Of a DNA stretch of 64,000 nucleotides, positions 1-64,000 are shown piece after piece (positions within the stretch are counted from its first letter, which is position 1; each line of letters begins with the position of its first letter). This DNA is from Eutreptiella sp. 'Long Island Sound 2002' (lineage: Eukaryota > Protista > Euglenida), in assembly GCA_964036045.1 (NCBI GenBank), contig OZ038379.1, forward strand, positions 56,420,001-56,484,000. The letters run 5' to 3'. The translations under genes and the position numbers were made by a program. Below the pieces are notes generated by a model. That model was not told the DNA's origin and did no database searches. It saw only the letters and a list, made by a program, of their open reading frames with translations.

Positions 1-148
1 TATCGCGTTCTAACTAGGTGCTCTAACTAGTTATCGCGCTAGGTTATCGCGTTCTAACTAGTTATCGCGGGGTTATCGCGGGGGGTTATCGCGGGGGTTA
101 TCGCGTTCTAACTAGGTTATGGCAAGAGTTATCCCGGTAGTTATCACG
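1..148. repeat. Array of GTTATCGCG and (GTT)CTAACTAG motifs, lying in a probable intron that ends at the AG at 181-182
   Basis: Motifs recur many times; they are followed by a T-rich tract and ...ttttcAG at 151-182. The same motifs recur at 1064-1190. Confidence 0.8.
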
Positions 149-182
149 TGTGTTTTTTTTTTGTTTCTTTTGTTTTTTTCAG

Positions 183-998
183 CCCACCATCATGCAGCTA
201 CCCCGTCTTTTCGTCAAGGACGAAGCCCAGGCAGCCGGAGCAGCAAGAGGAGCAGCAGAAGCAGCAGTGGAGTGTCCCACAGTAAGGGGGTCTGATACCA
301 GCTTGATCCTACTATTTTTGCCCGACTTTTGCCCCCTTTTTGGTTTAGATACAATGTGATGTGGGTCAAAATGCATTCGTCACACCCAAATTATGGGGGT
401 ATAGGCAGTGAGACACCATCTCCCACAAAAAGTGCTCCATAGTAAGGGGGGCTCACATAAGGATACCTTACTATGCACCCCCTTACTGTGGGACACCCCA
501 AGGGGCACCGCCCGCCAAGCCGGTGGCGGCCCGTGTGGAGCTGGAGGGGGAGAAGAGGCTGCCGGAGGGGGCGTCGTGGCGTTATGGGTTGTTGTGCATG
601 TCATGGTGAAATGCATTGAGCGTTTGTATGAGCTTTGGAGGGTGAGGGAGATGTACACTCTAACCCAAGTGGAACGCCACCGTGCGTTGACCACAAAATT
701 TTCAAAAGCTTGGGGAGACTAAGGTTGGTCCCCCACCAGGTGGACTCATTGGTGCTTGGCACATTCCACCTTTTTTGCCGAGAAATGGAGGAACATTTTT
801 CAGTTTTCCTCCATCCCAACGGAGTATCGGCATGGGCCTTACAAGAGGAGGCTCAAAAATTGTTTTAAGGGTTGGTCTTTGGTGAGGCCAAGTATGTCCC
901 TCCGCCACATGCACCATTGCATGTCCATGAACGCCCTTGAGCAAGGGCTTTTGGGACTGGAGGCAGCCAAGGCCTCAGACATTGATGACTTTGTATGA
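183..998 (+). pseudogene. C-terminal part of a RAG1/Transib-like DDE transposase (copy a), interrupted by a MITE, frameshift and stops
   Basis: KAWGD*GWSPTRWTHWCLAHSTFFAEKWRNIFQFSSIPTEYRHGPYKRRL aligns by eye with WTHLWTDHMYYFAKKWRILSKFSCFAMGGSHRR of the 14519-15721 ORF and with the RAG1 H-x4-H...S-x3-E (E962) region. PEGASWR..LCMSW*NAL parallels VEGKSWESVCKTWWDNF. Confidence 0.65.
268..500. mobile_element. MITE with 23-bp TIRs and apparent 2-bp AG target duplication
   Basis: TGGAGTGTCCCACAGTAAGGGGG (268-290) vs CCCCCTTACTGTGGGACACCCCA (478-500), 1 mismatch. AG at 266-267 and 501-502; removal restores the transposase frame (GCA G|GG GCA). Confidence 0.85.
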
Positions 999-1063
999 AA
1001 AAAGACCATACATGCTTTGCGCCAAGTGTTTTGTGTTGTTTCTCCTAGGGACGGATGGAGGAG

Positions 1064-1371
1064 GGGTGCGCGATAACTTCCCGCGATAACTACGCGATAA
1101 TTGAGTTATCGCGTGATAACTAGTGCTCTAACTAGTTAGAGCAAGGTGCTCTAACTGTGTTCTAACGCTGTTCTAACTGTGCTCTAACTCTTTGACCCCC
1201 CCCCAAAAAAACCACCCCCATGATGCGGGTGATGTGGGGAAAGAAAGGGGATGGGGGGTTTTTGAGGGTGCTGAATCCATTTTTTTAGGTGGTTTGCCCC
1301 AAAATTGAGGGTAGGTGGGTGTTCCGGAAATTGCGTTCTAACTAGGGGTTCCGCACGACGCCCTAGAACGC
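1064..1371. repeat. Subterminal fold-back repeat array of element a (CGCGATAAC/GTTATCGCG, CTAACT, GTTCTAACTAG, CTAGAACG)
   Basis: Both orientations of the motif at 1064-1190 and again at 1335-1371, downstream of the transposase stop. Confidence 0.7.
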
Positions 1372-1837
1372 TGCATCCCATTAGCATTGGACATGTACAA
1401 CACAATGCAAGCATGCACAGCAGAGGCTCAACAGCTCAAAAAAGCATAATCTGCAACAACAAAAGTGATTGATGTTCGATTTTCGCCACAAGTCTGAGGG
1501 TGCCCCTTCCTTCATCAAGAGGTGCTCCCCCAGTGGTGAAATATTCCTTGTCTACCATCTGTACGTTTCTGGCCGGAGGCGCGCTTTTGTGGCCAACGGT
1601 GTTGCACGTAAGGTTTTGAAAACACGTAGAGCACGCACAACGCGGAAAACACGCACAGACCAAGTAACACGCACAGAACGCGGAGCATGCCGAACACGTC
1701 CCTCCGGAGGCACGTGCAGAATTGAAATACCGGAACGCGCAGAACGCGCAGCAGGTCGGTTTACACATGGGCGCACATCGAGGAGGGGCCGCGTCCTCAC
1801 AGTTGGGTATCCAGCCTATGCGGTTGTCCCCCATGGT

Positions 1838-2995
1838 TCACACTGGTCCCATGGGTAGGGATAGCAGAGGCTCCGCCTCCATGACCGTCTTGTTCAAGCC
1901 TCCCACTCCACCACACCACTCCTCATCTTCCTCATCCTCCTCATCCTCGTCATCCTCCTCACCCTCCTCATCCTCCTCATCCGCCTCGTCCTCCTCATCC
2001 TCGTCATCCTCCTCACCCTCCTCGTCCTCCCACACCTCCTCGTCCTCCTCGTCCACCTCCATGTCCTGTGCGCCTTGCACGCCTCCATAGCCATGTCCCG
2101 GTGCAAAGCACAACACGTGGAACGCCTTTCCACAACCGGTACATTCATAACCAGTTCTTCCCCTCTTGCAAAAGTGGCACACACGCCTCCGTTGTGTCGC
2201 CACCGGCACGTGCACCTTTTGTCGGAGGGGGTGGGCAAAGTACCGCCGCCGCAACACTTGCCATTGCCACTCCCACATACTAGTGGTCTCCTTGCAAAGT
2301 CCCAATTGCCGGCAAGTTGCGAACGCATTCACAACCGCGTACCGGAGCACGAACGCACGCACCGCGTGGGCCCATGTCATCTGGCGGCCAACCTGCCTCA
2401 TCTGCAGGGCCATCTGGTTCACAGCATCGACACTGCGCGACGGTGTGCGGTACGCCGCCACCACGGGGTGCACTTCGCGCCCGCTTCGCCGGTGAGGTGG
2501 TCCCTTTGGGGCAAACCACACATTTGTCAGCGTCGGCACAACGCGGGGGGGTTTTTGCCCGACCTTCGGATTATTTAATTAATTGTACACGCACAAACTG
2601 TACTTCGAATCCGCAACAGTGCACACCGCCGATTGCCCCTCCTGCACCTGCTCCCCGGCCCATGTCACGCCGTACGTAGACCTCTTCGTCATCATGAGGA
2701 ATGCCCGCTTGTTGGCGGCCAATTCCTTTGCGAGGCCGTGGGACCCGAAAAAGGAGTCAGCACATAGCACCGTCCCCTCGGGTAGCACTGATGCCCACAA
2801 CTTCATGATGTTTTTGGCATCAAAGTTTCCTGCCGCGGTGCCGTAGCGGCGTAGCGTGCCCCGTGCACCGATGTGCAAGTACATGTCCACCACATAGCCC
2901 CATGTTGCGTCCATACCGCGGCTCATACTGATACCCATACCGGTGCGGCCACGCCTCCCAGCTTGTCTGCACAACATGTAGAGCGCGCAAAACAT
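1838..2995 (-). pseudogene. piggyBac-family transposase, 5'-truncated, one in-frame stop, C-terminal Cys-rich domain and acidic tail
   Basis: DATWGYVVDMYLHIG, TVLCADSFFGS (DNxFTS-type Asp), AYRTPSRSVDAVNQM (YN..GGVD..DQ-type) and CHFC-x8-CTGC-x4-H-x2-C (cysteine-rich domain). ORFs 2579-2995 and 1838-2539 are in the same frame, separated by a TAA at 2579-2581. Confidence 0.85.
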
Positions 2996-4590
2996 TTGAT
3001 ACCTCCGTGAATTATTTAACCCCCTCCGGGAATGATTTGATACCCCCCTGAATCCTTTACCCCCCTCCGTGAATTACTTGATACCTCCGTGAGTTATTTA
3101 ACCCCCTCCGCGAATTATTTGATACCTCCGTGAATTGTTTACCCCCCTCCGCGAATTATTTCATTCCACCGTGAATTGTTAACCCCAATCCGTGAATGGT
3201 TTGATACCTCTGTGAATTGTTTACCCCCCTCCGTGAATTATTTGATACCTCCGTGAATTATTTGATACCTCCGTGAATTGTTAGCCCCCCTCCGTGAATT
3301 ATTTCATCCCTCCGTGAATTATTTAACCCCCTCCGTGAATTCTGTGATACCTCCGTGAATCGTTTATCCTACTCCGTGAATTATTTCTCACCTCCGTGAA
3401 TTATTTGATACCTCCGTGAATTGTTTACCCCCCTCCGGGAATTATTTGATACCTCCGTGAATGATTTAAACCCCTCCGCCAATTATTTGATGCCTCCGTG
3501 AATTGTTTACCCCCCTCCGCGAATTGTTTCATCCCTCCGTGAATTATTTACCCCCCTCCGTGAATTATTTGATACCTCCGCGAATTGTTTACCCCCCTCC
3601 ATGAATTCTTTGATACCTCCGTGAATTGTTTACCCCCCTCGTGAATGATTTGATACCTCTGTGAATTGTTTACCCCCCTCCGTGAATTATTTCATTCCAC
3701 CATGAATTGTTAACCCCCATCCGTGAATTATTTGATACCTCCGTGAATTATTTAACCCCCTCCGTGAATTATTTGATACCTCCGTAAATTGTTTACCCCC
3801 CTCCGTGAATTATTTGATACCTCCGTGAATTGTTTACCCCCCTCCGCGAATTATTTGATACCTCCGTGAATTGTTTACCCCCCTCCGCGTATTTTTTCAT
3901 CCCTCCGTGAATTGTTAACCCCCCTCCGTGAATTATTTGATACCTCCGTGAATTATTTAACCCCCTCCGCGAATTATTTGATACCTCCGTGAATTGTTTA
4001 CCCCCCTTCGTGAATTTTTTGATACCTCCGTGAATTGTTTACCCCCCTCCGTGAATTATTTCATACCTCCGTGAATTGTTTACCCCCCTCCGCGTATTTT
4101 TTCATCCCTCCGTGAATTGTTAACCCCCCTCCGTGAATTATTTGATACCTCCGTGAATTATTTAACCCCCTCCGTGAATTATTTGATACCTCCGTAAATT
4201 GTTTACCCCCCCCCCGTGAATTATTTGATACCTCCGTGAATTGTTTACCCCCCTCCGCGAACTATTTGATACCTCCTTGAATTGTTTACCCCCCTCCGCG
4301 TATTTTTTCATCCCTCCGTGAATTGTTAACCCCCCTCCGTGAATTATTTGATACCTCCGTGAATTATTTAACCCCCTCCGCGAATTATTTGATACCTCCG
4401 TGAATTGTTTACCCCGCTTCGTGAATTATTTGATACCTCCGTGAATTGTTTACCCCCCTCCGTGAATTATTTCATACCTCCGTGAACTGTTTACCCCCCT
4501 CCGCGAATTCTTTCACACCTCCGCGAATTGTTTATCCCCCTCCGCGAATTGTTTCACATCTCTGTGAATTATTTAACCCCCTCCGTTAAT
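2996..4590. repeat. Satellite: ~41-bp dimer of CCGTGAATT-ATTTGATACCT and CCGTGAATT-GTTTACCCCCCT, with ~205/410-bp higher-order periodicity
   Basis: Direct reading. Variant CCGCGTATTTTTTCAT at 3885, 4090 and 4296; variant CCGTAAATT at 3782 and 4192. Confidence 0.95.
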
Positions 4591-4736
4591 TCTGTGGTGC
4601 CCCATGCCCCGTCTTCCCACAAAATTTGTTACCACCTTTCTGCCACCAACCTCACCAGTGAGGTGAAGAAGTTATCTGTGGTCTTCACTTTCGCGTCTAC
4701 GACCCAGACACCTCTACCTCTGCTCTCCTGGCCTCT

Positions 4737-5150
4737 AAGCTGCAGGAGTTGCCCCTTGGTCTCTCGCCGCCTCGCCTCGACCAGGGGCATCCCTCATCCC
4801 CCAACCCACCTACTGCTGGTCCTTGAGCCGCAGAAGTTGGCCCTTGGTCCCTGGCCGCAGCGCCTCGACCGCGGTCGTCATCCATCCCCCAACCCAGCCG
4901 CTGCACGCCACTGAGCCGCAGAAGTTTGCCCTTGGTCCATGGCCGGCGCTCCTCAACCTCGGTGGTCGTCCATCCCCCGGCCCACCCACTGCAGGCCGCC
5001 GAGCCCCAGGAGTTTGCCCTCGGTCGCTGGCCGCCGCACCTCGACGAGGGTCGTCATACATCCTCCAACCCACCTACTGCTAGCCCTTGAGGCGCAGAAG
5101 TTTGCCCTTGGTCCCTGGCCGCCGCGCCTCGACCTGGGTCTTCGTTCATC
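4737..5150 (+). repeat. ~5 copies of an 88-bp tandem unit (GAGCCGCAGAAGTTTGCCCTTGGTCCCTGGCCG...)
   Basis: Unit starts at about 4737, 4825, 4913, 5001 and 5089. Confidence 0.85.
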
Positions 5151-5345
5151 TCGCAAACCGCGCACTGGCATCGAGTGGGCCCGCGCAAGAACCCAAGGAG
5201 GAAGCAGCCTACCACTTCGAGTATCGGGGTCCAGGTCCGGATTGCCCTCCCGAGTTGTGGTCACCAACAGATACCCACCGACCTGCACCTTGTGGGCCAC
5301 GCAAGAGGCCACAACCTTAAACAGTTGTGAGGCAGGCTCCTACAG

Positions 5346-6059
5346 ATGGCCCGGCATCCTGAATGGCCCCCGAGGGACACCATGGAAGCCGCTCAGATGA
5401 AAATGGGCTTCCGTCTAGCCCTGGTCAAGGCAGGGTGGCATGCCCCACCAGAACAAGAGGCCATCTTTTACAGGAAGTTGGCATGGCAAATGGCAACATG
5501 TGCCCTGGATGTCATCCATACCCATGGACTTGCAGCAGTGTTCCGCCTGATGTACAGCCAAGAGGGCAGTCCAAAATGCACACGGGAGGACGGAGGTGCT
5601 GTTGTGGAATACCGTACGGTAGCCTCAAACTTGTGGGAGCGGATAACACAGTATGAGCAGGACTGTGGGAAAGTGGGTGGTCAACGAGGGGCCATTTCTG
5701 GACACCCCATCAGCGTTTGCAAACTCGCTTGGATGGAGGCTTGGAATGACATTAATTGTGTAATAATAATTGTGTACGCTCTGCCAGTTGTGGACTCATG
5801 GCCATTCTGGTCCAGGAGAGGGGAGACCAAGTACCCCACACCCGCTGTAGAGAAGATGTATGTGGCTGGGGTACGGAGACAACGCTTGGGCCGAATGCAG
5901 TACTTTTGGCCACAGGCAGCAAGTGCAGCACGGCCATTCACAAGTGATTTGGTGGCACCTGCGAGCCGCCGGAACTCACTGTTGCCGGCCGATGGGAAGG
6001 GTTCGAAAGCACAGGGGACCCCAGGATCCGGGGCTGGTCGACAGAGAGTGTCGTTGTGA
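5346..6059 (+). CDS. Uncharacterised 237-aa ORF, probably part of the plus-strand transposon block
   Basis: Open frame with protein-like composition; no recognised motif. Confidence 0.3.
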   Translation: MARHPEWPPRDTMEAAQMKMGFRLALVKAGWHAPPEQEAIFYRKLAWQMATCALDVIHTHGLAAVFRLMYSQEGSPKCTREDGGAVVEYRTVASNLWERITQYEQDCGKVGGQRGAISGHPISVCKLAWMEAWNDINCVIIIVYALPVVDSWPFWSRRGETKYPTPAVEKMYVAGVRRQRLGRMQYFWPQAASAARPFTSDLVAPASRRNSLLPADGKGSKAQGTPGSGAGRQRVSL

Positions 6060-7092
6060 CCTGGTGGCACAGGTCCGACTAGACAGGGGACACCTAGATC
6101 TGGGGGTAGTCGACGGAGCTCGCTGTTGCCAAAAAGCTCAAGTTCTACTTGCAGTCCCGGACCTCAACCCAGCGTCCCACCCTATCCAGCTCCTGTGACG
6201 GTGCGGCTGACTAGACAGCAACAGTTCGACCAAGCATTGATGCAAACGTGCCATGGCCATGCCTAGTGTGACCGCAGTGCGATCCAAGACTTGGGGGAGC
6301 AACAGCGGGAGCCTCTGTCAGAGGACAGCATGGTGGCTGCCTATACGGTGGGACGCCACTTTGCAGAGTCCATGCGGATTCCCATGCAAGAAAGTAGCGA
6401 TGTGATACTGAGGTGCACCGCTTTCAGCCCTGAGATACCCCGCAGCCACCTGGGATACCTCCCTGCCGGTGTCCGTGTGGTGAACAATGCATGGACAGAT
6501 GATGCTGGGGAGGAGGCCATGGAACTTCTATTGGAAGCAATGGCTGAAGCTGGGGTGCAACCCCCCCCCCCCAGATCCCATGACACCTGACCAGGATCCC
6601 CCTAGAGGTGATCCAAGCCAGTCCGACGTCCCCGCCTGTGCGCTGCGACTCGGATCCCAAGATACATATGGCGGTGTCCCTTGTGACAAAGGTACACCCA
6701 TGATGCAGGTGCTGTGCACCAGGATGATCAGATGCAGGGTGGGGACACAAAGTAGGCCATAGGCACAGCTGGCATCCCCGGTGATGCACAGCAATGCCCC
6801 CCCCACCCCACCCCCACCCCCCCGCGCCTTACCTCCTGCTGTCCAGGATCCCCGCAGAGGTGATCCAAGTGAGTCCGACGTCCCAGCCTCTGCGCTGCGA
6901 TGTGCACCCCAGGCTGCACCCGGTGTTGCAGATGGTGTGCATGCTGATGATGAGATCTACGGCCGAGACGTAATGGAAAACACACGACCGGGTGTTGCAC
7001 AAGAATGCCTAACCCCACACTCCGGTTGTGGGGTTGAGTCACTCTCTGATCAGAGATCGCTTGTGCCCGTAGCACAGCGCCCACCATAGGTT

Positions 7093-7890
7093 TTGTTAAG
7101 TGGGCAAGATAGTGAAATGTCATCCCCCAATATGCATAGCAATTTGGGGACTGCATGCAGTGTCATGGCACCTAGTCAGTCCAGCACATATGGCTCACAG
7201 CTGAGCAACAGCCCCCCCTCAGGCAAGAAAGCAATGCCTAGGGATCCCAACCCCATGCCTGCTGCAAAGCGTGTGCGGTTAGGGGTGGACCAGGCCGCAG
7301 CAATTGACATTGACCATCCTGACCAGAAGGTTAAGGTGGATAGAATTAAGGCTACGGCCGGTAGGGATCCGCCTACCATCCGGCAACTGAAGTTACGGTT
7401 GGCGCCTGATGAGTATATCGCTGGTGCATGTTTCTTTTATGCAGCTGCCCTGAGCCTCCATGCGCTCCGCAGTCAAACCCCCTCAACTGGTGTGGACCTG
7501 CGAGTGCAGGCAACCATAATGTACGGGGATTGGTGTGGCATAGAGGTGAAAGAGAGTGCTCTAAGTGTCTGTAGGGCCCTGGAAGTGGATAAATGGGACG
7601 AGAGGCCCTTGGGGGGAATGCCAGACCATTATTCACCTCTGGCCACCCACATTGATGGGAAGGTTGTGTTGTTGCGTACAAACACACCAAAATAATCGAT
7701 TCAAGGTTTGGCCCCGACACTGCTGTGACATCTGCTGCAGTTTGGAGTCCGGCTATGGCAGAAGCCAAAGTGTACCATACAATCGAGGAGATGGAGAAAG
7801 CCTGTGAACAAGCATGTGTGATCGTCATTGGTGAGGCCGAACGTGATGGGCGCCGGCGGGGTGGACATTACCGAGGCGCCATCTATGACC
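7093..7890 (+). pseudogene. OTU-like cysteine protease domain (frameshifted near 7690)
   Basis: DEYIAGACFFYAAALSL...DLR resembles the OTU (D)GNCLFRA..S..L...LR catalytic-Cys box. GGHYRGA near 7860-7880 resembles the HY catalytic-His box. Confidence 0.55.
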
Positions 7891-7979
7891 GCTCGTTGCA
7901 GGTAGCACCTTTGTGTGTCTTGCATGGCATAATGGGGACACTAGTGAACACAAGAGAGACGTCACAGCACTTCTGCTTG

Positions 7980-8470
7980 CCAAGGTTGCAGTTCGGTGTC
8001 GGTGGGAGCAAAGGCCATACACCGAAAGGGGATTGTCGCTGGTCACGGCTTGTATAGGGGACACAGGAGCATGGCGCCCTTGTGATGATGGTGAACCACA
8101 TTGCAAGGGAGTTGGTGCCAGAGTGGTTCACGTGGACTACAATACACCTGTCGTGCAATGAGACGGCAGCTCCCCATTAGCATCGTTTTGATAGTACCCC
8201 ATGGTCAGCAGTGTTCTCCGCAGGGCAGCACGTTGGTGGTGAGATCTAAGTGGAAGAGGGAGGCGTCGGCAGTGGACCGCGTGGCAGAACAGGGAGAAGG
8301 CAGCGCGTAGATGGCATTAACCGTGCGGGCCACAGGTACCGTGTCGATAGGCAACCTGTAGTGGTCCGCACTGGCGCATGGCATGCTACTTGCCCATGGG
8401 AAGGGGACAGGCGATTGGTGGTGCTTTACGGCCGCGGAGAATGGCAGAGTTTGCCTCCATCGCACCGCAA
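7980..8470 (+). pseudogene. 2OG-Fe(II) dioxygenase domain resembling the TET/JBP type
   Basis: The 7725-8057 frame read through stops gives FTWTTIHLSCNETAAPH*H...SAGQHVGGEI*VEE...WHATCPWEGDRRLVVLY. This fits N..H-x-(D) / G.F.GG.L / H.T.P..G.R..V.Y; the HxD site is damaged. Confidence 0.65.
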
Positions 8471-10281
8471 GTTCTTGCACCAACATGCCTTCCGCCTACC
8501 TGCAGGTTAGTGGCGGTCCGCAAGGTGGAGCACGGCAACGGCCGTGTGGCATGGCGAACCCCCCACGTCACAATTGGTGTTGGCTTGGTACAACGTTCCA
8601 ATGCCTCGTGCTGGCCTCTTGTGGACAGGAGGCCTCCGATGATGAGTGCCCAGATGATGTGGCGATGTGGGCTACACTTGGGGGTGACATTGTGGCAAGT
8701 ACGACAGGTGCTGTGTACCGTCCAAATGCCATTGCACGCCTCTTGGCGGATGAGGGGCAGCCAATTGTTACTGTGTGCCAGTGTAGTGGTCGGTGTCAAT
8801 GTGTCAGGAGGGCCCCCAAGTTTGAGTGGATGCAGCAGTGCGAGATGGCTGAGTGTTGGAAGCACATGGTACCGAAGCTCGTTCGTGCCGGTGTTCGTTC
8901 TCTATCTGGCTGCTTGTCTCATGAGCAATGGTGGCAGCGGTGCCCAGTATGTGACAAGAAAGTCCTCCAAGCTGGAGGTGAGTTGGCAATGGCTGCCCAA
9001 GTGTTGCATGTTACTAACCAAGGCCAAAGCGTGCAGGTGCGAATGAGGGGGGGAATGAGCGGCCGTTCGTTGGGCCGCCCTTCAAACCCCCCCCCCCATG
9101 TGGCTGTGGGGGGGATCTCCAAGAGGCCATTGTACTATCGTCACTGGTGTTCAACAAGTCGGCTCCACTCCATGTCCACAATCAACAGCTTCATAGCTTG
9201 ACTGTGGATCATGAGTTTGTGGATGTCAACGGGTACCATGGGTCCCTCCGGGCCATGGTGCTACACATTGGAGCACCTAGGGAGGAAGGGCACTTAATAT
9301 TGTTGTTCACATTTTAGTTCGCGATGAGTGGTGGTTGTGTGATTATGCGTCGGTGACCAGGGGACGCCCTCCAGCCAATTCGCGAAAGGTGACATTCCTA
9401 TTGTATGAGTGTACTCCCACAGAGATGGTGGGTCTGTCACAAGGCGGTTCACAAAGGGGTGCTTGCAATCGTGGAGCACATGATGCCCCCTCTCAGTCTG
9501 CAGCAACAACGGTCGACAGGCATGTCCACAGCATGGCGAGCAGCACCTCGTTGCCAGCCATGGCGCTGGCAACCGGTGACCCACAGTCTACCAACCACAT
9601 TGGGGAAGCACAACCCTCCCCCTCGCAGTCTGCAGCACCAACTGTCGCCAGGCATGCCCCGGGCGTGCCAAGTAACACCCAGTTGGCAGCCATGGCGCTG
9701 CCAACGGTCAAGGGTGACCCCGCATATACCACACATGTGGGGGATGCGCAGCCCACCATCGAGTTTATTGAAGCTGTGGCCAAGCATGTACAAAAACAAA
9801 GTGTACGGGTGCAACAGCATTTGCAAGTCCGTGTGCAAGCCCACCAGGTTCATCTGCGGGCACGTCATGAGAAGGAGTGGGGTGAGAGGCATGCAAGTCA
9901 GGGCATGTCACACCGGTCTGTAGCCGAGTCCATAGAACAGGATGGAGCCCGATTTGCTGCATTGGCAGCAACGGGGAGCAATGCTTTTTCTGTGATGATG
10001 GGGGCAGCCCCCAAGCAACACAGAGCAGGGCCAAAGACATTGCAAGCCTTTGTGGATGCGCATTGGCAGTTGCAGTTCACTGTTGAGGGGGGTGTAATGT
10101 GCATATGTTGTGCATGGGCTGCTCAAACGGATTGTTCTGGGGTGAAGCGGCCACCGAAGGCGGCTACACCCTTGGTGAATGGAACATATGGCATGGGCAT
10201 GCGTATGATGATCGCTGCACCAAAGGGATGGCGTAAAGATGTCCTGGAGGGTCACCTTGGTGTGTCACGTGGCACAACCAG

Positions 10282-11069
10282 CAGGGGAGGTGGAAAATTG
10301 GCTTGCGCCCGGGGGGGGGTCACGGCTGTCGCCTGAAGGAGGGGGGGGGGGGTTTGGGAAATGGACACCTGTGACAGGACCTATGTATGGTCCTCATTGT
10401 CAGCCTTTTTATTTTACTACGCTATATACCCTCTAATTTTTGAACATGGGCAGATTCTGACTTGGCTTAGTTGGTAATAGGCCTAGGCTGCAATCCCAAA
10501 GGTCCTGGGTTCAAACCCAGCTTCATGCAATGTTTTTCCCTTCGCTTTTTTGGTTTTTTTTATGTCTTCATGTTTGCATGTTTGCATGTGCATGCCCCCC
10601 ACAAGACAGCTTTCTACAGGTCCCCCCATCAGGGGGGACCCTTTCAGTCAGTCACAGGCACACATACCCCTTAAACCCCCCCCCCCCCTGCTCTCGACCC
10701 CTTCCCCGAAGCAACCAGCCCCTGACAAGGAAACAAACAAAATTCAGTTAAACACACAGGGCCAATGACAACACCACTTTGCAAAAAAAAATTTCTTTTT
10801 TGGTGAACCTTCCTTGACATCCGCATCATACTAATTTGCCAACGGGAGGCCATGGTGGGGCGTTGCATCCCCCCCCCCCCCGTGCTATGGGATGCAACCG
10901 GAATAGACCGGACATAAATACCACCAACGTTGGGGGTAGGGGGGGGACTGGGGGGCTGTGTATACCGGTTGTCATTGCCCCGTCACGGCGGGCCAGAAAG
11001 GGGGGGGGGGTTTGGGAAATGGACATCCGTGACCCCCCGTGGGCGCAAGCCAATTTTCCCCCACCCCAG
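10282..11069. mobile_element. ~790-bp TIR-bounded non-autonomous insertion in the hAT ORF
   Basis: GGAAAATTGGCTTGCGCCC (10292-10310) is inverted as GGGCGCAAGCCAATTTTCC (11041-11059), with weaker pairing outward. CCAGC is directly repeated at 10278-10282 and 11066-11070; precise removal restores the frame. Confidence 0.85.
10456..10528 (+). tRNA. Degenerate tRNA-Cys(GCA)-like sequence (pseudo-tRNA or SINE head)
   Basis: A box TGGCTTAGTTGG, anticodon loop CTGCAAT, T-arm CTGGG-TTCAAAC-CCAG (B box GGTTCAAACCC). Acceptor and anticodon stems pair poorly. Confidence 0.6.
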
Positions 11070-14000
11070 CCGCACGAAAATTGATAATCCTGGCCGCCAC
11101 CACTAGGCCGCCGAGGAGAGTTTCCGTGTGCATTGTGCGGAACGTTTTCGGGCACTGTTCCCCAGTGCATCTGCGTGTGCGGTCAATGTGGCAGAGAAGA
11201 GCACTATGTTCATTGGGGGTGAGGGCATGGACCTTGGTGTACCTATCACCGACGCGGTGGCAACCATTTTGTCACGCTTGGTGGAGGTATACATTGGCCT
11301 CCGCATGTGCACATCCATCCGTGCAATCAGTGAACGCATTCTTGTGCATTGTGCGTTGACCTCCGAACCGGGCCATCATGCCTCTCGACGATGGATAGTT
11401 GAGATGGCCATGGTCGCAATGCATGGTGCCATGCAAGATGGTGTGTCAGAGACCCTGCAAAGGGCATTGTTCATTGCCTTGTTGTTGGATGGATCTGACC
11501 GGCAACGGCATCGCATCAATGAGTATGCCATCATGCTCCTCTTCCTAGGCACTAGGCAAGCGGGAATGTGTGAGGTGTTCCTTGGTGTGGTGGATGTGGT
11601 GCGAGGGGAGGCACAAGAGGTGACGGCACAGGTGGAGGCAGTGCTGCTGTCATGGATGCCTGACCGTGCCTGGTGGGCTCAGAAGGTCGTGGTTTTTGCT
11701 CTGGATGGCGCCTCTAACCTTGGTGTGCGTGGTGCCACTGCACGACAAGCTGTTGATGTGTCGGCAATGGAGTACAATACGTTTGCCATGCTTGTGAAGT
11801 GGTTGTCCTTGCTAGCCCCCCCGGGTGAGCCATGCCATGTGGTCCAGCGCAAGCTAGGCCTTGCCTTTGAGGCTGCCGGCCAAATGCATGGTGACTACCC
11901 GGCAGCTGTGCGTCGGCAACGTGCATTGTACAACGGTGCGCGCCAGTGGAAGGACCTCGGGAGGTGTGTCCAAAAGCACAGCAGACCCGATACACTTAGC
12001 GGGTTGCGTTTGATCCCTGCCAGTCACCGTATCCGGTGGTCCGAGGCAAATGCCCGTCGCAACAAGGTGTTCTTGGCCAATGTGCCATGGGTGGCGAGGC
12101 ATTTGGATTCCAAAATGCACCTCACCACCAAGGAGGAGGATGTGTGGGAGGATTGCCACGATGCAGGTTTGCTGTCACGGGCAGTGGTATATGGAGACAT
12201 ACTACACGGCACACGCAGCTTCAACAATGTTGCACAGTTGCATGCACCAACAGGTGCCCACTTGACCAAGGCACCCGAAATGTTACAGGCACGGGTGGAA
12301 ACGGTGGCGAGGGAGGAGGGGCCAGGGTGGACTCAAGTCAAAGTGCAAATTGTGACGGGTGCATGGCATGGCGTTGAATTGGTCCGGTTTGATACCGATG
12401 ACCAGAGCCGCACAACCAGCCCCCCTTTTCTAGCCACAAAGGCACATGCAGCCACAGACACATTGCTTGCTGGCATCAGGGAGGGACAGGGGACCATTGA
12501 TCCCTAGGGTGTTCTTGAGTGTGCTGTGTTGCTTGACCATGGCCGTTGCCTCGCTCTACCTGCGGCTGATCGAGCCACATTTGGAGCGGATCTGCTGAAG
12601 CAGTTCATGGGCACACACCACGGTGAACAGGCAGCTGCGCATGTTAGTGCTGCTCGTGCATTGGAAGATTGGGAATCCTTCAAGGAGCATGTCGTTCAAA
12701 CCTTTGCCAAGACCCCCATGTCCCGGATGTGGGAGGCCTTGACGCCGGAGCGGGAGCATCTCCAATGGGTGAATGGTTGGCGTGTTCTGTCACTGCTGCG
12801 GACATATTGCCCTGCTGAGGCTGCTGTTGAGCGTGCCATTTCGTTGCGTGGGAGGTTCACAGGCAGAATGCATGATATGGAGGACACAGATGTCCTTAGC
12901 ATGTGCATGGCTCTGCATTGTAATTTGCCTTTGCGGCAATGGGTGAAGGGGCAGGGTGTCGAGGTAGCCCGCAAGCTGGCAGCCAATGCACGCTTTGATT
13001 TGCGTACCCGGCATGGGGTTTCGCAGCGCATCCATCCACGTACATCAGTGGAAGCGGCCACGCCGCAGTGCCTGGAGGGGGAGGCTACAGTGGCAGACGA
13101 TGGTGACATTTTGCCATCTTTTGGGGGTCGGAGGTGCCACTGGCTTGTCAAGGCGCCACAGGCAAACGACCAAGAAGCCCCGTCTGAGGACACTGACGAC
13201 ACTGTGGTCGAACAAGATGGTAGTCCTGCTCAGCATCGTGGCAACCATGATTTCTTCACTTTCCGAAGGGGCATTGACTGTGCAGTGTGCAGGCAGTCTT
13301 TGCGCATCTGGTGCAACACATGTCTGATTTGCCACACATGCTTTGCCAAAGATCCAAGACCGTGTGGTGAGGCAGTGGTGCAGGTTGTGGATGATGCAGC
13401 CGAGGCTGCTGAAAATAACAGTGAAGAGGAAGCAGTGGCACCACGGAAGTCCGACCCAAAGCGTGCCTTGGCCCGTGCAAAGGCCAATCTGGTATGTACC
13501 GCAAAGGCAGGCACATTGCGTGACTGGACACGTGCTCGCATGTGTGATTGCTTGGGTGCCATGGGTGTGAAGGTGACATATAACATGAACCGGCAACAAG
13601 CCCGAGACATTGCTATGCAACATGCATTGCCTTTGCTAGCCCAAATGGACTCTGATTGGGCCCCCCCAACGGATGGTGTTACCCGTTCTGCTGCACCACC
13701 CAGCAGCTCACAACCATGTTCCCAAGTGCCGGTGGATGACATGGACGGACTCATTGATGAATGAGACGGTTGGGGTTGCAGTGATATTGTGCTTTTGCAT
13801 GCTTGCTGTGCCAATCCCCATGGTACCCATGTTCTCCTTCTCTGCATGTCCATTCATACATTAGCAACCATAAGCATGAATTGTATTTTTCATTTTCTAT
13901 CCGATGTTGTGCTCTAACATTTTCCCATTTCCCTTGGTTTTCCCTTTTCCCACATTGTCCCCAACCCCCCATTTTCCAAGAGGTTTTGGTTTTTTTTTGG

Positions 14001-14195
14001 GGGGGGGGGGGCACTTGTGCCACTTTTTCCCCAGAATTGCCTTTCCACATTTTCAAACCCTATATTTTCCCCAACCCAACCCATCATTTTCTTGAACTGA
14101 AGGGTTGTGTGTTTTGGGGGGGGGGGGGCTTGTATTAGACTTTTCCTAGTGTTCCCTTCTCCACATTTTCCATTCCAACCGATTTGCCCTAACCC

Positions 14196-14380
14196 ACCAT
14201 TTTCCTGAGGTGAAGTTCCTGTGTGTCTGTGGGGGGTGGGGTACTGCACTTTTATCACCATTTTCCTGTGAAGTTGCTGTGTGTCTTGCGGGGGGGGGGG
14301 GGGTCTGCACTATTATCACCATTTTCCTGAACTCAAGTTCCTGTGTGTGTGGGGGGGGGGGTGCACTTTTATCAGACTTT
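14196..14380. repeat. Three ~62-bp degenerate tandem units (ACCATTTTCCTG..AAGTT.CTGTGTGT..poly-G..TGCACT.TTATC)
   Basis: Direct reading. Confidence 0.7.
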
Positions 14381-14518
14381 TACTTGGATGTGCTCTAATG
14401 TGGGTCCGCAACACGACATACCAAATCAGACTTCAGACTTCAGACTTTATACCCATAGCTGCCACCCCCACCCTGGACATCAAGCAGCCCGGGGACCGAC
14501 GGCTGCATTGGTTGCCTA

Positions 14519-15721
14519 TTGCGGTTTCATGGTACGTCGAGGCATGAGGCCTCGTACGTCCATTGCACGGTTGGTGGCACCGCGAGCCCCAACCATCTAT
14601 CTAGTTGGTGGCTACTGGGGGGCAGTGAAAAGTGGGAGACCTTCTACGCGGCCTCCCAAGAAATTGATTTTGATGACGAGTTGCGCAAGGCGGCAACCGT
14701 AAGTTTTAAAGATGCGGAAGGGAACGATAGGCAGTCCCTTTTTTTTCTTTGTGCAGATGGGAAAGCACAGGTGCTCATGGCGGGCTGCCAAAACTGGAAG
14801 GCAGAATCCCCTGCTGCCACCGTGTGTTGGGTCTGCACGCGCAACCGTGCTGTTTGCCTTGCTACCTTTGGCACAGCAAGTGTGATAGACGGCAACTGCG
14901 AAGGGGCTGTTGCCATAGGTGCTATATATAGGACCATTACGAGTGATAGGCGAGTGCCTGATTATGGCCTCCATGGGGTCCTTCGTGTCTTGTTGTGTGG
15001 CATCAACATGACACGGGACCTAGTTGTACAATTGACTGGGAAGGCACCGGCCACTGTGGCACGCACCATGCTGCAACCGGTTCTAGATGAGGCACGGCTT
15101 GCAGCACGAACTTGCACCCGTGCCTCATTAAACAATGACAAGGCAAACAGCAAGGGGAAGGTGAGGATGGAGTGTGCTGCTGCCATCCATTTCATGCAGA
15201 GGAGGGGTTGGGAGAAGATAATAGATGCTTGCCTACAGCATCCTAGTGTGTGGCAGCATCAAGTAGAAGGAAAAAGTTGGGAGTCGGTGTGCAAAACGTG
15301 GTGGGATAATTTTGCAAGCACGTGTGTATACACGTGGCGTTCCGCATGGTTCTCCGAGGCCCACTTGGGGCGGCTCGGGAACCATAGCATAGCCGTGGGC
15401 ACCGCCCACAATGACCTCCAGTGGGGCAAACTTCTGTGGACGCATCTTTGGACCGACCACATGTATTATTTTGCAAAGAAGTGGAGAATCTTGTCAAAGT
15501 TCTCCTGCTTTGCCATGGGGGGAAGTCACCGAAGGCCGCAGCGCATGTTGCGCAACAGCGGGGGCCTAAGCCTCCTCCGGGGGAGACTAGGGGTGCAAGT
15601 GGTTGTGGACAACCGCACCATGGATGACAGCCTTTGGTCGCATGGGTGGGATGCGACCAAAAGGGCACCAAAAGGGCAAGGGCCCATGAGTGTACAAACG
15701 TACGCAAGCCCTACAAGATAA
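14519..15721 (+). pseudogene. RAG1/Transib-like DDE transposase core (copy b); predicted catalytic Glu reads Gly
   Basis: WWLLGGSEKWETF; FFLCADGKAQVLMAG...CWVC (cf. RAG1 GYD708EKLVREVEG...CTLC); VPDYGLHGVLR (cf. IDALHC); WTHLWTDH; FSCFAMGGSH (E962 position = G). Confidence 0.7.
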
Positions 15722-15917
15722 CGGCTTCTGACCGACATGCAGCACCTTCAGACTCTACAGCGGCGGTTCTGGTGTCGCAAGAAACGGACATGAGATCACA
15801 ACACCAACCCAGCCCATTGCTGCCCGTGGCCAGGGTGCGTGCAGGGGTGCAGTGGAGAGCCTACTACGGGTGTTAGGACAAATCAGGGGGCGCACACCGG
15901 TAACGTTTGTGTAAAAT

Positions 15918-15992
15918 CACGTGAATTCACGTGAAATTCGCACGAAATTCGTACAAAATTCGTGCGAAGTTCGTACGAATTCACTTGAATTC
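15918..15992. repeat. Subterminal-type array of CACGTGAATTC / CGAAATTCG motifs downstream of copy b
   Basis: Direct reading; quasi-palindromic units. Confidence 0.65.
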
Positions 15993-17353
15993 TTGCCTAT
16001 GCATCGGCTACAGGCTTGCGGGGTTTTGGCACCTCGCGTTAGGGGCGCGGTTTGGGCCTGTTGGATGCTTTTGGGGCGGCACCTTCATTGGATGATGCCT
16101 AATGAAGTGGGAACCCAAAATATGGCGTTTTCCTCCGAACCCCTCAAAAATCTGGTCGATTCGCGTGAATATTCGCGCCAGAATCAAACGGCCACTTATT
16201 CCCCGTTCACGAGGGGTACACGTTGTGATGTGGTCTCTGGGCACGTGACGCCGGATCCTGCCAGGGTGCTAGCTCGATTGCACGGTATTTTAGGGGCCTG
16301 GGCAGCTGAGGACGACCCTTGAATCCCGCGATCAGATATTCTCGAACTCAGGAGATGGGTGTCACTTAGGCTGCAAACACAGAAGCTTTGCTTTCACACC
16401 ACTATTGGGGACATGCCCCTGGAACCAGGGGTGCCGGCGGTGCAAGCCACATTTCCGGACAGAGGCTCATTGATCAGAACACGGAACCACACCCGCATGC
16501 GGGCGTTCGTGCTATGCCAGCCCAGGGGATACGTTGTACTGTGGGGGGGGGGGGGGTCACAAAACAAGCGGAAGCCACACGGGCGAATATGTCTTCAGAG
16601 CACCAACTGCTCCGTGCGATTGTGTGGCTATTGATGACAGTGCCAGGATGTGCGTAGCTAACTGTTTTCTGCTGGAATGCAGCTGTCCAAAACATACTCG
16701 CTTCGTCAGTGCAGGATGAGCTTTTACGTCCCAATGAGCTTATGCTAGGCAAAGCGCCCCAAGAGGCATGGGAGGGTGTGCACGCACAAAGGCAAGGCAG
16801 AGCGGTCGATGTGTCTCTGTGGCCGCTGCCAACAGCGGCGGAAAAGGCAGTGCAGGAGCTGTTGCAGGGCGCAATGGCAGAGGCCCTGCAGCGACTACAC
16901 ATCCAAATGGTGGTCGATTCAACCGTTGAGATTTTGTCAACGGCAGACACAGGTGCGGCCTCGGACTTTTCCTTGGGCTCGGAGCCGGGTGCAGAAGGGA
17001 AAGACGAACGGATGGACAGCCACTCGTCACAAGGTTCGTTGTCGTCAACAATAGTCATTAGTGAGTGAGGGGCAACCTGGTTGTTGGGCCAGTTTGGCCT
17101 TTGATCAGTATGATCACTTTCACTTGTTGGACTGTTTATGTTCCGGGGGGGGGGGGGGGGCACCCGTGCACAAGAGGCCAGCTCAATGAACCTCAGGGCG
17201 GAGAAAGAGAGAGGGCAAGCAGGGAACGATGGACAGGTAATGAACCGAGACAGAGAGGGACATGGTTGTTGGGGCAGTCCGGCCTTTGCTCAGTATGATC
17301 TGTTTCACATGTTCGTTTGTAGGATGTTACATAGAGTGCACAGTGTGCACAGT

Positions 17354-17660
17354 GAGTAACTGGAAATCAGGGCGGGGCGCGAAGTGAACATTGCGCAGAG
17401 CACAGAGAACACCGCTCAGGGTCCAGGGTCCGGGGTCAAGGGAGAAGAACACAGCATTCGGAGTGACGACCCTAGTCGAACAGGAGCGCAAAGAAAATGC
17501 ATGGTACATACATCCATACATACGTACATGAATACATACATACATACATACATACATACATACATACATACATACATACATACATACATACATACATACA
17601 TACATACATACATACATACATACATACATACATACATACATACATACATACATACATACA
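17354..17660 (+). mobile_element. Short retro-type element or 3' end terminating in (TACA)32
   Basis: (TACA)n at 17533-17660. 17460-17504 matches 28164-28208 at 39/45 nt, and both are followed by TACA repeats. Confidence 0.6.
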
Positions 17661-17687
17661 GGTGTCCTTTTATGCCCATGTCATGCT

Positions 17688-20600
17688 TTGCTCAGCAACA
17701 GCCGGTTTTGCTCATTAGCGGGCTTCGAGGGCACGGCCACTCGGACAGTGTTCAAGTTCAACATGGCAGCTCCATCTGAAGTGGGGCTGCATATCTATGA
17801 CGGGGAAGATGTCAACATGGATGATCCAGGGATGACCGACGCAGGCATGCTGAGTGCTGGGCAGTCCGCACAGGCCCTTTTGTTGACGCCAGTGGGGGGT
17901 ACCTCAGGATTGGATCACGATACCATCAAGTTGTCCATCCAGGCAATTTTACAGAGAATGACACAGGCCCAGGAGGGGCTGAAGAAGATGCACGAATGCG
18001 ATTATTCACAGGGGGATGCGAGCTCGCTCTCACAGGCTTAGGAAGCGGGCCGGGCGTATGCATGCGAGGTTCATCTATGCAAAGCATCGGCAGCCAAAAA
18101 GCTGCAGGATATGGATCTGCCGGCGTCGAGTTTCAAAACAGCGGTACAGCAGCTTTTCAAGGCGGAGTCACAGTACCGGGAGCTCGAACAGCAGCTGGTG
18201 CAACTACGATAGCAGGACGACGGTCTGGCGACGGAGCAGGGCGAGAAGACGGTCTGGCAGTGGACAAAAGTGCGAGATCAAGGTCTGCTGTTGCTTGATC
18301 AGGTCACGGCGCTATGTCTGTCCCCTGGGGACTAAGCTAAGATCAAGGCTGTGCTTAGTCGACAGGGCTCTGACATTGATGGTCAGCAGTCAACAATCGA
18401 TGCGCATCACCAAGTGCTGAAGTCCATGGCAGGGGCGTCTCAGGCCCCATTGTGTGGGCTTCTGCTCGATTGACGCACCTTGGGAAGCGAGAGCGGCCAG
18501 AAGATGGCTCTTCGAGCCAGGGGGAGCGAGAGTCCTTGTCCCAGGGTTCTGCATTCAACACTTCTGTGGTCGAGAGGGTCAAAGCGGCGCGTGAGCAGAT
18601 AGAGAACGCGTTGAAGCCAGCCAGTGGCACAACTATGAGCGACGGCGGCATAGAGCAAAGGCTGCTGTTATATCGATGGGAATCTGTCGGAACAATATTT
18701 CAGGAAGAGACCCTGTTCCCTTCTAAGCCAGAGAATTCGACCGTTCGATGGTCTGCGCTCAAGGAGTTCACTCGGGAGCAAATGAAGCAGCTGATGGCCC
18801 ACCAGACCATGGATGTGCTGGTGGTGGTAGCGGAGGAGGACATGGACGCCTTTCACAGGCAGGCCTCGCACCTGTGCTCCAAGGTGGAGTGCGGCAGAGT
18901 AGATGTTCTTATTCAACTCAAGGATGCTAAGCCCATGCTTCCGAATCTTGGCCCCAGGGTGGCGGACAAGATCCCGTGGCCAGTGCGCAGTGTGAGCACT
19001 GTTTCTCGGGCGTTCAAAATGAATGACGGGTCGTGCAAGGATTTCGCAGTGGCGTTATCTTTTCAGGAGGATAGGCAAGCCAAACTGTAGCCGCGATTTG
19101 GCCCTGCTATCTGCCTCATGGACCCATGAGAGTCGATCGGCCTTCGGCCGATAACCCTTCATCAGCCGGATGAGAACGAGCATGTCGTGCAAATAGGCAA
19201 CCGCATTATGCCACAAGTACTCAAAGCGATGGGTAAGAAAGGCTCCGAGTACGCCACTACGCAGGGTCGCACAAAGGGGCAGTCACGAGGGGTCATGCAG
19301 GGGGATGAACTGGAGTCCATGATACATAGTCTGGTGGACACGCCATGGTTCGCGGTGAGCACAGCGAAGGCACATACCGGCAGGGCGTTTTTGGATTGCC
19401 ATTTGGTGGCAGAATGCTTTCTGGTGGGGCCACAGAACGACGAGATCGCACCGAAGCTCTGGTCTATCATCTACAAAACGACAGCGGCGGCTCTCACATC
19501 GGGCTTTACAGATTTCCAAACGCAGGTGCTTAATGCATACAAGATTCGGCTGGGCGTTGCGACGGAAAAGGCAGCGGAGATGTGGCTGTCTGCGGTCCTT
19601 CCAGAGCTGGAGATGACCAGCATCCAGGTAAAGAACGAGAGGACACAACAGCGTTTATAGGAGACGGAGATGCCCTGAGCGATGGGTCGGTCGGGTCGGC
19701 GAGCTCTATGGCCGAGGGGGCCGACGAAATAATCATGTATGGCGTTCCCATATGGACAAAGGAAAGAGAGGTGCGCGAACTGGTGGAATCGGCATCGGCG
19801 GAGAACACACCGGAGCTGGAATGTGTTTGGAGGGCGCCGTTCACGCCTGGAGATGCCACACTCGTGGCCTGGCGCATTCGAGGACAGCACCTACAGCAGC
19901 TGGCTGGCTGCATCCTGCGCAAGAGTACCACAGGCGACAACATATACGTCATGTCGGGAAAGCAGTACGCGGCGGCACGGCAACGACACAGAGACGGGGC
20001 AAAGAAATCACAAAAGAAGAAATCTACATCGGAGCAGGCTTCGGAGCCGGTAGACAAGGTGTCCACATGGAAAACATATGCTGCTGCGGCGAGGTCTGGA
20101 GGCAAGGGAGGCGGCAAGAGAAATGGAGGGAAGTGGTAGTGCAGCCGGGGGTCGTTGGGCCAGACCGGCTGTGACACGGCCAATCGTGGCGATGACGCAC
20201 AACATTAACGGGTACGCTAGAGAAGAAATTTGCGACGGCAAGAAAACTATCCGTTATGAGCACCTGTTTGGAGCAGCCAAGAGGGCAGACGTAACGCTGA
20301 TTGGTTTGCAGGAGCATCATGCACGCGCATGGGGCTCATATGACACAATGATGTCCCAGTCGCTGACAAAGCGGGGGGGCCAGGCGGCAGTGCTGTCAGG
20401 GGGAAACCCAGGGGCGGCACTCTTCTGGCGCCAAGACAGGTGGGAGTGTGTGAGATCATTCTCCATCACACAGCGAGCGGTAGGGGCTCTGCTCCGTGAC
20501 AAGGGCGGCGAGACTTCGCTGACGATCTCAGTGCATTTTCCTAATGAGCCTGAGCTGCAGCAGCAGCTGTGGGACTGGTTAGCGGCGGACGCAGGAGCTT

Positions 20601-21410
20601 CGAGGCTTTCCAGTTTCTTTTGCTGTCCGATCACAACTCTATCCTTCTGCCGATGGAAGATGATCTGAACGTATGGAAAGGAGGACCACCAGTAGTGGAA
20701 TCACAGAGGATTAAAGGAGCGCGCACGGCGGAGGCGCGGGTCATGAGTCGACTAGGGCTGCTGGATACATGGCGTCACATTTACGATGACGTGGATGACG
20801 AGGTGGCGGTGGGAGCCACACGCGGCCACCGTCGAATCGACAGAATCTTGTTGTCGTCCAGCTACGGAGCGCTGTCACCAACACTGTTCTCGTTGCTGAC
20901 TACGCTTTTGGTGGATGACTTGCAAAAGAAGTGTCCACAGGCAGTACCCTATCTCTACGCGGACGATACACCAATTTGGATTCCAGGCGGGCGCAGACAG
21001 GCGCTTGCCAGGCTGAAGCGCGTCACAGAGGTGCTGTACAAATATTCCCTGGTCTCAGGGTACAAGCTGAATATGCACAAGTGCAAATGATTACCACAAC
21101 GGTGCTCTTTCGAGGGGACGGATTTGAACAAAACGGGAGAGCATCAGGGCATTAAAGTGGTTCAGTGGGTGGACTATTTGGGCACGTGGCTGGGCCATGT
21201 CACATTTGACGATCAATTCGCGAAACCGCTGAGGGCGTTTCGCGACAAGACGGCGTTCATCGCCACGCTACCGCTTACCTTGGCACAAAAAGTGGAGACC
21301 TGAGGGTGTGGGCTTTTCCGACCCTATTCTACGTAGCCACGCTCTTCTACCCTACGGATGTCGTGCGTCGACAGCTAGACGCAAGCATGCGATGGGCACT
21401 ACCCTTGGTA
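17688..21410 (+). mobile_element. Degenerate L1/Tx1-like LINE: ORF1 (coiled-coil, RRM-like), APE endonuclease, internally deleted RT; cut at 21410
   Basis: EN motifs THNING, IGLQEH, SVHFPN, RIDRIL. RT motifs ALSPTLF, YADD, SGYKLNMHKCK, DYLG and thumb PLTLAQK..LRVW. EN is fused directly to RT domain 4 near 20865. Confidence 0.85.
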
Positions 21411-21877
21411 CACGCTAGAATACTCAATCTCGTTCTAGCCTAGAACAGGCTAGAGAGGCTAGAACGAAAAAAAGAGGGGGATACCCCCCCCCGCAGGGGG
21501 GGGGGGATGAGGTGTCCAACCTGGACCCCCCTATCCATACTCGGGGGCCCATACTTTTTTTTAACAATTTCACTGTTTTCACTTGATTTTGGAGTCCAAA
21601 AAATTTTCGTTCTAGCGGCGTTCTGGCGACGTTCTAGCGAGCGTTCTAGAACGCCGCTACAACGCTGCTGGAACGGTTCGCTACAACGCCGCTAGAACGA
21701 TATATATGAATGCTCCGCCACTCCTCAAAGAGAAGCTGCCCCGGCTACCATGGCCAGCCGTGGCCAATCACAGGGTCCCGATGCTGGACCCGACTCACAG
21801 AGCGCCGGTTCCCCCCCCTCCCACCCTCCGGTCAGCCCGGTTAGTCCCCCACCGCACCCCATAGGTCACTTGGAAGG

Positions 21878-22701
21878 TCACTTGGCGGGCCGGCGCCGGT
21901 TCACGTGCTGGTGGGTTAGCCCGATTAGCCCGGTTAGCCCGATTAGCCCCCCTGCCCCCCCAGGCCCCCATTCGCGAGTCGCGACACGCAGGTTACCCCT
22001 CCTACGTGGTGGGGGGTTGCCGGGGCTCATCCTTGCTCCCGGCACCCCCCTTCTCACCCCCACCCCCCGTGTCCCCTTCCTTCTCACCCCCCTTGTCACC
22101 CCTCGCCTCACCCCCCTTGTCACCCCCCTCCCCCTTGTCACCACCCTCGTCTTCCTCGTCGTCCCTGTCATCCCCGTCGTCCCCGTCTTCCCCGGCCTCC
22201 AAGGCCTCCCGGAGGTGGGCCTCCGCTTCCTCCCGGCTGAGGAAGAGGAGGTCCCCCGCCACCCGGAAGGTGCCCCCCTCTTTCTCCCGCTTCCTCTTCT
22301 TCCCCTTCTTCCCCTCCTTCCCCCCCTCCCCCTCCCCATTGGACCCTTGCGACACCACGCACCACTCCCCCGGGTCCAACTCCTCATCCCAATCCCCCAA
22401 ACACCGTCACCTGGCTGACGGTCCTCCCATTGCGCCCCTCCGCCCAAGGGGCATACCGGGTGTCCCCCACACCCGGCACATTCCCATAGGGGTCCCGGCC
22501 CCTTTCTTGCATAGGGGGGGGCTGGGGTTTGGGGTGGGGGGGTGGCTTTGCCCTTGCCCCTGGCATGCGGCTTGGCCTTGGGCTTGGGTTTGGGGGGGGG
22601 GGTCTTCTTCGTCGCATCTCTCGAAGTGGCGGGGTATTTTCTTGGGGGCCTTGGGGGGGGTTTGGGAGCCTTGGGGGGGGGTGTCTTCCCCCCGCTGCTG
22701 G

Positions 22702-22734
<33 letters not shown>

Positions 22735-24645
22735 CATCCCCCCCCCCGGTCCTGCAACCTGGCCCAGCCCTTGCGCCGCGGGTCCATGCCCCCCGCACTC
22801 CTGCCCGCTTCCAACCTACCCAAACCCTCCAGCAACGAGAGGGCCAAATTGGGGTTCGTCCCCAACATCCGGCTCAACTTGGTGAGCCCCACGAGGCCCG
22901 TCTGCCCTCCACCATCGCGCCACTCCACGCGCACCCCGCGGCGGTCGCCTCCACACGTCTGCACGCTGACAACCTGAAGAGACAGACAAAATGCAGGAGC
23001 GTTCTAGCGGCGTTCTAGGCAACTCTTCTAGCGGCGTTCTAGCGACGTTCTAGCGGCGGCGGTACGGCGGTGGCTAGATCAGCGCTAGAACGGTTCGCTA
23101 GATCAACGCTAGAACGCAATCGACATACCGTGCCTTGGCGGTCCAGGGCGGGGGAGATGGCCCCCAGTGCCTTGGCGAAGGTGTCCGCGGGCTTGGGGGG
23201 GTGCGGCTGCGGCGGGCCGCCAGCACGGGCTGCGGCGGGTTTGGGCTTGGGATTGGGCCGGGTGGCGATGCCGTGCACCACCCCGGCATACACCCCCCGG
23301 ATCGCCGCCTCGGCGTTGAAACCCCCGAAGTCCAGCAGCGCCGACCGGGTCGGCGTCCAGACCCATGCCTTCCCACCCACTCAAACCTCCCCAAGCCCAG
23401 CCCCTGCCAGCAGTGGGCGACGAACTGCTAGTGGGTGGCCCCCCCCTTTCTCCGCTCGGGGGTGAAGATGTTCGTTTGCGCCAAATCAAACATCTTCACC
23501 CCCCTTTCGGGGGGGGGGGGGGGCACCTCCCCCCACCGCTTATTCCCCTGCCCCGGCAACTCTTGTTGCCACCCTCACGACCCCTCGACCACCCCCTGGC
23601 GCAGGGGCTTGTCCAGGTGGACAACCCCCCCCCCCCCGTCCACCCATACCCACCGCCCCGCCCCCAACAGCCGCTGGTGCACCCGCACCAACAAAAACCG
23701 GAGAGTCCATACCGGACTCTCCTGGGCGACGAGGCAGGGGGGTGTCCAGGTTTGGGGGTTGGGGGCCAGCCAGGACTGCCGGGTCCAATGGCAGGTCCTG
23801 GAGGGCCCCCGCAGCCCTCGACCCCATCAACCCTCTGAGCTAGTCGCTCGTCCCGCCCCCCGCCGGCGCCGCCTCCACCACCTTGGTCTCCTCCTCCTCA
23901 TCCTTCACGCTCGCCTCCTCCTCCATGTCGCCATGCTCGCCCACCTCCACCACCTCATCCAACTCCTACCCTTCATCCTCGCTACCACCGCCGCCAACTG
24001 CCTCTCGTACTGCCTCACAGCCCGATCCAACCCCTGGACCGCCGCCGCCTTCTCGGCCACCTTCGCCTTCGCTTTGGGAAGGTTGGCCTCCGCCCACTCC
24101 ACCCTTTCCTCCTCCGCTCCCTCCTCCACGGGGCTCCGCAATTTTACCTCCCAGGCCGAGACTTTCGTCTCAGCCCGAGTCTTGGCCGCCCTGGAGGCGG
24201 CGCGGGAATCCAAGAACCCTTTGAGCTCTCCCCGCGCCACCTCCACCTCTGCCGGTTCCTCCAACGCTGCCGCCCCCTTCCGGGCTACCAATGGGGGAGG
24301 GGGTGGCGACGGTGGACGTTTGGCTTGGGGTTGGGGCTTGGGCTTGGGCTCGGGCTTGGCGAGGGGGGCTTGGGGATGCGGGGCCTGCTCGGCCTTCGGC
24401 TCCTCCGCCGCACGCCTGTCAGCCTCCTGGATTTGCGCAATGAGCGCCTGGGTCGCTGCGTTCTGTAGCACAGGAGCGTTCTAACGGCGTTCTAGGCAAC
24501 CCTTCTAGCGGCGTTCTAGCGACAGTCTAGCGGCCGATTGTGCTGCCTAGATCAAGACTAGAACGATTCCCTAGATCACCGCTAGAACGCACAGCACGAT
24601 ACATACCTGCCTCACCAGCTCGTCCAACTGCTCCCGCGTAGCCAT
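21878..24645 (-). pseudogene. Spliced, low-complexity (Pro/Lys/acidic) accessory gene; exons 24645-24607, 24462-23129 (with frameshifts) and 22973 onward
   Basis: ATG GCT ACG...CAG|GTATGT...CTACAG|AAC gives MATREQLDELVRQ-NAATQALIAQ in frame. ACG|GTATGT...TCTTCAG|GTT gives DRQGT-VVSVQT in frame. Both introns are phase 0. Confidence 0.7.
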
Positions 24646-24899
24646 TTTGGATTGCAATATTCTGGTTACAGGATGCCTGCATGTGACCCTGGCCCCTCCT
24701 TACCTCCATGGCATCCTTGCCCGAGCATGGCACTTGCGACCGTGGCCCCCCATGCACAACCCACGACACGTCAAAGTACGCAAACAACCATGTCATGCAC
24801 TGCGCTTGCACATTGGCCTCCCTGTGGATGGCCGACAATTGATGACCGGACACCTCGTCCACCCCCTCCACCCGACAGCCCCCCCCCCCCCCGGTTGCC

Positions 24900-25270
24900 T
24901 CTGCTCGTTGTGACCATGTTTCAGAAAGCGGTTAATGCTTTCCGAAATGTCACCGGAGAACATAGCCAGGCCGAACCGCTTAATGATCTGCAACATGGTA
25001 TCTACATCCTGCTCAAGGCTTAGTAGATACCATGATGCTGTTACAGCAGTGCAGTGTCGCCGGGAATCGCGCGCAACCGCAGCACAATTCAAAGGGTTAG
25101 GGCCCTGATATGTACAATAGAGGGCCTGCAGCAGGTCCCACATGTTCGCGATGGCCTTCTACTTGGCCGTGCTTGGCCTAATGCCGAGGCAGTTAGCAAT
25201 ATCCGGCCATGCGTCAAAAAAATTGACTGCCAGAGACTGCAGAGATTCAACAGGTTGCATCTGAGAGCAT
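24900..25270 (-). pseudogene. RAG1/Transib-like transposase C-terminal fragment (copy c)
   Basis: FFDAWPDIANCL...MWDLLQALY...ASWYLLSLEQDVDTML...GLAMFSGDISESINRFLK, matching the RAG1 pattern IGAWASEGNESGNKLFR. Confidence 0.55.
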
Positions 25271-25304
25271 CACCTGCAGACACATTCCTTTTTCGGCACC
25301 GCAA

Positions 25305-28144
25305 TTGGTGCACATTCTTGTTGAGAGTAAACCACTGCTAGCGACCAAGACCTTTGATCGCCTGTATGCCCGGGTTGCCAAGTACTTGAGTGACAGTTGT
25401 AAACTTTGGCTGCCCAGACGGATTCCTTTCCAGGTACCAGGCTACAGCCCAGCCCTGATGACCCGGGTACGCGCAGCAGCACGGAAGCACGTGCACACGT
25501 TACCTTTCCCAACCCCCGTTTTGCGCTGGTTTTCCACGGCGCTGTCTATCTTGCGCAAAAAAACAGAGAGAGTTGCCTCAGTGATCAGGGGGGATCGAAA
25601 TACCGCCTTCAACTGCGAGGTGAAGGGTTTGGCGAAAAAACTGGTCCCTGCTCGGCTGGCGACTGTTCGTGACAGACTAGTGCTACACTTGTTTACCTGC
25701 GACTCACAAAGGTCTAGGGAGCTCTTACAGGGGGCCATTCGACGTGCTAAGTGCACATGCAACGCCCTAAAGAGACGTTTCCCTTCTGTGTTTGCAGCTG
25801 GACAGCACCACCTTGTGTGCGGAACCCCCGACCAATGGGAACATTGCTTCCGGAGTATATACAGCCGCTGGTCGTACAAAATGCCAGGAATGTTACGCTT
25901 CCTACACATGATGTTGTGGAGAAGTCGACAGAGAGGTTACATGAACAGTTTGAGAGATTTAGTGTGACCGACGATATTTTCCCCGTTTTTCCGAAGTCGA
26001 TAATTCAAGACACAATTTTACAAGATAATGCCAGGTATATTTCCAAATACCCTTGGGTAAATCCCAATGTGGTAAAGGAGTGTCAGGAGATCCTGCAGAG
26101 ATTACGTCTGTCTGCATCTGTCGGGGACAAACACGCAACAGATTTATTTGCCTTGTGTTCAGGCACCCATGCCGAGCACATTATATGTGCCACAGTTTTG
26201 AGTCCATCTTTTTCTTTGGTAGGAGTCCAGGCATCCAATGGTGGGGCAAACACGTTCATTCAGGCAGAACTGCACAGGTCAGCGCTAGAGCATGGTATCT
26301 TGGATCTGGCTCGTGATTACAAGTGTGTGGGGAAACATTTTCTTTCGACAGGGAAGTGGCATCAGCATTTGCTAACCTGCCCGGATGTAAAGTGCTTCCA
26401 AACTAAAGCACCGTCGGCGTTCCAGTTGCTGAAATGGAAGTCTCAGGAGAAAAACAATCAACTGCTATTCAGACTTGTGATTTCGAATTCCAAGCATTTT
26501 TTGAAGAAGTTCTCCCGACTCATTTGTCGTTCACTGTCTTTGCTATTCGGAGAGCTGCATATGGCCTACCCTGCCTGGGGCACACCCAGCCTCCCGGGTG
26601 TCAGGTATTTTGTAGGTTTAGAGGGCAAGTGGTTCCAGGGGAAAAGAGTGTTGGCTGAAAGGGACATTGACAACGCCTATTGGGAACTCCCAAAAGAAGG
26701 TGTGTATGATTCGCTAAAACAAGCTGCACAGCTAGTCTGTACTCAAAGGGGCATGAGAGGCCAATTCCTCTTTAGCATTGCCAGGGAATATTTAAGTCCC
26801 TGGGCCGCATTGGGAAGCTGCAGACAGGGGCTTCAGGGATGTGCCCCCAGAGGATGTCTTGAAGTTTGTCAGGTGGGACCTGGACCACAAAACGTTGTTC
26901 GAGATGGATGGTTGGGTATTGATACAGAATATCAAAGGAGTGCCGATTGGCGGCTTCTTGAGTGCACAAGTGATGTGTATTTGGGCCCTTGTGCAGGAAA
27001 TCAATTTCATGGAGAATCAGGTACCGATTTTCAGAGAAGTCCGAAAAAAATGGGACGACAAGGTATGGTGTGAGATGACCTCAGCGCCAGGCCAGCAAAT
27101 GGCCTTTCCCACAGCGGCCTGGGTACCTACTGATGTCAATTTTTTCAATTCGAATGGAATGGATGGTTGGTTGGAACAAACTTATAAGCTGGTGGGAACC
27201 CTGGCACTTGCTGGTCAGCCCATCGCTTTGCGCGCCATGATGCTGTGGGATTCCCACCCGGAGAGTCGCCTTGGCGATATCAGACAGCCAGCACCAAAAA
27301 CCTAGTATTATTTTCTACGGAACTATGTTTTGAATGTTGAGCCTTGGAGATGTATGATAGCGGAGACTGCCACTGCCACAAGCGTGGAAGATACCTCTGC
27401 AGCCGTGTTATTCACCAGGTATATGGGCAACACTTACCTGGGATTCTGCAATGTTCCGGGGGACCATCTTGCCGGCTGCGCGGCAATTTATTGAGATTTT
27501 TCAACACATACTTTACGACGTTTCCCTCAAATGGGAGCCTGAGAGCCAGCTCTTGAACTGGGGCAAATGTTCTGTGATGTGCAACGACACCCTGTCTCTA
27601 ACCATGAAGGGGGTACCACCAGTGCAGCCATTTTTCAACCCAGAATTGTGCGACAAGTGGCGTGACCGTTGGTCGCCAAACTGCCCCCTCGTTTTGCAGA
27701 TAATGATCCCAGCCCTTGTACATAAGGCCTTGCGGTTTTGCAACAGCACGAAGAGCCGCGACCACAATGTCAGAGGTCTGGTGCTAGGTTTCGGGTACAA
27801 ACACTACAAATGGGAGTGGTGGTATATGCCGCTAACGTGCCGGGTGCAAGCCCTAAATTTGAAGTCGCTGTGCGACTACCACATTTTGAAAGCCTGGGCC
27901 CTGGAGGGAGCTTCCATCGTTGTGAGTTTGGGCAGGGGAGGTGGGTGCACGCACACACAGGAGTCTTCACAATACTAGTGCCTTCTGTCTACTAAGATTT
28001 TGAGCGAAAATCTCTGGGTTTGGGTAAGAGAGCACTCTCTCGATTTGTCCGTTCCCGACTCGGATTATGTCTTTTTGACACTGTGGAGCTTTTGCTCGTG
28101 CCTTTGGCATTGCGTTTGCACATACATACATACATACATACATA
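25305..28144 (+). mobile_element. Penelope-like retroelement RT, 5'-truncated and frameshifted, with no C-terminal GIY-YIG; ends in (CATA)6
   Basis: GDK; KWK...FRLVIS...SRLI..SL; ERDIDNAYWELP; TLFEMDG...Q.IKGVPIGGFLS; RYMGN (RYxDD site, mutated). The ORF ends at 27978 with no nuclease motif. Confidence 0.75.
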
Positions 28145-28249
28145 TAGCCAGATGAAAGACATAGGTGTGACTACCCGAGTCGAACACGAGCACAAAGAAA
28201 ATGGATGGTACATACATACATATATGTGCATTATGCATATCACCTGCTG

Positions 28250-28500
28250 AATGCACTACATTAAATCTTACCCATAATACATAACGGAGAGCGTGAATTG
28301 TGTGTTCATAAGCATTGAAATGTCCGATCAACACTATTTCGTCTGTAGAGGATCCGGCTAAACATACCTATGCCTTCCTTTGACGGACAAAAATGCATGA
28401 CATGTATATGAATATCATACATACCATGGGATCAGATAGGACAAATATCAAACGTTATACTGTGGGGTTTGACCGTATCCGGTGAAACAAAAGAGTGGTT
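28250..28500 (-). pseudogene. Fragment of an APE (LINE) endonuclease
   Basis: RLIFVLSDPMVCMIFIYMS...EIVLIGHFNA resembles the ..IxVY.P...IL.GDFNA segment. Confidence 0.4.
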
Positions 28501-28821
28501 CAGATCATGGATTACCATACGAATGTGGCGACCACCTTCGAGGCATCCTGATGATTTTATGTCTCATCCGAAGTTTGACCGGGCCCGGCGAAACAATCGA
28601 TGTCAGTGGAATGTACAAAAAGATGGCCTCTCGGGTATACCATAGTGTCCAAAAAAGGAAAAATCATTTCAAATGTCGGTTTTCTTAAATATGGTTCTTT
28701 TGAGTTCAAAAAAACAAAGAAAATGATCCAACGAAATATCTGGTCAAACAAAAAATCAACTTCCTTGAGTGGGTTTTATCTGCTAAGGGAATGCCTGGAA
28801 CGCATTGACTACCCCCAGACA

Positions 28822-30230
28822 GGTAGGGGCCCCGGCGCGCCCGTGCGAGATCATGCTCACGCAGCGCCCGAGGGCAGTGGGTGTGGCCTAGCTGCGCAGG
28901 CCACAGTCGGCGGACGTCAAGGCGGGGCCATGCCGCCTGTGCCCCATGGCTGGGTCACGGGCTCCCCGAAGGCCCTACGGGTGCCAACACGGCGCCCGAG
29001 CCCTGTGAAGCCGCCTCCCCATTGTCGTCGTCGCCGCTCAAGAGGGGGGGGGGGGGGGCAAGGCGCGCACTGGCCCCCCAGCCCAAACATCGTGCGGGGG
29101 CGCGCCCTCCGCGCCGCTGGAACTAGTCGAGGGTGCCCCTCGTGGTCCCTAGAGCAGCAATGCCGCACCCCCCGGTGCCCCGTGTATGCCTTGCAGGCGG
29201 GGCCCCTATGCGCGTTGCACAGGGACTGTGTGGGGCGTCACTGGTCACTGCCCCCGGCTCCTCGCTTCGGCGCGCTGCGCCGGTGGCGGCATCTGCGACT
29301 GTGGGTCACCGCCGTCTAGCGCCCGTGGCGCTGCACCATTCGGCGTTTGTGCACCCACGCCAGCCTCTTGCGCTGGCTGCACCTCCGCGGCCTCCTCAAG
29401 GGGCAAAAGTGGGGAGGGTAATGAGGGGGTCTGAGGCTGGTGCCTCCCCCATCATGCTACCTACCCCTCCTCCCCGCCCCTCTCCCGTGCAGCACAGTGA
29501 GGGGGACGGAGGGGAGCCCGGCGGCGCCCGGGACGCCGTCATTGTACGCTATATCACGGAAAAAACGTCGCTCATGGGTCGCTCCTCCCCGGGCTATGCC
29601 GCCCAAGGCGGTGCTGGCAGCGAGGGCGCCAGCACGGGGGGAGGGGTGTGGGTCTGGTTGCCCTCCCACCCCCATGAGTCCCGAGCCACCGAGGATGCCA
29701 GCCCGTTCCAGTCGCCCCCCCCCCCCCCCCTGCAGGGGCGCCCACTCGATCCCGTTGGGGGGGAGGGGTAGTAATCCCCGCCCAAGGCAGAGTACTCTGC
29801 ACCCGGCCGCTCTGTCCCGGTGGGCTGGGCGGGCGGCCATCCAGCCTCTGGCGGCCCCCGCTATACCACCGGCACCGGCGCCAGGCAGGGGCGCTTTGGT
29901 GGCGGCTCCGGTGGTGGCTCCGGGGGCGCGAGCCACGGCTGCAAGACCCGCCAAGATACTGCTACCCTCGCCGCTGCCGCTAGGTGGCCCGCATGTCCCC
30001 GCTCGCAAGATTGCGCCCCTCCCAATCGCGCTAGCCTGCACTGCTCGCACTGCAGCTACAGGTGGACATGGAGGGCACAGGGGGCAGACACGTGAGCTTG
30101 GGCACCCAGTTCTTTCGTCGCCCCATCGCACCAGTGGTGGGTGTGGGGCGGTGTAGCCCGCCCCTAACCCAGAACCGTCTCGTCGAACCAGCTGCACAGC
30201 GTCTAGGACTGTAATCAGCCCTTGCCCTCG
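28822..30230. mobile_element. Rearranged LINE 3'-end segments in head-on orientation, homologous to 48560-50165
   Basis: 28822-29490 matches 48560-48690 and 49630-50165 directly. 29500-30230 matches 48690-49220 and 49455-49630 in reverse complement. Confidence 0.75.
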
Positions 30231-30249
30231 TTTCTTCGAAGGCACTTTT

Positions 30250-33200
30250 CTTGCTCCTTCACGTGTTTGTGGTGTTAACCACGGATTTCAAGCGTCGGTG
30301 GCCATTTTTGGGCGCTGGACTACGCACTGTCTTCCCCTGCCCGTGTTTGAGCAGCACACGCAGTGCCCGCGCTGACGCAAAGCGCTGCCTACCCAGGGTG
30401 TGCTCCCGCGCCGGCCATACCTGCCTGTCGCTGCTACCGTTGCCACTGCCAATCCCAAAGACGTGGTGACACCTCTACCTACAGCTCTGCAGCCCTCCAT
30501 GGTGGCCATGGCCGCCGCAATAGCCGGGGCCCTACGGCCCCGGCTTGATCCCGCGTCAAGGGGCCCGACCGACATGGATGCGGGCCCTCGAGTCTACAAC
30601 GGTGGAGCATGCGTCGCCGGCTGCGGCCGCCCCAGCCGCTGCCCTCAGCGGCAGCTGCGGCCGGTCGAGATCCCGGCCGAAACGCGACCAGCCATTGCTA
30701 GCGCCCACGGCGGAAGCGTAGGGCGTGGAGGCAGTCGCGCGGCAAGTGCAAGAGCTGCAGCGGCGGCTCGACCCAGCCTATGCCGAGCTCTCCGAGTACC
30801 GCAAGGGGGGCCATATTCAAGGCTGACCGGATCGCCCTACGAGGCGGCCCGGGGACGCGCCGTCAACGGAGCGAGGGGCGGCTTTGCGGGCAGCGGCCAC
30901 GCAGCATCGCGGGTGGCGCCGCTGGGTCAACAACCACAATGAGAATAATCCGTGGTACGGCTACGTGCCGCCATGCACGTGCCACGGCATTATTCCGATA
31001 GGCCTTGTGCGTGCATGGACGGGCCGCCCTGTCGAACCCAGCGTACAATTGGACAAAGACACAAGGGGCCAGCCCCCTGTGTGGACCATGGACAGCCATC
31101 GCACGGGTCGGCTTCACGCGGCCAACTGCCTCGGCCGCCTCATCTGCGAGGCCCAGCGTCCGCCGCCTTCACGCGATATGGCGCCGCCCACTTACACTTC
31201 AGAGGACTGGGCGGAGGTTACTCGCAACATCCGCGCCGCTGTGGCTACCGCAGCCAGCACATCTTGCGGCTTCAACGCCGACGCGCGAGACGAATACGCG
31301 CGCTCAGGTAGCGGTACCGCTTGCAGAGCACCGGCGCACGGGGCTAGCGACGGGGGCACCAGGGGGCACCAGCCGGGGGTACACGGGGGCCACAAGTGTC
31401 TAACGAGTGTTGGGAGAAGTGCCCGGAAGGGCCCATAGGGTGTTAGTGGCGGGGTACCAAACCCCCCCCCCTCGGCTCGCCCTCGGGTCCTGGTGCGATG
31501 TGCGCCACAGCGGGCGGAGGGCTGACCCCCCCCATCCCCGCTGCAGCCCACCCCGGACGTGCTCTTCAAGCTTTTGCAAGGGGGCGTGCAACCAACGGCC
31601 GTGATGTCGCTGGTGCGCCCTACAAGGAGCCTATGCGGTGTTGCCAACCAGCGGGGCCCGATCGCTTTGGCGCCGCCGGATGCCCGCAAATGGCCAGTCA
31701 CCAACGAAGACACCGACACCTTCAAGGAGATAGTACTCGTGGGCGCTCCCGCGCACGAGGCCCAGGGCATAGCCGCGCCTATCCTTGACAAATGGCAAGC
31801 AGTGGAGCGTGTCTCACATGTTTTCTTGGTGCGGGCTGCCCAGCTCCCATGACCCTAGGGCTGCAACCGCGAGGGCCTGGAACTGGAGGGCAGGGTCTTG
31901 CATTGCCAGCCCCTCCCGCTCAGCTGACCCTGGGAGTGCCGGAAGGGGGGGGGATTCACGGACCCCGCCCTGCCACGCCATGTGCTGTGGCTACTTTGGC
32001 GGCGGGAGGCGCAGGGTGGCGACGAGGACATGGACGGGGTCGACCAGGGGGGAGGGGAGTTGGATGCCCCCCCCCCCCCCCTACGGGGCGTTGCCCCGCA
32101 TGCGACGACAGCGAGGGTGGGGATCAACCTTGACCCCAGAGTCCTCGTCGGGGAGGAAGTGCAGAAGGGGGCACGGGGTTGGACCCGTGCCACGGTGCAC
32201 AAATTCCTTCGGGACGTCGTCGCCCCCGCAGACCCCTCCTCCTTCGCCAACCAAGAGGCGGGGGTGCTCGGGGGAGGATGTGCGAGGGGTCGGTGGTGCT
32301 ACTGTTGGAGGTGGCAAGGGCGGTGGTGAGGGCGAGCGGGCGGCAGCTGGGGATCACCTGCCGCCGATCAATGCAGGGGGAAACCTCCCACATCCCCGGG
32401 AGCATGGTGTGGGTTTGTCTCCTGGCGGAGGCGCAGGCCCCCCTGCGTGCTTTGTGGAGAAAGCCGGCGTCTGGCGTCCAACTGAACCCCTTTTTTGGGG
32501 GATCGCTTTGTGGGGACCAAGTGGGCCGAGTGCGGGTCCGCATACTTGGGAAGGGCCCCGTCTCAGGGGGGGTCCCGCGTGTGATAGGGGATGCCATGTG
32601 GGCCCCGGTGGCCCCCAAGCGCGTATTTGTGCGGGTTGAGGGATGCCCCATCGAGTGGGCATTGCCCAATTATGGGTGGAAGGGGGTACGGGCGGAACTG
32701 CCCGCCGTCTTTGGGGCGGAGCTGGCGGGGGTTGGGTTGGGTTGGGTGAAGGCCTCCCCCGGACGGCCAGACCCACCGCGCGCATCCTTGCCTGCGCCGC
32801 GTGATTGGGCCGGTCGACTCCCGGCTGTCCGGTCACAAGGCCTACCGGACTGCTGACGGCCCCCGTACCCCGCGGAGGCACACGCGGGAGGGAGATGCCG
32901 CCGTGCCTGTGTGTGTGTGGGCGCGCGCGTCAGTGTGTATGGTGGGCGCGCGGGTGGGGGCGGCGAGGCACGTCGGGTCACACGGCTGGGCCGCGCCTGG
33001 CCCTGACCTGACCCGCTGGTGGGTCCCGGGGGGGGGGGGGGGGGGTCGCTACCTGCTCGTAGGCCGCGCCTGTCTCCTGTACGTGGTCAATCATGGTTCC
33101 GGTGCTGGCACCGGCGCTGGGGGTACGGGGGCTGGACCTCGCCTTACCTCTGCCTCCTTGTCAACGCGCACAAGCCTGGGTCGCCGCGCGTCGTTTTCCT
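30250..33200 (+). mobile_element. Probable ORF1-region remnant of a LINE related to the 40950-49270 copy
   Basis: Fragmented plus-strand ORFs, e.g. 32179-32856 KRVFVRVEGCP (RRM-like). Local similarity of ~30590 to ~41000. Confidence 0.4.
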
Positions 33201-33206
33201 TCGGTT

Positions 33207-36200
33207 TCAGTGCACGGGAGCGGCTGCCGGCGTGAGGGCCCATCGCTGGGCCACACCGGCTGTGGTGTACAGCCACAAGGGCCCGCAGGCATAGGGTGTC
33301 ATGGGCGCTGGCAGGGGCAGGGCGCCGTCACCCGGAGGCATAGCCGTAAGCAAGGCCACGCCAGCCCACGAGGGACGCGCTTCCGCCTCTGCGAGCAGGG
33401 CAAGCGCCCAGCACTCGGCCGCAGGCGGACATATAATGAGCAGCACCGGTGGTCCCGGGTGCCAGCTGGGCTCTACTGGGAGTGCCATATGTAGGGACCC
33501 AGCACTGCACACCTGCCAGGACGCGAGCCCCCGCACCAAGTACGACGCCGCCAGGGTGTAGGACCACGGCACGTATACCTGGGGGTCCTGTCCGGTGACA
33601 GCTGGGGGTTGCGGGGGGGGCCGGTCTGGAGGGCTGTGCGGGCATGGCAGCGCAGCCCACAGGGCATAAACGTCTGCAAAGGACAGGGGAGGTAGGGCCA
33701 GGGTACTTACGACTGCCTTAGTGGCACGGTGCCGGGCCGCGGGCGTCAGGCCGGACGGGCTCGCGCTGGACGACCTGTACCAGAGACCAGAGAGGGTGAG
33801 CGTGTCGCAGTTGATGGCGTCCTCTGTGAAGTGGGCGTCCCACGTGCACTGCAGCTGCGGCCGGCGGCGGACATCCCGCAGGACCCCGTCGACGGTGAGT
33901 GTGGCTCCAGGGGTTGGGGACACGTGGCTGAGGAGGAGGGCTTGAGCGTGAAGCAGGTGGAGGAAAGCGGCTGGGCAGCGGCTGCAGACGTGCTGCCAGA
34001 GTTGACGTTCTGCGATGCCACAGAAGTGGCACTCCATCGGGATGCCCGGTTCTGGGGGGTGCTGCCACTCGAGCGCGCGGTAGGCGAATGCACGCTTGAT
34101 GGCACGCGTGGGCAGTGCGTCCGACTCGAGGAGGTCATAGAAGACGGTGCCGTCGGGGCGCCAAAGGCGGGACCGGCGGCCGGCGTAGTAGGCAGCCGCG
34201 GTGGCGTCTTCGTACGCCTGGTCGAGGCCGAGCTGAGGTTCCAGCAGCAGGGCACCCTGGTAATGCAGGACCAGGGCCCCTTGGAGGTGTTGCGGGAGGG
34301 GTACGGCCCACGGGGTGGGTGTGGAGGCTCCACGGGCGGCGAGGTCGTGCGCCTCCTTGTTGAGGAGGGCCAGCAAGTGCTGGTCCTGGGTGTCATGCTG
34401 GGCCGGGACCCACAGCTCACAGTGCTGGCGGAGGCCCAGCAGGTTGAGGCAGAGGCGACGCCACAAAAGCTCCAGGACTGTAAGCTTGGGTGGGAACCGG
34501 GTGCAGCCACGGAGCAGGGCGGAGGAGCAGTCCGCTGACGACACCAGGCACCCGTGCCACCCCTGCAGGAGGTGCAGGGCGACGAGGCGGACCAGCCATT
34601 CCGCGCCTGTGGGCGAAGCCCATAAGCGGATGCCATACCAGGCGCGTAGAACTACGCCCACTCCGGGGGCGTAAAAGACGATGCCCCCACCTCCATCGCA
34701 CTGACGGAGGGCCGCGTCGGTGGACAGAACGAGGTGGTGGTAGCGTTGGAGGACGGCGGGATCGGAGTCGTAGAGCACGGGCATGGCGGCTGTCGTGGCG
34801 TCGGGCAGGAGGGCGATCTGCACGGACAGCTGCAGGGCTGCCTCTCTGAGGGGCTGCGACTCACTGCCGGGGACGGAGGCCTGAGAGAGGTACTGGGCAG
34901 AGTGCTGTGCCAGGAGGTTGCGGGAGCAGGTAGCCTGTGTGTAGGTGAGAAGGAGGCGGCATGCTGAGCGAAGGGGCAGGTGCGGGCAGCCCGGGCCCCC
35001 GTAACGGGGGGCCAAGGACATGAGGGCCCGGGACGTCCAGCAGGGCAGGCCGAGGACTTGGCGGTAGAGCGCGCGGGCCTGCACTGACGCCTCAGCGACA
35101 TGGCCAGGGGGTACCGCTACCCCTGAGGCGACGTAGTCCAGCTGGGAGAGGATGAAGGCCCAGAGTGAGCGGAGCGCCAGGATGGTAGTGGCGGGGTTGG
35201 AGTCCAAGCGGCGGCGCATGCGGGCTATCTGCTTGGCCAGGTCGGCATACACACCCGGGGGGCGCAGGGCGTGGGAGAGTGGGATGCCCACCACCTGGGG
35301 GCTGTCTGTGGAGGTGGACGTGAGGTAGTGGGGCACCTGGGTCTGCTGCAGGCGGAGGGCGGATCCATCGAGGTCGAGGGCGAAAAAGCGGAGTTTGTCC
35401 ATGTGGACGAGGCCACCTTTGGCGACGGTAGCCCTGGTGCAGAGGCGAGTCAGGTCGACCAGCGAGGTGAGCGTGGGCCGCACGAGACGGCGGTCGTCGG
35501 AGTAGGAGAGGTTGCTGACGGGGACTCCGCTGGGCGTTGGGGGCACGCGGACGTCGTCTGGATGGGGCAGGCTGCCGCTGACCACCAGCTCGCCGACTTG
35601 GTACGTGTCCCCGGACGGGTTGTCGCCCTGGTTCCACCCCTCTTCCGTGACGTACGGCGGGGCGAACCCATCCGCTGTCAGGGGGTGGATGCGCAGGCGA
35701 CCGTAATACTTCATGGCCCAAGGGCCGAAATCCCAGGGCAGTTGTAGGACGCCGTGCAGGGGGGTGCAGTCCTCCCGTTGCTGGCGGAGGAATGCGTCGG
35801 CCGAATCCCAGTCGGTGACGGCGGCTGTACCGTGGGACTCCAGACACGCGAAGACTACCGCGCGGAAGGCCAGCGCCAAAAACGCGGGACGGATGTCGGC
35901 GCGGTAGGCGAAGGTCTCTGTGGTGAGGGTCCCGGAGAGCTCCAGGGACGGCACCAGCATCGCCCGCGCGGCACGGGACTCGGAGCGGGTGAGGGGGGAG
36001 GTGAGGGTTACCGGGCGGTGTGCCTTGAAGAGGTGGGGGAACGGCTTGGACTTGTCGATGCCCATCATGACGGAGTCGAGGGATAGCGAGTCCTGCCCCG
36101 CGTCGACTAGCTGGAGGTGGCGCTGGACACCCTGCACTCCCCCATGCCTGAGGTGATGCAGGAGCGCCTGGGGACACTGGTCCAATCCTGCGAATAGTGA

Positions 36201-38495
36201 CCCGGCCGCTGTCACTGAGGTCCATATGCGGTCGTCGCGGAGCACGGGTCCGTCGGCAACCGCTGCACTGTAGAGGCCCCGGCGGCGACGATCTGCCGGG
36301 TGGATGCCTGCATGCAGCAGGTCGCCCAGGAGCGAGACAGGTAAGTGTGCCACGGGGTCGAAGTAGGGGTCCCACTTGGCTGGGTCGAAGGCGGCTGTGA
36401 GGAAGTCTAGGTCCAAGGTGTGGCCGCGGTGGGCTGTCGTGGCTGCGGCCTGGTTGTGCACCTCCTGAAGCCTGGCCTCCGCTGTGGGGAGCTCCACGCC
36501 CAGGTCTGGCTGGATCCCACTGTAGGGGCGTAGGGGCTTGGAGGGGCGGCAGAGAGCACCTTTGGTTGCGGATGTGATGGAGGTGGCGCGGAGGACTTCG
36601 TCTGGGCGTTCCACTCCGTGGCGCGCCGCGGTGTCGGCCAAGTAATTGCGGAGGTCGGTCAGGTCGGACTCGGTACGAGGGGAATCACGGAGGCGAAGGT
36701 CCCGCAGCACCCAATCCAGGGGTCGAGGGTGGGGGATGAGGTGCCTGGCCGCAGCCCACAGGGACTGCAGGAAGCTGTTGGGGCCCACGGGGTACGAGGC
36801 CAGCCAGCCCCACGTGAGGTCGAGCAGGGCTGCAAGGCGAGGAAGGGTACCTGCTGGAGAGTGGCGCCAACGAATCATGCGCCAGTTGCGGATGTCGGCC
36901 AGGCCTTCCATGGGTTCAACGGTGGCCAAGAGGGGCTTGTGGGGAGTCGGGGAGGGGAGGATGTCCGCATCCGGGACTGAGCGCGCGCCTTTGACGAACA
37001 CGTGGTCAATGCACGTCGCTTTGAGGGCTCCCCGGGAGGAGGAGAAGTGGGTGGGGGCGTCCGGGGGGAAAACCGCGCGGTACCGCACCATGCACCCATC
37101 GCCACGGCAGGCGGCCGCCAAGGGGTGGCGGGAGCAGTCTCGAGACATGTTGAAGTCAGCACCAACCAGCTCCAAGGCCGCTCGCAGGTAGGATGCAAGG
37201 GTAGTGAGGTTGATGAGGACGGCCCTCCGGGCCTTGTAGTCGAGGTCTGGGTGTACGTGGACAGAGGCCAGGAGCATGAACCCCAGGGTGTGATGACGCA
37301 CAGTGGAGACGAGCAGGTCTGGGGCGTCGTACTCCACCCGCGGGGCGGTGGCTGGGTGCTGGAGCGCACGTCGCCAGCCGATCATAAAGCCTGTACCACA
37401 GCCCTCGGCCGTGCTGGTGTGGGAGGCATACAGAGCAGGCAGGGCCTGCAGGAGGGGGGCAAACGACCAGAGTTCCTGGAAGGCAAAGACGTCGACTTCC
37501 AGGGCGAGCAGGACGTGCACCACAAGGTCGACATGGGCTGCGACGCCGCCAATGTTCCAGGAGAGGAACACGAGACCCGCATGGCGGCGTAGGTTGAGGG
37601 GTGAGAAGGTGAGGGATTGGAGGTGGCTGGCCCAGGGGGTGGCCGGAAGGAGGAGGGAGTGGTCTGGTCGGAAGCAGGTGGCGCCTGGACGGACGGGGGC
37701 TGCTGGAACGCCCTGGAGGAGGGGGAGGCCAGGGGGGCGGACAAACGAGCGCTGAGCGATGTCAAGGGTGAGGTGGGTGCGGCCTGGGCAGGGGTGTAAG
37801 CACACGGCGTTGGGGAGTCGGAGGGCAGGGGCATGGTGGAGGATGGAGGCTGATGGAAGCTGGGGGCGGCCGCAGGAGGGGCAGTACCAGGCCGCTATGA
37901 TCACAGGTAAAGGGCAGGCGGGGGTGAGCCACAGGCGGTGGCCCGGGATGCCGTGCTGGGAGGTGTCGTAGTGAGCCCAGGGGTGGGGCCACGGGGTAAG
38001 ATGGGACGGGGAGTCATCGTAGAACCACACGACATACCCGTTGAGGACGAGGGGGATGCTGATGACCGGGTCGGCGTCTTCACGCTGGAGCTGGTGCACG
38101 GCTTGCGTGAGCCAGAGGGCAAAGTCTCGGAGGACGCGAAACTGGAGCTGGGGGGGGAGTCGGGGCTGCTGGGAGGGGGCCCTGGGGGGGGGGAGGGCTG
38201 AGGAGAGGTCGGCGACGAAGGAGGCCTCCGGGGGGCTGAGCAGGGCGTCGGGGGGTGGGGGCAGTTGGACAAAATCACGGCCACTGCACAGAGGGCAGGC
38301 CCACGCGGCAGGTGATCCAGGGGCGATGGTACCGCACTGCCAGCAGACAGCGAGGCACTGGTCGGGAGGCTGCTGGTCTACGGCTAGGGGGCGGCTGAGG
38401 TCGGTGGGCAGGTGGGTAAGGAGGGCGCTGGCTCGCGTGGTTAGCCTGCGGAGGTCTCGGACGCGGGGGTAGGCAACGGCACAGTCGAGGGCCAA
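33207..38495 (-). CDS. LINE ORF2: Cys-rich N-terminus, APE endonuclease, RT, RNase H, zf-RVT (1762 aa, uninterrupted)
   Basis: EN: FLSWNIGG, FAFQEL, GADFN, CIDHVFV, PHKPL. RT: HRPVTL, NQGDNPS, YSDD. RNase H: STDAA, GAEW, ADC, WVPAQH, NKEAHDLA. Zn finger CHFCG..HV..RC. The track start is TTG. Confidence 0.92.
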   Translation of the reverse strand: MALDCAVAYPRVRDLRRLTTRASALLTHLPTDLSRPLAVDQQPPDQCLAVCWQCGTIAPGSPAAWACPLCSGRDFVQLPPPPDALLSPPEASFVADLSSALPPPRAPSQQPRLPPQLQFRVLRDFALWLTQAVHQLQREDADPVISIPLVLNGYVVWFYDDSPSHLTPWPHPWAHYDTSQHGIPGHRLWLTPACPLPVIIAAWYCPSCGRPQLPSASILHHAPALRLPNAVCLHPCPGRTHLTLDIAQRSFVRPPGLPLLQGVPAAPVRPGATCFRPDHSLLLPATPWASHLQSLTFSPLNLRRHAGLVFLSWNIGGVAAHVDLVVHVLLALEVDVFAFQELWSFAPLLQALPALYASHTSTAEGCGTGFMIGWRRALQHPATAPRVEYDAPDLLVSTVRHHTLGFMLLASVHVHPDLDYKARRAVLINLTTLASYLRAALELVGADFNMSRDCSRHPLAAACRGDGCMVRYRAVFPPDAPTHFSSSRGALKATCIDHVFVKGARSVPDADILPSPTPHKPLLATVEPMEGLADIRNWRMIRWRHSPAGTLPRLAALLDLTWGWLASYPVGPNSFLQSLWAAARHLIPHPRPLDWVLRDLRLRDSPRTESDLTDLRNYLADTAARHGVERPDEVLRATSITSATKGALCRPSKPLRPYSGIQPDLGVELPTAEARLQEVHNQAAATTAHRGHTLDLDFLTAAFDPAKWDPYFDPVAHLPVSLLGDLLHAGIHPADRRRRGLYSAAVADGPVLRDDRIWTSVTAAGSLFAGLDQCPQALLHHLRHGGVQGVQRHLQLVDAGQDSLSLDSVMMGIDKSKPFPHLFKAHRPVTLTSPLTRSESRAARAMLVPSLELSGTLTTETFAYRADIRPAFLALAFRAVVFACLESHGTAAVTDWDSADAFLRQQREDCTPLHGVLQLPWDFGPWAMKYYGRLRIHPLTADGFAPPYVTEEGWNQGDNPSGDTYQVGELVVSGSLPHPDDVRVPPTPSGVPVSNLSYSDDRRLVRPTLTSLVDLTRLCTRATVAKGGLVHMDKLRFFALDLDGSALRLQQTQVPHYLTSTSTDSPQVVGIPLSHALRPPGVYADLAKQIARMRRRLDSNPATTILALRSLWAFILSQLDYVASGVAVPPGHVAEASVQARALYRQVLGLPCWTSRALMSLAPRYGGPGCPHLPLRSACRLLLTYTQATCSRNLLAQHSAQYLSQASVPGSESQPLREAALQLSVQIALLPDATTAAMPVLYDSDPAVLQRYHHLVLSTDAALRQCDGGGGIVFYAPGVGVVLRAWYGIRLWASPTGAEWLVRLVALHLLQGWHGCLVSSADCSSALLRGCTRFPPKLTVLELLWRRLCLNLLGLRQHCELWVPAQHDTQDQHLLALLNKEAHDLAARGASTPTPWAVPLPQHLQGALVLHYQGALLLEPQLGLDQAYEDATAAAYYAGRRSRLWRPDGTVFYDLLESDALPTRAIKRAFAYRALEWQHPPEPGIPMECHFCGIAERQLWQHVCSRCPAAFLHLLHAQALLLSHVSPTPGATLTVDGVLRDVRRRPQLQCTWDAHFTEDAINCDTLTLSGLWYRSSSASPSGLTPAARHRATKAVVSTLALPPLSFADVYALWAALPCPHSPPDRPPPQPPAVTGQDPQVYVPWSYTLAASYLVRGLASWQVCSAGSLHMALPVEPSWHPGPPVLLIICPPAAECWALALLAEAEARPSWAGVALLTAMPPGDGALPLPAPMTPYACGPLWLYTTAGVAQRWALTPAAAPVH

Positions 38496-38552
38496 CTGGG
38501 TGAGTGGGGTGGACGGCAGGGCGCCCGGGGGAAGGCAGAGGGGCAGGGACAG

Positions 38553-40552
38553 TCAGTTGACGCGGGATCCATGGTAGGGGGTGATTCGCTGGGAAGTGTG
38601 GGGGGCGTCCCGGGTGTGGGGGAGGGTGCCGTACGCGCGGGGGGCTTGGGCGGAGGCCGAGGGGGCCGCTGTGGCGCTAGTGGTGGTGTGGAAGCCCGGT
38701 GGGGGATGGTCGGGGGGGGGCATCGCATCGAGCTGGCGGCCGGCTCGTCGCGCCTTCGGGCCCTTGAGCTTCTTCTTGGGGGGGGGCTTGATGGGGCTGT
38801 CCGGTAGGTAGAAGGGCTCCCCGCTGGCGGTGCGGGAGTCCAAGGTGATGGTGTAGTGGTGGTGAGGGTCCACATAGGTGCGAGTGGGGGCGCTAGCGAA
38901 GAGGGCCCTGAACTGGTCGGCTGGTACGGACACCAAATGGGAGCCATCTCGGAGGGCGGTGGCGGGAATGGTAACGGGGGCGCCGACATGATGGGTGAGC
39001 GCCGATGAGGCCTGCGTGGCGTCGGGGATGTGGCGGAGGCCGCGGAGGCGTATCACGTGGGGGGCATCTACGAAGGAGGGGGGCAGGAGGCCTGTGGCTT
39101 GAGGACCCGGGGGGAGGGGGGGGGGCGGGTACGGGAGGAGCGCCGCTGGGGAGGGCGGGAGGTGGGGCTGGTGTTGGGGAGTTGGTGCGGGGCCGTGGGG
39201 GGATTGCGGCGGGGGGGGGTAGGAGGCTCTCCGCTCGAACCAAGCATAGGCTGCTGCCGGGCCAGCGGCGGGCTGAAGAGCTGCACGGGTCTCCGTGATG
39301 AGCTGATCGAGGACTGGCGGACGGGTGGCGTTTTGCACCGCTACTGAGATGGCGATGCGAAAGGAGACGGGGTCGCGGACAGCGAGCAAGTGGTCTGTGG
39401 CCTGGGGGGGCACCACTGGGGGACGGGCGGCGAGCAAGGCGGCTGCCGCGGAGGACCAGGTGAGGCCGGGACGGGTGGCAGCCGCTTCGATAAGGGGGTC
39501 AAGGGTCTGCAGGGCTGCGAGCTTGAGGGACTCAATGGCGGCGGAGCCATGCAGGTCCTCTACCGTGGCAATCAAGTCCAGCAGGTTGGCTTGCAGGGAG
39601 GGGCGCAGACTGGTCGGGGAGGCATACCACACCGTTTTGTTGCCGACGCCAGCGACCGCGCATTTTTCACTGCCCGCAGCGTGGTCATGGCGCTCTCTGG
39701 GACTGCCATGTCAGTGCACATCACCCTGATGGACTGCGCGATGTGTTCCGCCTGGTTGTCGGGTGTGTTCGCGAGTCTCTCGATCTCGGCGGAGAAGTCG
39801 GAGGTCGAGGCCAGGGAGCTGGGCTGCGTGAGCATGCGCTTCCACAGGGGTTCCCCGGTGCCCGGGGAGCCTGCCAGCTCTGCCCGCTTCAGTGAGATGC
39901 GCGACAGGATGCCGGGGTAGGAGAGGGTGGGTTTGTGTCTTGTGAGTTCTGCATTCCACTGCTGTACCGTCAGCGGGCCCGGGGAGGGTAAGCGGGTCTC
40001 ATCATGAGGGACAATCTGGCAGCGTATGGATTTCCGGAGGTGGGCCGCGTGCCACGTGATCACCCAGTGTACAAGCGGTACTCTGTCCACGGGGCGCTTG
40101 GGCGACTCATCCGCAGCGAGGAGCATGAGGAACTGGTCGGGGACGGCCGCGCGGAGTGTGTCGCCGAAGGGGGCCACATGAGAAGCCGCGGCTTGTTGCA
40201 GCTGTTGCGCTGCGTCCGGTGGGGCGGCCGCCAGGTAGGACACCAGGTCCCGCATCGCTGCTTGGTAGGTGCCCCAGTGGAAGTTGGCGTCCCGCTGCTG
40301 CAGCGTGGCCACGTCCAGGGGTGGGAGGGCCTCCACCGCGACTGCCCAGAAGAGGCACAGGGCGCCGAGCATGAGGTCGTCGGGGTGAAACGCCTCGACG
40401 GGCGTATTGGACTCATGATGAGTCACTGTAAGCTGCAGCCTGTGGGCGGCGTCGCTCCAGCCAACCGCAGTGGCAGGCCACGCCTCCGCTGGGCGGATAT
40501 CGGCCGCTCGCTGGGCGGGGGACTTGGCGGCGAAGGCATGTCGTGGAGCCAT
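38553..40552 (-). CDS. LINE ORF1 in two overlapping frames (39572-40552 and 38553-~39711), joined by a -1 shift
   Basis: ATG at 40552. The second frame contains an RRM-like VIRLRGLRH...SHLVSV segment and ends in a TGA that is in frame with ORF2. Confidence 0.75.
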
Positions 40553-40635
40553 AGTGCTGTGCCTGGGAGAGCGAGACGGAGGGAGGCGGCGGGGAAGGGG
40601 GTAAAGGGTAGGGTTTGCGAACGGAACCTGAGGGA

Positions 40636-40745
40636 CAGGGCTGAGACGTGGGCTGGGTCTGGGTGAAGATGTCAGGGCAGAACAGGGGGCAGGGCTGAGA
40701 TGCGGGCTGGGTCTGGGTGAAGATGGCAGAGCAGGACAGGGGGCA
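40636..40745. repeat. ~53-bp tandem duplication in the LINE 5' UTR
   Basis: CAGGGCTGAGA.G.GGGCTGGGTCTGGGTGAAGATG.CAG.GCAG.ACAGGGGGCAGG twice. Confidence 0.8.
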
Positions 40746-40949
40746 GGAGGTGCGAGGCGTCGTTCTTTAAGTATCGTGTGATGGCCTTAGGGGCCGGACG
40801 TCGAGGTTGTGGCGCGGGCGTGTGTGGCGGGGCGAGTTCGAGCTGGATGGGGGTAAGAGGAAGGAGCGTCAGGGCACTGGCTGAGGGCAAGGGCTGAGGG
40901 CAGTGCTCAGGATAGGCAGGGGGGGAGGAGGCATATGGTGTCGCTGAGG

Positions 40950-43900
40950 CCCCGGGCCTAGTCGGAGCGCGGCTGTCGACGTACGGTGTCCCGGGGTCGA
41001 CGACGGTGCTGGCGGCGTTCGGCTACGGCGGCCGCTGCGGGCGGTGGTCTGGTCTGTGGCGGCGGCTGCGGCGGGTTGCTGCTGCACTATGGTGTTCGCC
41101 GCCGCCACGGTGTTACCAAGGGAGGCCAGGGCTCGCTACCACCGAGCCATGGCCTGGTCTTTCCCGCGCGTGGGGGGGGGGAGGCGCGTGTGGGGGCGTG
41201 TGTGCATGCTCGTGTGTTGCCTGGTGCTCCAGGCCCCGGCGGGGAGGCTGGGGGAGCCTGACGCTGAGCCCACCGGGGGAGTCTTCGGCCAGGACACGCC
41301 GCCTCCTGGTCGATTGACATGCTGCCGGCTGCCCCACGACTGCTGCAGGCACGGGGGCAGCCCTGCCCGCTACGCGACTGGGGGTGGTCGGCACTCCTTG
41401 ACTGCACGAGGCACAGGTGGTGCTGCACTAGGCTGGACCATCCGCCCACGGTGGCTGGCATTGGCAGGTGGAGGGGCTTCAGGGCGCGCCTAGCGGTGCC
41501 CTGCCCTGAAGCCTGCCCGGGATATCATCCTGGGTGGCGGTGCTACTGTCCGGGTAAGCGGGGGGGCCCGGAGGGCACACCACCCGAGTGACCGCTCCGC
41601 TGGCGGGGGGGGGGGGGGGTTGAACATTGTCAAACGGCACGTCGATACGCGGCAATCCCGGTTGGGGCTTGGGATCAGATGCGGGTTGCTTCCTTTGCGA
41701 AGGGTGCGATGTGATGACTGTGGGGCAAGGTCGGGACACTATACAAGGCTGAGGGGGCTGTCGCATGACCCGCTGGACCTCTCGGCGCGCATGGGCCTCC
41801 GGTGTGCAGGTGTGCCAGGTTGACAGCTGGGGAGCCTGATGCGACCGCCGTCAGGGGGACAACCTGGGGGGCCACTGCCTCCAATACTCCAGCCGGCTGC
41901 GGCAGGATGGGGTGCGTTCATACGCACCTGACCCTGGTGGGCCCACCCTCGTTCCTAGCTGCTTGGTCGCAGAGGAGTACCGGATCCCAGTCCGTACCCC
42001 CGGCGGTGTGCAACGATGCCGGCACCTAGAGCTGCTTCCGGTGTATCCGGCAGTAGAGGGTGCCGCGTCTTGGCCCCGATGTCATGACACCGTGCTTTGC
42101 TGTCGCAGACCATCACAGCGCCATGTAAGCTACTCACGGTTCCGCTGGTGCCGCCGACGGTGTTGCAGCCATGTGTGCCGCTGCCCTTGGGGCTGCAGCG
42201 TTGGTGGCGCGGGCGTGGGAGCGGTACCGGGTGCAGCTGCAGTTGCATGCTGTCCCCGCCCGCCACTGCGAGGTGACCCGGGTGTACCCTTGTGCCGCCG
42301 AGCGCGCGGGCTGGGCGGCGGCCACCTGACCCACCGCCGCCCTGCAGTACCTCCATCCTAGCATCCTCCGGATGGAGGACCTGCTGATGGGGTCGTATGA
42401 GGGGCGGTACCGGCCGCCCCTCAATTCGACTCTCTTGGGGAAGGCCCTTTGGTTGGGCTCGTTGGAGGCCACCAGGGCGGCCGGGAGCTGGGTGCCAAGG
42501 GCTCCACCATTGCAGCAACGCTCGAGTGGCGCTACCCAGCCCCGGCGGTCTGGTTCGTGCGGGCCCCCACCTTCGGCCCCAGGGAGCGCCGGCAGCCCCA
42601 CACGTGGGCGTCGTGGTCCGGGCCGCTGTGGATGGAGGAGACGGGCGCCGTGCCCCGCAACCACCCCAGATGCCACTTCTACGGCCCCCAGGATGCGTTT
42701 TGGCAGTCCTGGTCGGCGGCCGTTGGCGCCTCCCCCCCGCGCCGCCTCGTCTACTTTGAGGGGAAGTGCGCCGCCGCGTGTGTGTGGGAGGTGCCCACAA
42801 CATGGCTGTCGACGAGGGGGCCGGGCCATCAACAAGGTAGGAGGCGGCTAACGCCGTGGCCGCAGGCATGCCCACCGTGACCGACGCGTGGTGGTGTCTC
42901 CTGCCCACCCCCGCCCAGGTGGCGGCCACAGGGGGCAGCCCGCGACGCTGGCCCGCCTGCCAGCCGCCCACCACGCGTTTGCGGCGTACGCCGAGGTTCG
43001 CCGCCTCGCGGGCGGCTTTGAAGAGGGCGCCCTCGCCCGGCTACAGGCCACTGGAGGAGGTCGGGGCCTTGGAGCAGCCGCCGCTTCCGGCGCCCTGCCG
43101 GCGACCCCGCGGGGGGACGTAGCGGACAGGGACGTGGCCGCCCCCGCAGCGGAGACGACCGCGGTGGGCCGCTCAACGCCGCCGGCAACGGTGAGCGGTA
43201 TGCAACGCCAGCCACGAGGTTGCTAGGGGCCTTGCGGCATGGGTACACCGATGGAGCCGAGCCGGGGGGCGGAGCTCGGGGAGAAGGTTGCGTACCGCCG
43301 TTGCTGAAGCCGCGGCCGACGGGGGCAAGGGGGGGGGCGTTCATACTTTCGCGGCCCTGGGGGGCCCAGCCAAATCCCCGACGGGCCTTGGGTGGAGGCG
43401 CCGGGCACCCTGGGGGCGAACCCTGGGCGGGGTGCCTGTGCTGTCAGGGGAGGGTGCATTGCTTGCAAGGGGGTTCCGGCAAGGCGCTGCTAGACTTGGG
43501 GGATGTGGAGCCGCGACTTGGCCCAGGGCGCGAGGGGAGACCCTTGAGGGGGGCCTGCAGGGGGGGGCTAGGGCTGAGGCCAGCTTGGGCACCATGGCGG
43601 CTTGCCAAGATGCTCTCCCTGACCCCGACCCTTGTATGGGCCGTGACCTTGACCCGGAGCATGACTGTCTCCACAAGAGGGCCGGCTGCACCACCGGGCT
43701 TGGCGCTAGCTCTGGCGCTGTCACTGCACCGGTCGCAGCGGTGGCGTTGTGAAGCCCATCGGGGACCGATAGCCCCGGCAGAGGTTCAGTCTTGCTAGGC
43801 CTTGCAACCGGACATTCGGAGGTGCCCGGTGTGGCGCCAACACACACGGGGGTTCTGCAGGGCTCCTACAGTTGGCGCCCCGCGCTCAGGGTGGCTCAAA

Positions 43901-46900
43901 TTGCAGGGGGTGACAAACCCGTGGGACCTGCCGGGGATGTGCCGCGCCCTAGTGGCCCCGGGGGTACAGGGCTGGGGATGTGCGGGTAGTCCACCCCCAC
44001 CCAGCGCTGCGAACAACAGTGGCCAACATCGCCTCCCTTTGCTTGCATGCGGCAGAGGTGGCGTCGTGGGGGGTAGAGGTCATTTTCCTTTAGGAGACCA
44101 AGCCCTCCAAGAGGGGGGGGGCGAAAGGCCATGCGCTACTTTTTTGCCAAAAGGGGGTGGCAATGTTTCTGGGGGTGCCCGTTGGATACCCGGGGGGGGG
44201 GGTATGTCGAACACCCCCTAGGGCGGTGTCGCTGGCCTGGTGAGGGAGGGCCTCACTGCGGAGCTGGGGAGGCTCCCCCTCAAGCGCGAGTCCGACCGCT
44301 TGGTGTGGGACCTTTGACATTCCATCCGGTGGGGTGGGTGCATGTGCACGTGGCGCCGGGGGACAGCGCCACCGTGCTGCACGCGGTCTCCGTGTACGGG
44401 GTGGTGGGACACCGCGAGAGCTACGCGGCGGTACGGGAGGACGTGCGGCACCACCTTTTCGGCCTCGGGCACGCCGCGCATATTGCAGTGTTGTGGGGGC
44501 GGATTGCAACTTCCCACTAGGGCGGTTGCGGGACGTGCCGCAGGCGGTGCTCGCCCACCTGCTCACGCGCTGGCTGGTGGACTTGGACCTGGAGTATGCG
44601 GGTTCAGAGGGGCGTTGCCAATGCGGCTACACGCGGGCGGAGGAGGTCGCAACCACACGCATTGATGGGGTGCTGGCGGATCCCCGCACCGCGTCCACCG
44701 TGCAGCGGGTGGAACACATCCCCAGCGAGGGGATCCCGGGGCACCGGGTGGTGCGCTTCAACCTGGCGGTGGAGGTGGCCAGTCAAGAGGTGCTCCGGGC
44801 CGTGCGCCCCCCGCAGGTCATTCTGCCAGAGAGGGAGCTGGACGTGGGGCACGCGCTGGGCAAAGCGCTGCTGTCCCCGCACCAAGGCAAGTGGGAGACA
44901 TTGCTGTGGCGGCCCGGCACCTGGATGAGCAGTGGGCCTTCTGGACGTGGGCGGCGGAAGAGTGCCTGCTCGCGCTGCCCCAAGAGGCACTGACGGACCC
45001 GGGGCAGGTGGACCACGCCAGCCCGCTGCCGCGGGCGTCATTGGGGATGCAACGGGGGCACGGAACCCGGCGGCTGATGAAGCGCGTCACCGTGTGCCGG
45101 CGGCAGCACCGTGTGTCGGGCGCCCCAGCGACGGCCCCGCTGGCCCGCCTTTGGGCAGCACTGGGACCCTGTGGACCCTAATCCGGGGACCTCACGATGC
45201 GGCGGGGGCGCCACGGGTCCTATGCGTGAGCGAGGACCGGGGCCGGCGGGCGCTACGCAAACGCCTTGACGGGCTTGTTGTCACCCTTGTTCTCTCTGTT
45301 CTGCTTGCAGATGACACCGGGTTACATGTAGCGGAGGGGAGGTGCGGGGAGCAGTGCCTACCTGCTGCTGCCGCTGCCCGCAGTGGCCATGGATCCGTGT
45401 TTGGCTTTTCGCACTTGGACTACCACCAGCAACCCCCGTTCCCGTAGCTGCCACTGTGGGAGCTGCAGCTGCCAGGACCGTCGGTGCCCCCGGATTGCGG
45501 AGAGGGCCTGCGAACGCCGGCTCACAGATGAGCTCGAAAAGCTGTAGCGCCTGTTGCAGCAGCAAATTGCAGCACAGACCCGGCGGGAAGAAAAGGAACG
45601 GCGCGAGGCGTAGCAGGCGTGGTTAGCCCGGGAGTGGGGCACGCGGCCGGAGGCGGTGTACCGCTGGTTGCGGGAGGATGCGTTCTCGCTCCTTAGTCGT
45701 GTTCCTGGCCCGACCGGATGGCAACGAGACGACGAACGTCCGCGAGATGGACGGGCTGCTGCATGAGGCCATCAACCGCAAATACGCGGAGGCCCCAGAC
45801 CCGTGCCCGGATGCCTTCATGGCCAAGTATGGGCACCACCTGCAGAAGGTCCCCATGCTGGCCTCGAAGCTAACACAGGGGCACCTGTGCAAATGCCTAT
45901 GGGCCATGTCGCCATCCTCCGTCCTACAGGACCCGTGATCGCTGCCGGACCGCGCATTGGACTGGCTGGCCCAGCTGCTGCAGCTGGTTGAGGACGAGGG
46001 CAAGTGGTCGGGTCCTCGCGGAGGGATACACATCCCTCATCCCGAAACCCGGGGAGGAGAGCCCCCTGGGCACCCGCCCGCTGACGGTCTTGTCCATGGT
46101 CTACCGGCTTTGGGCACGGACCCGGCTGCGGGATGTCTTGCTCTGGCAGGAGGCGTGGGCCCAACCCGAGGCCTACGGCTTCCGCCTCTGCCGGGGGGCC
46201 ATCAACGGGGCAGGGGTCACGGCCGTCCTCCTGGAGCTTGCGCGGCTCAAGGGGTGGAACGTGGCCGGCCTGAACCTGGATTATGTCAAGTGTTTTGACA
46301 TAATCCCGCAGGCCGTGGTGCTGCGGGTGGCCCGGGAGCTGGGCATGGAAAGGGGCACGCTGTAGGCCCTGGCCGCCATGTACCGGCACGTGCGGCGCGC
46401 CTTCCGGCTAGCGCGGGCAGCCTGGGGGAATGGTGGTGGGCCACCAACGGCATCTTGCAGGGATGCCCCCTCAGCATGGTCCTCATCAATCTCCTGACCT
46501 CCATCTGGAAGATCGAGGTTGATGACGTGCGCAAGCATGTGGTGGTCGCCACCCGCCGGCTGCCGCCGCGCAACGTTGCCGCCCTTGCTGGGGATGCCGT
46601 CGCCGTTGGAGCCCCAGGGCGCAGGGATGGTGGCCGTGTGCCCCACGGGGTATGCGGACGACACACAGGCCATCACGTTGGCCCTAGCGGCGGCACCTAT
46701 GGTGGAGGCCTAGGCGGTAACGGACAGCACGGCGGTATGGATGGCCAACACAAGGCAATCGGGCAACGGAGCCAAGTCCACCTCGTGGCTCCTGCGGGTG
46801 CCGCCGGACGGGGTAGCGCCGCTCACGCTGCGCGGGGTTTCCATTACGCTCTCGCGGGATTTTCAGTAGGTGGGCGTGGGGCAGCGCCTAGCAGCGGAGA

Positions 46901-49270
46901 AACTAGCACCGGCCCGAACCTGCGCGGCCGCCTGGACAAGGGTCTGGCTATCACGCGCCGGGTGCGGTGTCTACCCACATTCCACATGAGGGAAGCGGCG
47001 CTGGGCGCCCTGGCCAACTCCGTAGCGCTGTATGGAGTGCAGTTGGCGGATGTCGAGGGGCGCATCCTGTCGTTGGCGGACACGGCGGCAGTCAAGGCGA
47101 TGTGGGGCCCCACGTGGTGCTCGCGGGCCAAGGAAGTCCCTTGGTGCATGCTGGCAAGGGGCTTCTATGTGTCGCCCATGTGGCGCGTGCAATACCAGCG
47201 CCTGCTCTGGCTCGCCTGCAAGGCACCCACGCCGGGCGCCACGCAGACCTTGGTGCAGGCGGTGCTCGAGTGTCGCGACCCGCTGCCCTCCATGGGGCCC
47301 GTGGGCAGGACCCTGCAAGCCGCCAGCCAAATGGGCTGGCAGCGACGTGAAGGCTGGTGGCACTAGGACGTGCCGGGACAGCCGACTTCCCTGCACTAGG
47401 TCCAGGCGGATGAAGGCGACTTTTTCCACTGGGTGCGCGAAAGCCAGCGCTATCGGGCGTTCCGGGAGTTGGAGCGGCGACGGCCGGGCACCTTTGGGGG
47501 GCTAGGCGGTGGCGTGCACCGACAGGCTTGCCGGGAAGGCCTGCAGGTAGCCTCCACGGAGGGCGAGCGCAACATTCAACGGGGGCTGCTGGTAGGGGCC
47601 ACGTTGACGGCGGGCAGCGCGGCGAGGCACGCAATTCTGCGGTCGGACAGGTGCCCCTTCTGCCGCGGGGCGCCGGAGACGGAGCCGCACATTCTGTGGG
47701 AGTGCCCGCGCTAGGAATCGGCGCGCCGGACATGGATGCCATGGGTGCTGCACGAGGCCACGGCACTGCCGGCGCTGGCACTACCGGCGGCCTGGCCGGT
47801 GTGTCTGAGGCACGGGCCTGCTGCCACTTGCTCTAGTGGGCGCGGGCGAAGACGCCCAGGCGTGGCGGCTGTTGTACAGGCTGTACGGTATGTACCTCGC
47901 GGTGCTGTCGGCCTGCCGCGCGGCGGAGGAGGCGGCTGGCCGGAGACCTGGCCTCCACGGTTTCTGGCCCAGCGCAAGGTCGGGGCCCGGACTCGCGGCA
48001 AGGATACGGGTGGGAGCAGATGGCGGATGGACCGCTGCGCCCCGCCCCAGCGTGGGACCCCTTGCAACTGCCGCAGGGCCCGCTGGTGGGACGGGAGTGG
48101 GAGCGCGGCTTTGCGGAGGCCCTGGTGCGCTGGGCCTCAGCGCTACAGTGGGTACTGGGCTCAGGCCAGGTCACCTACGCTAAGCTGGCCCTGAACTTCG
48201 AGTCCCATAGCAACCAGGCGCTGCTGGCCAGGCCAGGCCATCGGCACGCACGCCAGGTGCTGTCGCTGTAGGAGCGGGCACGAGTGCTGCGGGAGGCGGC
48301 AGACTTGCTGCAGCCCCTGCTCGCCGGCGGGATCCTACTCGAGGGGCGCTTTCGGTAGATGTGCGCCTCTGTGGTGCCCCTAGGGGGCTTCCGCAGCATG
48401 GGGCGCACGGAGCGGCGAGTGTTCGCGTGCCGACCCGACATGCGGCAGCACATGCAGCAGCTCCAACTGCACTGCCTGGAGCTGTGGACGTGCCGGCTGT
48501 TGACCCCAAGGGGCGGCCGCAAGGACTACTTCCTTGCAGGGTACTTGCCGCGCTGCCCAGGGGGAGGGGCCCCGGCGCGCCCGTACGAGATCGTGCGCGC
48601 GCAGCGCCTGAGGGCAGTGGGTGTGGCCCAACCGCGGCCGCCACCGTTGGGGGACGTCACGCCGGCGCCGTGCCGCCTTTGCCCAGTCCACCTGCAGCCG
48701 CAGTGCGAGCAGTGCAGGCTGGCGCGACGGGGATGGGCGCACTGTTGCACGCGGGGGCACGAGGGCCAACCAGCAGCCGTGGCTGGCGCCCCCAGAGCCA
48801 CCACTTGAGCCGCCAGCCAAGCGCCCCTGCGTGGCGCCGCTACCGGCGGCAGCGGGCCGCCGCCAGCGGCTGGATTGCCGCTGCCGCCAGCGGCTAGATT
48901 GCCGCTCGCCCAGCCCACCATCACGCTGCGGCCGAGTGCAAAGTACTCTGCCCTGGGGGGGAATACCGCCCCTCCTCCCCCACGGGATCCAGCGGGCGCC
49001 CCAGCATGGGGGGGGGGGGGGGCAACTGGATCGGGCGGAGAGCCTCGGTGGCTCGGAACTCATGGGGCTATGAGGGCAGCTATACCCCCCCCCCCCTTCC
49101 CCCGGTGGCAGCACCGCCCCGCGGCGGAGCCCGGGGAGGTGCGACCCATGAGCGACGTTTTTTCCGCGATATCGCGTGCACTGATAGCGTCCCGGGCGCC
49201 GCCGGGCTCCCCTCTACCCCCTCCATCCCCCCCAATTTGCGATGCTTTTTGCCCCGAGGATTGGCCTTTG
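40950..49270 (+). mobile_element. Degenerate near-full-length LINE (ORF1 remnant, APE, RT, zf-RVT, Cys-rich C-terminus) with many stops and frameshifts
   Basis: VIFL*ETK, GADCN, TRIDGVL; LIPKPG..GTRPLTVLS, LDYVKCFD, GILQGCPLS, GYADD; CPFCRG..ETEPHILWECP. Confidence 0.85.
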
Positions 49271-49335
49271 TGATACCGAAAATCAAGATCTGCACCCATT
49301 GCAAACAGTCTTAGGGCCCCATGGACATGTAAAAT

Positions 49336-49388
49336 TGTGTGTGTGTGTGTGGGTGTGGGTGTGGGTGTGGGTGTGGGTGTGGGTGTGC
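49336..49388. repeat. (TG)n/(GGGTGT)n microsatellite
   Basis: Direct reading. Confidence 0.9.
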
Positions 49389-50262
49389 TGTGTTCTATTA
49401 ACGAGGGTTGAAGGCTTTTAATGTCCTGGCCGCTCTTGCGACGGGAGGTATTCTGTTAACGAGGGCAAGGGCTGATTAAAGTCCTGGACGATGTGCGACG
49501 GGTTAGGCAAGGGGGTTAAGGGTTAGGGGCCGGCTCCCCCCCCCCCGCCCCCCACCCACCCCTGGTGCCGCGGCGCGACGGAAGGACTGGGCGCCCAGGG
49601 TCAAGTGTCTACCCCCTCTGCCCTCCCATGGCCGCGGCGCGGGCTCCCCAAACGCCCTGTGGGCGCCGGCATGGCGCCCGAGCCCTGCGAAGCTGCCTCC
49701 CCATTGTCGGCGTCGCTGCCCAGGGGGGGGGGGGGGAGGCCGCGCACCGGCCCCCCAGCCCAAACATCGTGCGCTGGCGCGCACCTCCCGCTGCTGGCAC
49801 CAGTCGAGGGTGCCCCTCGTGGTGCCTTGAGCAGCAATGCCGCACCCCCCGGTGCCCCCTGCATGACTTGCATGCGGGGGCCCTATGCGCGTCGCACAGG
49901 GTCTGCATGGGGCGTCGCTTGCTCCACCCTCCTCGCTCCAGCCTGCTGCGCCGGTGGCGGCATGTGCGGCTGTGGGTCCCTGCCGCCCGGCGCCTGTGGC
50001 GCTGCACCATCCGGCGCTAGTGCCTCCGCGCCCGAGTCTCGCGCCGGCTGCACCTGCGCAGCCTCCTGAGGGGGCGACAGTGGGGAGGGTAATGGGGGGG
50101 CGGAGGCTGGCGCCTTCCCCATCATGCTGCCTACCCCTCCTCCCTGCCCCTCTCCCGTGCAGCGCATCGCAAACAGCCCTTTTCGCATGGTCCTTTTGCC
50201 TTTATGCAAAATCATCCTTCACTGCATATAGTTCTCCACGTGTCCCTTGTCTGTGCCCATAG

Positions 50263-51002
50263 TCTATTATGGCCTTCGACGCTCTCGTGGATTACTTGCG
50301 CACGGCGGGGCCATCCACCTTCTTTGGTGTGAACGCTATCATTTCTGCAGTGGCAATCATCCCAGGGGGTGCGTCAGGTATGCCATGCTCCGATGGAATG
50401 TCAGTCAGGTTGATAAGGTGCATATTTGGGTGTGTGCATCTGTTCCAGATGTCCAAGGTGTGCATTCTCGAGGTTCGGTGTCACTATTGCCCTTTGTGTT
50501 TTGTGTGCAAGGTGCGGTGAAGTCAGGGTTACTGAGTATGCAATTTATGTCCTTTGCCGTTTCAAAATGGGTTTGCCATCTTTGCAGTGCATGCGCTGTG
50601 TGCGTGTGTCTGTTTGCGGTTGGAGAAGCATTTGTTTTTCCATTGGGGATGCATGAGGATGTACCGTTTATTGAGTTGTGGAGCCGGGACGCAGCCATGG
50701 CCACGATGCCAGAAGGTCAGGACTGAGCAATTTGGCGTCCTCTTTGAAACCCACACATTGAAGTGTGATTTGCGTCATCTGCCCACTCCTGTGACTGCAT
50801 TGATGTGCTGCAGGGATTTGCATCAGTGCAGGGGCCCTCTACGGGCTTTTGTTTGGCACGTTATTGTATGTACTATCATCCGCTGTGGGCGCTTTGTTGT
50901 CCTTTGTTGTGGCACGTTCCGCAGCACGGCCTCTGGTTCAAAAGTCCTTGAAGAGCTATGACAAGAAACTGAAGGCCTTGGATGTGGCAGTCCGCAAAGA
51001 GG
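50263..51002 (+). CDS. Two exons (50263-50377 and 50814-51002) of a TVP38/TMEM64 (DedA/VTT, SNARE-associated) membrane protein gene
   Basis: AG|TCT ATT ATG...TCA G|GTATGC and CAG|GG ATT...GAG G|GTATAT splice in phase 1. The product is AFDALVDYLRTAGPSTFFGVNAIISAVAIIPGGASGICISAGALYGLLFGTLLYVLSSAVGALLSFVVARSAARPLVQKSL...LDVAVRKEG, showing the typical P..AG.L.G...G....GA..SF..AR pattern. Other exons were not found. Confidence 0.8.
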
Positions 51003-51571
51003 GTATATGTGCTACTGGTTAGTGTTTGGTGGTCCGTGGGAAAGCTCACAATCTCATGAAAATTAGACCCTCAACACAGGCAGGGGTTTTGTTTATTGGA
51101 CTGCCTGAAGGTAGCCACCAGTACTGCCGCCCCAAAGCCACCTCCTCTAGGGTCACCATCAACTTGCTTGGGTCAAGTTGCCAAAGTGGCAAATCGACAT
51201 GTGCCTACCAGCAGCCCCGTCCCTGCCAGCCACTTCCAACCGAGTCTCACTTACCATTCCCGGCCACAGCAACCCACAACAATTTTTGCGCAAACCCACC
51301 CAAAACATGCACCACATTGGCTCAGCTCCCCAGCTCAACCTAGCCTCAACCCAACACAGGGCCTCTGGTGTGAGGGTTGCCGAGGGTGAACACTAGGAAT
51401 TTAGGTGGCCAAGTTTTTGGCTAAGGCACTGGAAATCTTCAATTCCGCTGGCAAGTTGTGCTACCACTTGTTGCTGACATGTAAGTGTGCCCAGCCTTGC
51501 TCGGAATTTTAGAATTTTGCAAGGTGATGTTTTCGCGATCATGGACACCACATCTTTACTATGCCAAGAAA

Positions 51572-51655
51572 TCACCTCGAAGAGAGGTTGTTAGATCAAG
51601 CGCAGGCGCGGGCGTCGTATACCCCCCTTTTTTGGGGTCATTCGTGTAGCATACA
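51572..51655 (+). repeat. Dispersed repeat also present at ~63405-63490
   Basis: ACCTCGAAGAGA.GTT.TT.GATCAAGCGCA...TTTTGGGGTCATT in both places. Confidence 0.6.
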
Positions 51656-52869
51656 CGTAAAGCAAAAATGACCAAAGGTCAAAATTAGCAAAAGGTGCCC
51701 ATTTTTTGGTTAATTTTTTTTGGTAATATTTTTGTACCGTAGCAAAGGGGACGTCATCCTTCCCTGCCACGATGCAACACAAAGCAATGGGAAACCCATG
51801 TGAGTCGCACCATACATGGTTTTTACTAAACGGCGGGGCAAATGGTTGTGGTGTGATCCAACCAACAGCCATCCCACACATATTTGGAGCAAGAGAGACA
51901 CTTTCGTGCAGTCAAAGAACCACACTCACAGGGGTGTTGTGTCTCTTCACCATGAAGCTTCTTGAGAGCGTCGAACATGGGTTCGATAGAGGGCACATCT
52001 CCCCATAGGGCTCGCGGAATCGTCGCGGAATCTTGGGTCCCAGGAATCGAGGGGAAACCACAATTACCAAAACAACCTTAATTTTGGGTTAATTTTTTTG
52101 GGAAATATTTTTTTTGGGTAATATTTGCCTTGGGCAATTTTTGCTTGGACTGTACCCCAAGGCATGATATTTGATGTCCAACCCCTTGTAAAATCATTAA
52201 TTTGCCCAAAAAGACAATCCCCCAATGGATTTTTGATTCTGAGGCCTCTATCCCCTAAAACTGGATATCACTTTTTTGAGGGGGGGGGTTGGGGGTGGGG
52301 GGGAAGAGGTCAAAAGTTTTCGCTCAGAAGACTCCAAGCAGTGGGGAGGCACACCGCTGTCACATCAACCCTCGGTCGAATGGTAACGCAGCCCACTGCG
52401 GAATTTTTTTCAGCCGTTCGAATCCTGGACGGTCGACTGTCGTCGTCGGCGCCGCCGCCATGTTCGCCAAACCAGAGTTCGAACCGCCGACCAAAAAGTC
52501 TGCCGTCGGCTGCATTACCATTCGGCCACTGCTTGCCCTGACTCTGGATTACCTCTGCACTGCTTGCAGCCGAGTGTGCCACTGACAAAAAACCTAAACG
52601 GTGTGTTTCTTTCTGACTGACTGCCGGCCTGCCTAACTGGCTGATTGGCTGACTGTCAGCCTCTCTTCGAGGTGCACTGCCGAAGGCAATAGAATTTTCC
52701 CATTGAAACAGCTTCCATTTGGATTGTGTATTGGAGGTATGTGACCCAATCCATTGTGGCTCAGTGGTTTCTCTACAGGGTCAAGCACTTTGCCGACTCT
52801 GTCCGCTTCAATCTCCAGCAACTTTAGTACTTTGCATGCCTTGGTGCCACACGTACACAACCAAGCGCT

Positions 52870-53070
52870 ATAGTGAAGCGAAATGAGTGGCAAAAGCACT
52901 TTGCCCATACAGACATAGGGAGCACATCTGCAAACACAAGCAATTTTGTAGAACAGCGAGCTCGCAATAGGATTTATGTTGCGTTCAAATTTTGTTCACA
53001 TTTTGGACAACATGTGGCCCAGGGAGGTATGGCCACCAAGTCTAGCAAAGATTTACCATGTGACGGGTGA
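52870..53070 (+). pseudogene. Possible APE endonuclease C-terminal fragment
   Basis: RARNRIYVAF...SKDLPC is loosely like RIDRIYV...SDHLPV; weak. Confidence 0.3.
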
Positions 53071-56000
53071 TGGGTGGGTACCACAAGCCCCCTACACGTT
53101 GACTCATACGAACCGCCCCCCCCCCCTCGGAAGAGTTAGTATGCTGTCGACTCCTTGCATGCGCCACGCTATGCATGCGGAGCAAGCATGTCTCACTTGC
53201 AAAGAACCCCACAAGTCCGTCCACACGTGCTGTGCCAATGGGCATCGCATGGACAGCTAAAGGCCACATAACCCCAAGCATGTGTTGCACACACCATGGG
53301 TGTGCCCTAGATGCACAATTAAACAACATGGTGTGTATTGGTGCTATGCAAGTAGCTACCATTAGGTGGACGCACCTATGCACCGGACGAAAAGACCGCG
53401 TCCTACAACCGCCATACACCATGGCTTTCTGTAGCCCCACCCTAGGAATCACCACGATGGATGCACACAAACGGCATTAGACAGCTGGAGGTCACCACAT
53501 ATTCCACCCACTCCCCTAGCCCTTCGGCGCCTAAGACCGAAGTTGCCATAGGCTCCTTCTCTCAAAACTCCACTGCTACGCATGGGCAGTGAGCAAGGCA
53601 TAAGTCCAAGCACTGCTGTGGTGCAAACATAGCCGCGAAGTGGTGATCTATGATAGCGCACGCTATGCATTTTTTGAATGATCGTGGGCATCACGCACAC
53701 ACACGCACACACACATGTGGTTTTTCCATTTTTTTTGCTGCCATGCAATTGTTGCTCAATTGCTAATGTTCTCCGGTCAGGACACCGAGACCACGGGCTG
53801 ACACTCCGACACTCCAACATCTTTTCGTCTTGTATTGCTTCTAGTAGAAGCTGCAATATGTCTACAACATCCAAACACGGTCATGGGTGACACGCACGAG
53901 CAATCGTGTAATTGTAGCGCCACCTTGCCGCCTGCAAGGCTGTCAGTAGCCGCTCTCATTATCATGCGCTATGAAACCACCGACCCCCTTCGCTTCACAA
54001 GATTCTTTAGCTCTCCCCCCTTAAGCACAATCACACCCGCCACAACAGATTTGCTTGCCAAGTGATAGTACCTTTGGAACGCAATTGTTGGTCAAAGTTG
54101 ATCACTGAAGTTGAGGCATTCACACCGAGCATCTGCAGCTGTGGGGACCCCAGACAAGCTTGAGTCGCAAAATGCGCAAGCGAAACAACTAGCGGTGCAG
54201 GGAGTCAAGTTTATAGATCATCGCGCGAACCGGGAGATTTGGGAGTATGGCAGGCCGTGAACCCTGAAGCAAGCCCAGCCACTATTAAACACTTGAATGG
54301 CACAATTTCTTGATTTAATGTGCCCCTTCCTGGGATGGGAACACCACATTCCGTATGCACGGCCAGGCCTCAAGGTAAAGGAAAAGACCAAGGGCTTGCT
54401 TGGAAACTCGTTGGGGGTTATCACCGACCCATCTTGCACATAATGGAGTGGTGTGGCCGTTTTGTGGCGAACAAATAGCGTTTTCAATGGGGCAACGTCA
54501 ATTTCCGGTGATGGGGGCATTGCTACAGGACAGGGAAGCGCAGCCCCGTATTGTTTTCTTGTGCCATTTGCACACTCACCCCTCCCTTCGGTAATTAATG
54601 TGGACATGAACCCTGAAATTAAGACCACTCTTCCCAAGATTGGCAGTTGTCACACTTTGTGCTCATAATTTTGCATTCCTCCTTGAATGGCATAATCTGC
54701 GTACTTTCTAGACTGGATAGGCAGTGTGAGAATCACATACCATTACTAGAGCAAGAGATCACAAGCTCAAACATTATGGCACCAATGGGCGTGTTGGATG
54801 TCTTGAGAACAATGTACAAAGAGCTTGAGGATGAAATGGGGTGGAGGCCACACGACAGCTGTAGCGATAGATAGCGACAGATGATTCTGGTCTCGTGAAA
54901 GCCTTTTTTGGTACACTGCTGGGTCCATCGTACCATGTGGCGGTTATTGTGAAAGTGTGCCTCTCCCTCTCCTTCAAGCTTTGATACATTTGGGATTTCC
55001 CCTGCCATCCGTTGCATGATGACACTTTTAACAAAGGGACCACATCTATTTTTCAAGACACACGGGGGCTTCAAGGGGCGGTGTGTCGGCAATCCGTCCC
55101 CGGGTGCAAGCGCGGGCACGGGACATGGCCAAACACACGCAGGGCCGGAACAAAGGAATTCTACAAACACAACTAGAGCTAGCTAATCCGTCCACGGAGT
55201 GCCTAAGCCCAGGGGTGGTGCGGCTGCTGCAACACATGGGGATGGACAAGCTTTAGAGGGTGGTGCAAGAGGGCAAAAGCGAGATACACGAAGCAGAGCT
55301 TAGGGTAACATTACAACAATCCTTAATCCCCTTGCCACAGTTGACAGAGACCTAGTCAAAGTGGGTCCGAACAAGAGACAACGAACGAGTGGGTCCGAAC
55401 AAGTGCAACAAATGCAAATCAAAAGGCATATGTCCAATTTGAAAGATACATTGGTTATTTGTTTTTCCGACAATCCGAAGTAGCTGCGGAATTTGTGAAG
55501 TTTCGGACAAACACCCGCAAATCTTAGCAACATTGCATTGTCTGATAGTTGCAGTGTTGATGAGGATGTGGTCACCGTCGGAGGTATCTTTCTTGCATCG
55601 GTGACGTTCATATTGGGGGCGCCACGGACGTATTCCGTAGCATGTTTCGTTTTTTAGGGCGGACATTTGACGGTAAGCAGGTATATGGTACTGCTAAGGC
55701 GGCGCTTGCGACGGAACATGCCATCCCCGTACCAAGTCAATTTTCGCCCCTATGAGGACGACCAATGATCCAAGCTTGTTTCGGTGGACGGGATGCTTTG
55801 ATGTGGAACGTGAGTTTCGGATTGGGATTTTTTTTCTTTTGATGGCCAAATGGATGCCAAGGGTGGTTGGGTCATTGCACTAGGCACTTTGTTTGCCCGT
55901 GTGCAAACCGCACAAGTGCCAAATTGTCCCCTTTTGGGTGCACAGTTGTGCGCCGGCGTGGCACGTTCTAGTGTGTGGCCCGTGGAAGCAAGAAACTTAT

Positions 56001-58640
56001 GTTTGTTTTGTGAAGTGGCCGTTGCTTTGGCAAGGATGCTCAATCATGTGGCAATGCTTTTGTAGAAGGGAGAGGTGGTACCCGACCGCAAGATTTGTGG
56101 TGAGGAAGAACCTTTTTGGTTTCCGTGGTCGGAGTACAGGCACATGTGCAAAGAGCATTGTGCACAACAAAATCAATCGCATGTGCCTATGTGTAGTCAC
56201 ACTGCAGCCAGCAGTGGCCATAGGCAAGGACACAAACATGCCCCGCGAATGTCGTATTCTTAGATGTAGTGCCACCCCATGGGTTTTGAAGATCAAAACT
56301 CAATTGGCATGTGGCCATCCCACCGTGCCACCGAACACCGTTGCTTTCACGCAATAGCTTGTAGTTGGCCGGGATGATGAGGACAAAAAGGGGCGAGACA
56401 GAAAAAATATCCATGTTGTTGAAGCCCAAGATGCATTTAAAGATGGCACAGCCAGTTGGAAACAAAGGTTAATTTTTCGCTAAAACCTCTCTTGGCCGCT
56501 CGGATTGGGAATGGATCCGAGAGCAAGATGCAAGCTCCGCGCAATTGTGGCGTGCAGCGAATCGTAATTCGTCAAGTGGTATCGAGAGTTCACCATCCTC
56601 ATAAGATGGCGATAGCCCCTCTTCTTCCTCGCCGTCCTCCTCTTCTTCCTTCTCTTCCAGGGTGGTAGTTCTTGGCAGAAGGATTGTTATGAATGCCAAA
56701 GGCACAAAGTGGTCCATTACCATCCACATGCTCGGTGCTAAAAATCTATGTAAAATGACGACATCTGGGCGCAAGAAGTCGACCAAGGCACACACATACA
56801 ACACAAACTAATACTTTCTCCAACCCGCATCCCCCCCCCCCCTTTCCCTCTCCTTCCCCTTTCGCAACGTGCACGCCACAACTAGAAGGCCCACACAATG
56901 GCGCGGGGAGAGAGGCTTGGCCCACCATAGCCTCAGAGCCTCCCGAGTTGCGTGGCCATAAGTATAGTATCACACACAGATGCCTTCTTTAATGCCCTCC
57001 CGTTGATGCATTTCTCACCCCATGGTGTATTTCTAACCCCATGGTGTATTCCTCATTCTTTGACCGCCCTAGATGCGTTTCTCACCCTAGTGTGCATTCC
57101 TAACACCACAGTGTACTTGGAACCCCATGACCGCCGCGGAGACCAACGGTAGCGAGGTCTCGGTGCCCATGACCCGAACTACGGAAGGCAATGAAACCGT
57201 ACCGTACACGTGGGTAGGGGAGGTGTGCATTGTCTAATCACATCTAGGCGGCATACCCACCTGTTGGGAGGTGCCCGACATGATGGGGGAACCCCTAACG
57301 TGGCGCGCGCACGGCGCGCGCCGCACAAAGATTCTGCGTTGTGGCCAAAGCAAGCAGCTGCAGCTTCTACCCTAGGGCCCCCTTGTCTAGGGGTTTTTAG
57401 CGTAGTGTGTGGTACTCTTAAGTTCAAGTACTACACTAAGTTGTTCCATCAAACCGTCCGTGGTTTGGTTGCCAAATCGTGCAGGCAAGGTGCTATACAA
57501 ATGCTATTTGTTGCTCTGTGAAGATCCCTCCCTCAAAGCTCAGTCGCGGTGTGTGGTACCCAACGTAACGACGGTTCAGTGGTGGATATGTAGAGTTGTA
57601 ACGAAAGTTTGCACTGCAAGCTCATTAAAGGCGAAGTCATGGATTACGTTGTCTTTGTGCTTGTCTCTTGTGCGCATTGCATGTTTTTTTTGGTGTATGA
57701 AGGTGGTTAACATTTATGTTTGGTCAAGGTGGTATCGCCAGGGTATTTTTTTAGAAAAGGCGAATAGGTCACTTCACCTTCACTTCACCTTCGCTTTGCC
57801 TTCACCGACAAAGGCTCACTGCAAGCTCCCTACAAGCTCACTGAAAGCTAATTGAGGTTCATTGCAAGCTCACCGAAAGCTCATTAAAGGCGAATTGCAT
57901 ACATAATGCACAAGGTCTAAGCCCTATCCCTTTCCCAACCATTCCCCCTCCCCATATATTCACCCTCCCACCCCACATTCATATCCTCCTTCTTCTCATT
58001 ACGCCCTTTTTGTCCATCATGTCGCCCGTGGGTGTCGTTGACTCCAACGTTTCAAAGGCGTCCGAGGCGTTCGTGAATTGTTCCCGTTTCCCATGTCCTC
58101 TTAACGAAGCATGGTACACGGGGAGGATTTCATTGGACCTCAGTCTTTTGAAACGTTGGGCACAGGATGTGAACCCCCCCACCCGACGGTATCCATATTC
58201 GGTCTTCGACAAGACCCTAATGGAGAAAAACTAGATGCACGAAGCCAACCAGCTCTTGCGTCACGTCCACCGGAACCTCCGGGCAATCCGGTTCCGCTTT
58301 CCGGAGGATGTGGTTGACAACCTCCTCCAACAAGCCTCTGAAAACCTGTACCGGGAGGCCCGTCACTTGGTGCCGGCCCTCATCAACACTAGTGATTTTG
58401 CACTATGGTTATGCTGCCGATCTCGGTGTTGATGAGGTGCACTGCAAGAAGGGTGTGCTGCAACCCCTGCCCTATACGCCGTGAGTGGTAGATGCTGACT
58501 AATGGGAGACGTTGGGAATGTGCAACGTCACTCCGGAGTGGTGTTTGCACGTTCATGACTACACCTGCCCAACGCTGTTTACCTCCTTGGAGAAGCACTT
58601 TCTCTAGTGATGTAGCACTCCCTCGCCCTATGTTTCCCTG

Positions 58641-59470
58641 TTGCTTCCGATTTCCTCACACGAGTTGCCGCATCCACCTCTGGACTCAGATGACTCGCAG
58701 AGGGGGCTTGGCTTCAGGGTTTGCAAGGGCGTCATGTCGCCTCAGGGGGCCTCACAATGGTATACCATTGTGACGGCCTCCTTGGAGCAGGGGCCGCCCA
58801 ACGGGATGCATTTTGGGATCGGTCTGAGTCTTGTTGGGCCAATCCCAAACGGCCTCGCTTTTGGGGGTACCTGCCCAGGGAAGCTGACCACGCTGTTGGG
58901 ACACGAGAGGTGCAACAGGGCCGCTGAGCTCTCCTCGGCTCAGTGGCCCACGATGCGCAACTTGCACCCTACTGCATGATCAGGGCTGGGGAGGTGGTTG
59001 AGACTCCCGGGACCCAAGAGGACGCGACGAAGCAAACTTGGCACACTGATGTAGATCGGTTGCCAAATACGCTTCTCCGCCGCAGTGACCTCCCTACGCA
59101 TCTCACTATGATGCCTATCCTTTCAGATAAGTATCATATTGATATGCATGTGGGGAGTCACTTAGGGGAACACGATGGTTTTGTCCGGCGGACCGTTGTT
59201 TGTGGTCGTGGAGACCTGCTTTTGTGCGCGTCCACGATCAGGCACAGAGGTCTGCCCGCCCTTCTGGGGGTAGGGAAGCAGTTGGTGCTCTTCCGCTTCC
59301 TTGCCCCCGATGAAAGGCACCGCTGGGTGTATGTTGAGCGGTTGATCTTTGCTCCGCTGCCACGGATCAAGGCTAAACTTGCCTCACATCCCGCTTCTAG
59401 CACGGAAACACTGCCCGACTCCTGCGGCATCCCTCATCAGGGTGACATGTTGACCCTTGATGAGGGATAG
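58641..59470 (+). pseudogene. PhyH-like 2OG-Fe(II) dioxygenase (one frameshift near 58940)
   Basis: GFRVCKGVMSP; QTWHTD (HxD); HVGSH; GRGDLLL...IRHRG (distal His). Confidence 0.75.
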
Positions 59471-61007
59471 CATGGCTGTTGGGCCTGCCCCGTTGGGATC
59501 AACTGCAGCCCCGGTTGGCCCCAGTTGGTTGCGATGGGGCACGATGCCCATACCATCCTATGTTACTGAGGGGACCTCCGGCCGATGCCCCGGATCTCAT
59601 GGCCACCGTGTCCGTGGAATCCGGGGACACCGTGTGGCTCTTGGGGCCATTTTGGATTGTCCTCGATAATTCCATGGGTAAACCCGCCATGCTGCTTAAG
59701 CATCATTGGGCCCCACCCTTCCGCCCCATTTCCGCTACGCAAGTCCTGCGCGTTGGCGTTCTCGCACACTGTCGGTGTGCTAATGGCACAAGTAGGAATG
59801 AGTAGGGGCAGGGCTGCAAGATTGGTGCAGCGGTTGTCAATGGGGTACAGGAGGCCGCCTAGATCGTGCGGCCCGGGAGATGGGGGGCTGAGAAGGCAAA
59901 TGCCAAAGGGCATTTTTGCCTTGAGTTTGGAGCCGCCCTGCCTTTTGTTAGGGCAAGGCTATGGGTCCCCTTGTTGCAGACAATGGGGGGGAAACAGGTG
60001 GACACCGGGTTGGGCGAATTGAATGGTTCATGCGTGGTGGGAGGCCTTTGCGTCAATGTGCAAGGCGGCATGGAAGGAGAGCTTCTTGAGCGGGCAGTAA
60101 TAGTTGCGGGTATTGTGCGATCAACGCACCAAGGGGGTCAAGCAGGTTACCCTCGGGTCGCGCAAAACCCTGTGGAGCCCCATGTGGATTGACCACATAT
60201 ATGCTTGTGTGGCAACTTTGGCTAGGTTTAGTTTCTTTAGTCCAGAGGGGAGCCATGTAAGGCTCAAGGGGTGCCGAGGAACGGTGGGGGGGGGGGGGGT
60301 AAGCTTGTTGCATGACAAGCATGACAGGCCGCCTGGATCGTGCGGCCCGGAAGAGGGGGGGGGCTGAGAAGGCAAATGCCAAAGGGCATTTTTGCCTTGA
60401 GTTTGGGGCCGCCCTGCATTTTGTTAGGACAAGGCTATGGGTCCCCTTGTTGCAGACAATGGGGGGGAAACAGGTGGACACCGGGTGGGGGGACTTGAAT
60501 GGTTCATGTGTGGTGGGAGGCCTTTGCGTCAATGTGCAAGGCGGCATGGAAGGAGAGCTTCTTGAGCGGGCAGGAATTGTTGCGGGTATTGTGCGATCAA
60601 CGCACCATGGGGGTCAAGCAGGTTACCCTCGGGTGGCGCAAAACCCTGTGGACCCCCATGTGGATTGACCACATATATGCTTGTGTGGCAATTTTGGCCA
60701 GGTTTAGTTCCTTTAGTCCAGAGGGGAGCCATGTAAGGCTCAAGGGGTGCGGAGGAACGGTGGGGGGGGGGGGGTAAGCTTGTTGCATGACAAGTTGGGG
60801 CTCCAATGTGTGGTAGACAACCACACATTGGACCACAATTTGCGGAAGGAGGGGTGGGAGCCGCTGAGTAAGGCGGTGGCGAAACAAAGAGGGTACAAGA
60901 GGCTATGTAGGGATGGGACACGGGGTAGACGGCAAGGGAGTGGTAGGGCTGCAATGGGGGAAAGAATTGTGCAAAGAGCGTTGCGGCTGCGGGCACCAAA
61001 GACCTAA
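59471..61007 (+). pseudogene. RAG1/Transib-like transposase core (copy d), degenerate
   Basis: CWAC; EKANAKGHFCLEFGAALHFV vs DKANSKGKVRMECAAAIHFM of copy b; PMWIDH...FSSFSPEGSH (Glu retained); GGVSLLHDKLGLQCVVDNHTLD vs GGLSLLRGRLGVQVVVDNRTMD. Confidence 0.75.
59862..60793 (+). repeat. 474-bp tandem duplication inside transposase d
   Basis: GATCGTGCGGCCCGG starts at 59862 and 60336; the two units are highly similar. Confidence 0.95.
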
Positions 61008-61589
61008 GAATACTTGACTTCCAATGTGCTCAAACCTAGTAAGCCTTCAGTGAGCTTGCATTGAGCTTGCAGTGAACCCCAATTAACTTGTAGTTAGCTT
61101 GCACCGAGTTTGCAGTGAGCTTTCAGTCCGAAGGTGAGGTGAAGGTGGGGTGAACGTTTCGGAAGGCAAAGCGGACCAATTCGCCTTTTCTAAAAAAAGT
61201 ACCCCTAGTGTCAAGGTACCCCAAAATAGTCATGGGGATCACCTTCGCGGCATCCAAACAGATACCCTAACCCTCGATGGTATCATTCTTGGTGCTACAA
61301 ACGGGTATAAACCATTGCTTCGCCCTTGCTTCGCCTTTTGTGCTTGACTGCAAACTTCCTTCAAAAGTCCAAGCGAACCGTAGGTACAAAGGGTTATCTT
61401 TCTTGAGGTGTTAGTTTCGGACGTGTGCCAATGCTAGCCCTTTACGGGTAAACACGTTGGAAAAGTAGTGCGCAACACATATACTCCCCCTATATGAGAA
61501 ACTGAATGTTTTTCATTTTTTGTGCATCTATGCTGATCCCGTGTGCTACTTGTTCCGTACCGTGTCTGCCAAGCAAGGTTGGGGTTGGG

Positions 61590-62100
61590 CCGGTGCTGTT
61601 CTCGCCGACGATAATGCCGTGTTGCGAAATGCCCCTTAAAGCGCCCCCAACGCCTGCAACCCCCACTTTTTTAAATTTGGCATTAGGGGGTGAGTTAAGC
61701 AGCTCTTCCGATTTTCATGAGACCGCCCCCCCCTTGGTTGCACGCTCCGCATGTGGGTCATTAGCCATAGGTGATTGCCGTTGACAAGATGTGCAAAAAA
61801 TTGAAACACCACGGCTGCTGCATGCCAGTTGCATCGAACAATTCCGTGGTCCTTTGGCCCATGGGCAAGGAAAAGTGTAGTTGCTAGCCTCATCTCCGCT
61901 CACAAAGTCCCAAAAGGAGCAAGCGTTGCACTTATGGGTATACGCGGTTTTCAAGCACGTGCCACACCGTCTTTTCCCACATGCCGTCGTGCAACAAGCT
62001 AACATGTACATGAGAATTGCTTTGCCATGGTATTCGGACCTGTTGGTGGCGTGCTGGCAACACCCGTAGAACCAAGGGGGCTATGCTTTGGCTAAGAGGA
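61590..62100 (+). pseudogene. L1/Tx1-like RT fragment
   Basis: VLADDNAV. EQFRGPLAHGQGKV*LLASSPLTKSQKEQALHLW...MRIAL parallels DQFAKPLRAFRDKTAFIATLPLTLAQKVETLRVW...MRWAL at ~21.2-21.4 kb. HP*NQGGYAL. Confidence 0.65.
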
Positions 62101-64000
62101 GTGATTACATGCTTTGGATTCATTCCTAGCATCATCTGAATATCTTGACGGTCGGTTGCCACCACACTTGGTTGTCACACCTTTTTTAGGAACTCAATCA
62201 GTTGCTGTTGAAGTGATGTGCTGTTAGGCCCCAAGAACTTTAGGTGAGCCTCTTGTCTTGGAGCAACATCTATCAAGATCATTGGCCGGTAGCCGTCACG
62301 TTGTTCGTGGCATGCTTCTCTTTTAAGAGCAGTACCCAACGACAAGTTTGACAGGGGACAGGCTGTTGAATGTTCTGGTTTGGCGTTCAGCTAGGAGGCG
62401 GGGCAGACATACAAAGACACCAAGCACAACAGTCGTGAATTTTCGTTTGTACATGCCCGTCACTAGTACGGAGGTACAGTGAATGATGAAGCGGTTCAAA
62501 ACACGGAGCGGCGCAGCACGGCAAAGGTCATTCTGACCCACAATCTGCGAACCCCTTCGCCCCTTCCCAACACATGAGCTCTATCAGAACCGGGGGCTAT
62601 TGCCCTCGCCACCACTGACACCACAATGAACCCGCTCATCAAGACCTCCTCGGTAGGGCGCACGGACACACGAATACAAACTGCGGAAGCAACACGGACA
62701 CAACTCTCTATTATTACATGTCACCCAGCGCCACTCAACCCACTTGCCGGATATATTTTGACAGGGTGCCACAACATGAAACACACGGTTCTTAATTGTG
62801 GAACCTTGCAGGTTGAATACGATTTGAATGATCCGGGCGTCACGCACACACACACACACACACACATACGCACAATTGCGAATTGATTGAGAGATGTACC
62901 CATTGCAGTGGGGCATTTTACGCACAGATGCACACAGAGGTTCCAATAACCGGACGCTCTTTGCAATGGGGCGTTTGGTGCGGGGGCGCACACACATATT
63001 CCTAGAGTGGAGGAGTCCCGGGCACAATGTTTGATTTTGAACAATTGATACCAACCTCTACGTGTGTGCTGAACATTGCTTCCCCCCCATTCAGAAATTA
63101 TGAGGTTGACCAACAACGGTAGATCATACAATGTAGGTGGCCCTAGTTGCTAGGCTTAATGATGGAGGTGAAAATGTAGTTTGAGACCCACTCCATAGAG
63201 CACAAAGTAACGAGTGTGGCCATCAAGCTCAAGGGTTCCCGAACCCGAATAGCGGAAAAAACTCGCAGAGAGGCGACCAGTCATGCCGCAAACAAACCAA
63301 TGCAAGCCGTGTTGATAATCATAAAATCACCATGACAGTGTGGTGCCAAGCCATGTTATTTGGTGGCAAGTCATGTCCAATGGCTTGCATCTTGTGGGAC
63401 AAAAATGACCTCGAAGAGATGTTCTTGGATCAAGCGCACACACACACGCCATAGTGCACTATTTTGGGGTCATTGGCGCAGCACACCATGTTGGGTGACA
63501 TGAGATGTCCACACCCTTGTGCACTCATGGTCTTGGCACCAATTTTTTTTTGCATCTACAGTGCTCTACCCCCTCCTTGCTCCATTCTTGGTTGCCGTTT
63601 TCTTGGGATCGGGCGGTTGGGGTGTGAGGGTTGGGGGGGACAAAACTATTTTGTGTAATGCAGCGGCTATGTGTGAACCTGGACCCAAGACCCAAACTAA
63701 ATGGTCCGCCTCACGTATGGCTAGGGTCCGAGTCCAATCTCGAAGTACCCCCATTCTCCCCCAACCCTGTTGTGGGCTTCGGTTGAGGAATTTGCTGTTT
63801 TTCGGCGAGCACGTGTGACCTCAAAACCTTCGAACATCCGAAATTTTGTGAAGCCGTTCTATCGCCCGTGGGTTGCATTGGGGTGGTCATTGGGAGGCAC
63901 GACTGGCAGTTAAGCATGGCTAGGGACGCATGTAGTGGCCGACAAACCCATGTATCCGTCGTCGTTCTTGTTGAGGTGTTTCCTGTCCCACAATTGCGCG

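Follow-up and report, generated by a model that had tools for sequence, protein, structure and literature searches.

A probable family of large hAT-type transposons with deubiquitinase and TET-like dioxygenase cargo in the euglenid Eutreptiella

Results

Element family and its boundaries

The stretch of DNA analysed here (the window; 64,000 nucleotides of contig OZ038379.1 of Eutreptiella sp.) probably contains a dead, 5′-truncated copy of a large autonomous family of euglenid hAT-type transposons that carry enzyme cargo. In the 2.28-Gb genome we scored at least 25 copies of 88–94% identity, a copy number and a degree of similarity far beyond chance, and more than 20 copies have collinear sequence in common. 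Comparison with these copies places the repeat unit of the window at about 2994–14461, so that the block initially delimited from the sequence alone (7093–13764) was too narrow. The 3′ end point is identical in seven copies and is followed by unrelated flanks. The window copy has the following features:

2994–4591, + strand: satellite array (TRF, 39 copies) whose 41-bp unit consists of a pair of ~20-bp sub-repeats, ...CCTCCGTGAATT
4730–5140, + strand: 88-bp tandem repeat, 4.7 units, between satellite and ORF-A (TRF; common to other copies)
5331–6587, + strand: ORF-A remnant (tblastn, 78.5% identity to the intact ORF-A at L015:1852-3084; stops at 6057 and 6264)
6487–7976, + strand: ORF-B remnant, first part, a Pro-rich linker followed by an OTU-like domain (~7320–7976); stops at 6760 and 7087, frameshift at ~7692
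7977–8507, + strand: ORF-B remnant, second part, a predicted 2OG-Fe(II) dioxygenase (double-stranded beta-helix); stops at 8055, 8178 and 8247
8362–10284, + strand: ORF-C remnant, N-terminal half, with a predicted USP/UCH domain, repeat-rich linker and small Cys cluster (tblastn to the intact 1534-aa ORF-C at L020:4751-9352, minus strand)
10285–11066, no strand assigned: nested MITE-like insertion of ~780 bp, bounded by terminal inverted repeats of ~38–50 bp and containing long homopolymer runs of G/C
11068–13761, + strand: ORF-C remnant, C-terminal half, a hAT-like DDE transposase ending in a Cys-rich tail, with stops at 11104 and 12505
14195–14374, + strand: three units of a 61-bp tandem repeat, subterminal within the 3′ end (TRF; common to other copies)
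14448–14461, + strand: 3′ TIR TATACCCATAGCTG, with which the element ends exactly; TCAGAC(T) subterminal repeats lie before it

Two full copies, C1 and C9, define the complete element. Both start with the 14-bp TIR CAGCTATGGGTATA, the reverse complement of TATACCCATAGCTG, and both have an 8-bp TSD on either side (CCCCACAT for C1 and AGGCGACA for C9). Since the TIRs and 8-bp TSDs of these copies enclose all of the genes within one TIR pair, the cargo is integral to the element, which they mark as hAT-like. Moreover, an empty paralogue of the C1 target site, in which the 8-mer is present once, lies in the window itself (~24319–24322). The C1 copy is 15.8 kb long. The intact layout consists of a TIR, a non-coding stretch of ~2–3 kb, the 41-bp satellite, which varies in length (3.4 to >7 kb inside the TIRs of other copies), ORF-A, ORF-B, ORF-C, subterminal repeats and the second TIR. 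Intact ORFs in other copies are ~411 aa (ORF-A), 582–670 aa (ORF-B) and 1534 aa (ORF-C) long, and among the copies read none had all three intact. The three ORFs occupy different frames, with ORF-C in the +1 frame and ~140 nt common to it and ORF-B. This holds for a second family as well (see below), and a single ancestral polyprotein, which the sequence-only reading had thought possible, is not supported.

The window copy is dead. It has nine in-frame stops (6057, 6264, 6760, 7087, 8055, 8178, 8247, 11104 and 12505), three frameshifts (near 7692, 9195 and 9299) and a nested MITE, and it has lost its 5′ end, including the TIR and ~3 kb of sequence. No 5′ TIR was present in the window upstream of the satellite, which is cut on its 5′ side and adjoins a truncated piggyBac-like transposase fragment. 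The MITE, with inverted arms at 10281–10318 and 11033–11070, splits ORF-C. No other copy has it (query positions 3192 and 3975 are contiguous elsewhere), and it is foreign to the element family. The enzyme and transposase motifs that remain are all co-oriented on the + strand. The OTU-box-like, 2OG-type and hAT-like motifs originally noticed in the window are indeed there. A Pfam search of the window ORFs gave no match to OTU, Tet_JBP, 2OG or hAT models.

A second family (L031), represented in the same genome by copies of 98% identity, has ORF-A, ORF-B and ORF-C in the same order together with a satellite of its own. The two families share 51–65% amino acid identity (51% for ORF-A, which had no match in Pfam, NCBIfam or PDB), and the overlap between ORF-B and ORF-C is also retained. 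The dN/dS ratio between families is 0.18–0.34 for ORF-C and 0.135 for the dioxygenase part. The gene order is conserved under purifying selection in the second family. These data bear directly on whether the block might be a chance nest, in which a protease/dioxygenase element came to lie beside or inside an unrelated hAT. The window copy, taken by itself, offers some grounds for such a view, as it does hold one foreign insertion and its 5′ side does adjoin a piece of another transposon. However, every ORF lies between a single TIR pair in the two TSD-bounded copies, more than 20 copies are collinear throughout, and gene order and ORF overlap have outlasted the divergence of the two families, which makes a chance nest hardly credible. 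The separate nested elements that would have undone the original proposal were not seen in the two TSD-bounded copies or in the second family.

ORF-C: a predicted deubiquitinase fused to a hAT-like transposase

On sequence evidence, ORF-C is predicted to be a USP deubiquitinase (peptidase C19) fused N-terminally to a hAT-like transposase. In the window, where ORF-C, read in the +1 frame, shares sequence with the end of ORF-B, the USP part has a Cys box (NWCW, 8572–8583), zinc-ribbon cysteines and a His box broken by the frameshifts at ~9195 and ~9299. The region had been described as Cys-rich; it is in fact this USP/UCH domain with its zinc ribbon, which the sequence-only reading did not name. 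Intact ORF-C reaches 25.8 bits with Pfam UCH (PF00443; cut-off 23.9, E 9.8e-6), the match covering the His-box half of the model. All ten PDB matches of the domain are USP14, USP15 or USP12, each of them weak (E 0.1–1.2), and both the Cys box and the His box align to USP14. The putative catalytic residues, C73 in NWCWLGTTLQCL, H310 in QGHF and D325/326, follow in catalytic order.

The transposase half retains, in the window, the hAT-like motifs LLLDGSD (11479–11499), DGASNLG (11704–11724), CHVVQRKL (CxxH; 11833–11856) and VERAIS (E/dimerisation; 12826–12843). Their counterparts in the intact protein are D774 (LLLDGSD), D846 (DGASNLG), C889-H890 and E1221 (AVERAIS), with spacing of 72 and 375 aa; the D, D, C-H and E residues are invariant across eight relatives, and the D-D-E spacing is comparable to that of Hermes and Ac. 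In a protein-language-model atlas, nine of the ten best neighbours belong to a single clan, hAT, the neighbours (0.94–0.88) coming from FAM200-ZBED5_RNase-like, DUF4371 and Dimer_Tnp_hAT clusters. Pfam hAT models did not match intact ORF-C, and a transposase profile matched nothing among PDB sequences, where Hermes would be represented. Comparison with the genome's own Pfam-verified hATs by hmmsearch and hhalign was not significant, and the C-terminal ER-type motif was the only part to align. The TIR start, CAGCT, agrees with the hAT consensus YARNG except for the final G. Eight-bp TSDs are known from P, Zisupton and Novosib elements too. Taken together, TIRs, 8-bp TSDs, the empty paralogous site, hAT-clan atlas neighbours and D-D-E spacing support a hAT-type element, as first proposed.

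ORF-B: a predicted dioxygenase joined to an OTU-like domain

The second domain of ORF-B is, according to structural modeling, a 2OG-Fe(II) dioxygenase whose nearest solved folds are TET enzymes. Its metal motif in the window reads PH*HRFD (8172–8192), a Gln codon having turned into a stop at 8178, and is followed by the distal His (WHATCPW, 8379–8399) and the 2OG-binding Arg motif (DRRLVVLY, 8406–8429). This C-terminal motif shares its frame with the OTU-like His box. Both families, along with a sub-group of the remote homologues, have H-Q-H-x-x-D as their proximal motif, where other homologues have HxD. As for the distal elements, the His (WHAT) and R-x5-Y (RRLVVLY) are both there and conserved. 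The model is of high quality (pLDDT >90), and the best Foldseek matches are CcTet (1.6e-5), CMD1 and NgTET1 (E 1.6e-5 to 1e-4), with AlkB and other folds ranking behind, from E 5.6e-4. Neither Pfam Tet_JBP nor 2OG models matched the intact ORFs, and a profile of the dioxygenase family found no match among PDB sequences. The TET/JBP label thus comes solely from the ranking of predicted folds, for a protein with HxH in place of the canonical HxD. What stands of the initially proposed TET/JBP-like dioxygenase is a fold nearest to TET, but not a Tet_JBP match or the HxD motif.

Might the enzyme then be of a type that does not modify DNA bases in the TET manner? It could be an AlkB-like nucleic-acid enzyme, involved in repair or demethylation, or a protein (prolyl/lysyl) hydroxylase acting with the two deubiquitinase-like domains on histones, transposase or similar proteins. 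Two remote homologues match 2OG-FeII_Oxy_3, a prolyl-hydroxylase-type model (E 4e-4), while three of 51 match Tet_JBP (E 0.0017), all of them weakly. A genome-wide search with PF12851 (Tet_JBP) detects three other loci and misses this family, and the dioxygenase is joined to a protease-like domain rather than to a DNA-binding partner. On the other hand, Foldseek places CcTet, CMD1 and NgTET1 above AlkB and the rest, and VIA gives the lowest rmsd with NgTET1 (2.7 Å over 154 residues), although TET folds are ahead of AlkB-type and prolyl-hydroxylase folds by only ~2 Z units. In addition, TET/JBP cargo is an established pattern in fungal DNA transposons, hATs included (PMC12730594). On balance, we consider an enzyme of another type fairly unlikely. 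The assignment of the first domain of ORF-B to OTU proteases is suggestive only. There is a real, if minority, chance that it is no cysteine protease but a helical/beta domain peculiar to the lineage, perhaps one that binds substrate or DNA for the dioxygenase, whose Cys and His motifs look like OTU boxes by coincidence. Pfam OTU finds nothing in intact ORF-B or, even at E 5, in 34 relatives; the AF2 model is poor (pLDDT 56); and the candidate catalytic His is a Tyr in the L031 copy. Yet the Cys-box-like AGACFF (7420–7437) and His-box-like GGHYRG (7860–7877) belong to a series, Asp-x6-Cys at a helix start, WG..GG..(H/E)F..LA and GGH(F/Y)RG on a strand, which mirrors OTU in order and spacing and is kept in most relatives. 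The top 16 rows of a second look with VIA are all OTU proteases, and in a Foldseek-independent search OTUs are the sole family spanning the whole domain (model 11–192). Since dS between the two families is saturated while dN is 0.42, the domain is conserved coding sequence. The clear deubiquitinase of the element is the USP on the transposase.

Discussion

Possible host silencing and a possible role of the cargo

Among 12 copies, C>T changes amount to 3.3% at CG and 2.8% at CWG versus 0.85% at CHH, and CpG o/e is 0.51. Paraflagellar-rod genes (E 1e-105) mark the genome as euglenozoan. The CG/CWG decay fits 5mC silencing and suggests that the host places 5mC on the copies; euglenids encode both DNMT1 and DNMT5 (PMC12344493). 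In such a setting, the transposase part would excise and insert the element by the usual hAT cut-and-paste route, while the cargo would target chromatin at the element or in its vicinity. Its dioxygenase might oxidise a DNA base, either 5mC or thymine, the latter being the case in the base-J pathway of euglenozoans. Ubiquitin might be stripped from histones or from the transposase itself by the USP, possibly together with the OTU-like domain. The combined action could delay silencing or stabilise the transposase, a putative anti-silencing function. A protist retroelement protein (P0094) combines RVT_1, UCH and a dioxygenase of this kind. This raises a bolder idea, which we regard as unlikely, namely that the HxH dioxygenase, USP and OTU-like domain make up a counter-silencing module and that retroelements of other protists recruited the dioxygenase–USP pairing independently. 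If so, the module would erase CG/CWG 5mC, or else add or remove hydroxymethyl-uracil or base J, and would take repressive ubiquitin marks off at the element, and a dioxygenase plus a USP would be a recurrent mobile-element toolkit rather than a one-off capture.

Relation to known transposons and enzymes

The claim that no described hAT carries TET/JBP is outdated, as hAT7 elements of Puccinia (rust fungi) carry TET/JBP genes (Kojima 2025, PMC12730594). Like these elements and the KDZ transposons of Agaricomycetes, the euglenid element is a cut-and-paste transposon in which a gene for a TET-like dioxygenase precedes the transposase gene in the same orientation, and the top Foldseek match of its dioxygenase, Coprinopsis CcTet, is itself transposon-associated. 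Ubiquitin-related terms are absent from PMC12730594. Unlike in the fungal elements, the host is a euglenid, the TSD is 8 rather than 7 bp, the dioxygenase has HxH, escapes the Tet_JBP model and shares its ORF with an OTU-like domain, the transposase carries a fused USP, and there is an internal satellite array.

Plant MULE/CACTA elements carry ULP1 proteases. Helentrons carry an OTU cysteine protease (PMC4067079). Both groups, like the euglenid family, have retained a papain-like (de)ubiquitinase or a protease for UBLs among their cargo. However, Helentrons are rolling-circle elements and MULE/CACTA belong to Mutator/CACTA, whereas here the clear protease, a USP, occupies one ORF together with the hAT transposase, and the dioxygenase is fused to another domain that is OTU-like. 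The solved TET-family enzymes Naegleria NgTET1 and Chlamydomonas CMD1 have ~11–16% identity to the euglenid dioxygenase, without a sequence-level match; the latter differs in being predicted, transposon-borne and endowed with an HxHxxD metal motif. Finally, Buster/FAM200/ZBED5-type hATs have the same D..D..CxxH..ER-type order and spacing, 8-bp TSDs and a CAG-starting TIR, but the euglenid transposase is too divergent for Pfam models and has an N-terminal USP and a C-terminal Cys-rich tail. Each part of the combination is already known from other transposons, whereas a USP-fused hAT transposase and a TET-like dioxygenase gene in one element were not found together in the literature.

Enzymes that undo silencing marks are known on transposons mainly from fungi (TET/JBP) and plants (ULP1). 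DNMTs and the base-J pathway occur side by side in the euglenid host lineage. Should the cargo target DNA bases or ubiquitinated chromatin, transposon counter-defence would extend to a new eukaryotic supergroup, and the dioxygenase would represent a new class of small TET-like enzymes. Otherwise, the element would still provide a new hAT family with well-defined limits, useful for annotating a genome that is very rich in repeats.

Element boundaries and insertion sites

The sequence that the window shares with other copies begins at 2994, where an array of 41-bp satellite repeats starts, and runs to exactly 14461. The element's 3′ end, ...TATACCCATAGCTG, is the same in seven copies, and the flanks beyond it are unrelated. 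A 5′ end matching the 3′ terminus was searched for in the window and none was found. Since this copy has no 5′ terminal inverted repeat (TIR) and begins in satellite, Helitron, LINE and other non-TIR readings had to be weighed. They were dropped after the 5′ TIR and target site duplications (TSDs) were seen in two full members of the family, the C1 and C9 copies on chromosomes 1 and 9. Both have the reverse complement CAGCTATGGGTATA 2–3 kb upstream of the satellite, and in each of them the same 8 bp directly flank both ends (CCCCACAT and AGGCGACA). The TIRs and 8-bp TSDs that the sequence-only reading had asked for around all the domains are therefore present, with the genes inside. Because the 5′ TIR of the C1 and C9 copies lies upstream of the satellite and the window has none, the window copy is front-truncated.

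Features of the window and layout of the C1 copy
1838–2995, minus strand: piggyBac-like transposase fragment (Pfam DDE_Tnp_1_7, E 3e-7, model positions 152–349)
10285–11066: insertion of ~780 bp with 38–50-bp inverted ends and several 10–13-nt G or C homopolymer runs
14519–15721, plus strand: 400-aa ORF, 58 bp past the transposon 3′ end, no Pfam match
22362–25225: another repeat family, whose chromosome 1 paralogue is the insertion target of a full hAT copy
C1 copy (15,773 bp): TIR, ~3.1 kb without long ORFs, 3.4-kb satellite, genes, TIR

The C1 copy is inserted within a further repeat, and the window contains, at ~24319–24322, a paralogue of this target that is uninterrupted and has the 8-mer once; thus the repeat at 22362–25225 serves as an empty site for the chromosome 1 insertion. 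The piggyBac-like fragment, whose C-terminal zinc finger is PHD-like and whose tail is acidic, is cut at 2995, precisely at the start of the hAT satellite. As both elements are cut at the same point, they were truncated by a single deletion or rearrangement.

The assembly containing the window is eukaryotic and 2.28 Gb in size. It has full-length paraflagellar-rod protein genes (PF05149, E 1e-105), and since the paraflagellar rod is a structure confined to Euglenozoa, we take the genome to be euglenozoan. The block originally read as a hAT transposon (window 7093–13764) has at least 25 scored matches in this genome at 88–94% identity, drawn from 3960 first-look candidates. The window copy can be aligned to all three genes of the element (ORF-A, ORF-B and ORF-C), but it is decayed, with nine in-frame stops, three frameshifts and a MITE. 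The 10285–11066 insertion, which with its inverted ends we read as this MITE, is private to the window copy, because the two halves of the block that it separates are directly adjacent in every other copy.

Gene set and a second family

Long open frames were recovered from other copies: ORF-A of 411 aa, ORF-B of 582–670 aa and ORF-C of 1534 aa (in two copies). Pfam gave nothing useful on all window ORFs, NCBIfam had no matches to the intact ORFs, and phmmer of the three proteins against PDB sequences returned none that was significant. A related element in a contig (L031) from the ENA assembly ERZ25074135 has ORF-A, ORF-B and ORF-C in the same order. A 52-bp satellite of its own precedes them, and its 3′ end, ...ACACATAGCTG, is related to that of the first family. 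Because 98%-identical copies of it are present in the window's genome, L031 represents a younger family, from the same organism or one very close to it. The two families share 51% amino acid identity in ORF-A, 52% in ORF-B and 65% in ORF-C. The dioxygenase part of ORF-B has an estimated dN/dS of 0.135. ORF-C has one of 0.18, and of 0.34 when compared with an 86%-identical relative. In ORF-A and the OTU-like part, dN is 0.42–0.46 and dS has reached saturation.

Relative to ORF-B, ORF-C is read in the +1 frame in either family, and it opens ~140 nt before ORF-B stops (window 8362–8507; L031:8657–8793). Such a consistent frame difference argues against a simple polyprotein, and the idea that all domains form one polyprotein is not supported. 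ORF-C may be translated from a start of its own, by reinitiation, by frameshifting or from a trans-spliced mRNA of its own. An SF1 helicase gene (AAA_11/AAA_12, 1269 aa) lies at L031:1–2675, just upstream of the second family's satellite and co-oriented with it. For the first family, a helicase as part of the element was rejected: neither the window nor the 5′ region of either TSD-bounded copy contains one.

ORF-C: a predicted ubiquitin-specific protease and a hAT-like transposase

The Pfam UCH/USP model matches ORF-C with 25.8 bits against a curated threshold of 23.9, covering the His-box half. When residues 40–380 were compared with PDB sequences, only USP14, USP15 and USP12 were found; each match is weak, and the alignments include the Cys box (NWCWLGTTLQCL) as well as the His box. 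The 'Cys-rich region' of the sequence-only reading turned out to be the USP zinc ribbon (C139/C145...C194/C197).

Further downstream, D774 (LLLDGSD), D846 (DGASNLG), C889-H890 and E1221 (AVERAIS) are invariant in eight relatives. This D/D/CxxH-region/E series is comparable in order and spacing to that of hAT transposases. ORF-C had no significant match to Pfam hAT models, the profile of its relatives (A5) had no matches in PDB, and its core stayed below significance in hmmsearch and hhalign comparisons with Pfam-verified hAT ORFs of the same genome. A DUF4371 search of the genome gave no matches at all, with controls also unmatched. A protein-language-model search with residues 640–1290 placed the FAM200-ZBED5_RNase-like, DUF4371 and Dimer_Tnp_hAT clusters as adjoining (0.94–0.88). 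Taken together, these neighbors and motifs, the TIRs and the 8-bp TSDs make it quite likely that the element belongs to the hAT superfamily.

ORF-B: a TET-like fold behind an OTU-like segment

An exhaustive HMMER search with ORF-B residues 221–670 retrieved 166 proteins at E ≤0.001. The close matches are fragments of the element's own family. In remote homologs (25–35% identity) only the C-terminal 150 residues align, and these show the classic WT..N.....HxD..N...GGELW...H.T.PW.G.R....Y pattern. At the proximal metal motif, both element families and a sub-group of the remote homologs keep His-Gln-His-x-x-Asp, where other homologs show HxD. The distal His and the R-x5-Y motif follow the canonical form. 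The AlphaFold2 model, based on a 60-sequence alignment, has pLDDT >90 over its residues 215–390 (model numbering), and a Foldseek search against PDB ranked CcTet (E 1.6e-5), CMD1 and NgTET1 first, with AlkB, ALKBH5 and the rest at E 5e-4 or weaker. The dioxygenase-family profile (A3) had no matches in PDB. Pfam Tet_JBP was likewise undetected in the dioxygenase domain: intact ORF-B is unmatched, and a genome-wide search finds three other loci only. On these findings we call the C-terminal part of ORF-B a predicted 2OG-Fe(II) dioxygenase of TET-like fold and at most a putative member of the TET/JBP family. Of the three Tet_JBP loci, one alone is a strong match: at 74.7 bits, it is in a 534-aa open frame on a small unplaced contig (G000:C2138:19243–19665); two weak ones are on C21 and C5.

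Upstream of the dioxygenase, a D-x6-C motif (DEYVAGACFFYA) at a predicted helix start is accompanied by a W-G..GG..HF..LA..G.VVLLR stretch and then by GGH(F/Y)RG on a strand, all three kept in most relatives. The Cys- and His-box-like motifs behind the OTU protease claim are real. However, no OTU HMM supports the segment, and the candidate catalytic His is Tyr in the L031 copy. Structure models of this part are poor. We regard the motifs as no more than suggestive of an OTU domain.

Comparison with known mobile elements

In rust fungi, hAT7 elements carry TET/JBP genes that precede the transposase gene in the same orientation; ubiquitin-related cargo goes unmentioned in the paper describing them (PMC12730594). 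The Eutreptiella element resembles these Puccinia-type hAT7 elements in that its dioxygenase gene likewise lies ahead of the transposase and points the same way. OTU proteases are known as cargo of Helentrons (PMC4067079). Neither a USP-transposase fusion nor euglenid hAT elements were the subject of any paper that our literature searches turned up.

Some of the remote dioxygenase homologs reside within retroelement-like proteins (rve, RVT_2). One of them, P0094 (L043/L044, NCBI GCA_905221615.1), combines weak RVT_1 and UCH matches with the dioxygenase; another, P0103, combines RVT_2 (E 2e-18) with it. The dioxygenase domain thus recurs in other mobile-element classes, and perhaps the dioxygenase-USP pairing does as well.

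Silencing footprint and candidate substrates

We counted C>T changes relative to the majority base in 12 aligned copies (window 5546–12569 and L002–L012). They amount to 3.3% at CG and 2.8% at CWG, and to 0.84–0.85% at CCG and CHH, so that decay is ~3.5–4 times higher at CG/CWG; the CpG observed/expected ratio is 0.51. Methylation of these copies by the host at CG and CWG would be expected to leave such a footprint, and the excess suggests that repeats in this genome may carry cytosine methylation at both. Euglenids have DNMT1 and DNMT5 orthologs (PMC12344493). Given these enzymes and the decay footprint, 5mC is a plausible candidate substrate of the dioxygenase. The base-J pathway of Euglenozoa acts on thymine, which is the alternative candidate.
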